Below, one piece after another: positions 1 through 64,000 of a stretch of DNA of 64,000 bases; the stretch's first letter is position 1; each line of letters starts with the position of its first letter. Origin of the DNA: Torpedo marmorata (lineage: Eukaryota); the NCBI GenBank assembly GCA_977017645.1, contig OZ360238.1, positions 39,308,001 through 39,372,000 on the forward strand. Direction: 5' to 3'. Under the pieces are notes generated by a model. That model saw only the letters and a program-made list of their open reading frames with translations, was not told the origin of the DNA and did no database searches. The position numbers were made by a program, and so were the translations under genes.

Positions 1-1115
1 TGGATCACCTCGAAAACAGCAATTCATACATACGGCTGCTCTTCATCGACTACAGCTCGGCCTTCAATACCATTATTCTCTCAGTGCTGGTCAAGAAGCT
101 ACAAACTCTAGGCCTCTGTCTCATCGGAAGACCACAGTCAGTACGAATTGGAAACAGCGTCTCCTCCTCACTGATTATCAACACAGGCGCATCCCAAGGA
201 TGCATGCTTAGTCCACTGCTCTTCTCGTTATACACCCATGACTGTGTAGCCAGGCACAACTCCAATGCCATCTACAAGTTTGCCGATGACAACACAGTTG
301 TCGGCAGAATCACAAACGGCAATGAGGAATTATACAGGAGGGAGATAGATCAGCTCGTTGAATGGTGTAACGACAACAACCTTGCGCTCAACGTCAGCAA
401 AACCAAGGAGATGATTGTGGCCTTCAGGAGGAAGTCAGGGGAACATGACCCAGTCCTCATCGAGGGCTCAGTCGTGGAGAGGGTCAAGAACTTCAAATTC
501 CTGGGTGTCAACATCTCCGAGGATCTGTCCTGGAGCCTCCACGTTGATAAAATCACAAAGAAGGCTCGTCAGTGGCTATACTTTGTGAGGTGTCTGATTA
601 GATTCAGTATGTCACCGAAGACTCTCGTAATCTTCTACAGGTGTACCGTGGAGAGCATTCTGGCTGGTTGCATCACTGCCTGGTATGGAGGCGCCAACTC
701 CCAGGACAAGAGTAAACTCCAGAAGGTTGTTAACTCGGCCTGTGACATAACAGGCACCAAACTTCACTCCATTGAGGACATCTACATGAGGCAGTGTCTT
801 AAAAAAGCAGCCTCTATCCTCAAAGACCCCCACCACCCAGGCCATGCCCTCTTCACTCTGCTACCATCGGGAAAAAGGTACAGGAGCCTAAAGACGAGCA
901 CTCAACGACACAAGGACAGCTTCTTCCCCGCTGCCATCAGATTCCTGAATAATCAATGAACCAAAGGCACTGCCTTACTTTTTGTGCACTATTATTTATA
1001 TTTTTAATAGTAATATCGTAAGATGGTTATAATATGAATGTTTGCACTATGATGCTGCAGCAAAACACCGAATTTCATGACTTGTTCATGACAATAAATT
1101 CTGATTCTGATTCTA
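1..1115 (+). mobile_element. Rex1/Babar-clade LINE, family A, 3' part (cut by the window edge)
   Basis: RT motifs ([26 protein letters not shown]), C-terminus [13 protein letters not shown], and tail ATGACAATAAA(TTCTGA)n; highly similar by eye to the other copies. Confidence 0.9.
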
Positions 1116-1279
1116 CTTCTTAAGTTCTCATTTTTCTTGCCACCTCCCTAAATGATGATTGGTGACTAATGTGTAGGCATAGTTTCATGGAAACTCAGTA
1201 CTTCACCCAGATCCACCAGTTCTGCTCAACACTTATCACTGAAAGACCACCCGCCCACAATTTTACCGAACTAATTTTA

Positions 1280-1437
1280 TATACGTGCATATGCACACAC
1301 ACACATGCAAATACACACACGCCCACATGTATAGACACACACAAATAAACATGGGCAGGCATAGAGACACACACAAACATGCATGAATGCAGACGTACAT
1401 GCAAATGAAGAAAACATAATGCACCTTCCACACAAAG
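1280..1437. repeat. Degenerate (CA)n-rich tract running into the assembly gap
   Basis: CACACA/CATGCA-rich sequence. Confidence 0.8.
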
Positions 1438-1438
1438 A

Positions 1439-1580
1439 NNNNNNNNNNNNNNNNNNNNNNNNNNNNNNNNNNNNNNNNNNNNNNNNNNNNNNNNNNNNNN
1501 NNNNNNNNNNNNNNNNNNNNNNNNNNNNNNNNNNNNNNNNNNNNNNNNNNNNNNNNNNNNNNNNNNNNNNNNNNNNNNNN
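1439..1580. other. Assembly gap (142 N)
   Basis: Run of N. Confidence 1.
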
Positions 1581-2137
1581 CTATCATTTTACCCACAAAT
1601 ACAGACAGTGTGGAAACAGGAAAACTGAGATCACATGCCCAGTACCCAGTACTTCATGATAACATTTAAAAGGTTTGGGAACTGGAACTTGCAAGACCCT
1701 TATCTGAGGATCTATGGGACAACATTTTTAAATTGGTAAATACATCTCCTATATGTGTCCGACATTCGTTAATCCAATTCAAAGTGGTGCATCGTGTTCA
1801 CATGTCCAAAGATAAATTGGCTAGTATTTTTTCTAATATTAACCCTATTTGTGACAGATGCAAATCTGAAATTGCTACATTGACACATATGTTTTGGTCT
1901 TGTTCATCCTTAGAAAACTATTGGAAAGAAATTTTTAATATCTTTTCAACTATACTCCAGGTGGAGCTACGACCCAATCCAATAACTGCTCTTTTCAGGG
2001 TTATTGACCCAGACATAGGGAGTTTTTCTGTACCTGTTCAATGGGTTGTGGCCTTCTCTCCATTGTTGGCTAGAAGAGCCATCCTATTCAAATGGAAAGG
2101 CTCTAGACCTGCAACAGTGTTTCAATGGTTTTCTCAA

Positions 2138-2203
2138 AAGTTAAAGAATTTCACATATGTTACATTCTAAATGTAGTATTACGTGACAATAATGGAACCT
2201 TTA
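2138..2203 (+). mobile_element. 3' tail fragment of the 5S-SINE family; its (CCTTTA)n end continues at 2955-2973
   Basis: ttaaagaatttcacatatgttacattctaaatgtagtattacgtgacaataatggaaccttta is nearly identical to the reverse complement of about 48627-48690. Confidence 0.8.
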
Positions 2204-2954
2204 GTAAACACAAAAATCTGTAGACACCGTGGTTGAAGTAAAAAACACAAATGCTGGAGAACTCAGCAGGTCAAACAGTGTATTTTATGTAGCAAAGGTA
2301 GAAATACATAACCGACGTTTCGGGCTTGAGCCCTTCATCAAAGTATGAGAAAATGCCGGCAGGCGTCCGAACAAAGGAGTGAGGGGGGAAGGGGGGTGGC
2401 AAAGGCAGGAGATGATAGGTGGAGAAAGGAGGGAGGGGACAGCAGCAAAGAGGGGGAGGAGGGATGGCTGGGTGGGTGGAAAAAAAACAGGAAGGACAGG
2501 TGAGGGGGGAGGGGAAGGGAACAACAAGCAGGTTTAGTGGAAAGCAGAAAAGTCAATGTTAATGCCATCTGGCTGGAGAGTGCTGAGACGGAATATGAGA
2601 TGTTGTTCCTCCAATTTGCGGGTAGTCTGGGTGGGATAGTACATGAGGCCATGGACAGACATGTGAGTGTGGGAGTGTGACCCAGAATTGAAATGGTTGG
2701 CTACTGGGAGGTTGCTGTTGTTGCGGACAGAAAGGAGGTGCTCAGCAAAGCGGTCTCCCAATCTACGACCGGTCTCTCCAATGTATAGAAAGCCACAAAG
2801 GGAGCACCGGATGCAGTAAATAAGTCCTCTGGATGTACAAGTGAAGTGTAGTTTCACTTGGAAGGCCTGTTTGGGGCCCTGGACCGTGGTGAGGGGGGAG
2901 ATGTGGGCGCAGGTGTTGCACCTCCTGCGGGCACAGGGGAAGGTTCCGGGGGTG
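2204..2954 (-). mobile_element. Penelope-like element 3' fragment (GIY-YIG endonuclease C-terminus plus 3' UTR)
   Basis: Peptide IYCIRCSLCGFLYIGETGRRLGDRFAEH...PVANHFNS...LEEQHLIFRLSTLQPDGINIDF, followed by the PLE end motif TGATGAAGGGCTCAAGCCCGAAACGTC. Confidence 0.9.
2307..2347 (-). ncRNA. Minimal hammerhead-ribozyme-like motif in the Penelope end
   Basis: Minus strand catac-tTTGATGA-a-GGGC-tcaa-GCCC-GAA-ACGT-C-ggttatg: core with U in place of C3, stem II, palindromic ACGT stem III and UC site. Confidence 0.6.
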
Positions 2955-3469
2955 CCTTTACCTTTTTACCTTTACTATGTCTTGTTTAAGCTTAGAAAAA
3001 ATTAGATATCATGTATTTGATTCATCGGTGAAATTTGAAGATACATGGCGACCTTTTATGTCTTATTTTCATATGATGTAAGTGTTTCTAATGTGATTAC
3101 AAGTATTTACTCTTCCTTTGTTTTTTGATTTACGGTAGGAACCAAAAATTACAAAATATATATAACCTTCAGGATAAGCTGCTCAGCTGTTTTTTGTTGG
3201 TTGTTTTTTTTTTATTAGTGTAGGTTAGGTGTTTTTTTTATATATAAAATCTTTTGATTTTTTTTTTCCATTGTCACCTATTGCAGTGGAGGGGGGATCG
3301 AATTTATACTGTTTGAAGTTTTATTTTAATATATATACATGTGTGATATTGTATTTTCAATTTGGTTCCCTTTTCTTCATTGTATTGTATTTCTTATAAA
3401 AATTAATAAAAAAGATTGAAAAAGAAAGAGATCACATGCCCAACAGTATTGGTTCCCCACATGAGAGTC

Positions 3470-3865
3470 AGTTGTGGCTTCTGAGTCCAAATGTCCTGTT
3501 TGTAAACCCAACTACAGAGACTTGAGCAAAACAAACTAGTCGAACATTCCAGTGCAGTACTGAAAGAATCTACACTGTCAGATGTCCTGTCGTCTTTGAT
3601 AAGACATTAAACTTGATAAGACTGTCTACTGTCAGGTGTATGTAACTGATTCTGGGCACTAATTTAAAGGAGGCCCATCTCCATAATTCTGGACCATGTT
3701 TATCTTCCTCTCAACAGTGCTTGTTATTGTCTCGAAGTGGTTTGTGGGAGCTTATTGTGCACAAATTAGCTGCTGGCTTGCTCACGTTCCATCATTCTTT
3801 CACTGTAGTGTGCTTTGGAATGCCTCACTGGGGATATCAGAGGTGCTTTATAGATGCAATTTGTT
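3470..3865 (+). mobile_element. Ancient Deu-domain SINE remnant (SacSINE1/AmnSINE1-like)
   Basis: gagacttgagca...ccagtgcagtactga...acactgtcaga...tttgtgggagcttattgtgcacaaattagctgc...gctttatagatgcaa follows the recalled DeuSINE consensus in order. Confidence 0.65.
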
Positions 3866-4677
3866 CTATCCTAATCAGAAATGGACTTTGGGACATCTGG
3901 AAAGTGCAAGTAGGGAGTCCTACTCAGCAACTTCTAATGAATGCTCTAATGTACTGGGCAACACGGCGAGAAAGAAAATCACAGTCATAGTTCCAGATGG
4001 TGGGGGATGCAACACGATAGAGCTGGACCCAGTCCCCACTACACACAGCTGAGCACAAATCAAAGCTATAGTCAGTAAATCTTGCTGAAAACAATGGCCA
4101 AGAAAGGCTTGTGATTTTTGTGTTTGCCCACATTGACAATGAAGGCCTCAAAGTGGAGTCCCAACTTAAACTCTAGCAAATGGTTACTCTGTCAACCTGA
4201 AGCCACAGATTATGGAGAAAGAATTCCCTTTATATAATACCTTCCACCTCCCTTTCTGAAAACCCTGAAGTGTTACAGCCAATGAAACACCTTTGGAGTG
4301 CAGCCACTTTTGTAACATGATCAATGTGACAATCAATAAACAGCAGAGATGGAGGGGTTATGTACCTCTGCTGGCTATTTGAAACATTGACCCAATCTGA
4401 AGTTCAAGTTCAAACACAACTTCCTTTTGAAAGTTCCCTCTGCATCTGCTTTCACTCCCTTCCACAATGTGCCTTCTCAACCACAGCAAAGTCTAGACCC
4501 CCTTCCTTATGAAAGGATATGTAAGTATTGAAGGCATCCAAAAGAGATTCATTAAGTAAATTCCTGGCCAGCAGCTCGAGCAATTAGATCTATATTCTTT
4601 GGACTTTAGAAAAATATGAGTGATATTATTGAAACATATAAGATCATTAGGGGGCACTATCAGGTAGATCTTGAGAT

Positions 4678-4917
4678 TTTTTTTACGGAAGGGTAGATGC
4701 CAATTCCAGCCATTTAAACCCATGCCGTCCATTGACACCCCAATTTACCTACAAACCCCGATTGTTTTGAAGGGTGGGAGGAAACTGGAGCACCCGGAGG
4801 AAACCCATGCAGACACGGGGAGAATGTATAAACTCTTTATAGACAGCGCCTGATTCGAACCAGGGTTGCTGGCGCTGTAATAGCATCACGCTAACTGCGA
4901 CGCTAACCGTGCCGCCC
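4678..4917 (-). mobile_element. tRNA-derived V-SINE (HE1-like)
   Basis: A/B-box head GGGCGGCACGGTTAGCG...GGTTCGAATC and V-domain TCTCCCCGTGTCTGCATGGGTTTCCTCCGGGTGCTCC. Confidence 0.88.
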
Positions 4918-4971
4918 AGAGATGCTTTTACTACCAGGAGAATCTCGAATGGACATAGATAGAATGGACAG

Positions 4972-6472
4972 GGCGTCAGGCCCCGATGGCGAACCTGGCA
5001 GGGTACTGAAAATCTGCGCCAACCAACTAGCCGGAGTGTTCACGGACATTTTCAACCTCTCATCGCGGCAGTCAGAGGTTCCCACCTGCTTCAAAAGGGC
5101 ATCAATCATCCCCGGTACCCAAGAAGAGTAGTGTGAGCTACCTCAATGACTATCGCCCAGTAGCACTAACATCTACTGTGATGAAATGCTTTGAGAGGCT
5201 GGTCATGGCCAGAATTAACACATACCTAAGCAAAGATCTGGACCCACTACAATTCGCCTATCGTCACAATCGCTCCACAGCAGATGCAATATCGCTGGCT
5301 CTCCACTCAGCTCTGGATCACCTCGAAAACAGCAATTCATACATACGGCTGCTGTTCATTGACTGCAGCTCGGCCTTCAATACCATTATTCCCTCAGAGC
5401 TGGTCAAGAAGCTACAAACTCTAGGCCTCTGTACCCCCCTCTGCAACTGGATCCTTGACTTTCTCATTGGAAGACCACAGTCAGTATGAATTGGAAACAA
5501 CGTCTCCTCCTCACTGATTATCAACACAGACGCACCCCAAGGATGCATGCTTAGCCCACTACTCTCCTCGTTATACATCCATGACTGCGTGGCCAAGCAC
5601 AATTCTAATGCCATCTACAAGTTTGCCGATGACACCACAGTTGTCGGCAGAATCACAAACGGCAATGAGGAAGCGTACAGGAGGGAGATAGATCAACTCG
5701 TTGAATGGTGTAACGACAACAACCTTGCGCTCAATGTCAGCAAAATGAAGGAGATGATTGTGGACTTCAGGAGGAAGTCAGGGGAACACGACCCAGTCTT
5801 CATTGAGGGCTCAGTAGTGGAGAGGATCAAGAACTTCAAATTTCTGGGTGTCAACATCTCCGAGGATCTGTCCTGGAGCCTCCATGTTGATGCAATCACA
5901 AAGAAGGCTCGCCAGCGGCTATACTTTGTGAGGTGTCTGAGGATATTCAGTACGTCACCGAAGACTCTCGTAAACTTCTACAGGTGTACCGTGGAGAGCA
6001 TTCTGGCTGGATTCATCACTGTCTGGTATGGAGGCGCCAACTCTCAGGACAAGAATAAACTCCAGAGGGTTGTTAACTCGGCCTGTGACGTCACAGGCAC
6101 CAGACTTCACTCCATCGAGAACATCTACACAAGGCGGTGTCTTAAAAAAGCAGCCTCTATCCTCAAAGACCCCCACCACCCAGGCCATGCCCTCTTCACT
6201 CGGCTACCATCAGGAAAAAGGGACAGGAGCATAAAGTCGAGCACTCGACGGCACAAGGACAGCTTCTTCCCCGCTGCCATCAGATTCCTGAATAATCAAT
6301 GAACCAAAGACACTGCCTTACTTTTCGTGCACTATTATTTATATATTTTTTTATATAGTAATGTTGTAAGATGGTTATAATATGAATGTTTGCACTATGA
6401 TGCTGCCGCAAAATACCGAATTTCATGACTTGTTCATGACAATAAATTCTGATTCTGAATTCTGATTCTGAT
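4972..6472 (+). mobile_element. Rex1/Babar LINE family A, 5'-truncated, disabled
   Basis: [35 protein letters not shown]; frameshift near 5110-5130 and TGA at 5487-5489; (GATTCT)n tail. Confidence 0.92.
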
Positions 6473-7689
6473 TAGTGGATCTTCATTCAAAACTGAATGC
6501 AAAGGAATTCCCTTGCAGAGGGTGGTGAATCGCTAAAATTCTCTGCATTGGGGACTTGTGGAGGCTAGGTCACAAGGGATATTTAAAGAGGAAGTAGAGA
6601 ATGTGAAAGTTCCAGGCACTGAAGGCCATGGGGAGTTGGTATGGTAAGGGTATTGAGACCTGTGACAGATCGGCCATGACAATGAACGATGGGGCAGGCT
6701 TGTGGGGTTGAGAGATCGACTCCTGCTTTGATTTCCTTATGTTTTTCTGTTCTAACAAAGGTCAATGTTTTCCATTCATTTATGAGAGGTGGACATAACT
6801 GCACAGGCCAGCATTTCTTGGCTGTCCCTGACCCTCACCCAAACCCCTGAGAAAGTGGTGTTTAGTTGCCTTCCTAAGCCACTCCAATCCATGCACTGAC
6901 AATGTGGTATTGGAGCATCGCAATACTTAAAGTGCTTGTAGGAAATTATTTTTTTGCTTTAGGATTTTTTTTGTTTTCCCCCTCATCCGCCATTTTTGGA
7001 CCCGTAGATTCAATGGTGTTTCCTCTGAGGGAACATCAAAGTGCGTACTGAATTATGCAGCTTACTGTTTGATTAAAGGGTTTCCTTTAATCAAACAGTA
7101 TGGTGCATAGGATAGGTTTACTCCCATTTAACCCCTGGTGAAAAAAATTAAACTCTTACCATTTGGACAAAAGGCAATGAGGGTGTTTTCAATGAGGATC
7201 TTGTGTTTCCAATTGCCAAGACCCAATACCAAACACACCCCTTGATTCACCTCTGAAATGTGGAAACAGATTTGTGTTCCCTTTTGGACATGAAAACTTC
7301 AGAATGGATTCCCCAAATGGAATGCAAGAGAAAGGTTTTAAACATTTCAGTTGATATCAGTTCAAAAGCCAGGAAATTTATCTTGTCAGACCAAGGCCAA
7401 GAACAATTAGCAGATTAATCTCTTCCCAAGGTTAAAAAAAAAAGACATAATGTGAGTCTCTGATAGCTTAACAATCAATACTATTAAAACAAGAACAGAA
7501 TTTAAATGATTCAAAGGTCTTGGCTTAGAAGTTTAATTCTCAGTGCATGCTGTTGGAAAGGACATGAGGTGTTTAATTAACCTCCTCCATATAGAAATAA
7601 CACGGCTAACTGAACAAACTTGGATTAACAGTGACAGAAGTATCAAACAAATTCAGTGTTCATCCTGTACAACAAGCACAATGGAACGT

Positions 7690-8742
7690 TAGTTCAATTT
7701 CAAGTTCATTATCATCTGACTGTACATAGACAACCAGACAAAATAGTGTTTCTCTGGACCACGGTGCACACACATAAACACGCAATACACATACAATCAC
7801 ATACAGGTAGTCCCCAACTTACGACCATAATTGGGTCGAAAGGATCGGTCGTATCTCAGAATGGACTTAAGTCATAATTTTGCCCATGCACATGGAGTAC
7901 TGAAGTCTTAAAGCAAACTTTTTAATCAAATCTTTTTTTCATTGTAGATTCGACGATAACAACTTAAAGCTTCCTGAATTTGTCGATCAACCTTGGCGAG
8001 TCTTTCCACATTCTGGTCCATGCTTACCTTGTTTGTCGGCGTCCCGGGGTCCGTCGGCTGGGCGCGGCCAACTTGATTCCTGTGCGCACGCGTGAGTCTT
8101 TGTTGGCGCATGCGCATGTCTTCGGTTGGCGCATGCGCGGTGGGTTCACGTATTGGAGTTCGGTTGGCACATGCGTGAGAGTTAAGCGCCCTAATGATAT
8201 TGAATTTGCGCCCTTAACTCTCGCGCATGCGCCAACCGAACTCCAATACGCGAACCCACCGCACATGCGCCAACCGAAGACTTGCGCATGCGCACAGGAA
8301 TCAAGATGGCTCTTCATACTTGTAGAACCTTTTACAGCCTCACGTATTTTCTCTTTGTCCTTTAAAATTGTTGAAACGGTGGAATGAGACAATCTATCGG
8401 CAAGGGATAGGTTTTTCCTCTTGCTTGCCATCTTTCTAGCGTGCCTACAGAACAGCGACTGCGCGCCGGGCACAATATTGCACTATATTGCGCATGCGCG
8501 TATTTAAAAAAAAAAAAATTGGTCATATGTGTGGATGGACGTAGGTCGTAAGTCGGGGAGTACCTGTATATACATGAAGATACAATTTAAAATAAATATA
8601 TATAAATATTTTGGAGTGATTTACTCGATTACAGGATATTGTTCATCAATCTCACAGCCTGCGGGAAGAAGCTATTTCCCAGCCTGGCAGACCTGATTTG
8701 GATGCTCCTGCACCTCCTTCTTGATGGTCATGGGTCAAAGAT
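7690..8742 (-). mobile_element. 3' end of another Rex1-like LINE, split by a Tigger insertion
   Basis: The flanks of the Tigger element join into sequence matching 39497-39773 in reverse; tail aacttgaaattgaac. Confidence 0.7.
7804..8566 (-). mobile_element. Non-autonomous TcMar-Tigger/pogo element (internal-deletion derivative)
   Basis: TIRs CAGGTAGTCCCCAACTTACGACC / GGTCGTAAGTCGGGGAGTACCTG and TA TSDs (7802-7803, 8567-8568). Transposase remnants: N-terminal MASKRKNLSLAD..LSHSTVSTILKDKEKIREAVK and C-terminal MDQNVERLAKVDRQIQEALSCYRRIYNEKK. Confidence 0.9.
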
Positions 8743-9134
8743 ACTTCATCAACCAATGACATACTCTGGTTGGTTGCTGCATGAAGACTAGGTCCACACA
8801 TTACTTATTGGATGAACCTGTCCCATGTGACTTGTACATGCAGCAACAGTAAATGTAAGGCTCACTAACGGTTTAGTCAGTGCCTGTTACAGGTATTAAG
8901 ATTACATGTTTAGGTTCGTCATGGCTTATTTTGGATGGCACCAATTTAAAAAGCAAAAGCCTTGTTACACACTTGCAACCCTGCATGTAGTGAGCATCTA
9001 TCCACTCTCTTTGCCTCCTCATCCTCCATTAAACATCCTTCTCTTCAACGTCGGACCTAATGCGCTGAAGTTAAGAATGAGAATGGACTGGATCAAAACA
9101 TGAAAAATCATGGGAGATCTTATCAAGGTGGAAA

Positions 9135-9740
9135 GGCCTTTGACAAGGTATTGCACAAGGAATGGTGAGATCCAGGTTCAGCAAGCCCATTGGATACAGG
9201 ACTGGTAAGGGTTACAGGGTGGAAGTAGGGAGATGTTACTCATATTGGATGCCCATGACCAGTGGTTTGCTGCAGGGATTTGTGTTGTGTCCACTGTTGT
9301 TGTCATCCATATTGATAACTTGGCTGACAATGTAGTTAGAAAGTTTGCATATGAAAGTGAAAAAGGTTATCTGAGATTACAGCAGGATTGAGGTCAACTG
9401 GGATAGTGGGCCAGGAAATGGGAGATGGAATTTAACTCAGGCAAGTGTGAGGTGTTGCATTTTGGTAAGTTAAACAGGGCAGCTCTTGCACAGTAAATGG
9501 CAAGGTCCTGGAGAGTGTTTTAGAACTGAGAACAATCTCGAGCTACAGATACATAGTCCTACGAAAGCGGCGACACATGAAGACGGGGTGGTGAAAAAGG
9601 TATTTGACTTGCTTGCCTTCATCGGTCAGGGCATTGAGTACAGGAATGACATGTTATCGCTGTACAAGATGTTGGTAAGACAGCACTTGGAGTATTGTAC
9701 ACGGTTGTGGGCAGAACAAAAGCAGGGCTGGAGTGAGTAA
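9135..9740 (+). mobile_element. Degraded CR1 RT fragment
   Basis: aaggcctttgacaaggt, QMEFN..KCEVLHFG-like sequence and LYKMLVRQHLEYC. Confidence 0.75.
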
Positions 9741-10059
9741 ATGAGGAAGATCTGCAACCGGCAGTCAGTGGAAGAAAGCTTAAGTAGATTGTTGGAAGAC
9801 AACCATATCCAGTGTTAAAGGTTCTGGTGGTAAAGAGGGCAAAGACACAGAGGGAAGGTTCATTCATTCCTGTGCTTTGGGTCCGTTTACCCAGATGTTT
9901 TAAGCACATTTCTCTTAAGGAAGAAAGATAGATTTTTGGACAATAGAGGAGACAAGAACTGTTAGGATCAGGCAGGAAAGCAGAATCATAGTCACACATC
10001 AGCCTGTTCGCCCATCAAAACAGTGCCAAGCATTAAGCATCCAATTACATCAATCCTGC

Positions 10060-10290
10060 ACTAATCCCATTTTCATTGGGATTCTACCACTCTCCTACAC
10101 ACTACGGGGAGTTTACTGTGGCCAATTAACTTTATAACCTGCATGGCTTTTGTGCAGAAACCAAAGCACCCAGAAGAAATCCACACAGGTCAAACATGCA
10201 AACTCCATACAGATAGCTGCCGAGGTCAGGATTGAACCCATGGCACTGGCATCTTGAGGCAGAGGATCAACCAACTCTCCCACTTGGGCT
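10060..10290 (-). mobile_element. Diverged V-SINE
   Basis: gaaaccaaagcacccagaagaaatccacac...acatgcaaactccatacaga...ggattgaaccc. Confidence 0.7.
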
Positions 10291-10654
10291 CCTGTCTTGA
10301 AGCCAAGATCAGATAAGCCATGGTAGCCATATTAAATAGTAGAGCACACATGTGGGTTGAACTGCTCTTACTTCTTATAAAAGATCAAATTTCAGCCTGT
10401 GTTAAGAACATCAATCATACTTTGCAATGACATTTGCTCAGTTGGTGTGAGGAAATGTTCAGATACGTGAATCTGGCACATGCTGGGGGAATTCTCCTGC
10501 AGGGTCCCAGAACCCCAGCAGGTTGGTGCAACATCTTCACTGAGTATCTGGCATGTAAGATTCTCGTTTATTCTAAGTTAAAAATGCTCTGAAGTTTGCA
10601 AAAGTGGCAGGGATTGCAGTCTCATGTCACGTGGAGCAAATCATCTGGTGCTGT

Positions 10655-10873
10655 CCGGGTCCAGTACTGACCAGGTCCAGTGCTGACTGGGTCCAGTACT
10701 AACCGGGTCTAGTACTGACTGGGTCTAGAGTTGACTGGGTCCAGTGGGGACTGGGCCCATTGGGGACCGGGTCTAGTACTAACCGGGTCCAGTACTAACC
10801 GGGTCTAGTGCTGACTGGGTCCGATGGGGACCGGGTTCAGTACTGACCAGGTCCAGTACTGATCAGGTCCAGT
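10655..10873. repeat. 16-bp minisatellite, about 14 copies (GTCCAGTACTGACC[A/G]G)
   Basis: Tandem periodicity read directly; many units contain the palindrome CAGTACTG. Confidence 0.9.
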
Positions 10874-11499
10874 CCTCACTCTCCCTGAGTGACTACAACT
10901 TAATGCTGAGTACCAGGGTTTGTCATGGCTGCGAAAGTTGGCACCTATTATCGCACATCTTCTCAACAGATGGCCATTGACGATATGCAAAGTAGATGCA
11001 ACAGCTACCCGATGATGTCTTTGTGCAATCCAGAAACACGTTACAGCGTAATCTGCAATTCAAACGAGCCAAGAAACCACAACACAGCTTAACCACCGTT
11101 TAAATATTTAGAGCCATACACAGATCAATGCAAAATAGGCAACATTTACATAGCTCCTCTGTTTGCGAGAAGACCTGGCCAACCAAGAGTTTGCTGATCT
11201 GATCCAGGGTGATGGGAGAGATGCTGCCTCTGTTAGGTCTCTCTTCCAGGCAGGAGGGTTATCAGCTTCTTCCCTACGCAAACTCCTTGCTGTAAAATTC
11301 AAAGGGGGTGGAGCAGAATCAGTGGAGGACCCGGTGGTTGTAGTGGGGTGGAGGGAGATTGGCTTCCTGGCTGTCACCAGCAATGGATCTTTAGGTTCTC
11401 GTTCAAAGTAAATGCATTCTTGGCATGGGAGAATGGTACATCAACATGAAGACTAGTATCTATTTCAGGAGTGGGCACAATGTGGAAGGAAACTTTTTA

Positions 11500-11870
11500 G
11501 ATCGTCATTCATTGAATGAGGATACAGCTGGAAATATCAGCATTCCTTGACCATCACTAACTGCCCTTTGCTGGTCTACTGCAGGATGTACAAAGGAATC
11601 AACCAAATTGCTGAGGATTTGGATTTACACAAAGGCCAAACTAGGTGAATACAGCTTTTTGTCTTCCACAAAAGGCACGATTGAACCAGATGGGCTTTTC
11701 TGTGTTAACTCAGTCGATGCACCATTAAGGATGCTAGTTTTTTAATTCCAGATTAGTTTAATTAAATTCTCCATCTGCTGTGATGGGATTAGAACTCATA
11801 TTTTAGGATCATTAATCCAGGGCAAGTGGATTACTTGGCCATTACCATAACCACCGTGTTACTGTTTCTC
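11500..11870 (-). mobile_element. Ancient tRNA-type SINE remnant; related fragments near 6775-6900, 18590-19030 and 63830-63970
   Basis: Degenerate head (gagttctaatcccatcacagcagatggagaattt) and a tail motif (cccatccctaattgccctt-like) that recurs in the window. Confidence 0.45.
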
Positions 11871-12338
11871 TGCAGTCTACAGTGTTAACAGGTCATAACC
11901 TGGACTTTCCGATCAGTCTCACCATTCTCTGCCCAAAGGTCAGCTAATGGTATGTATCTTGTTCTGCACTTGTAAAACTGGTGTCACTGTCATGTTCGAA
12001 GAGTTTCTCAGCACTTGCTGCTGAGCTCAAAGGGAGAACAGAAAGTCTTGCATTCTTATTGCATCTTTGAGCGCCTCTGAATGTCCCTGAGCACTAAATC
12101 CATGATTGTGATGTTGGAAACACACAGCGCAGCAGGCTTCCATCATAAGTCGTAGAAAACAAACTATTTACACTCTCTTCTTCAAAAGAGAGTCTTAGAC
12201 AGGCATGTGGATGCAAGAAAAATAGAGGGTTATGAGTGTGAGGTAGGGATAGTTTAGAATGTTGAGTAGGTTATATAGGTCAGCAGAGCATCGTGGGCCA
12301 AAGGGCCTTACTGTGCTGGAATATTCGATGTTCTAAAG

Positions 12339-12714
12339 CAGTGGTTTTCAAACTGCCCCCCTAAACTCACATTCCACTTTAAGCAATCCCTATGCCATAA
12401 GTGCTCTGTGATTGGTAAGGGATTGCTTAAGGTGGTATGTGAGTGGGAAGGAAAGGTTGAGAACCACTGCTCTAGACCCAATTGTTACTGAAATATTTTG
12501 CTTGAGAAAAAATTGTCATTGGCCCATTTCCTTTGGAGTTATGAAACCGTGCACATAACGAGTCAATTAGGTACGATTAAAACAGTGGTTTTCAAACTTT
12601 TTCTTTCCACTCACATACCACCTTAAGCAATCCCTTACTAATCACAGAGCACTTATGGCATAGGGATTGCTTAAGGTGGAATGTGAGTTTATGGGGGCTG
12701 TTTGAAAACCACTG
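12339..12714. mobile_element. hAT (Charlie-like) MITE composite: two ~131-bp self-palindromic units flanking a 113-bp spacer
   Basis: CAGTGGTT...AACCACTG termini at 12339-12469 and 12583-12714; flanks ttctaaag, ctctagac and atctaaaa resemble the NTCTAGAN target. Confidence 0.85.
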
Positions 12715-13522
12715 ATCTAAAATAAGGCTCTGGAAACCATTGAGTCTACTTAACCTGGTTTAATGTGAAAGAGGGTGCCTCCAATGGTACAGCACGCTCC
12801 TGAACCCTCAGTAGAGTGTTACCCTATGATTTTATGTTAAAATCTCTGGAGTATGACATGACCTACAACCTTTCAAATATGTGATACTGCCACGCTTGAG
12901 GTTTCCCGCAAAGGCGAACAATGGGTCCTTGAGTCAGATACCAATTCAGTCTGTAACCAGGGGAAACCAGATTATTGGAGAAGGGGTGAGTGTGGAGGGG
13001 GTTGGGGAGAGCAGAAGTTGGGGAAAGGAGAGTTTGGGAAGAGAATTAAAAAAATAACAGTAAAGGAAAATCTCACAGTTCTCAGACAGCTGCTCTATGT
13101 CCTGCCTCTGATCCCAACTGTGTATAAGCAATGATGGAAATGCAATACTGAGCGACATTATCCTGGTACTGAAACATCACATCACAAAGCCTTGGGACAG
13201 ATGAAATATCAACGAAGCATATCAGAATGTAAACTATATCGAAAGGGGCAGGTTTTTTTATTCAAACAAGCTCTTAGGGTACAATAAATGATATGCCATT
13301 TGGATTACTTAGGATGAATTGAATTTCAAACAGTGCCCTGAAGATACAAGTGTTTTGGAAGATGTTTCGCTAATGGAATTTACATCTGTCTATTGCAAAT
13401 GAGGAAACTCATATCCGTGAACACCAAGCTGCAGAGGGCTTTTGATTCACTCCTGGCTCGGGAGAACGAGAGTACTTGGTGTCTGATGTATTCTGTGCAA
13501 AAAGGACATGAAGCAGAGGCAT

Positions 13523-13758
13523 GGGGTGGCGTGGTTAGCATAGCGGTTAGCGCAACGCTATTACAGCACCAGCGACCGGGGTTCGAATCCGGCACTGTCT
13601 GTAAGGAGTTTGCACGTTCTCCTCGTGTCTGCGTCGGTTTCCTCCCACCCTTCAAAAAAACGTACAGGGTTGCAGTTCAATTGGGTGTAATTGGGCGGCA
13701 CGGGCTCGAGGGCCAGAAGGGTCTGTTACCGTGCTGCCTGTCTAAATTTAAAATAAAT
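13523..13758 (+). mobile_element. V-SINE (HE1-like)
   Basis: tRNA head, V-domain and tail TCTAAATTTAAA. Confidence 0.9.
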
Positions 13759-14114
13759 CCCACAGCTCCTAAGCTTCAGTTGCTCTGGGAAACATCCAGA
13801 AGTTGGCTCCGATTCCCTGTCTCAAGAGTTTTCAGCAAGAGAGACCTTCCCAACAAGAAGAGAGTCCTTAACTCATTCTCCCCCCCAACTATCATGCACC
13901 AGTCCATGTTCTGCGGAGAGGTGTTGGACATTGTGCTCCCCTACGATCAAGCGAACAAGGAGCATCCTGTGGCCTGTTAACTTAATTTGATGTTTGCATG
14001 ACTTTATGACCCACAGACAAGACAAAATGGACAACTAAGTAGTTCTGTGGCAGATACTAATGCGAGGACACCCTACAGCCCACAAACACTTTTGAAGCAA
14101 ACAATGAGAAGTTA

Positions 14115-14370
14115 GGGCGCGGTTAGTGTAGTCGTTAGCACAACGCTATTACAGCGCCTGCGACCCGGGTTCGAATCTGGAGCTGTCTGTAAGGAGATAG
14201 TACGTTCTGCGTGGGTTTCCTCCGGGTGTTCTGGTTTCCTCCCACCCTCCAAAGACGTACGGTTATCAGTAGGTTTATTGGTCACGTGGGTGTATTTGAG
14301 CGGCATGGGCTCATAGGCCAGAAGGGCTGTTACTGTGCTGTATCTCTAAATTAAAAATTAAAATAAAAAA
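14115..14370 (+). mobile_element. V-SINE (HE1-like)
   Basis: Same consensus as the other copies. Confidence 0.9.
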
Positions 14371-14819
14371 TAATTTAAATTTTATTTTAATTTAGACATT
14401 AAGTTGGTGGGACTCAGCTCGACAGGCAAGCATCCATGAAGAGAAATGGGCGGTCGATGTTTTGGGCTGGGACACTTTTTCAAGCCTCGGTTGGGAAGGT
14501 GAAATCAAACATAAAAGGGGCTGGGGCGAAGGGCTAGAGAGAGGCCAAGTGGTAATAAGATTGTAGGAGAGGTGGCGATACAGGTAGGGAAAGAGACCAC
14601 AGGTGGAGGTGGAGGGGTTGGACTACAGGGAAAATGAGTGTGGGAGCAGGTAACAGACAGATGGAATGTGGAACCTTACCTGAAATTGGAAAATCCAATG
14701 TTTATGACCTTTTGAAATGTAGTTACTTTCGTACCATAATGACATGGCAGTCACTATGCACAAAGAATAGAGAACAGTACAACATAGGAACAGCCCCATC
14801 AGCCGATGTGACTCGGCTG

Positions 14820-15520
14820 AGGATGGCCATTGTGTGCAGTTTTGGTCAACTACCTACAGGAAAGATATCAATAAGATTGAAAGAGTGCAGAGAAGATTTA
14901 CAAGGATGTTTCCAGAACTTGAGGACCTAAAATATGGGGAAAGGTTAAACAGCTTAGAACTTTATTCCTTGGAACATTGAATCAGAATCAGAATTTATTG
15001 TCATGAACAAGTCACGAAATTTGGTGTTTTGCGGCAGCATCATAGTGCAAACATTCATATTATAACCATCTTACAACAATAATATTTAAAAAAAAATAAT
15101 AAAAAAAAAAATAGTAGTGCACGAAAAGTAAGGCATTGGAGAATGAAGGGAGATTTGATAGAGGTATGCAAAATTATGAGGGGTATAGATAGAGTAAATG
15201 CAAGCAGGCTTTTTTCACTGAGGTTGGGTGGGACAAGTACAAGAGCACGTGGGTTAAGGGTGAAAGGTGAAATGTTTTAAAGAGATCATTAGAGGGAACT
15301 TCTTCACGCAGAGAGTGGTGATGGTATGTAATGAGCTGAAGTGGTGAATGCGGGCTCCATTTCGATATATAAGAAAAAAAAATTTGATAGGTACATGGAT
15401 GGGATGGGTATGGAGGGCTATGGTCCAGGTGCAGGTCAATGGGACTAGGCAGAATAATAGTTCAGCACAGACTAGATGGACCAAAGGGTCTGTTTCTATG
15501 TAGTAGTGATCTATGGTTCT
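14820..15520 (+). mobile_element. CR1 3' fragment with a nested Rex1 tail
   Basis: tgtgtgcagttttggtc, gagatttgatagaggtatgcaaaattatgaggggtatagatagagt, and a CR1-type 3' end. Confidence 0.85.
14980..15133 (-). mobile_element. Rex1 family A insertion comprising only the 3' UTR
   Basis: Reverse complement of the family A tail; 5-bp TSD cattg at 14975-14979 and 15134-15138. Confidence 0.88.
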
Positions 15521-15539
15521 GTGATGCCCAAGTTAAGGT

Positions 15540-16510
15540 AAAACTCTGCTGCTTGCATGTGATAAATATCCCTCTGTTCCCTGCAATATTCATGTACTGT
15601 CTATATCTAGAAGCCTCTGAAACTCTGTGCTTCCATCATTACCCCTGGCAGCCCATCCCAGGCTGTGTAAAAAGTTGTTCTGCACATTTCCCTTAAACTT
15701 TCCCCCAACATCTTAAATGCATGTCCTCTAATATGTGACAATTTAACCTGGGAAAAAGATTCTGACTGTCTACATTATCCACACCTCTCATAATTTTATA
15801 AACTTCCATGAGGTCTCTCTTCAGCATCTGATACTTCAGAGGAAAACAATCCGAATTTGTCTAACCTTCCAGCTCATACCCTCCAATCCAGGCAGCATTT
15901 TGGTAAATCTCTTCTGTACCATTGCCAAAGTCTCCACATCCTTCCTGTAATGGAATGACCAGAATTCCACACAACACCCCAAGTCTGACTTCACCAAAGT
16001 TTTATATAGCTGCCACATGGCTTCCTTACTCTTCCACTCAATGTCCCAACCAATGAAGGCAAGTATCCCATATAGCAAATACCCAGAGGATATCGATTTA
16101 AGGTGAATACAGGAAAGTTTGGGAGAGATGTCAGAGGTAAGTTTTTTTTTTTTTTTACAGAGAGTGGAGGATACGTGGAATGCATTGCCAGGGGTGGTGG
16201 TGGACGCTGGTGCAATAGGGACAGTTAAAAGACTCTTAAGACAGGCACATGGATGGAATAAAACTAGAGGGTTATGGGCATGAGGGAGGGAATGATTCGA
16301 TTGTTGTGGAGTAAGTTTACATGGGTTGGCACAACATCATGGACCGAAGAGCCTGTATTGTGCTGTAATTTTCCACGTTATTCCATATACCTTCTTTACC
16401 ACCCTACTTAATTGTGTTGTCTCCTCCAGGGTGCTATGGATGTGGACCTCCAGATCCTTCTGTACATCAACACTGTCCTGCCATTAACCGTGCACCTTCC
16501 CCTTGCATTT
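15540..16510 (-). mobile_element. CR1 fragment with a plus-strand CR1 3' end nested at about 16080-16380
   Basis: Peptide YGILAFIGWDIEWKSKEAMWQLYKTLV...FTKMLPGLE; the minus-strand element resumes after about 16385. Confidence 0.75.
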
Positions 16511-16852
16511 GGCCTCTCAAAGCGCAACACTTTGGGATGTTGGGTATTTTTTCAATAATGCCCAGCTCACAGTAGACTCTGCTTCACTCCAGACACAGAA
16601 CTGATGTTCCAATGCATGATTTATCCGAATCATGTCGAGGAATATATATGCCAGAACACAGGAAGGCACAGGCCAGGAAGAGAACATCACAATCTGCTGG
16701 ATTAGCTCCACAGTTCACAGAGCAGCCGTGCCTCACACTCTTCAGAAACATCCTCTGCCCACTTGCCGACCACCCAGCAGGACTGCTCTGCAAAATAAAC
16801 CCTCTCGGTGAAGCTCAGCACAGTTTTCAGCGGGCAAGCAATGCTTCTGACT

Positions 16853-17108
16853 TTTTTTTTAAAATTTCCACATACAGCACTGTAACAGGCCCTTCCGGCT
16901 CATGAGCCCGTGCCGCCCAATTACACCAATTAGCCTACAACCCCCAGACGTTTTGAAGGATGGGAGGAAACTGGACAACCCGGGGAAAACGCATGCACGC
17001 AGACACGGGGAGAATGTAAAAACTCCATACAGACAGCGCCGGATTTGAACCCGGGGTTGCTGGCGCTGTAATAGCATTGCGCTAACCTCTGCACTAACCG
17101 TGCCGCCC
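16853..17108 (-). mobile_element. V-SINE (HE1-like)
   Basis: Full head and V-domain; A-rich tail at the 16853 end. Confidence 0.9.
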
Positions 17109-17900
17109 AATAGCCTTGCAGAAATGAATAGTCTTGCACAACAGTCAGTTCTTGGTTAAATGTGAGAAGAGGGACCATCACTCGGTGCTTTCCACTGATG
17201 GGAACTTTCAAACCATTCCCATCCAGGAACAATGATGGCAACACCAAAAACTCTGCATCTCAGCAGCCTCCAACTCCAGAAGAACACATAGAAGAACAGC
17301 CAGAAGTCATTTTCTCCTGTCCTGTAGTCCCGACTCTCTGGAGTGAAAGGTCAGCGCAGCACGATGGGCCAAAGGCTGGTCTATTCTATGTTCTTTGAAA
17401 GTCAACAGACTGTTGATTGGTGAAGGCCATCTCATTAGCTTGGATCTCTTCTCACCCAAACCCCCAGCCCCACACACTGCGCTCAACAGCTGATGTTGCC
17501 GGGACAAGCCTTTCGCTTGCAGGTCATACTGTCCATCAGCGATGTCACTTGAGGACCTCACCATTTGGCTGGTTGTTGCAAGAATTTGTGCAACAGGTCA
17601 ACAACGACTGACAAGATTAGGAGCAAGGAAAACAGGCATTAGACATCCAGTGGGGATGATTTGGATAACTCTCTGCACCGGGCCACCCGTATCAACAGCA
17701 GAAGGGAAACTGGTGACAAGTCCCAGGACTTGTTTTTCACAACTTTAAGAATTGACTGTTCTGCAAGACTATTCGAGTCAGAAGCATTGCTTGCCTGCTG
17801 AAAACTTGTCTTGAGCTTCACCGAAGGGGTTTTATTTTCTTGAAATAAAAAACAAATTCAAATGTACAACGGCGTCGGCGGCTTCCGCGCTCTCACTCAC

Positions 17901-18119
17901 CTCTGGGCTCTTCCGCTTGTTTGGCGAGTTTGCGGAGGGCAGCCGCGAAGCTGGCAGAGTGCGCTGACGGTACGGGTAAGGTGCTGTTAGCTGCCGGGCT
18001 GCCATTGGGCACCATGGAGCCATTGAGGGAGGAAGGGTTGAGGGGGCTTACGGTGGCTGTCGTCCGAGTCGCAGTCGAGATCATTCCTAGTGAAGGTGAC
18101 TTTGGCTCATGGCTCATGC
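17901..18119 (-). CDS. GSE1: Internal coding exon of genetic suppressor element 1 (GSE1-family coiled-coil protein), equivalent to human exon 2; 219 nt, phase 1-1
   Basis: Translation [41 protein letters not shown]...[17 protein letters not shown] closely matches the recalled vertebrate GSE1 N-terminus. Acceptor tcccctgacctctag|GCATG at 18120/18119 and donor AGAG|gtgagt at 17901/17900. Ortholog versus paralog cannot be resolved. The next exon (GSSLSSESSP...) was not found in the window. Confidence 0.92.
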
Positions 18120-18249
18120 CTAGAGGTCAGGGGAATACAAGGGGGAGGGGGTTGGGAAGAGGGGAGGGGGAGAAAAAGGAGAGAAGATTTAGATTAAAAA
18201 AAATACTAAATCCCCCTTCCTCAGCTCTCTGAAGCACATGATTTGTGTG

Positions 18250-18478
18250 TTTTTTTTAGACGTAAGCACGGTAACAGGCCCTTCCGGCCCACGAGCCTGT
18301 GCTGCCCAAATACACCAATTAACCTATAACGTTTTGAAGTGTGGGAGGAAACCGGAGCACCCGGAGGAAACCCATGCAGTCATGGGAAGAATGTACAAAC
18401 TCCTTACAGACAGCGCCGGATTCTAACCTGGGTCGCTGTAATAGCGTTGCGCTAACCGCAACGTTAACCGTGCCGCCC
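18250..18478 (-). mobile_element. V-SINE (HE1-like), 130 bp upstream of the GSE1 exon
   Basis: Consensus match. Confidence 0.9.
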
Positions 18479-19469
18479 TGTGCTCTTTAGGTTGCAATGA
18501 GTTGTATTTATCCTTAATATTTCATAACCAAACCTCTAATTTATGAGGAAACATTATTGAATTAAATGGCTAAATTCTGAATGAATCCGGCAGAGGACAC
18601 ACATCACAGGTATTATTTGCTATTCATTCACTGGATGGGATCACCGTGCACGGTCCACCCCTGTATGCCCTTGAAGTTCTTTGCTTGTCAGGCTGTTAAT
18701 CAGGGTGCCAAAGGCTCAAGCACGTTGCTGTGGACCCAAGTCAAGGAAAAAATAGGCCAGATCGGGGAATGGTAACAGATTTATTTTCCTAACCGGCAGG
18801 GCTAATGCCAGGCAAATGGAATGAGCATGGCTTGGCAACTTGGTCAACACGCTCGAGATAGGCTGAAGGGCCTGCTCTGTGCTGTATGAGCCTATGCATC
18901 TAATTACAATTCAATAGCTTGGACATCATTATCGACACCAACTTTTTACTTACTGATTTATTTATTATATTCCCAAACTATTTTGCTGTCATTTGAACTC
19001 AAGGCCAGGCCCCTGGTTTGCTTGTCTTGTAAGCAATGTGCCACAGTCTCCGCGTGCGTCTGCTTATATCAAGAAAGAGGCCATTTGTCCTTTCGATTCT
19101 GTGGGGACTCCCGGTACAGCAATCATATCACTCCTGTTCTCTCATGCAAAACTTGTGTATGCAAACACATATTCACTCATACATATACACAGGCACTGAG
19201 GCAGCCCCTCAGATGGAAGATGGCTTGCTTCCAATCCTTGGCATTGGTAAGGCCCACAGATTATCACAGATGGATCAGAAGCTGCTTCAAGAGGTGGGGT
19301 GGATGGGGGAGGTGGGTGGATGGGTAGTTTGGGAGATGGTGCTCTTTGTCCATCATTTACACTTAAGCCTTCCAACCAAAAGACTCAACATTCTTCATTG
19401 TACAGCTAGCATTGGGAGTCTGCTGTGGTAGTATACATCACCAAAGTACCCAGGAGAACAGCATTCCCA

Positions 19470-19720
19470 CACCTTTTGCATAGTCTAATAGTATCTGCCT
19501 CCACCACCACCTCTGGGAGTTTGTTCCAGATATTCACCACCCTCTGTGTGAAAAACTTACCTCTCAGACCTCCTTTAAATTTCTCCTCTCTCACCCTGAA
19601 TCTCTGTCATCTAGTTCCAGACTCTCCTGGGAAAAAGGTTCTTACTATCGATCCTATCTGTGTTCCTATAAGTTTGTAGACCTCTTTGCAGCCACACTTT
19701 AGCTCTTCTGTTGAAGTGAG
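19470..19720 (-). mobile_element. CR1 fragment
   Basis: Peptide KFKGGLRGKFFTQRVVNIWNKLPEVVVEADT. Confidence 0.8.
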
Positions 19721-19799
19721 AATAAACCCAGCCTCGCTCATCTCTCCTGATGACTAATGCCTGTGTGTATGCGTGGACTGAAACGCACAGGCTCGCATC

Positions 19800-20200
19800 T
19801 ATAAATGCACACAAATATACTGTATATACAGACCCGCATACAAACACACACACACAAAGCATTCAAGTGCCTCTGCACAGATGTAGATCTGCATACCCCC
19901 AGCATACATACACACACATACACGCACACAGCTTCTGATGCACACGCAAACATCAATATACACACACACACAGCCTTTAACGCACAGCAAACACGAACAC
20001 ACATGCATGCACACACACACAGACACTAATGCACAAACAAACATGAATAAACGTACATGTGCGCACACACATAGCCTCTAATGCACAAACACAAATGAAC
20101 ACACACACACCGCCTCTAATGGACACACAAACACGAATAAACACACATGCGTGCGCACACAAAGACAGCCTCTAATGCACGCACACACACACACGCACGC
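19800..20200. repeat. Complex (CA)n-derived repeat with recurring gcctctaatgcac
   Basis: Read directly. Confidence 0.85.
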
Positions 20201-20639
20201 ATCCAAGCCACGGTTTTCTCCTGCACAGAGACAGCCTTCTTCAGCACTTTGTCAAGCTGGAGAAGCCAGCCTATTGAGCAGATTTACAAGACCATCAATT
20301 CTGGCATCTGACCCTCAACGTCCTCTCACTGGAAAAAACACACATCAAACATGATAGCAATTACACTTTCCTGTGAACCCAGAATAGGAGTGTTGGCACC
20401 AGATTAGAAATAGCTGTCTGTGGAAGGACACTTCCAAGGGAGCCTTTGCCCTCTGCCCGTCTTATGGACGATATATGACAGGCAGTGATGGTGGAAAGGT
20501 GAAATGTGGCTGTGGAAGCACTTACACTGGCATAAATCTGCTTCAGCTCCACATTCTACCCACACACAATACATTAATCTCTGTAAATCATGGACTGATA
20601 GGAATTCTTGCTTCTTTCTTGTAAGTTTAAGAGTCAGAG

Positions 20640-21010
20640 AGTCAAACAGCATGGAATCAGGCCATTTGGCCCTCGATGTGTGTGCTGGCCAGTGATTAAT
20701 CCACCGTTTAGCACTTGGATCCGTTGCCTTCTGTGCCTCGGCAATTTAAGTGCTCATCTCGACTTTTCTTAAATGTTACCAACAATTCTGCTTCCATTAC
20801 TCTTGCAGACAGTGCATTTAAGGTACTGCATACTCTCTGGGAGAGTGGGGGGTTTTAAAGGAGATGTACGGGGCAAGTTTTTTTTTTTTTTTTTTTTACA
20901 CAGAGTGGTGGGTGACTGGAACGGGCTGCCAGGTTTAGTGGTGGAAGCAGGTACGATCATGGCATTCCAGATAAACACATGAATATGCAGGGAATTGAGA
21001 GATATGTATC
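20640..21010. mobile_element. Two opposed CR1 3' fragments
   Basis: Plus strand FKGDVRGKFF..HRVVGDWNGLPGLVVEAGT; minus-strand CR1 end at about 20640-20800. Confidence 0.65.
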
Positions 21011-21034
21011 ATTTTCTTTTATAAAATACCTTAT

Positions 21035-21272
21035 TTTTTTAAATGTATTTACAGCATAGTAGAAGCCATTGAAACCATGCCGACCAATTACACCCAAATT
21101 AAACTACAACCCCGTACAATTTTGGAACGTGGGAGGAAACTGGAGCACCCGAGGAAAACCCACGCAGACACAAGGAGAACTTACAAACTCCTTACAGACA
21201 GCGCCAGATTTGAACCCGGGCTGCTGGCGCTGTAATAGCAATGCGCTAACTGCTTCGCTAACCGTGCCGCCC
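21035..21272 (-). mobile_element. V-SINE
   Basis: Consensus match. Confidence 0.88.
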
Positions 21273-21427
21273 AAATGCAGCGAGTAAGAATTTCACTGCA
21301 TACGTGCATTGTACGATGTATATGACAATAAAGTCATTATCATTTGCAAGCAGCAAAATTGTCGATTAATCTGTGCATCGTGTTCAGCACAGAAATCATG
21401 GGCTGAAGGGTCTGTTCCTATACTGTA

Positions 21428-21681
21428 TTTTTTTTTTTGGAGATGCAGCACGACAATAGTCCCTTCCGGCCCACGAGCCCGCGCTGCCCAAATACAACCA
21501 CGTGACCAATAACCTACTAACCCCATATGTCTTTGGAATGTGGAAGAAAACTGAAGCATCCGGAGGAAACCAACGCAGACAGGGGGAAGAAAGAACAAAC
21601 TGCTTACAGACAGCTCCAGATACGAACCCAGATCGCTGGCGCTGTAATAGCATTGTGCTAACCGCTACGCTAACCGTGCCA
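21428..21681 (-). mobile_element. V-SINE
   Basis: Consensus match. Confidence 0.88.
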
Positions 21682-22204
21682 TACTGCCCTGTGTTTAGCA
21701 GATTCCAAAGAACTTTACAACTGATGAATTACTTCTTGAATTTCAGTCATATAAGATGAGATGGCAGCCAATTTGTTGAAATACCTGTTCTCCAGGAAAA
21801 CAACAGCAAAAGTGATCAGTTCACCTCTCTTGGTGGTGTGTGGGTAAAAGGAAGCTGGTGGACATGGACAATGTCAGCAGTGCACTGTAGCTGGTGGAGT
21901 AGAGCTTAATAACAAAATACAATTAGCAAATGGAGATGGATTGTGTGAGAGTTGTGCACCATTAGCTGGCAGAGATGGGCTTCACAAGAGTGATGGAGAA
22001 AGAGAATGCAGAGGCCAGATAATTCATCCCCTGAGGCTCTCGAGCAGAATTGCTACATTTCACCCAAAGCAAACACAATGTAAGAAATCAGACTTTGTTA
22101 GCAAGCACAAACCAGCATCACAACCACATGCGGGAGAGGAGCGCATAACATGTCGTTGATAATCACACAACCTCTTAAAGCCGGTGATGAAAGAAAAATC
22201 TTCA

Positions 22205-22907
22205 AACCCCTCTGAATGACCACCCTCCACTACACATCAATAACTCTATAGTGGAGAGGGTAGAGAGCACCAAGTTCCTTGGAGACCACTTAACAAGTGA
22301 CCTATCGTGGACACACAACATCTCCTCACTTGTCAGGAAGGTGCCACAGCAACTGCACTTCCTGAGAAGACTGAAGTGGGCAAGGCTACTGGCCACCATC
22401 ATGTCAACCTTTTACAGGAGCTCTATTGAGAGCGTCCTGGCCGGCTGCATCACAGTGTGGTACAGTTGCTGCGGAGAAATGGATCGGAGGTCAAACCACA
22501 GGACCATAATCGACGTGATCTACTGGGTTTGTGGTCTGAAGAAGGCGCGCAAAATCATTGAGGACCCCCACCAACCCGCACACAGCATCTTTCAGCTACT
22601 CCCATCGGGAAAAGGATACAGAAGTATCAGAGAAAGCACCACCACGCTGAGAAACAGCTTCTTCCCACGGGCAGTGAGAATGCTGAACGACCAAAGGAAC
22701 TGCTCACACTAACCATCCAAGACTCTCATATTAACAAAACAATATTTATTTATTTTTATATATGTATATTTGTCCTGCGTATGTATTGATTATCTGTATG
22801 TGTGTTATTTCTGGCTTTGTGTTTGCATGTTTTGCACGGAGGACTGCAGAATGCTGTTTTGTCAGGATGTACTTGTGCAATTGAATGATAATAAACTTGA
22901 ACTTGAT
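22205..22907 (+). mobile_element. Rex1-like LINE family B, 3' fragment
   Basis: Peptide VERVESTKFLG.HLTSDLSW...FYRSSIESVL...RNSFFPRAVRMLN; tail AATAAA(CTTGAA)n. Confidence 0.88.
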
Positions 22908-24184
22908 ACTATGTTACTGGATGGAATAGAGTATATGGTCCTACACAGATCGTGATGGATTCAACATTAAAACAGCTGTCTTTAAGAAGCTATATTCCCT
23001 CAGACACTAAAGTATTGGCACCACTTTACAGTGAAATGGTGGTTCAAGCAAGAAGGGGTAAACATCAGTCACTTTTAATGAGGCTCCACCATATCCTCCC
23101 AACAACAGAATGGCTTCTTGTCTGCGATACCAATTTATGGTGTCAGCAGCTGGGAATGCATTACTTTGCTCTCTGTATTTGACCGATGAGATGCGCTTGT
23201 GCGCCTGCTCTGTCGGGAGAGCAGGGGGCTTGGTGCCCAGCAGCAAGAACTGGAGCGCGTCCTCAAATTCACCGAGACCAAGAGAGCTCCACCTGCCCAC
23301 GGGGGCAGAATGAAAGACCAAACCCTGCCACTCCCCGGCCCGCTCACATCCAACCTCCCTGCACGCCATGCTCCTCAGTGGCTCTCCCCATTTTACTTCA
23401 TCAACACCCCACCTCCACATTAGTGCACACTAATCACAGATTCACTGCTTCCTGCCACTTCCTAATTACAAAACCCCAGTCCCCAGCAGACTTCTGACTT
23501 CAAACTGCATTCTGCGATCACCGTGCACTGTAATTACAAACTAATAGTTTGGATGAATTTTTTTTTTTTTTTTTTTTGCTCGATCCACGCAGAACCCCTC
23601 CAGGATAATTATACCCTGGAGCGCCAGGCTGGCAGGTCTCCAACTTAATCGCAGGCACACATTTGTGTCCTGCACTACATAATAATCTCTCTTGACAATT
23701 TTCATTACAATTGGAAAAATGTTGAACAAATAAACAGCATTATTTAGCTGCCTCCTTCATCTCAGACAATGTGCTGTTCCCCTGAAGGCCGGTGCTCTGC
23801 ATATTAACAGTCATAGGCCACTATATATGCCATGCACATGATCTCATATGACATTCAGCTGATGTCTCTAGTCGAATTCTTAGGTTGATTATTATAAAAC
23901 TATTGTGCTTGCAGAGGTTTCTTTCCTCCATTTATGTCCTGCTATATTTTTGTGAAGAGCCTTTATTATTTGTGGAATCACCAAGTTCTTCTCCTCGACT
24001 TTCCTTGCTACCTCCTCATCAAAAGCTTTGGAGTTTGCTCCACTCCTTCTCTTCACTCCTCTCTGTCCCCCTTTCCACCCACCCAATCCCAGAGAACAAT
24101 CCGCCCACTTTTGACAGGTGGTTTGGTGATGGTTCAGCCACATCACCTCATGGTCAAAACCCAGGGAACTGAAAACAGTAAGGC

Positions 24185-24564
24185 TGTAGCCGACTGCTAC
24201 GAAGAAACACACACACGCAGTGTGGAAGGTTAAGCTCTCTGCTTTATTGAGGCTGGAAATGCTTCTTTTATACAGTTGGAGTTCCCGCTGTTTGGTTGAT
24301 TGGTTGACATCAGCGGCATGAATAACAATAGCGGGCGGGAACGTTCTTGCATATGAATACCCTTCTTCCCCAGCCTGGTATTGATCTGTTAGCTGGGCAG
24401 CTTGGCCAGCGCCATTTTAGGGCTGCTGGTCTTGTACTGCTCCTGCTTTCAACTGCGCCGGTTCGCTATGCTAAGGGTCGCGTTACAGGGTGTTATGCCG
24501 CTGTTTACTACCGCGCGTGCCGCGCGATGTGCCGGCTCGATCTCCGCGGTGGTGGGCCGCCACA
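24185..24564 (-). mobile_element. Solo LTR (380 bp, probably Gypsy)
   Basis: TGTAGC...GCCACA termini; 4-bp TSD aggc (24181-24184, 24565-24568); minus-strand TATAAAAG (24265-24272) and AATAAAG (24242-24248); CpG-rich. Confidence 0.85.
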
Positions 24565-24579
24565 AGGCTTTCATTCATG

Positions 24580-25255
24580 TAACGCCTTTCATAGAGCAGG
24601 CCTTTCGGCCCACGATGTTCTGCCGACCTATGCAAACCTACTCCACAACAATCTAATCCTTCCCTACCTCACACCCATATCCCCCTATTTATCTTACATT
24701 CATTTGCCTAACCAAAGAGTCTTTTGAATTTCCCAATTGTACTCGCCTTCACCATCATCCCTGGCACCCATCGCTCTCTGAGTAAAAAACGTATCTCTGA
24801 CATTTCTAAACTTTCCTCCACTCACCTCAAACACATTTCCTCTGGTATTTGTTATTATCGCCCCAGGAAAATGTTGCTGGCTGTCCACCCTATCTCTGCC
24901 CCTCATGATCTGATATACCTCTATTAAGTCACCTCTCATCCTTCATTGCTCCAAAGAGAAAAGCCCTAGCTCTGTCAACCTTGCTTCATATGACATGTTT
25001 TCTAATCCAGGCAACGATCCTGGTAAATTTCCTCTGCACCCTTTCCAACGCATTGACATCCTGTTATGACGTGACCAGAACTGAACGCAACACTCCAAAT
25101 GTGGTCTAACCAGAGTGTTATCGAGGTTCAACATTACCTCATGACCGTATGCCTTCTTAACCACCCTATCAACTGGAGTGGCAACCTTGAGGAATCCATG
25201 AACCTCAACCACAAGATCTCTCTGTTCCTCCACACTGTTAAGAATCCTGCCATTG
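24580..25255 (-). mobile_element. CR1 3' fragment
   Basis: Peptides LVRPHLECCVQFWS, LGLFSLEQ and MRGDLIEVYQIMRGRDRVD. Confidence 0.88.
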
Positions 25256-25301
25256 TGACTTCCAAAAAAGATTTAAAAGACAATGATAAAATTACAATGA
25301 T

Positions 25302-26043
25302 ATGACAACAACCTTGCGCTCAACGTCAGCAAAACCAAGGAGATGATTGTGGACTTCAGGAGGAAGTCAGAGGAACACGACCCAGTCCTCATCGAGGGTT
25401 CAGTAGTGGAGACGGTCAAGAACTTCAAATTCCTGGGTGTCAACATCTCCGAGGATCTGTCCTGGAGCCTCCACATTGATGCAATCACAAAGAAGGCTTG
25501 CCAGCGGCTATACTTTGTGAGGTGTCTGAGGAGATTCGGTATGTCACCGAAGACTCTCGTAAACATCTACAGGTGTACCGTGGAGAGCATTCTGGCTGGT
25601 TGCATCACTGCCTGGTATGGAGGCGCCAACTCTCAGGACAAGAATAAACTCCAGAGGGTTGTTAACTCGGCCTGTGACATCACAGGTACCAAACCTCACT
25701 CCATCGAGGACATCTACATGAGGCGGTGTCTTAAAAAAGCAGCCTCTGTCCTCAAAGACCCCCACCACCCAGGCCATGCCCTCTTCACTCTGCTACCATC
25801 GGGAAAAAGGTACAGGAGCCTAAAGTCGAGCACTCGACGGCACAAGGACAGCTTCTTCCCCACTGCCATCAGATTCCTGAATAACCAATGAACCAAATAC
25901 ACTGCCTTACTTTTCGTGCACTATAATTTATATTTTTTTATGGTAATGTCGTAAGATGGTTATAATATGAATGTTTTCACTATGATGCTGCTGCAAAACA
26001 CCGAATTTCATGACTTGTTCATGACAATAAATTCTGATTCTGA
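25302..26043 (+). mobile_element. Rex1 family A, 5'-truncated
   Basis: [17 protein letters not shown]...FLNNQ plus the family A tail. Confidence 0.92.
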
Positions 26044-26379
26044 TATTCATTTGGACCAGGACACAGTTGACGTGCAGCTAATTTGCTCACAGCAAGCTCC
26101 CAATGTGAAAAATAACTGGATAGCTGCCTGAATGATGCTGATTCCTGAATAGGTTTTCGCCATGACTCTGGGTGTTAACCCTGGACTCTAGGCCAATATT
26201 TATTGCTCAATCTACCCCAAAAAAACAAATTATTGGGTCATTCTCATGATGTTTTTTGTGGGCATTTATGTGCAGACTGGCTGTGGGTTTTACAGCAGCA
26301 CCATACTGTCTACCTTCAAGAAAATTTCATTGGCTGCCAACAATTTTAAGTATAATTGGAAAAATGATGAACAATCTCT

Positions 26380-26622
26380 GTTAGCATAGTGGTTAGGACA
26401 ACACTGTTACAGCACCAGCGATCGAGACCGGGGTTCGTATCCCACGCTGTCTGTAAGCAGTTTGTACGTTCTCCCTGTATCTGCGTGGGTTTTCCCTGGG
26501 GGCTCCTGTTTCCTCTCACCGTTGAAAACGTACCGGGTGTTGTCGGTCAATTGGGTATAATTGGGCGGCATGGGCTTGTGGGCCGAAAGGTCCTGTTACC
26601 GTGCTGTATATCTAAAAAAAAT
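26380..26622 (+). mobile_element. V-SINE
   Basis: Consensus match. Confidence 0.85.
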
Positions 26623-26829
26623 CTATTATTGGGACAGGCAGTAAATAAATGCAGGTCTTTCTTCTTTGTTTTAGCTCATAATATGTGCTTCTAGCCATTA
26701 ACCTCGAGCTTCCTCTAAAATACTGCCCAGGTCAACTACTCCATGTGGTAGTGTGTTCCATATTACAATCACACTAAACAAAATGTTTGCATTTACTTCT
26801 AACTGGATTTATCGATTTATTATTTATAG

Positions 26830-27090
26830 TCAGCATGGTTGGCATAATGGTTAGCGCAAAGCCTTTACAGCACCAGCGATCGGGACTGGACCGGGGTTCA
26901 AGTCCCGCGCTGTCTGTAAGGAGTTTGTATGTTCTCCCCGTGTCTGCGTGTGTTTTCTCTGGGGGCTCCGGTTTCCTCCCACCGTTCAAAACGTACCGGG
27001 GGTATAGATTAATGGAGTGTAAATTGGGTGGCACGAACTCGTGGGCCGAAATGGCCTGTTACCGTGCTGTATGTCTAAATTTAAAATTTT
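26830..27090 (+). mobile_element. V-SINE (subfamily with an extra insert before the B box)
   Basis: cagcgatcgggactggaccggggttcaagtcc head; a similar variant occurs at 31199. Confidence 0.88.
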
Positions 27091-27340
27091 AAGAAGTCCT
27101 TTGACTTGATCTGTGCCACTTGGAGAAGTCATCTACTATGCTCGATCCATTTATAATATAAAGGGCCTCAATAAGGTCACTCCAAGGCGACCTCTTGTCT
27201 ACAGGGTACACATCCAGACTGTTCGGTTACTGAAAGTCAAGCTCTCAGTTCTGGTTTGTACATCCTATGCTCTACAGGGGTTAGAAAAATGAGCAGTAAT
27301 TTCTTTGAGATAAAAGAATTTATGGGGACTTGACAAAATA

Positions 27341-27603
27341 CAGTAAATCCCCTGTTATCCAGAATTCAGGCAACCAGCAGCCTCAAGCAACTGGCAAAAA
27401 AAAAAAAAAAAAAAAAAAAACAAAAAAAAAAAAAAAAAAAAAAAAACGCAGAAAATAAATAGGTAAAAACTACAGAAGTTTAAAATTGGCGCGCCTCACC
27501 ATTAGTTGGCCAATCACGCAACATGCAATCTCAAGCAACTGGAAAATTCACTTATCCGACATCAACCAATCCCTATAGGTGACAGATATCAGGGGTTTTA
27601 CTG
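27341..27603. mobile_element. TcMar (Tigger-like) MITE with an internal A tract of about 50 nt
   Basis: TIRs CAGTAAATCCCCTGTTATC / GATATCAGGGGTTTTACTG with TA on both sides. Confidence 0.85.
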
Positions 27604-28299
27604 TAGTTGTACAGACCCCAAGAGGTGTAGCAAACCTTCCTCTAAGTATGTGGGTTCCAGTTCTGCTGAGTTGCAACCAATCCAGCCTGTACGGTCCCAC
27701 CTCCCACAGAACTGGTCCCAATGTCCCAGAAATCTAAAGGGCTCTCTCTTGCACTATCTCTCCTACCACAGAGAGTAATCTGGAGATTACTTGGTTTGAG
27801 ATCTTGCTTCATAATATCTTTCCTACCTCTTTAAAATCTCTCTGTAGAATCATCTTTTTTTTTGTATCTTTGTCAGTGGACTTCAATATCTGCTTGCTCT
27901 CTCCCTCCAGAATTCTCAGCAACATCTCACCAATATCCTTAAGCCTGGTGCCAAGGGGGCAACATACCATCCAGGAAAGCCTGTGTAACTACTGAAATGT
28001 TTGTCTGCACTCTCAATTAAAGAATCTATTCGTTTCTTAATCTCTTTCCTCCCACCCTGTACTGTTCTTTCTCGGCTTTGCAACTCTCTACCATTTCCTC
28101 TAACTGCTCACCAAATGTTCAGTTTTAAACCAAAATGATAGTCATATTTTGTCATTTTTGCAAAATATATCAATGAATCACTTTTGCATGTGGCAAACAT
28201 CAGCAGCTAATTTCCTCTCACCAAATGCAATGATCACCAGAGATCTCAATTTTAATTCAGAGATGCAGCACGGTAACATGAGACCATGAGACCATGAGA

Positions 28300-28565
28300 C
28301 CATGCTTGGATAATTTTTTGACTAATACTGAATTAAAGATAAATATTGGACTGGACACTGAGTATAACTCCCCTGCACTGTAGAATAAAATCAGATGATA
28401 TTTTGTGTCGACATAGGAGAACATAGAGACAATCATCTGAACCTTTACCAGTGCAGCACTCCTTGAGCACGGCACTGGAACCTCAGCCAAGAACGTTGTG
28501 CTCAAATTTCTGGAGTGAAATTTGAATCGAGAATTTCTGAATGAGGGGTGAGAGTGCGACAGCTG
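28300..28565 (-). mobile_element. Deu-domain SINE remnant
   Basis: cagtgcagcactccttgagcacggcactgga...ttgtgctcaaatttctggagtg is the reverse complement of the Deu core. Confidence 0.6.
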
Positions 28566-30009
28566 ATTGGTGACAAGAAAATTGCAATGTCATTTAATTA
28601 CCGGTTAGATCCTCTGAGGGCTATTTTACGTTCTTCTCAGACAGATAGAGATACAAGTAGGCTGAATGGTCTTCTTGCTTTGCATTGATCCTTTGAGTGT
28701 TTATCATGTAATTCTACTTGATGCCCATCCCCATCTCCAAAGAAACTATTACAAGCCAACACTTACTACAAATTGGTCAGTGATCAAGAATTTCATGGTT
28801 AAATGATGTGTCTTTACCTCCACGGGGTGGGAAGGGGACTGAGCAGTTTATCCCACTGTCTGTACCAATGATGCATTCCTTTCAAAATCTATCAACCATC
28901 CTGACGTAGCATGAAAGGTCGAAAATATTAATGGAGGGTCGTTTGCCAGCTGTAGGATTATTGAATGATCTCACATATCCCAGTTCTAGGAGCATGCAAT
29001 CATTCACATAACGGAGTCAATTTGATGCTAAAAGTTTTTTTTTATAACAATAACATGTTCGGCCTTCCATGGCAACGTGTACTTGGTAATTGTACTATTT
29101 GCAGAAAAATACTGGTGTGTTCAAACAAACCAAGCATTATGAACTGTTTGGCTGGAGGCATATTCAGTGTTCTATTATACCACTGCCATGTCTCCTTAAC
29201 TGGAGCTGAACCTGTTACATTAGCTTTACCAGTCAATCATCATGCAATTCAGAGTGGGAAGAAAAGCAAGGATGAAGAAGAAAGGAAACCATGTTCTGAA
29301 GATGCATGGGAGGATTTTGTTCCTGCGACAACTTTGCAATCATTCTCAGCCGCAAAACAACCACCACCCCCGCCCACCCAAAATATCATCATCATTTGAA
29401 TGGCGCCTTTGCCAGGTTGAGTTTGTATGGCTTTACTCGGGTGCTGTTGAAACCATGTTTCCTCTGGTCAAAGCTGCCAGGTTTGAGGAATAACTGTGTC
29501 CGTAATGGAAGTAGCCAAGTGCGTACTCGGATGCTGGTTCTTTCTCAATTGTTTCCCACCTCTCCTCCTACCGTCCAATGATATCAACACCCTCACTACC
29601 CTGCCCTGTGTCTCATTCCCTTGTAGGTGAATGAAGAGAGGTGTGTGACAGGCTTTTCAATAAAGCACATCAGAGTTCAGCCAGGCATCCGCAAACGCCT
29701 GTGAACGTGCATTGGCCAACGAGGTTTGTGTGTCTCTTCTGGTAGCTATCACCAATGCAGGAACCATCAGGTAAACATCTTGCCAAACAGATTCTCTGCA
29801 GTCCAATATAATTTGCTCCTTAAACCTCTCCATAAGGCCTCTCAGAGTCTCCATATGAGACTCAGAGGGTCAGAAGAGAAATGGTAGTCGACTTTTCAGA
29901 TAGGAACCCTTTATTGAAGCTGAAACATTCCTCAAACAACATTTGACCTGGTCAAGTACACAAAAGGGCTGGAGAAACTCTGCAGGTCAGGCAGCATCCA
30001 TGGAGAGAA

Positions 30010-30420
30010 ATGGGTTAGGAGAGACTGGATGGGTAGGATTGTTTTTCCTTGGAGCAGAGGAGGCTGAGGGGCGACCTGACGGAGCAAAGCAAAATTATGA
30101 GGGTAAAGATAAGGAGGGGAGGTTGTAAAAATCTTTTTCCTCTGCTAGGAGTGCTGAAGGCAAAGGGGCATGGGTTCAGGGCAAGAACTTGGAGGGGATA
30201 TAAAGGGGAATTTTTTTCACATGTCAGGAGGGTGATTGGGATCATCGAACGTGTTGCCTGAAGAAATGGTGGAGGCAGATTTCTCATTTCAGAAGCAGGT
30301 ATACATGAACTTGAATCATAGAAAACTGTAGATCTAATCTAGATAAACGTTAATAGATACAACAGGGGCTGTGAGCATAGTGGGCCAAACAACCTGTTGC
30401 TGTTGGTTTGAACTCTTTGA
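30010..30420 (+). mobile_element. CR1 3' fragment
   Basis: Peptide LFFLEQRRLRGDL...GHGFR...GEFF. Confidence 0.75.
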
Positions 30421-30479
30421 ACAGTTACTCCTTCTAGAAGGTGCAGATGTCATTAGGGGACTCAATCTCACCTTGAGAA

Positions 30480-30830
30480 GAAAGAATTAAAGTACCTTTC
30501 ACACTACTCTGAGAATGTCCAAAAGCACCATATTTCAATGAGTTGTTCTCGAAGTGTAGTCACTATCATAAAGTTGAAAATATGGCAACCAATTTACAAA
30601 GAATGCTCTGATAAAGGCCAGATCAAACTCTGAGGAATGAATAATGTCCCAGATGTCAGGGATGTCTTCCTTGCACTTTGAAATAGTGCCATAGCATTTT
30701 TACATATATTTGAGACAGCATCCATAACAGGGAAGTTCTCCCTCAGTGTTGGATACTGGATTATAATTCCAAACGACTGAATCTTCCTTCTTAAGAAATG
30801 TATCTAATGATTGAACCACAGCTGACAACA
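30480..30830 (-). mobile_element. Deu-domain SINE remnant
   Basis: gaagtgtagtcact...atggcaaccaatt...gaaatagtgccat...gacagcat...ccctcagtgt. Confidence 0.55.
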
Positions 30831-31198
30831 AAACTCTTGCTCTAAGTTCAACAGCCCCTCGACACTCACACTTTGATTCTCTATCTCTCTCAGACTTGCC
30901 ATCTCCTCACTGGCATCAACCAGTCTTTTGGGTTAACATGGGGATGTGGAGGCCGTAATTGCTTTCCACAGCAGAAATCTTGCATTTGGGCAGAAACTGG
31001 GGGTTTCCACAGGACATCCCTCAGAGTGGAAGACAGCCTGAGCAGAGTTCTCTCCTGCTCTTTGTCCAGGCCCCCTCTACTATCAGCCAAGGCAGCGCTG
31101 GTGTCGACAACCACAGAAGAGGCGGCAGCTATTGAGAGGATGAGAGGAGCGGTTCTGATGGCGGAGGCTGGAATGACAGGGAGAACGCCACAGCTAAT

Positions 31199-31410
31199 GG
31201 GGCGGCACGGTTGGCATAGCGGTTAGCGCAATGCCTTTACAGCGCCAGCGATTGGGACCGGACCTGGGTTCGAATCCCACGCTGTCTGTAAGGAATTTGT
31301 ACGTTCTCCCCTTGTCTGCGTGGGTTTTCTCCGGGGGCTCCGGTTTCCTCCCACCCTTCAAAAACGTACCGGGGTGTAGGTTAATGGAGTGTAAATTGGG
31401 CGGCACGGAC
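31199..31410 (+). mobile_element. V-SINE, 3'-truncated
   Basis: Consensus match. Confidence 0.88.
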
Positions 31411-32185
31411 AATGGGAGATAGAGCACCAAGAGTCAGGACAATTATGGCATTTACAGATGTTGCTCTCACTAGGATTATCGTTTTAATTTGCAAATGTAC
31501 TAAAATGCCAGAAACCCAGTTTGAACATTGTCATAATTAATAGTTCACCTGTTGTTTGACTAACATGTAGTTTTCTTAAAAACGTATAATTCAAAATGGT
31601 GCTAGAGAGAACTATCCTTATGCGGGGGGCCTGGATAGCATGCATAACTAAGCTTTCCACCATATCTCTGTGCACGTGGCAATAAATTAAATAAACTAAA
31701 CTATGAATCTTACACTGCTCAGCAAAATGTATTGGATCAGAGCTGCCAGCTTAGCTCAGTTTGTCGAATTTTCACCACTCACTCACAATGAAGTAGTTTC
31801 AATCTTCCTTGGTTTGAGTGTTGACTCTTGGCTACCATTTAATTGCTTCATTGTCGGAGACACTGGCTCCTAACCAAGGTTGCACTCCCTCTGGTGCTAT
31901 TTGGGAGCAGGCCAATGAACTCCCTTAAAATCCACATGATGGCTCATTCATCTCATTGCTCTTTGGGAGAATCTTGCCGTGCTAAAATAGTAGAGGTTTG
32001 TATGCATAACAACATTGACTGCAATTCAATGCATACAAAGCTGCTCTTCTGAACCCTGTGCTAAGAATCACTGCAACAGTTTTAAAATTCAGACTCTCCT
32101 CATTCAACTGGAGACAGTCAGCCATCGATGTCAGTCTGCCAGTTCTGGTCTCTCTTAATGTGGCAGCTGTTGCTTTAAATTTGGA

Positions 32186-34935
32186 AACCAAGGAACTGAT
32201 TGCGGACTTTAGGAAGGGGAAACCATAAGAACACAAACCAATCCTCATCGAGGGGTCAGCAGTGGAAAGTGAAAATAATTTCAAATTCCTGGGTTTCCAA
32301 GGTGTCAACATCTCTGAAGATCTATCCTGGGGCCATCACGTTGATGCAATCATGAAGGAGGCATGCCCGCAGCTATACTTTGTGAGGCGTTTGAGGAGAT
32401 TTGGTATGTCAACAAAGACTCTTGCAAATTTCTACAGGTGTACTGTGGAGAGCATTCTGGCTGGATGCATCACTGTCTGGTGTGGAGGTACAAATGCACA
32501 GGACAGGAAATGGCTACAGAGAGATGTGAACTCAGCCAGCGCTATCATGGGCATTAGTCTTCACTCCATTAAGGACATCTACAAGAGGTCAGGTCAATCT
32601 GAAGAAGTCACTGACAAATTACCACCAACACATCACTTGCGAGACCAGGGGAACCAACACACTCGACCACTGCTACACCACCGTGAAGAACGCATACCGA
32701 GCCATACCACGACCGCACTTCGCAAGTCTGATCACCTGGCTGTACTTCTACTCCCGGCGTACAAGCAGAGACTGAAGACCACAGCACCAGTGGTGAGGAT
32801 GGTGAAAATATGGTCGAGGGGGGCGGAGGAACGTCTGCAGGACTGCTTTGAATCGGTGGACTGGAACATATTCAAGTACTCAGCCATAGACCTAAATGAA
32901 TATGCAACAGGTGTCACCGACTTCATCAAGACCTGCGTGGAGGAGTGTGTGCCCACACGCAAATACCGGGTGTTCCCCAACCAGAAGCCCTGGATGAATC
33001 AGAGAATTCGCAACCTGCTGAGGACGAGAACAAGGGCGTTTAAGGCCGGGGACCGGGATCTTTACAAAAAGTCCAGGCACGACCTGCGGAAGGCCATCTC
33101 TGAAGCAAAGTGGCAATTCCGGAGGAAGCTAGAGACAGAGACAGATACATGCCAGTTATAGCAGGGAGTGCAGGCCATTACAGCCTACAAAGCAAGAGCG
33201 AACACTATAGACGGTTGTGATGCTTCACTACCCGATGAGCTGAACACCTTCTATGCCCGCTTTGAGAAGAAGAACAAAACAGTGCCTACTAGAATCCCTG
33301 AAAAGGCTGAGGACCCTGTGATATCTGTCTCTGAGGGCGACGTCAGAACATCATTCAAGAGGGTGAACCCTCGCAAGGCGACCGGCCCTGACGGCGTACC
33401 TGGCAGGGTATTGAAACTCTGCGCCAACCAACTAGCCGGAGTGTTCACGGACATTTTCAACCTCTCATTGCGGCAGTCAGAGGTTCCCACCTGCTTCAAA
33501 AGGGCATCAAACATCCCGGTACCCAAGAAGAGTAGTGTGGGCTGCCTCAACGACTACCGCCCAGTAGCACTAACTTCTACTGTGATGAAATGCTTTGAGA
33601 GGCTGCTCAGGGCCAGAATTAACACATACCCAAGCAAAGATCTGGACCCACTGCAATTCGCCTATCGCCACAATCGCTCCACAGCAGATGCAATATCGCT
33701 GGCTCTCCACTCAGCTCTGGATCACCTCGAAAACAGCAATTCATACATACGGCTGCTCTTCATCAACTACAGCTCGGCCTTCAATACCATTATTCCCTCA
33801 GTGCTGGTCAAGAAGCTACAAACTCTAGGCCTCTGTACCCCCCTCTGCAACTGGATCCTTGACTTTCTCATCGGAAGACCACAGTCAGTACGAATTGGAA
33901 ACAATGTCTCCTCCACACTGATTATCAACACAGGCGCACCCCAAGGATGCGTGCTTAGTCCACTGCTCTACTCGTTATACACCCATGACTGTGTGGCCAG
34001 GCACAATTCCAATGCCATCTACAAGTTTGCCGATGACATCACAGTTGTCGGCAGAATCACAAACGGCAATGAGGAAGCGTACAGGAGGGAGATAGATCAG
34101 CTCGTTGAATGGTGTAATGGCAACAACCTTGAGCTCAACGTCAGCAAAACCAAGGAGATGATTGTGGACTTCAGGAGGAAGTCAGGGGAACACGACCCAG
34201 TCCTCATCGAGGGCTCAGTCATGGAGAGGGTCAAGAACTTCAAATTCCTGGGTGTCAACATCTCCGAGGATCTGTCCTGGAGCATCCACGTGGATGCAAT
34301 CACAAAGAAGGCTCGTCAGTGGCTATACTTTGTGAGGTGTCTGCGGAGATTCGGTATGTCACCAAAGACTCTCGTAAACTTCTACAGGTGTACCGTGGAG
34401 AGCATTCTGGCTGGTTGCATCACTGCCTAGTATGGAGGCGCCAACTCCCAGGACAAGAGTAAACTCCAGAGGGTTGTTAACTCGGCCTGTGACATCACAG
34501 GCACCAAACGTCACTCCATCGAGGACATCTACATGAGGCGGTGTCTTAAAAAAGCAGCTTCTATCCTCAAAGACCCCCACCACCCAGGCCATGCCCTCTT
34601 CACTCTGCTTCCATCGGGAAAAAGGTACAGGAGCCTAAAGACGAGCACTCAATGGCACAAGGACACCTTCTTCCCCGCTGCCATCAGATTCCTGAATAAT
34701 CAATGAACCAAAGACACTGCCTTACTTTTCGTGCACTATTGTTTATAATTTTTTATAGTAATGTCGTTAGATGGTTAATATGAATGTTAATTGCACTATG
34801 ATGCTGCCGCAAAACACCGAATTTCATGACTTGTTCATGACAATAAATTCTGATTGTGAGGTGATGTCTCAAGAAAGTAACCTCTATCCTCAAGGACCCT
34901 CACCACCCAGGCTATACCCTCATTGCTACCATCGA
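32186..34935 (+). mobile_element. Older Rex1-like fragment (32186-32589 plus 34858-34935) split by a family A copy
   Basis: KTKELIADFRKG...SLHSIKDIYKR continues after the insert as [14 protein letters not shown]. Confidence 0.8.
32590..34857 (+). mobile_element. Rex1 family A, longest copy (end of endonuclease, RT and 3' UTR), disabled
   Basis: [64 protein letters not shown]; stops at 33159-33161 and 34428-34430; 5-bp TSD gaggt (32585-32589, 34858-34862). Confidence 0.93.
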
Positions 34936-34954
34936 CTGCATTACACAAAGTAAC

Positions 34955-35135
34955 ACAAATATACAGAAATTTGTGTAGTGCACTTGACCCCAGCATCGGA
35001 AGACTTTCTTGTTTAACTCTGAAACGTCGACTGCCCATTACTTCCAATGGATGCTGCGTGACCTGCTGAGGTTTTCCAGCATGTTTGTGTATTGCACTCG
35101 ACCCCAGCCTCTGCAGACTTTCTTGTCTACCTCAC
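34955..35135 (+). mobile_element. Penelope-derived end fragment
   Basis: ctgaaacgtcgactg...gatgctgcgtgacctgctgag...ccagc...tctgcagacttt. Confidence 0.7.
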
Positions 35136-36224
35136 AGGTTTTGCAGGTTTAGCACCACAGGCTGGATAGGAATTTCAAAACAGCACTATTCAAAGAGATG
35201 GAAGGAACTGACTGTCTAAATTGAGAGATTATGTAATTTAGGCAAATTGGGAAGATTAAGGGACATGCATATAAATGGATAAGTACTTGGAATGGCAATA
35301 TCGGCAGATATATGGTGAGAGAACAGGATCTGGAATGCTCTGAAACGTGCCGGAGTGGGCAGGGTGATTTCCTTCATGCTGTGTGAATGGCCCAACATTC
35401 TGGAATGTTACCTCAATGAGCGTAAACTCAGATTTCTGCTCCCACGTCCTTTCCTGTTCACAAGGCCTTTCCAATAACATCTGTGTTTTTTCTGACCATT
35501 TTAAGCCAGCATCTTGAAAATTAGCCATGGGCATTCGCAATATGATCGAGGGTATCAGTGAAATAAAATCTATCCTGTTTCCACACCCTCCCAGTGAGGC
35601 AGGTTATTGGATTACTGGAAGGAAACTATCACCCGATTGAGCAATTCCTCCCAGCTAGGCTGGCTGCTGTGATCACCCTTGCAACTAACTGAGCCCTGTA
35701 TAAGAGAGGTGAATTATGAATCTTATACCACACCACAAAGGTCTATGCAGGATTGCGCTGGATAACATTTCACAACTGTAACCAGTCTTAATTGCTAGCT
35801 AGAAACCCACTTGCAAGTTGTATGTGGGCTTAAAATGATCAGCCACGGTTTTTGATCAAGTATGACCTCCATTATGGGTGGACATATCCCTGAAAACACA
35901 GTCATGATTCGAGAGCATAGCCTTCAGACAGGCCCGTGCATTCAGACCCAAAGTGGTTGGTTGGAGCCAGATTTCCAGTGAGATTGAAATTTGCTCACAG
36001 GACCCAATCAGCTGTGAGCCCTGAGATTGTGTCAAATACCTTCCGAGCTCATGTTTAAGCACCCTCTTTTAATTACTGCGATGGTCACCCAGCACATCTG
36101 CCCAATTCGGCCACGACAACCAAACTGATCTCTTTTGGTTATTATTCTCTACTTGTGGAATAAAAGTCTCGCTGGCAAGATCATGTCCAACTGGGCTTGA
36201 GAAAGGGAGACAGTTAACGTGGTG

Positions 36225-36460
36225 AAAAACGAAAGTCTGCAGACACTGTGATTGTAGTAAAAGCACACAGAAATGCTGGAGGAACTCATCCAGTCTCGCA
36301 GCATCCATAGGAGGTAAAGATATATTACAGACGCTTCAGGCCTGAGCCCTTAACATTTCAGTTCATAGGGTCTGATGTAGGGAGTCAGCCTGAAATGTTG
36401 CCTCTCTTCCTTTTTCCGTGGATCCATTTTCTGGATTCTTTTCTGCATTTGCATTCTTAT
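36225..36460. mobile_element. Penelope-derived ends in opposed arrangement
   Basis: The left part matches 50188-50310; the right part reads ctgatgtagggagtcagcctgaaatgtt. Confidence 0.7.
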
Positions 36461-36989
36461 GATTTTTAATTAGCCATGAGGTGAGTGCTGAGTGAGCTGG
36501 CTTCTTAAACCACTGGCATCCTTGGGGTGAATACACCCCATTCCCACCTCTCCCACAATGCCACCTGCAGGGAGTGCCAGGATTTCAAAGTAAAGATGAT
36601 AAAGGAACGGTGAGGCGCTTTCACGTCAGGTTGTCGAGAAACTCAGAAAAGAACCTACACGTGGTTGTGTTACCATGTGCTGACCTTATCCTTCATGGTG
36701 GGAGGAGTTGATAGCATTATTCCTCCAACTTCCGCCAGCTCATTAATTCAACACACGGCTGACTTCAGATGTGAATGGTGGCTTGTATGAACGCCAAGAA
36801 GCAAATGAATATAGCCCACAGTGTTCAGGTAAAATTCTCCGTGTGGTGAGAACACAATTCAAACTCTCTTTATGGCTCCAGCTGTAAAGCTATTCACCAA
36901 AGGTACAAAAAGGCTGATGTATCTTTCATCTGTGCTTATCTCAAGACTTCAGAATAGTCTACAACCAATGATACATGTTTTTGAAGTGT

Positions 36990-37080
36990 TTTTTGATTTG
37001 AGAAACACAGTGGTCAACAGTTTTGATATGGGAAACACAGTGGTCAACTGTTTTGATATGGGAAACACAGTGGTCAACAG
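36990..37080. repeat. 30-bp tandem triplication inside a Deu-SINE-like remnant
   Basis: (ttttgatatgggaaacacagtggtcaacag) repeated three times. Confidence 0.9.
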
Positions 37081-38680
37081 CTCCACAGCAAAATCCCACA
37101 AACAATGCTACGATGACCAAATCATCTGTACCTGTGTTTCGCCTTGCTCCCTGGAGTGTAACCTGACCATGCCAATCGATGTGTTTATGACACTGACCCA
37201 GTTACTTGGGCAGAAAGGAAGATTGGGGATCCCTGCCCTCGTCCTGACTTATGGCACCTCCCACAGAACAAGGGGAGTGGGTGGTGAATGAGCCAGTGGA
37301 AAGACCAAACTTTGACTGGACCCACTGCCCACAACATCCTCACACAGAGGCATGAAGCTCAATCTAAGCTCTCAAAAGACATCCCCATAAATTCAACTGC
37401 AAGGCACACAATGGGACAGTGGGATGGTGTTGTTCCCCAGAGGGCCCTAAATCAGCTCATTTATTACCACGAGAGGAGAATGAAGCAGCCTTAATCAGTG
37501 TATTGTTATGAAACAAAATTCTAATCCCAGTTCAAGGTACATTAGCACAAATTGTTAACAGCAGTAAGTAGCCAAGTTTAAAAGACTGCATCTGGGTCCA
37601 TGGAGTTAATCACAGTTCTTTACGTCAGCTTCTTCAGCAGACTTTCAAGGAAGCAAAATCCATTTTCACCTCAGTAAAAAATGTCATTACTTAGTGGAAA
37701 ACAAAGCACTGATTCTCTCTCCATCCAGTTTATAGCACCAAGCAATTCCTGGCCAGGTTTAATATCGATTACAAACACAACTTTAAATTGCTTCCTAGTA
37801 GCCTTAATAACATGCTGTTTAATTTTAAGTGGAAGGGGTGACAGCCCTATTTTCCACACCATCTATCCATATACTCTGTCAGAATTGGCCAGTAAAGCTA
37901 TGTCCAGCTTTTTTAAGTCATGGACTCACAGACACTGGGAATAGTGGGAGACACTCACCACTTTTAACGGCAACATGTTGTAATGTTATGAACAACACTC
38001 AGACAACTCAAAGCTGCAAAGGCTTTAAGGCAACAAATTTTAAGACGTGCCTTCATCAGAGTAAGTCTTGTGCAGCAGTGGAATTCTCTCAATTCCTCTG
38101 TCTTCGCCACATCTGCTCCCAGGATGAGGTCTTCCATCCCTGGGCATCTCAGATGTCCTCCTTCATCAAAAGACGTGGCTTCCCCTCTACTGCCAATAAC
38201 TCAACCCTCACCCTCAGAGTATGCCCCAATATTTTATTTTGAAGTTGCCCAAAGACACGTGTCATTTTCCCTTGTAAAACAATTTCTGCGTGCACTGAAG
38301 CTTCCATGCTTCCACTGAGTTGAACGAGAAAATCTGCAGATGCTGGGGGTCTAGTGCTGGAGAACCTCAGCAGGTGACGCAGCATCCATGGGAAGTAAAA
38401 GACAGTCGATGCTTCAATCCATGCTTCTATTATAGACAATAACGTTTGCTGGGGTATGTTCGGAGCCCTTCACTAAAGCAGCCCATCTCAGTGGAGACGT
38501 TGACGAGTAGTGGGACACAGATGTTTGCTCATTGGTTGAAGTGTTAGAGAGGTGAAGAGAAATATTACTGATGAAGGTCTTGAACTCATTGCCTGAAACT
38601 GTGGTGGACACGGAAACTCTTACCACATTAACAGAGTACCAGGAACCCACTACCATCAAGAAGGAGGTACAGGAGCATCC

Positions 38681-39491
38681 AAATGGCAGCGCTGCTAGAG
38701 CTGTTGTAATGGCAGCACTGCCGCTTGTGCGGACCCGGGGAGAGCGGGGAGCGGAGACACAGCGCTACCCCGCGGGGTCCTACTGCTCAGTGCTTCTGCC
38801 AACAGCTCCATAGAATCTTTAAATGGCCTGTTAAAGGAGCTGACGGTGTTTTATTTAAAATACTGCGACCGCGAGGGTCTGGGGCCAAGATGACAACGCC
38901 TCTGCTTGGCAGTGGCCTTGAGGGGTTGTAGACTCAGGGGGAGCCACAGACTGGCACAGGGCACCAGTAATGGGGAGAACACCCCCCATTGTGAAGGAGA
39001 AGCAGAGAGGACGACCCTAAGGGTGGTGACCACGGTGGCGGAGCAGTGAGGCACTCTGCAGCTGGACACACATAGGCGGCGAGCTGTTATCGACTTGCGG
39101 GAGAGGAACCCACACAGGCTGCGGGCTGCTGGAGGCAGGCTTATGAGAACCAGGTATCGGAACCGGGATCCGAGAGGATGCTGAGGGCAAGGTGGGCTCT
39201 TGAAGAGTCCTAGGTGCTGAAGGATTGCTCATCATGTCGGAGGTTTGGATATTGGCTCGGGTTGCCGATGGTTTGAACTGAACTGGAGTCTTGTGGGACT
39301 GCAGAGGCTGTGGGAGCGCTGGAGGCAAATCCATGGACACTCGGTAACTCTTGGGGACTCTCTTTTGCTTCTCTCTCTCTCTGACTGTAAGGGGCACCGG
39401 GCAATGCTAATGGCGACTCTTTGTCTGCCTTATGGCAGACTAAAGGCAATTTTGTGTAATATTACATTTCTGTTTTATTACATGACAATAA
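38681..39491 (+). mobile_element. Non-coding non-autonomous retroelement (~0.8 kb, 'family X'), apparently full length
   Basis: Colinear with the reverse complement of 61815-62631; the 3' half matches the copies at 41875 and 51895; tail has the GTCTGCC-TTAT-GGCAGAC hairpin and ACATGACAATAA. Confidence 0.8.
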
Positions 39492-39496
39492 GTAGT

Positions 39497-39624
39497 ATCT
39501 ACAAATCAGGACTGGCAGGCTGGGAAATAGCTTCTATCCTCAGGCTTTGAAATTGATAAACAGTATCGTATAACCGAGTAAATCATCCCAAAATATTAAA
39601 ATATATATTTATTTTAAATGATAT

Positions 39625-39661
<37 letters not shown>

Positions 39662-39773
39662 ATTATTATGTACTGTGTATTGTGTATGTATGTGTGTGCA
39701 CTGTGGTCCGGAGAAATGCTGTTTCATCGGGTTGTATATGTACAGTCAGAGGATAATAAACTTGAAATTGAAC
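39497..39773 (+). mobile_element. Rex1-like 3' end with internal (TA)n
   Basis: aggctgggaaatagcttctatcctcaggct...aataaacttgaaattgaac. Confidence 0.75.
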
Positions 39774-40719
39774 CACAAAACAATTGGCCAAGAGTCGAAA
39801 AGTCATAGTCAGCCAAACAGTTCCCTTTCTGGGTGGTATTGGCACCTAATGGTCTCCTCTGTACATGGTTCAGGGAAATACTAAACTTTTACGGCACAAT
39901 GATAATGAATTATAAAGTAAATTATTAGCCTTCTGATATCTATACATTAACACCTTCAATTACTAGACCGTGAGTACATTTTTCACATGGAAATCCAGGC
40001 AGTGCTAGTGGACCACTTATTTGTAGTAGGTAACACTTCCTTTTTCTCTTCAACAGAGAGAGCTGGATATCTTGCGCAACAGGCAATTATTTTCCCCTGC
40101 AGTTGTGCGCTACTAGTTCCACCACTCATTACAACCCACTTACTCCTCACAGAGGTCAGAAGTCCTTGTAGTCAGAGGGCAGGCAGTAAAGCCATCAAGC
40201 AAAACGAGGCATTTGTGACTGAGGCAACACAATCATGCCTTAAAGCAAGGTTTCCCCTGCTTGGAAACCCATTAAACATGTGCCCCCAAGGATGCTGGCA
40301 AGTCTCAGCACTGCACAGATGAAAAGATGAAAATAGATCCATTAAAACAAAGGGAGCAAAAATGATAGGGAAATACCAACTCTGCTCAAAATATAACTGC
40401 AGTGAATCAATCAAAGTTGGCTCCATCAAACCACTTACTACACCCATCTCCAGAAAAAACAAGCATATTGTCTGTAAGATAAAAATAACAGAATTTTTTA
40501 ATATAGTTTTAAAACCATCAAATAAACATTTAAAATATTCACTAAAATAAATAGAGGCATCAATAGTTCATTGAAAACTATAGGGGTGAGACCAGGTCAA
40601 ATGTGTTATTTATGGCTTTTCAAAACACCATCTGCAATGTGAATTGGGAGGATAGAGGAGATGTATGAGAACAGAGTGAGCAGCTGGGGCAATCGGGGTA
40701 CACTGACTGACTGAACACA

Positions 40720-40940
40720 CACTTCCACTCCACACACACATGGCCTCCCACACACAAAGCACAGGCATTAGTGCATTTAAACTTGTATGCTGAAGTGCAT
40801 GCTAATACGTACGCAGTCACACATGCACACGCGCACACGCAATCGCACGTGCGTGTGCACATACACACAAACACACAGACACGCACACATGCACGCACAC
40901 ACACATGCATACACACATACAAACGTGCACGCACACATAA
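40720..40940. repeat. (CA)/(CG)-rich simple repeat
   Basis: Read directly. Confidence 0.85.
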
Positions 40941-41459
40941 ATATTAGAATTTTTTTTAAATGTCACTCGACGGACTCTTTGAACAGCTGTACAGCTGGGA
41001 TTGATAACTTGCTCAATTCACAACAAACCCTGCTCTAACTGTTAGCAGAGTAATCCTGTTCTGTTTCTAATACATGGATACAGCTTCATGAAGGAGCCCT
41101 CTATTACAAGAATGGACAACTACTGTCCAAGACCAAAGCTAACATTGCAAATTGTGAGACCAGCACAGACAAGGGCTAAATATTTAGTCATTACTGGGCA
41201 GGACACTCCCATCAAGTGGCTCTCAATGATAAGGTGAATCAGTTAGGGTTTCAATCCTTGCCTGAGTTTCCAGCACAGAGTTTAAATCTCCTGTCACTCG
41301 GTTTGTGTCTCAGCCAGCCTACTGCCCGGACTTGACTGTGATGAAGGTAAGTTTTCCTCCCCTTTTCCAGCCCAAGGCTTGGGTTGGAACAGCCCTGGTT
41401 GGAAAGACCAATCTCTCGCTCTGTGTGACCCAAGAATGTTTGCCAAAACAATCTCAGAG

Positions 41460-41785
41460 GAAGCACAGCGGCTGAAAGCACCAGAGAGTTCAATCCTGAC
41501 CTCGGCTGATGTCTGTGTGGAGTTTGCACGCTCTTCCAGTGGGCTACACGAGTTTTCTGCAGGTGCTACAGTTTCTGCCCACCTCCCAAGACGTGTGGGT
41601 TGGTGGGTTAAATGGATCCTCTAAATTCTCCGTAGTGTGTGGGTGAGGGGTAGAATTTGGGGAGAGTTGATGGGAATGTGGGAAAAATAAAATGGGATAA
41701 ATGTAGAATGATTGTTTGTGAGTGGTTGGCAGTCAGCCTGAAGTCCTTGGTTCCAAGAGCCGATCTCTCCATAATTCCATGAAGG
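41460..41785 (+). mobile_element. Diverged V-SINE
   Basis: gttcaatcctgacc...tgtctgtgtggagtttgcacgctct. Confidence 0.7.
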
Positions 41786-41874
41786 AGAAGCCACTGACCT
41801 GCATCCCTGTGCCGGGATAATGCTCAGAGACTGACAAAAACTCACTGATGCCTCATTTGAGGGCTCGCTCTGTA

Positions 41875-42263
41875 TTCGAGGGACCCGCACGGGCTGTGAG
41901 CTGCTGGAGACTGGCTCATGGGAACCAGGTATCGGAGCCGGGATTCGAGAGGGTGCTGAGAGCAGGAAGGGCTCACGAAGGGCCTCAGGCACTGAAGGCT
42001 TCCTGATCGTGCTGGAGGTTTGGACCTGGAGCTCGGGTTGCCGATGAATTGAACAGGCGTCTGTGCGGCTGCAGGAGCGCGGGAGGCAAATCCACGGACA
42101 CTCTGAAGGGACTCTATTTTGCTTCTCTTTCTCCTATTGTTAGGGTTGCCGGGCTCATGGCAACTCTTTGTTTGCCTTACGGCAGAAAATAGTTAATGTA
42201 TATCATGTATGTTACATTTTTAATGTATTATTACGTGACAATAAAAGGAACCTTGAACCTTGA
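41875..42263 (+). mobile_element. Family X, 5'-truncated
   Basis: ctgctggagactggctcatgggaaccaggtatcgg...gtgacaataaaaggaaccttgaaccttgaa. Confidence 0.8.
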
Positions 42264-43354
42264 AGTCAATACCTTGGGGAGAATTAGGAGGAAACTGGAA
42301 GTCATAAACTAAAAGGTGACTGACAGTGAAATCCCTTTAATAAGGGAACAGTAATCGATCTCCTATTTTACTGATTTTCCACTGCACGTTTCCTTAAATT
42401 AAATCAAGGCTTTTGCAAAGCTCTTACTCAGTTATGTCGCTCCTTCCAAGAAAAATTATAGTCCTGACTTACTGTCCTCTATTATACACACTGCCTATTC
42501 AAGTATTCGTGTTAGACTTAACCATGAAAAAGAATGATTTAGCCCAGAAAGAGCAAGGCACTGAAATGACCGGTAAGTGGAAACAAATCAATTAGGGGCA
42601 GGATTTAGAGGTATGTCCAGAATGATAATGAACAAACTCTGAGCGCCTGCACATTCTGTCTGACTTCATCACAGCACTCTGCTCCTTAACCCTCACTCAC
42701 TGCCCCACATCCACTGCCAAGCAAGATGCCTTTTGCTGGGCTGTTCACAATCATTTGGCAGCTGGTTTGCATGGAGTTTGAATTTTAATTGCTCTGCACA
42801 GTACGCCTCAGTAGGATGATTGAAAGGACAGTGCTCAGATTTACAGATTTTCATAAGAAAGCCCTTGCACCCAGTGAGGAAGTGACAGTGCAGTGGGTGA
42901 TGGGGGCAACCCCTGCTGGGCAAATCCGCAGCTCCTGTAGTCATGATCCCCTCCCCTCCTTTCCCCCGTGCTTGATTCTGCAGTCTTAGATTTAATGCTG
43001 CCCCACCCAAGTTATTGCCCTTCACTTGCCAACCCTAACCATGCAGACATACAGGCTGTTGGAATGTGGGGGTATCACAGTCCATCCACAACAGACCTTG
43101 TAGATGGAGTTACAATGCAACAGTAAAAGCCTTGCTGTAAACCCACAATCCCAGACAGGATCATTCATCCCTCCATATAAATTGTTCCCTACACATTACC
43201 ACCTCAGTACTGAATGCTGACGATCAGTCCCAACCTGACAGTGTGACATGTGACATGAGGTTCCTGTATACCTTTTTCTGAGCAAGATCAACAGTGCATA
43301 AAACTTGTCACTTCCTGTCTATTGAAGCAAACTGCCACATCTATAGGAGAGATC

Positions 43355-44180
43355 TCACTTGGAGTATTGTGAGCAGTTTTGGGCTCCTCATTTAAGAAAG
43401 GATGTTCTGACATTGGAGAGGGTTCAGAGGAGGTTCACAAGGATGATTCTGGGAATGAAAGGGTTATCAATGAGGAATGTTTGACAGCTCTTGGCCTGTA
43501 CTTGTTGGAATTTAGGAGAATGAGGGGGGGGATCTCATTGAAGCATTTCCAATGTTGAAAGGCATGGACAAAGTCGATATAGAAAGGTTGTTTCCCATGG
43601 TAGGAGAGTCTAGGACAAGAGGCACAACTTCAGGATTGAAGGGCACCCTCTTAGAAAGGAGATGTTTAGGAATTTCTTCAGCCAGAGGGTGGTAAATCTG
43701 TGGAATTTGTTGCCGCAGGCCATTGTGGAGGCCAAGTCATTGGGTGTATTTAAGGCAGCGATTGATAGGTTCTTGATTAGCTAGGGGATCAAAGGTTATG
43801 GAGAGAAGGCCAGGCAGTGGGGCTGAGTGGGAAGACGGATCAGCTCATGATTAAATGACAGGACAGACTCGATGGGCTGAATAGCCTCTTTCTGCTCCTG
43901 TCTTATGGACTAGAATTCCAGGGTGTAGATTTAGGACAGAGATGAGTAACTGCTTTTCCCAGAGAGTAGTGAATCCTTGGAATTCTCGGCCCAAGGAAGA
44001 CTGCCTCATTAAATTTACTTAAGACACAGTTCGATTTTTGCACATTAGGGAAATTCAGGGCTATGGGGAAAAAGCAGGTAGGTGGAGTTAGGGCCAGATT
44101 AGCCATGACCTTATTGAATGGTGGAGCATGCTCGACGGGCCAAATGGTGGACTCTTGCTCCTATTTCTATGTTCTTATGC
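43355..44180 (+). mobile_element. Two tandem CR1 3' fragments
   Basis: cacttggagtattgtgagcagttttggg...gggatctcattgaa...cagagggtggtaaatctgtggaat; two CR1-type ends (about 43905 and 44180). Confidence 0.85.
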
Positions 44181-44597
44181 ACATGCTTTGAAGTAGCATT
44201 GCTTCCCATTGGCCACAGGATCACGGCAACTTTTAATGTGTTTGGTGGTGCAAGGTGTCAAGTAGGGAAAGAGACAAGAAGTGGAAGATACCACCCTGTG
44301 AATAATTCAAACTGTTTCACAACCTCCTCCCCCTGCACCTAATCTCGGAATCCAGTGCAGACAGCATGTCTCAGATATAATGAGCAAGGCTGTTATCGAA
44401 TAACATTGGGCTGGAGGGAGACTCAATGACGCTTCACTTCTGAACAACTACCACATGAAACCCCATGCTGGCCAATACTTCAGCGGAAATGTTATTCTAC
44501 AAACTACATTAAAATTGTTCCACAGCTGCATGAATTCAGAGCTTTGAGACACCAGTGGAGAGGTGATGGCCATCCTTCACAGGTGAATAAAGCCCTC

Positions 44598-45449
44598 CAG
44601 TGGTGGGTGTACAGAGCCCACAGTGGTGGGTATAGAGAGCCCACAGTGGTGGGTGTACAGAGCCCACAGTGGTGGGTGTACAGAGCCCACAGTAGAGGGT
44701 GTAGAGAACCCACAGTGGTGGGTGTAGAGAGCCCACAGTAGAGGGTGTACAGAGCCCACAGTAGAGGGTGTACAGAGCCCACAGTGGTGGGTGTAGAGAG
44801 CCCACAGTGGTGGGTGTAGAGAGCCCACAGTGGTGGGTGTACAGAGCCCACAGTGGTGGGTGTAGAGAGCCCACAGTAGAGGGTGTACAGAGCCCACAGT
44901 GGTGGGTGTAGAGAGCCCACAGTGGTGGGTATAGAGAGCCCACAGTGGTGGGTGTACAGAGCCCACAGTGGTGGGTGTAGAGAGCCCACAGTAGAGGGTG
45001 TACAGAGCCCACAGTAGAGGGTGTACAGAGCCCACAGTGGTGGGTGTACAGAGCCCACAGTAGAGGGTGTACAGAGCCCACAGTAGAGGGTGTAGAGAGC
45101 CCACAGTGGTGGGTGTAGAGAGCCCACAGTGGTGGGTGTAGAGAGCCCACAGTGGTGGGTGTAGAGAGCCCACAGTGGTGGGTGTAGAGAGCCCACAGTG
45201 GTGGGTGTAGAGAGCCCACAGTGGTGGGTGTAGAGAGCCCACAGTGGTGGGTGTAGAGAGCCCACAGTGGTGGGTGTAGAGAGCCCACAGTGGTGGGTGT
45301 AGAGAGCCCACAGTGGTGGGTGTAGAGAGCCCACAGTGGTGGGTGTAGAGAGCCCACAGTGGTGGGTGTAGAGAGCCCACAGTGGTGGGTGTAGAGAGCC
45401 CACAGTGGTGGGTGTAGAGAGCCCACAGTGGTGGGTGTAGAACATCCAC
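44598..45449. repeat. 23-bp minisatellite, about 37 copies (CACAGTGGTGGGTGTAGAGAGCC)
   Basis: Read directly; the 23-aa period in the ORF track corresponds to three units. Confidence 0.97.
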
Positions 45450-46369
45450 AGGAATATGTAGAAAAAGCTCTAGTCTTGAGAAAGGATCCTAAACCAAACA
45501 GCTGACTGTTCATTTCTCTGAGTCCTTCCAGCTCCTTTTTGTTTGCTCAAGATTTCAGAATCTGCAGTTCTTGTGTTTCTCTGAGCCACTCTCTCCTGTT
45601 GGTCTGTGGCATCATCACAATATCACAGTGAAATACTCTTACTTGGTAAAATTTAAAAAAAATAATAATAGAGGTGGAGTATTTTATTTTTCAGTACTTG
45701 TGCTTCAGATGTGCACAAGATATTATGAATGACCTGCTGACAACACATACAAAGTGTATAATGTATGGTGCTTTTAAGCACACAGGCTTATATAGGACCC
45801 ACCTCCTGCTCTCGAAGCTCTCAGTTATCCAATTAACACTGGGTCCTGAGAGCCTCAGATAATCAGAAGTCTATTGTAATTAAACAGGATTACATTGAGG
45901 AATATTAGAAGTGCCAACATTGGTTAACTCTAGAATATACATTAAACATTCATGGCCACTGCTGTTTGTCCAAACACTGTAAACGCTTCAGATGTAGCAG
46001 ATTACTGAGACAGACTATCGAAAGAGGATCAAACACAATTTACTGAGGAAGGCATTGAAAGGGCCCCAACTGGCCAATAATCCTCCTGTTATTTGCTCAT
46101 CATGAATATTATTATTTCTCCATACAGAAATCGTCATTCACTGCTCCTGCTAATTAAAAGTGGGCTCATAGCAGCAGGAAGCTTCATTTTGAATCATTTA
46201 TATATTTTATTAATGCTAACTGGAATATTTTCACAGGTGTTTAGATCTGGGTTGTGCTCTGCACTGATTTGAGACTCAAGTTGAATTGGGAGGTAAGTGG
46301 TACTGGGAGGATCTCTGAGTGAATGGACTGAGGAATGCTTGCTAGTTACTGGCTGAGGAGGGGGTGTTC

Positions 46370-46910
46370 GATGTATGCTGGAGGGTTGGTGAGTGAGGGG
46401 GATTGTGGAATGGGTGCTGGAGTGTCAGAGTGAGGGGGATTGTGGGATGGGTGCTGGAGGGTCAGAGTGAGGGGGATTGTGGGATGAATGCTGGAGGGCC
46501 AGTGAGTGAGGGGGATTGTGGGATGGGTTCTGGAGGGTCAGATTGAGGGGGATTGTGAGATGAGTGCTGGAGGGTCAGTGAGTGAGGGGGATTGTGGGAT
46601 GGGTGGTGGAAGGTCAGTGAGTGAGGGGGATTGTGGGATGGGTGCTAGAGCGTCAGAGTGAGGGGGATTGTGGGATGGGTGGTGGAAGGTCAGTGAGTAA
46701 GGGGGATTGTGGGATGGGTGCTAGAGCGTCAGAGTGAGGGGGATTGTGGGATGTGTATCGGTGGGTCAGTGAGTGAGGGGGATTGAGGGCTGGAGGGTCA
46801 GTGAGTGAGGGGGGACTTTGGGATGGGTGCTGGTGGGCCAGTCAGTGAGGAGACTGTGGGATGGGTGCTGGTGGGTCAGTCAGTGAGGGGGACTGTGGGA
46901 TGGGTGCTGA
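46370..46910. repeat. G-rich ~37-41-bp minisatellite, about 14 copies
   Basis: (GTGAGGGGGATTGTGGGATGGGTGCTGGAGGGTCA[GT]GA)n. Confidence 0.92.
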
Positions 46911-48337
46911 GGATTGCTGAGGGCAGGGTTGTGTGTTGGAATCGCTCTCAGCAAGCCAGTAACTTATGAGACAGAGAAAGTCTGTATCTTTTCCATGGTC
47001 CTCAGATAGTCTGCTGTGAGAACAAACCAAACTCTGATACTGGATGACTTGACAAATTCTGGAATGTCTCTCTCATTTTTACAATTTGTTCACTCGGTAA
47101 CAAACCAAATCCAACTTTACCCCTCAATGGCATTTTGTGTGGTATTGAAAATGACGGGCCACCCTTGGTAAAACAGATGACCAGTATATAGTGTTAGCGA
47201 GAGCTAAGAGCTGGAGTTGGTCATCTGGTCTTCCTGTTGAAACTGGAAGAAGGTCCTTCCTCCCCACACCCAGTCTTCTCCCTGCAGCTGAAATAACAAG
47301 CTTTGAAAAGTTATTTGTTTGGTTATCTGTGACACTTCACAAAGCTGACCTCAATCGGGCCAAGGAGCCATTTTTCAAAGTGGGTGGTTTGCACACACTG
47401 CTGGATGTAAGAGGTGGTACCTCAGCAAGTATGTACAAGGTACGTGGTGATTCCAGTCGCTTGCACCTTACTGGAGGCCTGAGCAAACTTCCTTCTGCTC
47501 CTTGGGGGCAGGAACTCGAAATGATGGAGGAGGTCAAACTCCTGCAGAAGGTTTGGCACTATTTTGAGCAGCTAGAAAGCTCTCCATGGAATAAATACCT
47601 CTCGATCAAGATCGTTAAATAAAAGTTTGTTGATTTTCACCATTCTGTTTGAGGGAACTTGCTGTGTGTAAATTGGTGAAGAAATTTAGGGAGGAAATTC
47701 CAAGGCTTCAGGACTACTCTGGTTGCACTGCCAGTAATGAAGGAAATCAGAGGACAGAGATCTCTAACATTACACAATACATCAAGTCACATATATCATT
47801 TACATGCTCTCTATACAAACAGGTGATGTTTCAACTCGTGAGACAAATAGTTCTCATGACCAATCGTTCAACTCTGACCAAGCAATTAAAATGTCAGTCA
47901 TTATTTATCCAAAAGTACTTTGCATAGAAGTTATGCAAGATCAATTCAAATTGTCAGCTACATTCTCGTTCAATAGCAACATCAACAGAGAAAATTAACT
48001 TTAGCCAGTGTACCAGTATTGGTAATGCTCTGGGACTGAGGGATTATACTGTGCAATACTTTAACGGGATAAAGACCACGATTCTAGTTTTGAATCAATT
48101 TGAAGCTCCAGTGTACTGACAAGTACTTATCATGAGCTAATATCAATGCAGAACAGGTTATCTTGTCACACATCTCATTGCATTTTGAGGGAGGTTGCAG
48201 TGCACAAATTAACTGTCATCTTTCCATAATTACAATAATGACCATAAAGTACTTCGCTGATTGTGCATTCCTTTACAACCTCTTGAGTTGACTGACAGGT
48301 GTCATTTAAATAAGGGCCTTGCCCAGCCTAACATGAC

Positions 48338-48415
48338 AGCATATTACCCTGACATGCAGTGTATTACCCTGCCATGCATAGGGTATAACCCTGCCACACA
48401 CAGCGTATTACCCTG
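48338..48415. repeat. ~21-bp tandem repeat, four copies
   Basis: Recurring tattaccctg(a/c)catgca. Confidence 0.75.
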
Positions 48416-48624
48416 CTGCTTTGGAGGAGGACACAATTAACTACTGAGTCCCTTTATACACACAGTTTGTATGGTACTAGGACCTATCTGGAACCCCCGC
48501 ACCATCCCATGTGAACCACAGTGCTGTCAGCCACTAAATTCATCAGTTCAAAATCCTCTCACTAACAATGACCCAAAACCACTGGCATGTCACCTGAGCT
48601 GTATATATATCACTGTTATTTAAC

Positions 48625-48853
48625 GGTAAAGGTTCCATTATTGTCACATAATACTACATTTAGAATGTAACATACATGAAATTCTTTAATTTTTGTCTAC
48701 TGTAAGGCAGACAGAGAGTCGCTACTTTGTCCAGCGCCCCTCACAGAAACCTACAGCACCTGGTGTTCCTAGGCGGTCTCCCCTCCAAGTACTGACCAGT
48801 CCTGTGCCTGCTTAGCTTCCAAGACCAGACAATCCCAGTCGTATTCAGGCTAT
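48625..48853 (-). mobile_element. 5S rRNA-derived SINE (SINE3 type)
   Basis: Minus strand 48853-48747 reads cctgaatacg...ggaagctaagcagg...ctggtcagtacttggaggggagaccgcctaggaacaccaggtgctgtaggttt, matching 5S rRNA including the A and C boxes. It is followed by about 120 bp of non-5S tail also seen at 2138-2203. Confidence 0.88.
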
Positions 48854-48979
48854 TTCTCTTTATCCACAACCTCAGTCCAAAAGGTTAACAATGAATGTTT
48901 TCCACAGATCAAGTGCGGATCATATCAACATTAGATGACCCTGGTGAACAACATGACCACAGCATGACCCTGAGAACAT

Positions 48980-49835
48980 TTAAATTAGGGGCATGAGTAA
49001 GCCACTTTGGCCCTTGAGACTGATCAACCATTCAATAAGATCATGATTGATCTGAAAGGAACTTCAGCTCTGCATTCCAGTCCACCAATGGTAATATTTC
49101 AGCCCCTTTCTTATCAAATATCCACCAGACTCTGCCTTAACAATTACCCAAAAATTCACCTCATGTGTCTTTACTTTTAAACAATGGTCTGAGTTCTGAA
49201 CTCTCAAACGAGAATGATTTTCACATGTACCGTTAAACACTTCAGAAACATTTTTGAAGTCTATCGAACCTTTCTCCCATGCCAGGGGTATCATTAAACA
49301 AGAAAGCAGAGATGACAGGAAGGAGCTTTAAAGGGACATGAGAGTCACGGAGCGTGGAACCAGGCCCTTCGGCCCAACTTGTCCATGCCGACCAAAATGT
49401 CTCGCCCACACTGGTCCCACCTGCTTGCGTTTGGCCCATATCCCTCTAAACCCATCCCATCCATGTATCTGTCCAATTTCTTTCTTAAATGCTACCAAGC
49501 ATTTGAACCTAGCAAATAGTACCTACCTCAACCATCTCCTCCCCCAGCCATTCCTTGCACCCACCACTCTCTGTGTAAAAAAGTTACACCTCGGGTTCCT
49601 GTTAAATCTCTCCCCCTCACAGGGGTATTTTTTTATTTATAAACAAAGCACGGATGATAATCTGGAATGTGTTGCCACAGGATGTGGTAGAACCAGATAG
49701 AATTACTACATTTAAGAGACATTGCAAGGGGCAAGGCATTGAAGGATGGAGCCTGATTGTGGGAAAATGGGCAAAAAGATTGGCATGGATGGGGTGGACA
49801 GAAGGGAATGTCCTTGTGCTCTACGACTATGGCTC
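48980..49835. mobile_element. Cluster of CR1 3' fragments on both strands
   Basis: caggcccttcggccc...ccaccactctctgtgtaaaaaagtt (minus) and tggaatgtgttgccacaggatgtggtaga (plus). Confidence 0.65.
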
Positions 49836-50187
49836 AATGGACAAAGAAGAGCAGTGTGGTCTTGCGTAGTTAGTGCTGCTGCTTCAAAGCTCCAGGGATC
49901 TGAGTTCAGTCCTGACCTTGGCCGTTCCCTGCGTGGCGACTGCACATTCTCTCCCCACAGACCATGGTTAACTGGCAATTGTAAATGGGCTGTGGGTCCA
50001 GGTAAGTGGTGAAACTAATCAAAGGGGGACTAATGGGCATAAATGAGAGAGGATGTGGTGGGGTGCAGGGAAAGTAAGGAGGGGGATCCAATGGATTGCA
50101 ATAAGAAATAAGGAGCACTTTTGTGATAAGACAATGACAATGTTTAAAAGATATTTAGACAGGTACGTGGATAGGAAGGGGGTGAAT

Positions 50188-50408
50188 CACGAAAGTCTGC
50201 AGACACTGTGATTGTAGTAAAAACACTCCGAAATGCTGGAGGAACTCAGTCGGTCTTTCAGCGTCCATAGGAGGCAAAGATATATTGCTGACGTTTCAGG
50301 CCTGAGCCCTTCTTCAAGGAATATTCTTAAACGTCGGCAATATATCTTTGTCTCCTATGGACGCTGAAAGACCGACTGAGTTCCTCCAGCATTTCGGAGT
50401 GTTTTTAC
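50188..50408. mobile_element. Penelope-derived fold-back element within a CR1 remnant
   Basis: 80-bp inverted arms at 50217-50296 and 50329-50408 with two mismatches; PLE end sequence. Confidence 0.85.
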
Positions 50409-50849
50409 ATGATAGGAAAGGTCCAGCGGAATATGGAGCCAAGGGTAGGCAAGTGGGACAAGCACAGATGGATACCTTGGTCATCGTGGATCAGTTTGGC
50501 CAAAGGGTCTATTCCTGTGCTGTATAATATATTAAATAACAGTTTCTGAAAATAGACTAAAAAGTTTGTATTCCTCGGAAACTAGAATAATGAATCTTAC
50601 AAGATAACTCCTGGAAAACTGTTTTAGCCTTTCCCAGAAGCTGGTGTTACCAAAAGACGCCATTCAACCTGAGATGACAAGAAAGGTCTTGACTTGTTTG
50701 TGATATTGGAGTTCTCTGTCGCAGAGGGTTGTGGGCGGCTCAGCCGCTGTCAGAGATTAGTTAACATTTGGGGACCAAGAAAAATTAAGGAATGTGAGTG
50801 GCGATAAAGTGGGGTGAAGTAGCAGATGAGTCAGTACCTCGCTAAAACT

Positions 50850-51165
50850 CCCACTGTCTCGGAAAAGCAGCCAACATCCCATCCTGACCACACTCGATTC
50901 ACCTCCTCGCCGCACACCCCCAATCAGGAAGAAGATTCGCAAGTGTGAGACCACTTTCAAGGACAGTTTCTTTCCCGCCATGATCAGGCTCCTGAATGAA
51001 CGCCAAAATAGTAAAATTATGTTGCCTTTGCTCCGTGCTGACTGATCTCTCTCCATAACTCTGCACTTTTGTACTGTTCCTTACTTGTATTCTGCATGAA
51101 GATGTCTACTGGTCTGCTGGCAAAACTATCACTGCATTTTCGATACATGTGTCAATAAGCGAACA
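50850..51165 (+). mobile_element. Old Rex1-like 3' end
   Basis: ttcaaggacagtttctttcccgcc..atcaggctcctgaat; tail acatgtgtcaataa. Confidence 0.65.
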
Positions 51166-51894
51166 GTGGAGCAGACTTGATGGGCTGAATATCCTGTACC
51201 TGCTGCTATTTTGTATGTTCTTGTATTTTGATTCTCTGCTTCCTTTTCACCATTACAGCTTACCTTTGCACCTGGCCTTTAACCAACTAGTACTGCCCTC
51301 TGTCTCCATCCCCCTGACTTGCAGTTGATCCACAATATTACTGTATACCAGTGCCTCCCACATTGCAAGCTGACACACGAATACCAAGATACAAAACACA
51401 CGTACACTGTGACATAAACTTATCCAAAAACTACTTTTGCTGGAAAAACATAAATAACTGTTCAGGCTACGAGGAGGCGGTGGTTCTCTTGGGCAGGGCA
51501 GGTGTTGTAAATCCACTCGTTTTATGGAAAAGTGATTTCAGCATTTGTAATAGTGAATTCCTTCAGCTTTGAGTGGAGGGGTCACTAAAGGTTAATAGAA
51601 GAAGTTATTAACTAGAAAAAAAAGCTTAAGTCGGGCGTGTGGCAAATCTAATGAAACCGTGCACATGCCAGCCCCTGGTGCTGAACCAGCCCTGAGCTGC
51701 TTAGCATGAACAATGCAGGATGATCTCAACATTAATTCAACTGCATTTCACAGCCCTTCTTCACAGATCAGCTGAATACAGATCATCGATTAGATGAATG
51801 GCTGCCTGTGACACAATGGTTCATTTCAGTTCTGTGAATAATGAACTGGGAAATGGAGGAAGGGGAGGAGGAGTTACTGATTACCCTGTTGACC

Positions 51895-53113
51895 AGTGAG
51901 GGGCTCAGCTGGAGAAGGACCCACACAGGCTGCAGGCTGCTGGCGACTTGCAGTCAAAGGACCCACACAGGCTATGGGCTGCTGGAGACAGGCTCATGGG
52001 AACCAGGTATTGGAACTGGGATTCGAGAGGGTTCTGAGGGATAGATTTCCCGAAGGGCCTTGAGCACTGAAGGCTTCCTCATTGTATCGGAGGTTTGGAT
52101 CTGGAGCTCTGGTTGCTGATGGATTGAACTGGATTCTGTGCAAAGGCTGCGGGAGCACTGGAGACTAATCCACAGACACTCAGTGACTCTGAAGGGACTA
52201 TTTTTTGCTTCTCTTTCTCCTAATGTAAGGGGCACTGGGCAATGCCTACGGTGACTACTTGTTTGCCTTATGGCAGACAAAAGTTAAATCAAATCATGTC
52301 AAGTCAAATTTATTGTCATCTGATTGCACAAGTACAACCCGACAAAACAGTTTTCTCCAGTCCTCGGTGTAAACCTCGCAGATACACAACCAGACATAAC
52401 CCACATGCACACAGACAAACAATACATATGCAGGACAAGTATTCAAATATACAAATAAATAAATAAATATTGCTTTGTGAATACAAGTCTCGGATAGTTA
52501 GAATGAGCAGTTCCTCTGGTCATTCAGCATTCTCACTGTCTGTGGGAAGAAGCTGTTCCTCAGCCTGGTGGTACTGGCTCTGATACTCCTGTATCTCTTT
52601 CACGACAGGAGCAGCTGAAAGATGCTGTGTGCGGGGTGGAAGGGGTCCTCAATGATTTTGAGCGCCCTCTTCAGACAGCGATCTCGGTAGATCATGTCGA
52701 TTGACAGGGGGTGAGGGGGGGGGGGATGGGAGACTCCTGTAATCCTCTCTGCCACGCTTATGGTCCTGTGGATTGACCTTCAATTCATTTATCTGCAGCA
52801 ACCATACCACACTGTGATGCAGCTGGCCAGGACACTCTCGATATAGCTCCTGTAGAAGGTTGACATGATGGTGGCCAGTAGCCTTGCCCGCTTCAGTTTT
52901 CTCAGGAAGTGCAATCGCTGTTGCACTTTCCAGACAAGTGAGGAGATGTGTGTCCATGATAGGTCACTAGTTAAGTGAACTCCAAGGAACTTGATGCTCT
53001 CTACTCTCTCCACTACAGAGTTGTTGATGTGTAGTGGAAGGTGGTTGTTCCTGGTCCTCAGTCTATCATGTATATTACATTTTTAATGTATTATTACATG
53101 ACAATAAAAGGAA
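51895..53113 (+). mobile_element. Family X, 5'-truncated, with its tail split by a Rex1 family B insertion
   Basis: Body at 51895-52285; the tail resumes near 53062 (tatcatgtatattacatttttaatgtattattacatgacaataaaaggaac). Confidence 0.8.
52286..53059 (-). mobile_element. Rex1-like LINE family B, 3' fragment
   Basis: Peptide VERVESIKFLGVHLTSDLSWTH...; homologous to 22205-22907. Confidence 0.88.
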
Positions 53114-53637
53114 CTCCATCATGGTAGATGGTGGTGGTGGGGGGTTTGTTGACAGGTTAGCAGGAAGTCTTTGATATGGCACTGTCACTGAGAGATTCTT
53201 TACGACCTCCCCCAGCCAGCAGGGACCTGCAATAATGTTGGGACCAGCTGCTTTCTGCGTTCTCGGTGGGGCTGGACTCTCCCCCATGGGAAAGAACACT
53301 CCTCAGTGCCCTCCCGTGTATGTCCTACCTGTTATTCCTCCCAAAGTGCAACACCTCACACTTGTCCACATCAAATTCAATCTGCCATCCTCAAAGATCT
53401 TATATAAATGCAGGACTTTCTTACCATATTTTAAAATAAAACCATGCACCTTCTAGAAGGAAAGAAAATCCAGAAATACAGAGCCTGTGATAAAAATATA
53501 TAGCATGGTCCCTCCCTCAAGTACAGCTTCAGAAGCTTGAGTGAAGGATCACTTCTATTGCACATTGGTTTTCCAGTTAGCTCCACGCTTTCAAATACAT
53601 ATCATTTCACAGGAACAGGAAGCTAAGTGCCACTTAC

Positions 53638-53930
53638 CACAGTGGTTTGTATATCCCACCATTGGTGCCACGATGCTACAGGCATCGTGTCCAAGGGAGT
53701 TCTCTTGCTTGTCAATGTTTATTTCCACAGCCCATAATTTCCTGACACTCCTCGCCAGGTTTACCAGTGAGAATAAGTCTCCTCTTGTCTCCCTGTAATT
53801 CTCTCTCTCCCACTCCAAGACGGACAGGACTAATGCTCTGTATCCTTGGAGTAGGACGTGCGCGGACTTGTGTACGCGCAAGTACAACTCCCGGGCAGTG
53901 GCGGAGATTGTTTTGTAGACGCGTCACTGA
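53638..53930 (-). promoter_or_regulatory. Candidate GSE1 alternative promoter and first exon
   Basis: Non-repeat CpG cluster, ZNF143/THAP11-like AGTACAACTCCC (53881-53892), and ATG GTG GGA TAT ACA AAC CAC TGT G|gtaagt with a phase-1 donor. Confidence 0.35.
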
Positions 53931-54511
53931 GGATAATTTTTAAAGAACACAGAACCCATTGTTCAATCATCTGCTCACTGAGTCCACAAAACTTGTTGTT
54001 AATAAATTACCTCCATTGTTTTCAACAAAGTTTAATTTATTTTTCTCTTTTCGCTGCATAGAAAACTTGGCTGCAACTCAGTCATCACTTGCAGCAACAG
54101 GAGCTATGCTATGGGGATGTACATCTTCCATATGTTCTCTTGGTGTAGACACCAAGATACCACCTTCCAAGTAAATTCCCATGAAGCAGTGAGGATGGTG
54201 GGCAAATTGGAAGGGACGTTGGGGAATGGGGCACACTGGAGGTGAAAGATTCAGTCTTTGATCTAGGCCCACTTGGGCTTGTTGAGCAGAACGTCAGAAA
54301 AGTTCAGGGACATAAATCTCCTCAATCTCATCCCTTGCCCTGTGCTAACTGAAGACAACAGGAGAACCAATGAGCTAATCGACCCAGCTGTGAGTGCTTG
54401 CTGTCAAATCCAAAGAGTTGTTTTGAATTGTGAAGGGCTTCAATAGAATTCACATTCATCATAGTGTTAAGATGGTGAACGGATCTACCAGTGGATTCAG
54501 CAGAGTCAAAG

Positions 54512-54533
54512 AACAGAGAGAGAGAGGGGGGAT

Positions 54534-54576
<43 letters not shown>

Positions 54577-54832
54577 GAATAATGGGAGAGGGGAGGGGAG
54601 AGAGAGGGGGATAGAGGGAGAGAGAGAGGGAGAAAGTGAGGGAGGGAGGAGGGAGAGATAGAGGGAGAAAGAAAGGGAGAGAGAGAGGATAGAGATAGAG
54701 AGGGAGAGAGAGAGAGGATAGAGAGACAGAGGGAGGATAGAGAGATAGAAAGAGAGAGGGAGAGGGGGAGGGGGCAGAAGAGGGGACAGGGAAGGAGAGG
54801 GGGACCCGGAGGAGAGAGGGGCAGAGAGAGAA
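54512..54832. repeat. (GA)n / polypurine tract, about 320 bp
   Basis: Read directly. Confidence 0.95.
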
Positions 54833-54844
54833 ATCCAAACCTCA

Positions 54845-55100
54845 ATTTATGCCTGTGCAGACTTTGCATTTCCTCTCTATGACGGTTTCCTGTGGTTGCT
54901 CCAGTTTCTTCCCATTTCCCAAAATAATGTGTGGGGTTGGCCAGATAACTTGCTGCTGAAAATTGCCCCTAGTGTGCAGGTTGTGGTAGAATCTGCAGGG
55001 TGAATACAGAGCGGGATTGCTGTAGGATTGGTACGAGAGAGTGATTGATAGACGGCATAGATTTACTGGTCCAAAGGGCCTGCTCCACTGCTGATTTACT
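54845..55100 (+). mobile_element. Diverged V-SINE
   Basis: tttgcatttcctctctatgac..ggtttcctgtggttgctccagtttcttcccatt. Confidence 0.6.
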
Positions 55101-55599
55101 TCATGATTCAGAGTCAGATCTACATTGTCCAAATGGGTAGGGGTACCAAGAGATATGGGGGGGGGGGGGGGGGGTTGGAAAGAGTTTCATAGAAGCTGAA
55201 GCCCAAAATGGCCATGGTCAAACTGAATGGCAGAACAGGCTTAAAGAACTGAGTGCCTTTACACATCCACACATTGTCATTGTCAACTCATTGACCTGGT
55301 AATACTCCAAATGATGTACAATTGCTGCATGAGGCAGCATTGCCAACCAGAAATCCCTCTCTGTGTAGTCGCAATGTTGCAAGGATGCAGAGAGTCACTC
55401 ACATATCACTTTACACATTGTCATTGGGTCAATAGAGCTCCTGATGTAGCCCAGCAGTTTACACAAGATGTATCTTTTCTTGGTTACCTGGAGCTCAACC
55501 AAATTGTGATGATACTCCATGAGGTTTGGCTTCAAAGAGCTTTCCCACCAAAGGTCAAGGCTAATTCCAGCACCCCAGGTAAGGGCTTTTCTTGCAGTG

Positions 55600-55830
55600 C
55601 ATATCTAGTTCAAGTCTTCACCCCTTGTTCTGTACAGTGACTTGAGCACAAACATCTGAACAACACATTCTTGTGCTTTATTGAGGGAGTCTGAGGTGCC
55701 TTGTTTTTGATGAGATGTCAAACTAAGGACTGTGTTCTCCCTCAGGTGGATATGAAAATCTCATAGAACCATTTCGAAGAAGAGTAGGCTGAGTTCTTGT
55801 TAGGTTTCCTTAACATCACAAAACAAATTG
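55600..55830 (+). mobile_element. Deu-domain SINE remnant
   Basis: gacttgagcacaaa...tgagggagt...gatgagatgtcaaactaagg...ctcaggtggatatgaaaatc...atttcgaagaagag. Confidence 0.65.
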
Positions 55831-57384
55831 AGGAAGTGAAAAAAATCTGCATCAATCAAAATACAACAGATCAGAATGATTTACAAGGATGACCTCAAAA
55901 TCAGAGCGATGAGAAAAGGTTGTGTATTTAATGATACTAAATTCTCAAAGTCCTAAGTGTTGGTTTGAGGATTTGTATGATGGCATTTGATCAGTCAATG
56001 ATTTTTGATGTAGTCCCAGCAATTACTTCTATCCCAAGAGCAGATTGACTTGTTGTCCCTCATATGTTGGATTCTAACAAGGCAGCAACGCACTCCATCC
56101 TTGGCCATCCATTTCAGAGCGACTCGCGGACTAATGGAGGCCTCAGAGGATTCCAGGGTCTGGAGTTAATAAAGGAGTTTCAGTGTCAGCCTTTGAGTGG
56201 AGAGAAGGAAAAGAATGAAAAGATGGAAAGTTGAGAAGAGGGAGAGAAAGGGAGAAAGAGGATCAATGAGAATACAGGAGGAGAAGGAAAGAGGCAACCT
56301 GAAAGGAGACATTGACGAAAATGAAAGGGAAAGTCAGAGAAGTGAGAAGGGGAGAGGAACAAACAGTAGGAAGAGAGGGGGGTTGGGGCATCCTGTAACA
56401 ATGCTCCATTACTTTAAGTATCACTTTAAGACCTGCACATTTGCAAAATTCAGGACTTGATTTGCACAAGTAGTCATGGGTAGTTCTCCTAATTGGCCTC
56501 TCACCATTCTGCGCTCAAAGTTTATCAGTCAAATAAAACCATTATGACAGCCTGATAAATGTATCAAATGTACAATAAACATCTCTGCTGAGAACGGAGG
56601 TAGGTCAGACCCAAATTCAGATTTTGCGTCACAGCAATCACTCTGGAGAGTGAGCTGCTGTTGTGTATAGAAGAGGAAGGTTCTGTGAGGGTTCAGAGGG
56701 TTGCAATGGGCGAGCCAGCAGGAGCTAGGTGTGGTGGGGAGAAGGGAGTCCAAGGGACTAGAAGGAGTTGGGCTTTTATTTATCTTCTTTTAAACCAACA
56801 AGCAAAATTTACTTAACACAAATATAGGAGATTTACTTTCAATGTTTGTCGACCGGCTTAATTTATTAGTAGTTTTGGAAAGGAAGTGGGGAGGTGTGGT
56901 TAGAAGTGGTGGGGAGGTGTGGTAGGAGGGGGAAGGAGCAAGCTCAGGCAAAAGCAATCCAATCCTTTCCAAAGGCCACACATGCCTCCCTGTAGGTGGT
57001 CGTTACATGATGATCAGGAGCTGTAGCTGTGAGCAGCCTGGTTGTAACTTTCTCCTCACCGATGCAATTGAACTGCCCCATTCCTTCTTGAAAGGGAAAA
57101 GGTGATCAAGGTGAACAATGGGAGATGCCCCAAAGAGCCAGACCTCAATTCCCAAACTTGTACATATATTTCAAAATGTACTCCAGAGGGAAAGAGAGTA
57201 TTTTGCTGGTCATCCTACCCTTCCACTGATAGTGAGACCAGGATCTCAACACGCACTCTATCTGATAGAGAGCCAAGTGCAAGACCCAAAATGATTACTG
57301 TCTTTGCCAACATAACAAAAACTGCAGCAACTCACTGTTGCAGGCATTTCTGAGCATTTTAACCAATGCAAGTAAACAGTTCCA

Positions 57385-57642
57385 CACGGCAGGGTTAGCG
57401 TAACGGTTGGTGCAACGCTGTTACAGTGCCAGCGACCGGGTTTCGAATCCGGCGCTGTCTGTAAGGAGTTTGTACATTCTCCCCGTGACTGCGTGGGTTT
57501 CCTCCGGGTGCTCCGGTTTCCTCCCACCCTTCAAATCGTACCGGGGTTGTAGGTCAATTGGATGTAATTGGGCAGAACGGGCTCTCATGGACTGGAAGGG
57601 CCTGTTACGGTTCTGTATGTCTAAATTTAAATTTAAAATAAA
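57385..57642 (+). mobile_element. V-SINE
   Basis: Consensus match. Confidence 0.9.
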
Positions 57643-57645
57643 TAT

Positions 57646-57765
57646 ACCTGACGAAGGGCCCAGGCCAGAAACATTAGTTACCCTTTACTGTGTGACTTAC
57701 TGAGTTTCTCTAGCTCTTTCTCCAGCACTCGACACCAGCATCTGTACACTTTCTTGTTTAACTCC
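57646..57765 (+). mobile_element. Penelope end with a hammerhead-like core
   Basis: CTGACGA-agggcccaggcca-GAAAC, then ctgagtttctc...ccagcatctg. Confidence 0.6.
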
Positions 57766-58320
57766 ACACAGGCTCTCAAAACTCCTCGGCCAACACCTTC
57801 ACTGGCCTCGAGACCAGACCGAGTCACTGATACATTACCAACAGGCAGCCAAGGTTCACCTTCATTGCCTTTACTTCCTGTCCTCCTCAACTCTTCCAAA
57901 CAAAATCTTTTCACTGGGTGACTGCAATTCCTCCACAGAAATAAACACCTCTCTTTGCCTACATTAGGCCATGAGCTTTTCTTTGTGCCCTTGCTCAGCA
58001 AAAACTTGCTTTAATCTTTGATTCAGGAGGTCGAACTAATGAGGTGGATGGTTCTGGGCACTTGGCTTAAGACATTGTGAAAGCTTTACAAGGGGATGGA
58101 GGGGAGAGAGAGAGAGAGAAAAAAGTCCAATATATTGGCTTCTCCTGTGTGAAATGGGGCCTTGGTAATGATCTCATCGATGAATACCTAATGTGCCAAA
58201 TCGGAAACCATTCCACAGCCCCCGGCGTCTCAGGCAAGATTCCAAAATACGGCTCTCCACAGATAAGCTGTAAGCTCCATGATCAGCCTTCCGAGGTGCA
58301 TTGTTTCGGGAGAGCGAAAC

Positions 58321-58337
58321 TGCCCAGCAGATGGCAG
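58321..58337 (+). promoter_or_regulatory. Candidate CTCF site
   Basis: TGCCCAGCAGATGGCAG fits the CCASYAGRKGGCR core and lies in unique sequence. Confidence 0.45.
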
Positions 58338-58719
58338 GTAGAACAAAGCAGCTTGCAATGGCCAAAGCAATTATTTATCTAATTATGATTTACCACTTAA
58401 CCACATGATCTTTGCAGAGTTGTGGGCAATTAAAATCAGTGTGATTATGTGGATTATGCAAATTGGGCAGAGCAGAGCAATTAAATTTTAGAGCACACAC
58501 ATGCGAGCTGTCAGCGAATGGGTCATAGAACCCAAGGGCCCCTGTGATGGCACAGGGATGGCTGACCTGCTGTAGTGAGCCACTAGCAAGGACATCAATT
58601 ATCATCCCTTCATTTTGATCCCCACTCGGCTGTCAAGTCTTTCAGTGGTGCCGCAGGGGAGTGCATCCGGAATGATAAGGAAAAGGAGAGGGGGGAGAAC
58701 GGAGAACAGGAACTGCCTG

Positions 58720-59032
58720 CACAGGCACAGACACACACACACACATGCATGAATACACACACAGATACAGATTCGTGCACACACACACACAAAGATACAC
58801 ACAGACACATGCACGCAAACACAAGCACACACAGATACACACAGACAGATAGACACACACACAGATAACATAAACACACACACGACACAAATACACACGT
58901 GCACACAAACATCCATACACATACAGACATACACACACGCAGAAACAGTTACATACATGCTCAAGCAGAACACAGACACGTGCAGTCACACAGGTACACA
59001 CATGCAGGCGCGCACACACACACACACACATG
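58720..59032. repeat. (CA)n-rich complex repeat
   Basis: Read directly. Confidence 0.9.
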
Positions 59033-61814
59033 CATTGATTTGGACAGATCCATATTATCTACCCATTGATTTACCATAGTAGTAAGTGTGAGAGGGGGGG
59101 ATGGGGAAGGGGAAAGGTCTTGCTGTCTGACGGGATACATAACAAACCTACTAGAAATCATTCTCTGTGTGTGATGCATCCATTTGGCTGACTATGAGAT
59201 TATCTGATACGGTAACCTGCGCTGCCATGGTCATTTACAGTCCAATTGACAACAAGCCTGCTGCCACAACTGATTTTCTTCCACTTGCTGTCCTCCTTTC
59301 GCTGCTTTCATTATTCGTCAAGTTTTGTTTGACAATTCCAAATACTCTTAAAATACTCCTTCTGTTTCCTGGATAGTGAAAGGGATGAGAGAAGCATTTT
59401 GCATTGAGGAGGTGCTTTGTAAATGGAGTCAATAGCTGGTCTGTAAAAAGATATTCTCACAGAGTCCTTCACATGCCTTCTACAATGAAAATCAGATCAT
59501 TGCAAATGCTTCTGTAAAATGTTCAATGAAAGTCAATGGTGCCAGATACAGGGTGCCCTTATAAAGGTTTAAACTCCAGAGCATTTTTTAACATAGTAGA
59601 TCATGTTTCTTATCTGTATCAGATGGGGTAATGTGATGAGATACCAACCCTTCACCTACGAGACTTGGTTCAGAATCAGCCTGTCCCCGATTGGCAGAGA
59701 TCTGGTGAAAGGATCGCCATGCAAGCTGCCACAATCTAAGCCCTGGTGGACGCAGACTCAACTACACAAAGCCCTTCCTGAGTCGCTCAGGCTCATTTCT
59801 TCAACGTCAAAGCCCCCACTTCAGCGACAAGTACAATAATCCATCTGGCAACCACCACTGAGGCAGAGTGTTACACTGTCCGCCCAGCCAAAAGTATAAG
59901 ACTGTGTGGTACGGCAGGTATGAATAGGATTCTTGTTGGCCTAGCCAAAATTCACCCCTCAACCATAGTTACAAAACAAGATTATTAAACCATTATGTAA
60001 AGATAAGAGGGTTATGAGTGTGAGTTGGAAAGGATTAGATTGTTGTGGAGTAGGTTTACACAGGTCGGCACCACATCGTGGGCCAAAGGACCTGTTCTGT
60101 GCTGTAGTGTTCTATGATCTATTATTGCATTGTGAAATCTTGCTCTGCACACTGGCTGCAATATGTTTTCGCACACCATGAAGACATTCTATCTGTGCAA
60201 ATCTTTCTTTCCCAGCTTATGTCTGGAGAATCTTGTACTTGGGGATCAGGGAGCCCCATTCCAATTGTTGTCCGTCCTCAAAATGTGTTTGCATGGCCAG
60301 AACGGATGTGATGCATCCCTTGGCCAGAGAGATTTCAGAAAGTCAGGACCAAAGAGGAACATCCTCACATTCTGATGTGGATATCTTGAGCTAACTTGTG
60401 TCCGCTTAAATTTATGGAGAATTGCGTTCAAATCTTCTGCCCCTCCTCACCCCACTGCGGCTCACCACATTCAATCAGTTTTCAAGGATGGCAGTGAATT
60501 CTGAGTAGGCCCAAGCTCCCGAACTGCTGGAGTTCTGGTCGCTGTTTCTGAGGCCCATCACTCATTTCCAATGGTCTAGAGACACGGCCTGTGCTCCTGC
60601 TCGGCTGCTCCTCGGAGGTATGGGCATTCCCAAAAAGAGGAACCTGCTGGAGTCTGCATCAGCAATTTTGGGAGGATCAGGAGTGGGCGGAGAGATTCTG
60701 AAAGCCACAAATTAGAGGAAAGAGCAACATTTCCTTTCCAGAATTGTGAAGTTTACACAGGAAACCATCGTCTGGTGAAATAAACAACAAACATGCCAAA
60801 GTGAGCAGGAGCAGTGGGGTGGTGAGGAAATGAAGAACACCCTTCGCTAGGCAAATACAAATGACCAAATAATACGCTTGGCCAATGGAGATAATGAAGT
60901 TTTCATGTTATTGATTGTTCTGGTGACTTGTGCCTCTTATTATCAGGATGGTATCCATTTATTTGTGCCGTTTCAGCCAGCCGAATCCTTTTCCTCTTTA
61001 AAACGATAAGCCCACAAGCACTGACTCAATCAATTCAGGCTTAATGCACTGCACGAGCCTGCAGATGGTACCAGAAGGCAGGCTGGGTTTATCTCGGAGT
61101 AAGGGATGAACACTGGCAATGCTGCAGATTTTTTGTGTGCATTTTGATTTTGCTAATAATCAGGCCATCTGTTTGCAATCGATTGCCTGCCCTGCTCTTG
61201 CGTTCAGCCATCCGGCAAGACGTCACCTGGATTTCGAGCGGATCGGTGTGGACCCATCTCCAGTGGCCAGGGTCAGAGCTCTTCCCCCCCCCCCCCCCAC
61301 TTCCCAGCATCTCCCACTCCTCCCCACCCCTGGCCAGAATCTCTCCACTTTTTAAAATTCATCTTATAGCAAGGTTACATAAAATTCAGAGGGCAGAGGG
61401 GAGGGAGAGAGGGCTGCAGTGCAGGGATGACAGCAGGCAGATTTTGCACGCTGCAGATGTGGACAAGACGTGGCACGCGTAACCATTCACTGCAGTCAAG
61501 GCATTCCTGCTCACTCATTGATCACTTGTGTAAGGAATGGGGTCTTGCGCTTCAGAACAGGCATCGAAAAGGTCCAGAAGATGGTGAGATGGAGTCCGGT
61601 GGAAAGGTGTCCCTCATCTGATGCCAGAGAGTGACCACTGCTGGCTGTCTCCAATGAAGACTGAGTTATACAGCATGGGAACAGGCCCAGGGAACCCACA
61701 CTGGCCAAAAAGCACCCATAGATGTTATTCCTACACTAATCCCATTTTATTCTCTCCACATCCCAATCACCTCCCCTCAGCTTCCACTACTCGATTGTAC
61801 AATGGGAGCAACTA

Positions 61815-62631
61815 ATTCAAGATTCCTTTATTGGAATGTAATAGCACAGAACATGTAATATTACACAAAATTGCCTTCTGCCTGCCATAAGGTAGGCGAA
61901 GAGTCACCATTAGTGTTGCCCGGTTCCAGGAAGAGAGAAAGAGAAGCAAAAGTGTCACTGAGTTTTCGTGGATTCGCCTCCAGTGCTCCCGCAGTCTCTG
62001 CAGCTGCACAGACTCTTGTTCGATCCATTGGCAACCTGAGATCCAGATCCAGACCTCCTTCACCAGTGGTTTACAACCTTTTCTTTCCACTCACATAATA
62101 CCACCTTAAGTAATCCCTTACTAACCACAGACCACCTATGGCATACCGGTTCTGATACCTAGTTCCCATGAGCCAGTCTCCAGCAGCCCGCAGCCCACGT
62201 GGGTTCCCCGACCGCTAGTCGCCCACAGCCTGTGTGGGTCCCTCCGCTGCTGAGCCCCTCGCTGGTCTCCCACCCTGGTCACCATCCTGTAGGGTCTTCT
62301 CCTTCTCAACGGTGGGGTGGGTGGGGGAGGAGGGGGGTATTCTCCCCGTTTCTGGTGCCCTGCGCCAATCCACTGTTCCCCCGGAGTCTGCAACCCCTTG
62401 TGGCCGCTGATGAGCCCAGGTGCCACCATCTTGGGCACAGACCTGTGGTTGCAGGATTTTACTTACAAACACCGTCAGCTCCTCTAACTGTCAGCCTGTA
62501 CGGAGCCATCGGCATTAGGACCAGGTGGTTGAACCCTCCGGAGCAGCGCTGTGTCCCCACTCCCCACTCTCTCGGGTCCACACCGGCGACAGTGCTGCTG
62601 TTACAGCAGCTCCGGCGATGCCGCCATTTTT
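61815..62631 (-). mobile_element. Family X, apparently full length, with a hAT half-MITE inside
   Basis: Begins AAAAATGGCGGC on the minus strand; colinear with 38681-39491; tail caataaaggaatcttgaa. Confidence 0.8.
62064..62144 (+). mobile_element. Partial copy of the hAT MITE unit seen at 12583-12714
   Basis: cagtggtttacaacctttttctttccactcacat..accaccttaagtaatcccttactaa..cacctatggcata. Confidence 0.8.
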
Positions 62632-62659
62632 ATAGTTGTTAATAAATGTCAACCTGTTC

Positions 62660-62800
62660 ATCTTTAGGGCATGGGAGGAAACTGAAGCATCCAGAGGACG
62701 TCCATGTGGTCACAGGGAGAACGTGAAAACTCTGCGTGGACAGCACTGGAGGTCAGGGACAAGGTAACACGTTGGACCTGTGTATTAACGACACCACAGT
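62660..62800 (-). mobile_element. Diverged V-SINE; a possible 3' part lies at 61665-61812 on the other side of family X
   Basis: gggaggaaactgaagcatccagagga..ggtcacagggagaacgtgaaaactc. Confidence 0.65.
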
Positions 62801-64000
62801 GTTTTGACTCTGTGCAAAGTATGACCGAAAGGGGGAAAAAAAGAATGTTATCTCCTTTCTGGGAACCCAAAAACTGAGATAATGAAAACTTTGGGTTGAT
62901 TCCTGCACCTGGCTGCTGACATATCCCATTTTGCCCTGTTAGCCATGGTGAGGGCACATTGGGCGGAGCAGGGATGGAGAGGTGAGGGTTGCATTGTTGA
63001 GGATCTATGGGAGTGTAGGCGGTTGAGGCTTGGTCAGTGCAACCCTTTGTCAATCCTCTCTCCCCAGTAAGATGAGCCACAACAGGCAACACTCAAAGAT
63101 GGGGAGTAGCTGAGTCAGGATTTCGAATGGGATTGGAACATGCTCAGCAGTTAAAAATCTAAGGTAGCGGTAGTACAGCTAGTGGGTTTGTCCCACAGAT
63201 TACTAATGTTCAATTATTTACTGCAATAAAAACAGCCAGTGCCCTCTCCTTAGGCAACGGCCCTGGCAGCAAACCACTACCAGTGAGCTGTGTGTGGAAC
63301 ATCATCACTAGATTGGCGAGAGAGAATTAAAAACCTGGATTTACTTCCCTTCCAACTGACAACAAAGGCGTCATTCCAGGACATAAATCACAATCAGATG
63401 AGAGTTTCTCATCTACTGCGCAAGCGTGCCGTGATCTAGTTACAACGTTGCCAATGGTAATCTTCTGCCATCAGTGAAGATTATTAAAATTCACTGTATA
63501 TTTAATCTGCTTGTCTGAATTAATTGAATTTTTAAACTCAGTAATTGTCTGCATTTGAAGCACTCCAATCATGAGCTCATGACAATTTAATGACAAAACA
63601 CAGCACCAACCACAGAGACGTCATAACCAGAATCAATTATGTATCATGGGTAAAATATTACAATACCAAAGGCAAGGTGGAGAACTCTATTAAAGCAAAA
63701 AAAAGGTCTATTTTTTACGATTTCTCACTCACATTGTTCTTTAGAGAAAGGCAGATGGATGTACGGTATGTTTGTGCCTTGTACTAAAAGACTACCAGTG
63801 CCAAGCTATCATCCCATTTAAATTTTCTCCCTCACTCCTCCACTGTGTTTCATGGAATAGGGGCCACACATTTCCTGCCCATCCCTAATTAGCCTTGACT
63901 AGGTGGTACTGAGTCTCCGTCGTGAATCACTGCAGTCTTGCAGTGAAGGTTGGGGAAAGGTGCGGCAGGATTTTGTAAAATGCTGGAGGAACTCAGCTGG

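What the first reader, a model, noticed from the sequence alone, without database searches (positions are those of the whole stretch)
16792..17838. Hidden ~90-bp inverted repeat starting about 63 nt into the intron after the GSE1 exon, one arm split by a SINE
Arm B (17747-17838) is the reverse complement of arm A (16792-16852 plus 17126-17153): aaaataaaccc..tcggtgaagctca..agttttcagc(g/a)ggcaagcaatgcttctgact [V-SINE] gaatagtcttgca(c/g)aacagtca(g/a)ttctt. Weaker similarity continues inward. It matches no other repeat in the window and predates the SINE. In the minus-strand pre-mRNA it would form a duplex next to the donor with some A-C mismatches, the geometry ADAR favours. It could modulate splicing or back-splicing. 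The motif aatag(c/t)cttgca is also duplicated on one side of the SINE (17109-17139).
Basis: partly seen in the sequence, partly recalled or inferred. Interest (0 to 1): 0.7.

Follow-up and report, generated by a model that had tools for sequence, protein, structure and literature searches.

The report
Local inverted duplication in GSE1 intron
A 90-base stretch of a ray's GSE1 intron was copied backwards about 600 bases away and later hit by a mobile element; it could fold into a hairpin in the RNA, but it looks like a replication accident rather than a conserved regulator.

Summary
The inverted repeat is real: arm B 17747-17838, arm A 16792-16852 plus 17126-17153, 5 substitutions in 88 paired columns, far above shuffles. 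It starts 63 nt into the intron after a 219-nt GSE1 exon of a cartilaginous fish. The claimed inward extension is not significant. It is not a high-copy MITE: in two related genomes a single contig covers arm B, against 117-128 (capped) on the SINE. A relative about 2% diverged has both arms and the SINE tail. A relative about 9.5% diverged has arm B collinear with exon and spacer, with arm B no more conserved than the spacer (6/35 versus 27/311). No compensatory change was seen, and the traceable A-C mismatches look like ordinary C-to-T changes. Both arms lie downstream of the exon, the wrong geometry for promoting back-splicing; nearby SINE pairs give longer duplexes. Best reading: a locus-specific inverted duplication by template switching, later split by a SINE, neutral or nearly so (0.6). 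One result against this: the arms are more alike than the SINE's apparent age predicts (P 0.007-0.26), so homogenisation or selection is not excluded. Editing and circularisation were not tested.

The parts
17901..18119 (-). GSE1 coding exon, 219 nt, the only GSE1 exon found in the window; same length as the human exon that gives circGSE1
   Evidence: AG/GT ends and length; homologues named genetic suppressor element 1 at 96-100% in rays and sharks; tblastn of three full proteins hits only this exon; human interval in PMC9207376
17747..17838 (-). Arm B, uninterrupted, intron bases 63-154; present and collinear with the exon in organisms A and C
16792..16852 (+). Arm A, outer part (inverted copy of 17776-17838)
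   Evidence: covered by X1 record 1
16853..17108 (-). tRNA-type SINE with A-rich tail inserted in arm A, no target-site duplication; 21 of 221 positions differ from a majority of 8 other window copies
17109..17125 (+). Extra partial copy of the start of the inner arm (14 of 15 match to arm B), at the SINE 5' junction only
   Evidence: (pair I10)
17126..17153 (+). Arm A, inner part (inverted copy of 17747-17774)
   Evidence: covered by X1 record 7
17154..17746 (.). 593-nt spacer, unique apart from a short retroelement tail; no self-complementarity beyond chance; 17413-17746 collinear with the exon in organism C
17348..17394 (+). Short retroelement 3'-tail fragment in the spacer
   Evidence: weak matches to 12277-12334 and 60062-60117, E 0.008
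17400..17418 (.). Near-perfect 19-nt palindrome; the X5 and X14 pieces both begin at 17413 inside it

Best explanation
A locus-specific inverted duplication. During replication or break repair the growing strand near 16792/17153 switched to the opposite strand about 600 nt away, copied about 90 nt of what is now arm B backwards and returned (template switch, MMBIR-type templated insertion). A SINE then inserted into the new copy; the 17-nt extra copy at its 5' junction is a slip-and-restart from that insertion or from the same repair event. The arms have since drifted without compensation, perhaps with some arm-to-arm homogenisation. In the pre-mRNA they probably do pair, as a passenger duplex among stronger SINE-derived ones, with no selected role. 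Shown: the repeat, its two-copy nature, the SINE inside it, sharing with organism A, collinearity and ordinary divergence of arm B in organism C. Inferred: the direction B to A, the template-switch mechanism, the timing, neutrality.
For: Two copies only in the window. Sharp ends, no inward or outward extension. Organism C: one contig spans 17413-18129 on one strand; arm B 6 substitutions in 35 nt versus 27 in 311 in the spacer, Fisher p 0.12, not lower. 0 of 5 arm mismatches are G-U in the pre-mRNA; 17796 fits CpG decay; at 17752 organism C has the letter that pairs with arm A, so the A of that A-C pair looks like a later change in this lineage. Arm divergence 5.7% (CI 1.9-12.8) lies between the distance to A (2.1%) and to C (9.5%). 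In X16 the exon differs at 13 of 238 yet the same contig is unlike the window from 11 nt past the donor (tables 7-8). Such events are known germline variants: PMC8421209 section 10, PMC7954356 passages.
Against: The SINE differs from the local majority at 14 of 189 non-CpG sites (7.4%; 5.3% without 4 shared with other copies). If arm A is older than the SINE, neutral arms should differ by 10.6-14.8%; 5 of 88 has P 0.085-0.007, and 7 of 89 under another alignment P 0.26-0.038. The majority comes from only 8 mixed copies and the arm ends were chosen for high identity, so this is a hint, but it points to homogenisation or constraint. No empty site was seen in any relative, so insertion of arm A and junction microhomology are not shown. 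A 600-nt jump is longer than the 'tens to hundreds' of the short-range model. The conservation count covers only 35 of 92 arm B bases because the table was cut (75 rows hidden).
Confidence: 0.6

Rival explanations
1. A selected pre-mRNA duplex of a ray clade: the arms pair co-transcriptionally just past the donor, are edited by ADAR and tune linear splicing against back-splicing of the 219-nt exon.
For: Predicted pairing 0.88-0.92. Starts 63 nt from the donor of an exon whose human counterpart circularises. Arms more alike than the SINE's age predicts. At 4 of 5 paired sites where organism C differs, the window's two arms agree with each other (p 0.19). Both arms kept in organism A.
Against: Arm B not conserved above the spacer in organism C, with two 1-nt gaps as well. 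No G-U and no compensatory change among 5 mismatches. A 256-nt SINE plus 17 nt was tolerated in the middle of one arm. Both arms are in one intron, which the review PMC6965350 (figure legend) links to linear joining. The donor's predicted partners lie in the exon and change with the folded window. No Rfam match to E 1.
Confidence: 0.15
2. Breakpoint scar of an old micro-inversion made by staggered breaks: the 593-nt spacer was flipped and the 90 nt at the break were duplicated in inverted orientation.
For: Geometry fits (unique inverted duplicates flanking a unique segment; the model is recalled, no call). Two-copy nature.
Against: Spacer 17413-17746 is collinear with the exon in organism C, so the inversion would have to predate that split, and the arms should then differ by 9.5% or more; observed 5.7-7.9% (P 0.15-0.38, not excluded).
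Confidence: 0.13
3. Remnant of a rare non-autonomous DNA transposon, 16792-17838, with 90-bp terminal inverted repeats.
For: Long inverted ends around a 600-nt core; the window has other palindromic elements with further copies (12331-12722, 50217-50408). A TA lies a few bases inside both outer ends.
Against: Arms 92-94% alike imply that other family copies would be well above the 80% cut-off, yet one contig covers arm B in X1 and in X5. No duplicated target at the outer ends by inspection. Spacer has no other copy in the window.
Confidence: 0.1

Closest known systems
Templated inverted insertions from template switching (MMB-TI, PMC8421209; four-point model, PMC7954356)
   Same: A nearby sequence is copied in reverse complement and leaves a two-copy inverted repeat; multi-step events exist; found as germline variants.
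   Different: About 90 nt copied over about 600 nt, longer than typical short-range events; no ancestral empty site seen; later split by a SINE.
[quoted passage not shown]
   Same: Intronic, under 10 kb apart, far below -15 kcal/mol.
   Different: PCCRs lie in conserved intronic regions; arm B is not conserved above its neighbours in the one informative relative, and is much longer.
Reverse-complementary matches flanking circularised exons, e.g. Alu pairs around human circGSE1 (PMC9207376)
   Same: Next to the same-length GSE1 exon; ADAR-type duplex possible.
   Different: Both arms are downstream of the exon. The local analogues of the Alu pairs are oppositely oriented SINE and LINE fragments on either side (16 matches), including the SINE inside arm A.
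MITEs
   Same: Inverted ends around a non-coding core of under 1 kb.
   Different: Not multi-copy, no clear target duplication.

Membership tests
MITE / non-autonomous DNA transposon | Terminal inverted repeats | tested here: met
MITE / non-autonomous DNA transposon | Many similar genomic copies | tested here: not met
   One contig on arm B in X1 and in X5 at 80% likeness against 117-128 (capped) on the SINE; related species, not the window's own genome; a few copies are not excluded
MITE / non-autonomous DNA transposon | Target-site duplication | tested here: inconclusive
   None outside the outer ends by inspection; a TA inside both ends cannot be told from the repeat itself
MITE / non-autonomous DNA transposon | Empty orthologous site | tested here: inconclusive
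   No joint across the element among the 15 listed, 120 hidden
Conserved complementary regions (PCCR) | Stable pairing within 10 kb in one intron | tested here: met
   -91.0 and -37.5 kcal/mol
Conserved complementary regions (PCCR) | Arms conserved above background | tested here: not met
   6/35 versus 27/311 in organism C; only 35 of 92 bases of arm B countable
Conserved complementary regions (PCCR) | Compensatory substitutions | tested here: inconclusive
   None seen, but no diverged genome gave both arms
Conserved complementary regions (PCCR) | A-to-I editing or structure probing support | not testable with these tools
   Only contigs were on offer, no raw RNA reads
circRNA-promoting reverse-complementary match | One arm on each side of the exon | tested here: not met
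   Both arms lie below 17900; the arm motif has no third copy in the window
Templated inverted insertion (MMB-TI / template switch) | Reverse-complement copy of a nearby unique template | tested here: met
Templated inverted insertion (MMB-TI / template switch) | Copy absent from the ancestral allele | tested here: inconclusive
   No outgroup contig spans the arm A site
Templated inverted insertion (MMB-TI / template switch) | Junction microhomology | not testable with these tools
   Needs the empty allele
V-SINE (the insert) | Central V domain | not tested
   Resemblance recalled only; multi-copy tRNA-type SINE anatomy shown

The most novel reading that the evidence does not exclude
A duplex born by a replication accident was captured in one ray lineage as a brake on circularisation of the GSE1 exon: it is kept matched by selection or conversion (arms younger-looking than the SINE inside them), is edited at its A-C mismatches, and loops out the SINE so that it competes with or presents it to upstream SINE partners.
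Probability: 0.12. Interest if true: 0.6.

Novelty: new member of a known kind. Interest (0 to 1): 0.2.

Why it matters
Most likely it matters little: one dated example of a local inverted duplication in a cartilaginous fish intron, usable with the SINE as a clade marker. If the arms prove conserved and edited, it would show a splicing-relevant RNA duplex arising from scratch beside an exon known to circularise in humans, and would be a simple minigene test of same-intron versus cross-exon pairing outside mammals.

Tried and rejected
No genome is held for this window, so copy number was read from relatives' contigs only. No RNA holder listed on record; none of the 20 holders had half the words, and I laid 4 of 21 runs, all as contigs, none guessed to be RNA: editing, expression and back-splicing are untested. 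Arm A has no cover in X5 (bin 16756-16807 is 0), but its flanks are mostly uncovered too and a filter drops records, so this proves nothing; likewise the missing exon in X1. Short unlisted pieces in X14 (depth 14-33 over 16704-16859; a 35-nt piece at about 17823-17857) and in X5 (low depth at 17120-17275 and near 17743) could not be identified. X14 looks mixed (two exon contigs, 6/202 and 25/141 differences), so it is not an independent witness. Metagenome scans: arm pattern 0 hits, exon peptide 0 of 596 candidates confirmed; without a control for cartilaginous-fish DNA these are uninformative. Rfam 0 matches to E 1; Pfam 0 for the exon peptide. Inward extension rejected. Reading 17109-17125 as a target-site duplication rejected: it lies on one side only; of 7 SINE copies checked only one (21428) shows a possible 6-nt duplication. 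A piggyBac-type TTAA end was considered by inspection and is not present. Donor sequestration by the repeat rejected. Earlier findings: 4 look-ups, nothing. Literature: a search for GSE1 + intron + inverted repeat + RNA structure listed 10 of 48 papers; in the two of them that I opened the term was a data-set accession or absent; a search on circular RNA or editing in elasmobranchs listed 9 papers, none on this locus by title and abstract start. Supplementary catalogues (PCCR lists, bioRxiv supplements) were not read.

Full report
Observation. Window BLAST gives 17776-17838 against 16852-16792 at 88.9% (E 4e-16) and 17747-17774 against 17153-17126 at 26 of 28. Scores of 88 and 46 exceed the maxima of 1000 shuffles, 30 and 32. 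With the SINE left out the arms pair over 88 columns with 5 substitutions and 4 gap columns, plus one base of arm B without partner at the SINE site; another equally plausible alignment of the outer end gives 7 of 89 (counted by hand, used). The claimed inward continuation is not above chance (p 0.28-0.98; 0.23-0.70), and nothing continues outward.

Context. The exon at 18119-17901 (minus strand, AG/GT, 219 nt) encodes a peptide 96-100% identical to proteins named genetic suppressor element 1 in rays and sharks, and it is the only GSE1 exon that three full-length homologues find in the window. Human circGSE1 comes from the second exon, chr16:85667519-85667738, with Alu elements in both flanking introns (PMC9207376, two passages seen); the interval has the same length. 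That it encodes the same peptide is my recall, not a call. Arm B begins at intron base 63.

The insert in arm A. 16853-17108 is a SINE on the minus strand with 11 other hits in the window. It has no target duplication; instead 17109-17125 repeats the start of the inner arm on the 5' side only. I read this as a slip-and-restart at the junction (inference). The V-SINE label rests on recalled resemblance; passages of PMC5499810 and PMC6887750 gave general SINE anatomy only.

Copy number. No genome is held, so I laid contigs of four public runs from related organisms on 16600-18130 at 80% likeness. At the listed arm B positions the whole depth equals one contig in X1 (record 7) and one in X5 (record 31), while the listed SINE positions carry 117-128 contigs (128 is the cap) in these two runs. 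Only 3 of 33,431, 5 of 16,878, 1 of 2,055 and 0 of 31 laid records fit two places. Arms still 92-94% alike would belong to a family whose other copies pass 80%, so a high-copy MITE is unlikely; a few copies are not excluded, since contigs drop variants and a filter removes records.

Orthologues. Organism A (X1; 22 substitutions in 1,070 nt, 2.1%) has record 1 across 16600-16919, covering outer arm A and the SINE tail, and record 7 across 17105-17885, covering inner arm A, spacer and arm B: repeat and insertion are shared. Organism C (X5) has one contig over 17413-18129 on one strand, so exon, arm B and the right part of the spacer are collinear. Of its 54 substitutions 33 are listed, all between 17464 and 17781; I take that stretch as complete, which is an assumption because 75 rows were hidden. 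They give 27 in 311 for the spacer and 6 in 35 for arm B (Fisher p 0.12), plus 1-nt gaps at 17797 and 17834. Arm B is thus no more conserved than its neighbours in the part that can be counted. Of the 5 paired sites, C matches arm A at one (17752) and differs from both window arms at four; 1 versus 4 does not date the duplication (p 0.19). In X16 a contig matches the exon at 225 of 238 and goes on with 94 unlike letters from 11 nt past the donor.

RNA reading. The arms pair in the predicted ensemble (0.88 outer, 0.92 inner; the extra copy 0.0). The mismatches are 3 A-C and 2 G-G in the pre-mRNA and would be G-U on the other strand, which pairs slightly better. 17796 fits C-to-T at a CpG and 17752 is a C-to-T relative to organism C and arm A, so the 'ADAR geometry' is what ordinary transitions give. 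The donor's predicted partners are exonic and unstable to the choice of window. Both arms are in one intron; a figure legend of the review PMC6965350 (passages seen) ties that geometry to linear joining. Across the exon there are 16 reverse-complementary matches between the 15-kb flanks, three of them through the SINE inside arm A, and in the downstream 15 kb the repeat ranks ninth of 12 printed inverted matches by bit score. Whatever editing or circularisation occurs here has stronger candidates. None of it was measured.

Result against my reading. The SINE differs from the majority of 8 other window copies at 14 of 189 non-CpG sites. If it inserted into an existing arm A, neutral arms should differ by twice 5.3-7.4%. 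The observed 5 of 88 has P 0.085-0.007, and 7 of 89 has P 0.26-0.038. The majority is crude and mixes subfamilies, and the arm ends were chosen for identity, so I count this as a hint. It fits arm homogenisation by template switching, which is described for inverted repeats (PMC8604942, passages seen, for much shorter spacers), a duplication and insertion close in time, or constraint.

Mechanism. The simplest account is a template switch that copied about 90 nt of the intron start in reverse about 600 nt downstream, followed by SINE insertion. Inverted templated insertions, including multi-step ones, are documented as human germline variants (PMC8421209, section 10 part 1 read), and template switching is said to generate inverted repeats that fold stably as a by-product (PMC7954356, passages seen). 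The direction, the junction microhomology and the date are inferred, since no relative showed the empty site. I give this 0.6, a selected duplex 0.15, a staggered-break inversion scar older than the split from C 0.13, and a rare transposon 0.1.

Comparison and novelty. It works like any intronic inverted repeat: it can form a duplex. It fails the conservation feature of PCCRs (definition from passages of PMC8052449), the copy-number feature of MITEs and the geometry of circle-promoting matches. No Rfam family matches. It is a new instance of a known kind, interest 0.2.

Noticed in passing
window 12331-12722: Nested palindromic element (128-nt arms at 92%, each with an inner inverted pair); part recurs at 62064-62145. 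MITE-like, the strongest inverted match in the downstream intron.
   Followed up: partly
window 50217-50408: Near-perfect hairpin, 83-nt arms at 96%, with related sequence at 36230-36351 and 2213-2341; MITE-like.
   Followed up: partly
window 8067-8310: Palindrome with 90-nt arms 8 nt apart, no other copy in the window, overlapping an ORF fragment (8024-8482, minus) that resembles a transposase start (recalled, not tested).
   Followed up: no
window 7054-7109: 26-nt arms 4 nt apart, 92% complementary, no other copy in the window.
   Followed up: no
window 17400-17418: Near-perfect 19-nt palindrome; pieces from X5 and X14 both start at 17413, suggesting a structural difference there in those organisms.
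   Followed up: partly
window 16704-16859: Unlisted X14 contigs of depth 14-33 lie here, left of and on the outer end of arm A; could be a conserved element or chance short matches.
   Followed up: no
window 16853-17108 with 26849-27086, 26380-26609, 31197-31408: The SINE inside arm A has oppositely oriented partners upstream of the exon (76-77% over 217-242 nt), the local analogue of the Alu pairs around human circGSE1.
   Followed up: partly
window 31982-34706: Long reverse-transcriptase-like ORF fragments of a LINE (310 and 422 aa), with shorter relatives at 5031-6302, 25301-25891 and 22191-22712; label from inspection.
   Followed up: no
window 44500-45550: Minisatellite giving 300-aa repeat ORFs on both strands.
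   Followed up: no
window 16777-16790 with 16718-16731: 14-nt inverted pair just outside the outer end of arm A; may be chance.
   Followed up: no

What the first reader, a model, noticed from the sequence alone, without database searches (positions are those of the whole stretch)
17901..18119. GSE1 exon has the architecture of a stop-free circular ORF (candidate circGSE1 in a cartilaginous fish)
Seen: the exon is 219 nt (73 codons), phase 1-1, has its own ATG at nt 3 and has no in-frame stop. Back-splicing would join AGA G|GC ATG (...EEPR-G-MSHEPK...) into an endless frame. Same-family V-SINEs lie in opposite orientation across the exon: plus copies at 13523 and 14115 versus minus copies at 18250, 21035 and 21428, and the minus copy at 16853 versus plus copies at 26380 and 26830. 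Recalled, needs verification: human circGSE1 is a single-exon circle of the same 219-nt exon. Inference: the circle may be conserved across jawed vertebrates, with HE1-like SINEs playing the role of Alus, and could support rolling-circle translation.
Basis: partly seen in the sequence, partly recalled or inferred. Interest (0 to 1): 0.8.

Follow-up and report, generated by a model that had tools for sequence, protein, structure and literature searches.

The report
Ray ortholog of the circGSE1 exon
This is an ordinary, ancient, skippable protein-coding exon of the GSE1 gene in a ray, the same exon that forms an abundant circular RNA in humans and mice, so the ray likely makes that circle too, but its endless reading frame follows automatically from the exon's length and is likely not translated.

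Summary
In detail: a 219-nt, phase 1-1 GSE1 exon on the minus strand (18119-17901), ATG at nt 3, stop-free as a circle. It is the ortholog of the human and mouse circGSE1 exon: the human circle is exon 2, 219 nt, and three mouse junction siRNAs match the predicted ray junction exactly. The endless frame is not special: 7 of 13 GSE1 internal exons give one, as does the paralog's exon. Linear use explains it: related sharks and rays skip the exon in frame or start at its ATG. The V-SINEs are real and can fold around the exon, but their orientations look random (P 0.22-0.79) and exons 6 and 13 have closer pairs. No circle was shown: contigs of 8 runs from relatives gave linear junctions only, which cannot show absence. 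Human circGSE1 was not on ribosomes in HeLa cells. Verdict: circle likely (about 0.6), a by-product of long introns and skipping; rolling-circle translation unlikely (about 0.05). A word search of earlier scan notes found no similar finding on other DNA.

The parts
17901..18119 (-). GSE1 exon ('exon 2'), 219 nt, phase 1-1, cassette exon; ortholog of the human/mouse circGSE1 exon
18115..18117 (-). In-frame ATG at exon nt 3; annotated start of several shark/ray GSE1 isoforms
18120..18160 (-). Pyrimidine tract and 3' splice site (TAG); joined to at least three different upstream exons in contigs of relatives
17895..17900 (-). 5' splice site GTGAGT; next exon lies 34.3 kb on (G000:C51:39291588)
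17902..17949 (-). Codons of the most conserved peptide motif ([12 protein letters not shown]), kept in the paralog and in the most distant hits
18250..18480 (-). V-SINE copy 131 nt before the acceptor; pairs with the 13517 copy in the 5.1-kb fold
16852..17116 (-). V-SINE copy in the downstream intron, same orientation as the 18250 copy; pairs with the 14113 copy in the fold
14113..14363 (+). V-SINE copy, downstream intron
13517..13760 (+). V-SINE copy, downstream intron
21035..21274 (-). V-SINE copy, upstream intron
21426..21683 (-). V-SINE copy, upstream intron
26380..26621 (+). V-SINE copy, upstream intron
26833..27087 (+). V-SINE copy, upstream intron
16792..17838 (.). Local inverted repeat inside the downstream intron (arms 16792-16852 and 17776-17838, 63 columns, 89%); does not enclose the exon

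Best explanation
This is the ancient in-frame cassette exon of GSE1, between introns of 68.6 and 34.3 kb, and the ray likely back-splices it into a 219-nt circle as humans and mice do, likely as an untranslated by-product of slow long-intron splicing and exon skipping. Shown: the exon, its phase, its linear splicing in relatives, its orthology to the mammalian circle. Shown at the level of database annotation: it is included or skipped behind several alternative first exons that all end in phase 1, and its ATG serves as a start codon, so one exon toggles a conserved N-terminal peptide. Inferred: symmetry (hence a stop-free circle) is kept because both linear forms must stay in frame. Inferred: when the long upstream intron is slow to be removed, or the exon is looped out in a skipping lariat, the exon's donor can attack its own acceptor; nearby V-SINE pairs may help by bringing the two sites within about 1.3 kb but arrived by chance and are not required. 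Inferred from mammals: the circle stays in small RNPs off the ribosome.
For: Peptide identical to Narcine bancroftii GSE1; 72 aa in 115 of 118 delimited sequences, 59-72 aa in further hits. Of 63 shark/ray proteins listed, 47 hold the exon, 13 join an upstream exon straight to the next exon, 3 lack both markers; 7 start at the exon's Met; with/without pairs behind the same upstream exon occur in six species and in macaque. 16 of 19 sites that vary among five related organisms are third codon positions. 7 of 13 internal exons are stop-free as circles, 6 of them symmetric. This exon has the two longest flanking introns of the gene, the feature that PMC6487579 ties to abundant, conserved, Alu-independent circles. 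Human circle: chr16:85667519-85667738, exon 2, 50,010 junction reads in the ENCODE table against 132 and 2 for two other GSE1 circles shown. Mouse junction siRNAs: 3 of 3 match the doubled ray exon with 0 mismatches and the genomic strand only with 3-4. circGSE1 was one of ten circles found off monosomes and polysomes and unmoved by puromycin in HeLa. Paralog exon on contig C5: 219 nt, phase 1-1, ATG at nt 3, no inverted V-SINE pair within 35 kb.
Against: No back-splice read of the ray or any fish is in hand, so the circle is an extrapolation over the mammal-shark divergence. Skipping was read from computed database isoforms, not from reads of this species, and no clear skipped form was among the 30 bird and turtle proteins listed (30 of 244 members). 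PMC8516420 argues that circles shared between mammals arose convergently through young, lineage-specific repeats, which gives SINE pairs more weight than I do; the exon does sit in the densest V-SINE cluster of 264 kb and a 5.1-kb fold encloses it with 178 SINE base pairs. MBNL-type YGCY motifs, proposed to drive the mammalian circle, are not enriched here (10 in 600 nt; 26% of regional windows reach this). The ribosome test is one cell line; PMC9242994 reports rolling-circle products for other circles.
Confidence: 0.55

Rival explanations
1. Plain cassette exon with no appreciable circle in the ray; circGSE1 is a mammalian development driven by Alu/B1 repeats or MBNL sites.
For: All coding features are explained by linear use. 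No inverted repeat encloses the exon within 2 kb, while 4 of the 11 other exons scored have one; nearest inverted V-SINE pair totals 3,669 nt, beyond the 2,300-nt cut-off for Alu-dependent circles; copies are only 69-81% identical. No YGCY enrichment. Convergent origin of shared circles in mammals.
Against: Long flanking introns, second-exon position and cassette behaviour are all conserved; human and mouse, with different SINE families, both circularise this exon. Sharks do back-splice: 4,558 circles in bamboo shark liver.
Confidence: 0.3
2. The circle is made mainly because V-SINE copies pair across the exon, as Alus do in primates: 16852 pairs with 14113, freeing 13517 to pair with the copy 131 nt before the acceptor.
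For: MFE fold of 13450-18550 gives exactly this nested arrangement (181 and 178 SINE base pairs; 236 pairs enclose the exon); duplex energies -278 to -340 kcal/mol across the exon; only 1.9% of 2,260 positions in 264 kb are enclosed as tightly in a greedy pairing model.
Against: The fold left out upstream competitors (26380, 26833, 31197); within-intron pairs are as stable (-265 to -342); orientation shuffles P 0.22-0.79 and 71% of shuffles enclose the exon equally; exons 6 and 13 have closer pairs (1,097 and 943 nt); the statistic was chosen after seeing the data.
Confidence: 0.12
3. The circle is conserved to be translated by rolling ribosomes into a 73-residue repeat protein carrying many copies of the conserved GSE1 motif.
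For: Stop-free frame with own ATG in a fair context (G at -3); junction identical to mouse over 23 nt; the 5' half of the exon varies less than the 3' half among relatives (4 versus 15 sites, P 0.011); rolling-circle ORFs were enriched among peptide-supported circles in PMC9242994.
Against: Human circGSE1 off ribosomes; broad footprint and proteomic surveys found little or no circle translation; no GSE1 entry in the readable supplements of PMC9242994 under four identifiers (one PDF unreadable); 0 of 273 stored proteins hold the junction peptide or two copies of the motif (a weak test); exon is 61% GC, unlike AU-rich IRES-like elements (recalled); frame and junction are fixed by the linear protein anyway.
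Confidence: 0.05

Closest known systems
Human circGSE1 (hsa_circ_0000722, chr16:85667519-85667738) and mouse circGSE1
   Same: Orthologous exon, 219 nt, second exon; ray junction matches all three mouse junction siRNAs exactly.
   Different: The mammalian circles are observed and RNase R-validated; the ray circle is predicted only. Flanking repeats are V-SINEs, not Alu/B1; YGCY motifs are not enriched.
Long-intron, Alu-independent ('AUG-type') circRNAs of Stagsted et al. 2019 (PMC6487579)
   Same: 5'-proximal exon with an ATG, very long flanking introns, distal inverted repeats.
   Different: That study files the human GSE1 circle as 'Other circRNA', not AUG circRNA; the exon has no 5' UTR part, so the frame is infinite, a minority case (8% of AUG circles).
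Rolling-circle ORF circRNAs (circPFAS, circPSAP, circABHD12; PMC9242994)
   Same: 3n length, stop-free frame, in-frame ATG.
   Different: No junction peptide, footprint or IRES-like activity is known here; the human ortholog tested negative on gradients.
V-SINE superfamily (HE1 of sharks and rays)
   Same: tRNA-like head, V core matching V_HCD, A-rich end; HE1 is the V-SINE family listed for sharks and rays.
   Different: No HE1 consensus was available, so family-level identity is untested; copies are about 240 nt and 69-81% alike, weaker partners than young Alus (recalled).

Membership tests
GSE1 orthologous exon | Peptide and neighbouring exons match GSE1 | tested here: met
   100% to N. bancroftii GSE1; 12 further exons mapped downstream at 88-100%; DUF3736 in the full protein
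GSE1 orthologous exon | Splice sites used as predicted | tested here: met
   Contigs of relatives leave the genome at the exon ends: into exon 3 in 7 of 8 runs, into upstream exons in 8 of 8
circGSE1 (exonic circRNA) | Same exon and junction as the mammalian circle | tested here: met
circGSE1 (exonic circRNA) | Back-splice junction observed in RNA | tested here: inconclusive
   No joint in contigs of 8 of 22 listed runs, 5 studies, all other species, library type not on record; contigs drop rare forms
circGSE1 (exonic circRNA) | RNase R resistance | not testable with these tools
   needs RNA
Inverted-SINE-driven circRNA | Inverted pair within about 2.3 kb total distance | tested here: not met
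   3,669 nt; about 1,269 nt only if an inner pair collapses the intron
Inverted-SINE-driven circRNA | Across-exon pairing exceeds within-intron pairing and chance | tested here: not met
   shuffle P 0.22-0.79; across share 0.50-0.70, reached by 25-42% of positions
Long-intron circRNA class | Flanking introns over 6.5 kb | tested here: met
   68.6 kb and 34.3 kb; a candidate nearer first exon at about 58.2 kb would still leave 40 kb
Rolling-circle translated circRNA | Stop-free circular frame with start codon | tested here: met
   shared with 6 other GSE1 exons, 5 of them with an in-frame Met
Rolling-circle translated circRNA | Footprints or peptide across the junction | not testable with these tools
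   literature on the human ortholog is negative
V-SINE | V highly conserved domain behind a tRNA-like head | tested here: met
   alignment A1 compared by eye with V_HCD and frog V-SINE consensus lines
HE1 family | Match to HE1 consensus and HER1 LINE-derived tail | not tested
   no consensus available; only a table entry seen

The most novel reading that the evidence does not exclude
circGSE1 is a circle kept since before the split of cartilaginous and bony vertebrates, and possibly since the duplication that made the GSE1 paralog, with an unchanged junction; each lineage re-equips it with its own SINE pairs, and it is translated by rolling ribosomes into a multivalent repeat of the conserved GSE1 motif that could titrate a partner of the CoREST complex.
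Probability: 0.05. Interest if true: 0.8.

Novelty: new member of a known kind. Interest (0 to 1): 0.24.

Why it matters
If the circle exists in rays it would extend one of the most abundant human circRNAs to cartilaginous fish with the same junction, and give a clean test of whether shared circles are inherited (long introns, skipping) or convergent (new SINE pairs): the GSE1 exon has SINE pairs, its identically built paralog has none, and exons 6 and 13 have close pairs but short introns. The rolling-circle idea would matter much more, but nothing here favours it. My searches found no report of circGSE1 in a fish, with the limit that the bamboo shark circle list and the five-mammal annotation files could not be read.

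Tried and rejected
Back-splice search: no listed run is on record as RNA; 8 of 22 listed runs were laid; none gave a joint. These are assembled contigs of other species with unknown library type and no positive control, so this is uninformative, not evidence of absence. Bamboo shark circle '30-219' (219 nt, PMC7759564) looked like a match but its primers differ from this exon at 9 of 21 and 11 of 23 bases: another gene. That paper's supplement holds 294 characters of text and no circle list. PMC8516420: GSE1 hits were GEO accessions and its annotation files were not held as text. PMC8913576: hits were GEO accessions. Mouse sheet of the Stagsted table was cut from the stored file. Rfam on 13000-27500: two chance hits below threshold. 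Pfam on the exon peptide: none. QKI motifs within 1 kb: none; YGCY at background. The long-isoform upstream exons and a third upstream exon were not found in the 264 kb examined, so their position stays open. Repeat-rich hits P0245, P0257, P0269 were checked as possible concatemers and are unrelated. Length conservation in multiples of three was rejected as a test: the linear frame demands it.

Full report
Observation. The feature is on the minus strand. Bases 18119 to 17901 form a 219-nt exon with a pyrimidine tract and TAG before it and GTGAGT after it, ATG at nt 3, and one stop-free frame when copies are joined head to tail. It occurs once in the genome as DNA. The 72-residue peptide is identical to GSE1 of Narcine bancroftii; the other exons match that protein at 88-100%, so the genome is likely a related electric ray (inference).

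Gene context. With 200 kb of neighbouring sequence I mapped a first coding exon 68.6 kb upstream and 12 exons downstream, the next one 34.3 kb away; spliced, they give 1124 codons without a stop. These are the two longest introns of the part examined. Contigs from 8 runs of five related organisms (5 studies; 8 of 22 runs listed; none on record as RNA, but they are spliced) leave the genome at the predicted sites: into exon 3 in 7 of 8 runs and into upstream exons in all 8, with three different upstream exons in organism A.

Is the endless frame special? No. Of 13 internal exons, 6 are symmetric and stop-free as circles, 5 of these with an in-frame Met, and a seventh (167 nt) has no stop in any frame; 36 of 91 contiguous exon combinations have a stop-free frame. 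The peptide is 72 residues in 115 of 118 sequences that could be delimited, 65 in two and 73 in one; among 53 further hits, 32 could be delimited, at 59-72 residues. Such lengths must be whole codons for the linear mRNA, so this check cannot favour a circle. Linear use explains the architecture: among 63 shark and ray proteins listed, 47 contain the exon, 13 join an upstream exon straight to the next one, 3 lack both markers, and 7 begin at the exon's Met; with/without pairs behind the same upstream exon occur in Hypanus, Stegostoma, Hemiscyllium, Heterodontus, Carcharodon and Cetorhinus, and in macaque. These are computed database isoforms. No clear skipped form was among the 30 bird and turtle proteins listed. 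16 of 19 variable sites among relatives are third codon positions. A paralog on contig C5 has a 219-nt, phase 1-1 exon with ATG at nt 3 and the same terminal motif, so the design predates the duplication (inference).

The mammalian circle. PMC9207376 (passages) gives circGSE1 as hsa_circ_0000722, chr16:85667519-85667738, exon 2, with Alus on both sides. PMC4980667 (passages) gives 219 nt and includes it among ten circles that sediment up to 40S with no puromycin shift. PMC6487579 (passages; supplement rows) lists it in row 9 with 50,010 junction reads (HIPK3 178,216 in row 2, ZKSCAN1 45,458 in row 15), labelled 'Other circRNA', and links abundant conserved circles to long introns rather than near Alus, with no sign of translation. 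PMC9037273 (passages; whole supplement) validated a mouse circle by Sanger sequencing and RNase R; its three junction siRNAs match the doubled ray exon with no mismatch. PMC6769675 (passages) proposes MBNL sites as the conserved driver in human and mouse; in the ray YGCY counts are at background. PMC9242994 (passages; supplements searched, one PDF unreadable) supports rolling-circle translation for other circles and has no GSE1 entry under four identifiers. PMC8906552 (passages) found little footprint and no peptide evidence for circles in blood cells. PMC8516420 (passages) argues for convergent origin through young repeats. PMC7759564 (parts 1-2 of 4) shows 4,558 circles in bamboo shark liver; its 219-nt circle is another gene and its list was not readable. 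GSE1's link to the HDAC1/CoREST complex is from a search listing and abstract start only.

The SINEs. All named copies exist in the stated orientations. Their core matches the V_HCD line in the supplement of PMC6887750 (passages); PMC3747384 (table passage) lists HE1 as the V-SINE of sharks and rays, but I had no HE1 consensus. Against: the two nearest copies are co-oriented; there is no inverted pair within 2 kb, where 4 of 11 other exons have one, and at 20 kb 27% of positions score as high; orientation shuffles give P 0.22-0.79; within-intron pairs are the shortest and the most stable; the fold omitted upstream competitors; exons 6 and 13 have closer pairs, making this exon third of 12 scored (exon 14 lay at the edge), and none of 14 paralog exon matches has a pair nearer than 13.8 kb, its equivalent exon none nearer than 35 kb. 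Neighbouring positions are not independent and several cut-offs were tried, so the density signal is suggestive only.

Direct search for the circle. No back-splice joint appeared in the 8 runs. Contigs drop rare forms, library types are unknown and there was no positive control, so I treat this as uninformative.

Mechanism and odds. Most likely the exon is an ancient in-frame switch for a conserved N-terminal peptide and an alternative start, and its position between very long introns, with frequent skipping, yields a 219-nt circle as a by-product, as in mammals, possibly aided by chance SINE pairing. I put the circle's existence in the ray at about 0.6-0.7, SINE pairing as its main cause at about 0.12, and meaningful rolling-circle translation at about 0.05. 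One unexplained point is the low variation in the exon's 5' half (4 versus 15 sites, P 0.011; third positions 2 versus 14), which suggests an RNA-level constraint, most simply splicing or start-codon control; the sites are not phylogenetically independent, and the paralog comparison shows no such bias (42 versus 37 differences).

Verdict. Observation confirmed, interpretation partly supported, predicted new member of a known kind, interest 0.24.

Noticed in passing
window 18010-18119: The 5' half of the exon varies much less among five related organisms than the 3' half (4 versus 15 sites; third positions 2 versus 14), hinting at an RNA-level constraint near the acceptor and start codon.
   Followed up: partly
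G000:C5:217371939-217372157 (L003): A GSE1 paralog retains a 219-nt phase 1-1 exon with ATG at nt 3 and a 75-kb downstream intron; 14 exon matches span C5:217.13-217.37 Mb. One run also holds a contig that looks like the paralog's transcript.
   Followed up: partly
G000:C51 about 39,263,700-39,263,900 (exon 6) and 39,216,550-39,216,930 (exon 13): Two other GSE1 exons, both symmetric, are enclosed by inverted V-SINE pairs within about 1 kb; with exon 2, all three enclosed exons are symmetric and have a SINE 75-131 nt from the acceptor. Could reflect tolerance of looping-out only where the frame survives; three cases, post hoc.
   Followed up: partly
window 58194-58280, minus strand: Sequence like an alternative first exon annotated in Chiloscyllium (64% over 33 columns), here with an in-frame stop, so it would be non-coding and hand the start to the ATG of the 219-nt exon.
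   Followed up: partly
window 17849-18229, plus strand: The antisense strand of the exon is also open (127 codons, and stop-free as a circle); likely the shadow of a GC-rich coding frame.
   Followed up: no
window 16792-16852 and 17776-17838: Local inverted repeat in the downstream intron, 89% over 63 columns, duplex -91 kcal/mol; not formed in the 5.1-kb fold.
   Followed up: partly
window 44539-45546: Long tandem array giving open frames of over 300 codons on the minus strand with a repeated unit; likely a minisatellite.
   Followed up: no
window 22214-22900 and 52304-53050; 25301-25888; 1670-2167: Long inverted copies of a repeat about 30 kb apart and ORF fragments that look like ends of LINE-type elements (label recalled, not tested).
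   Followed up: no
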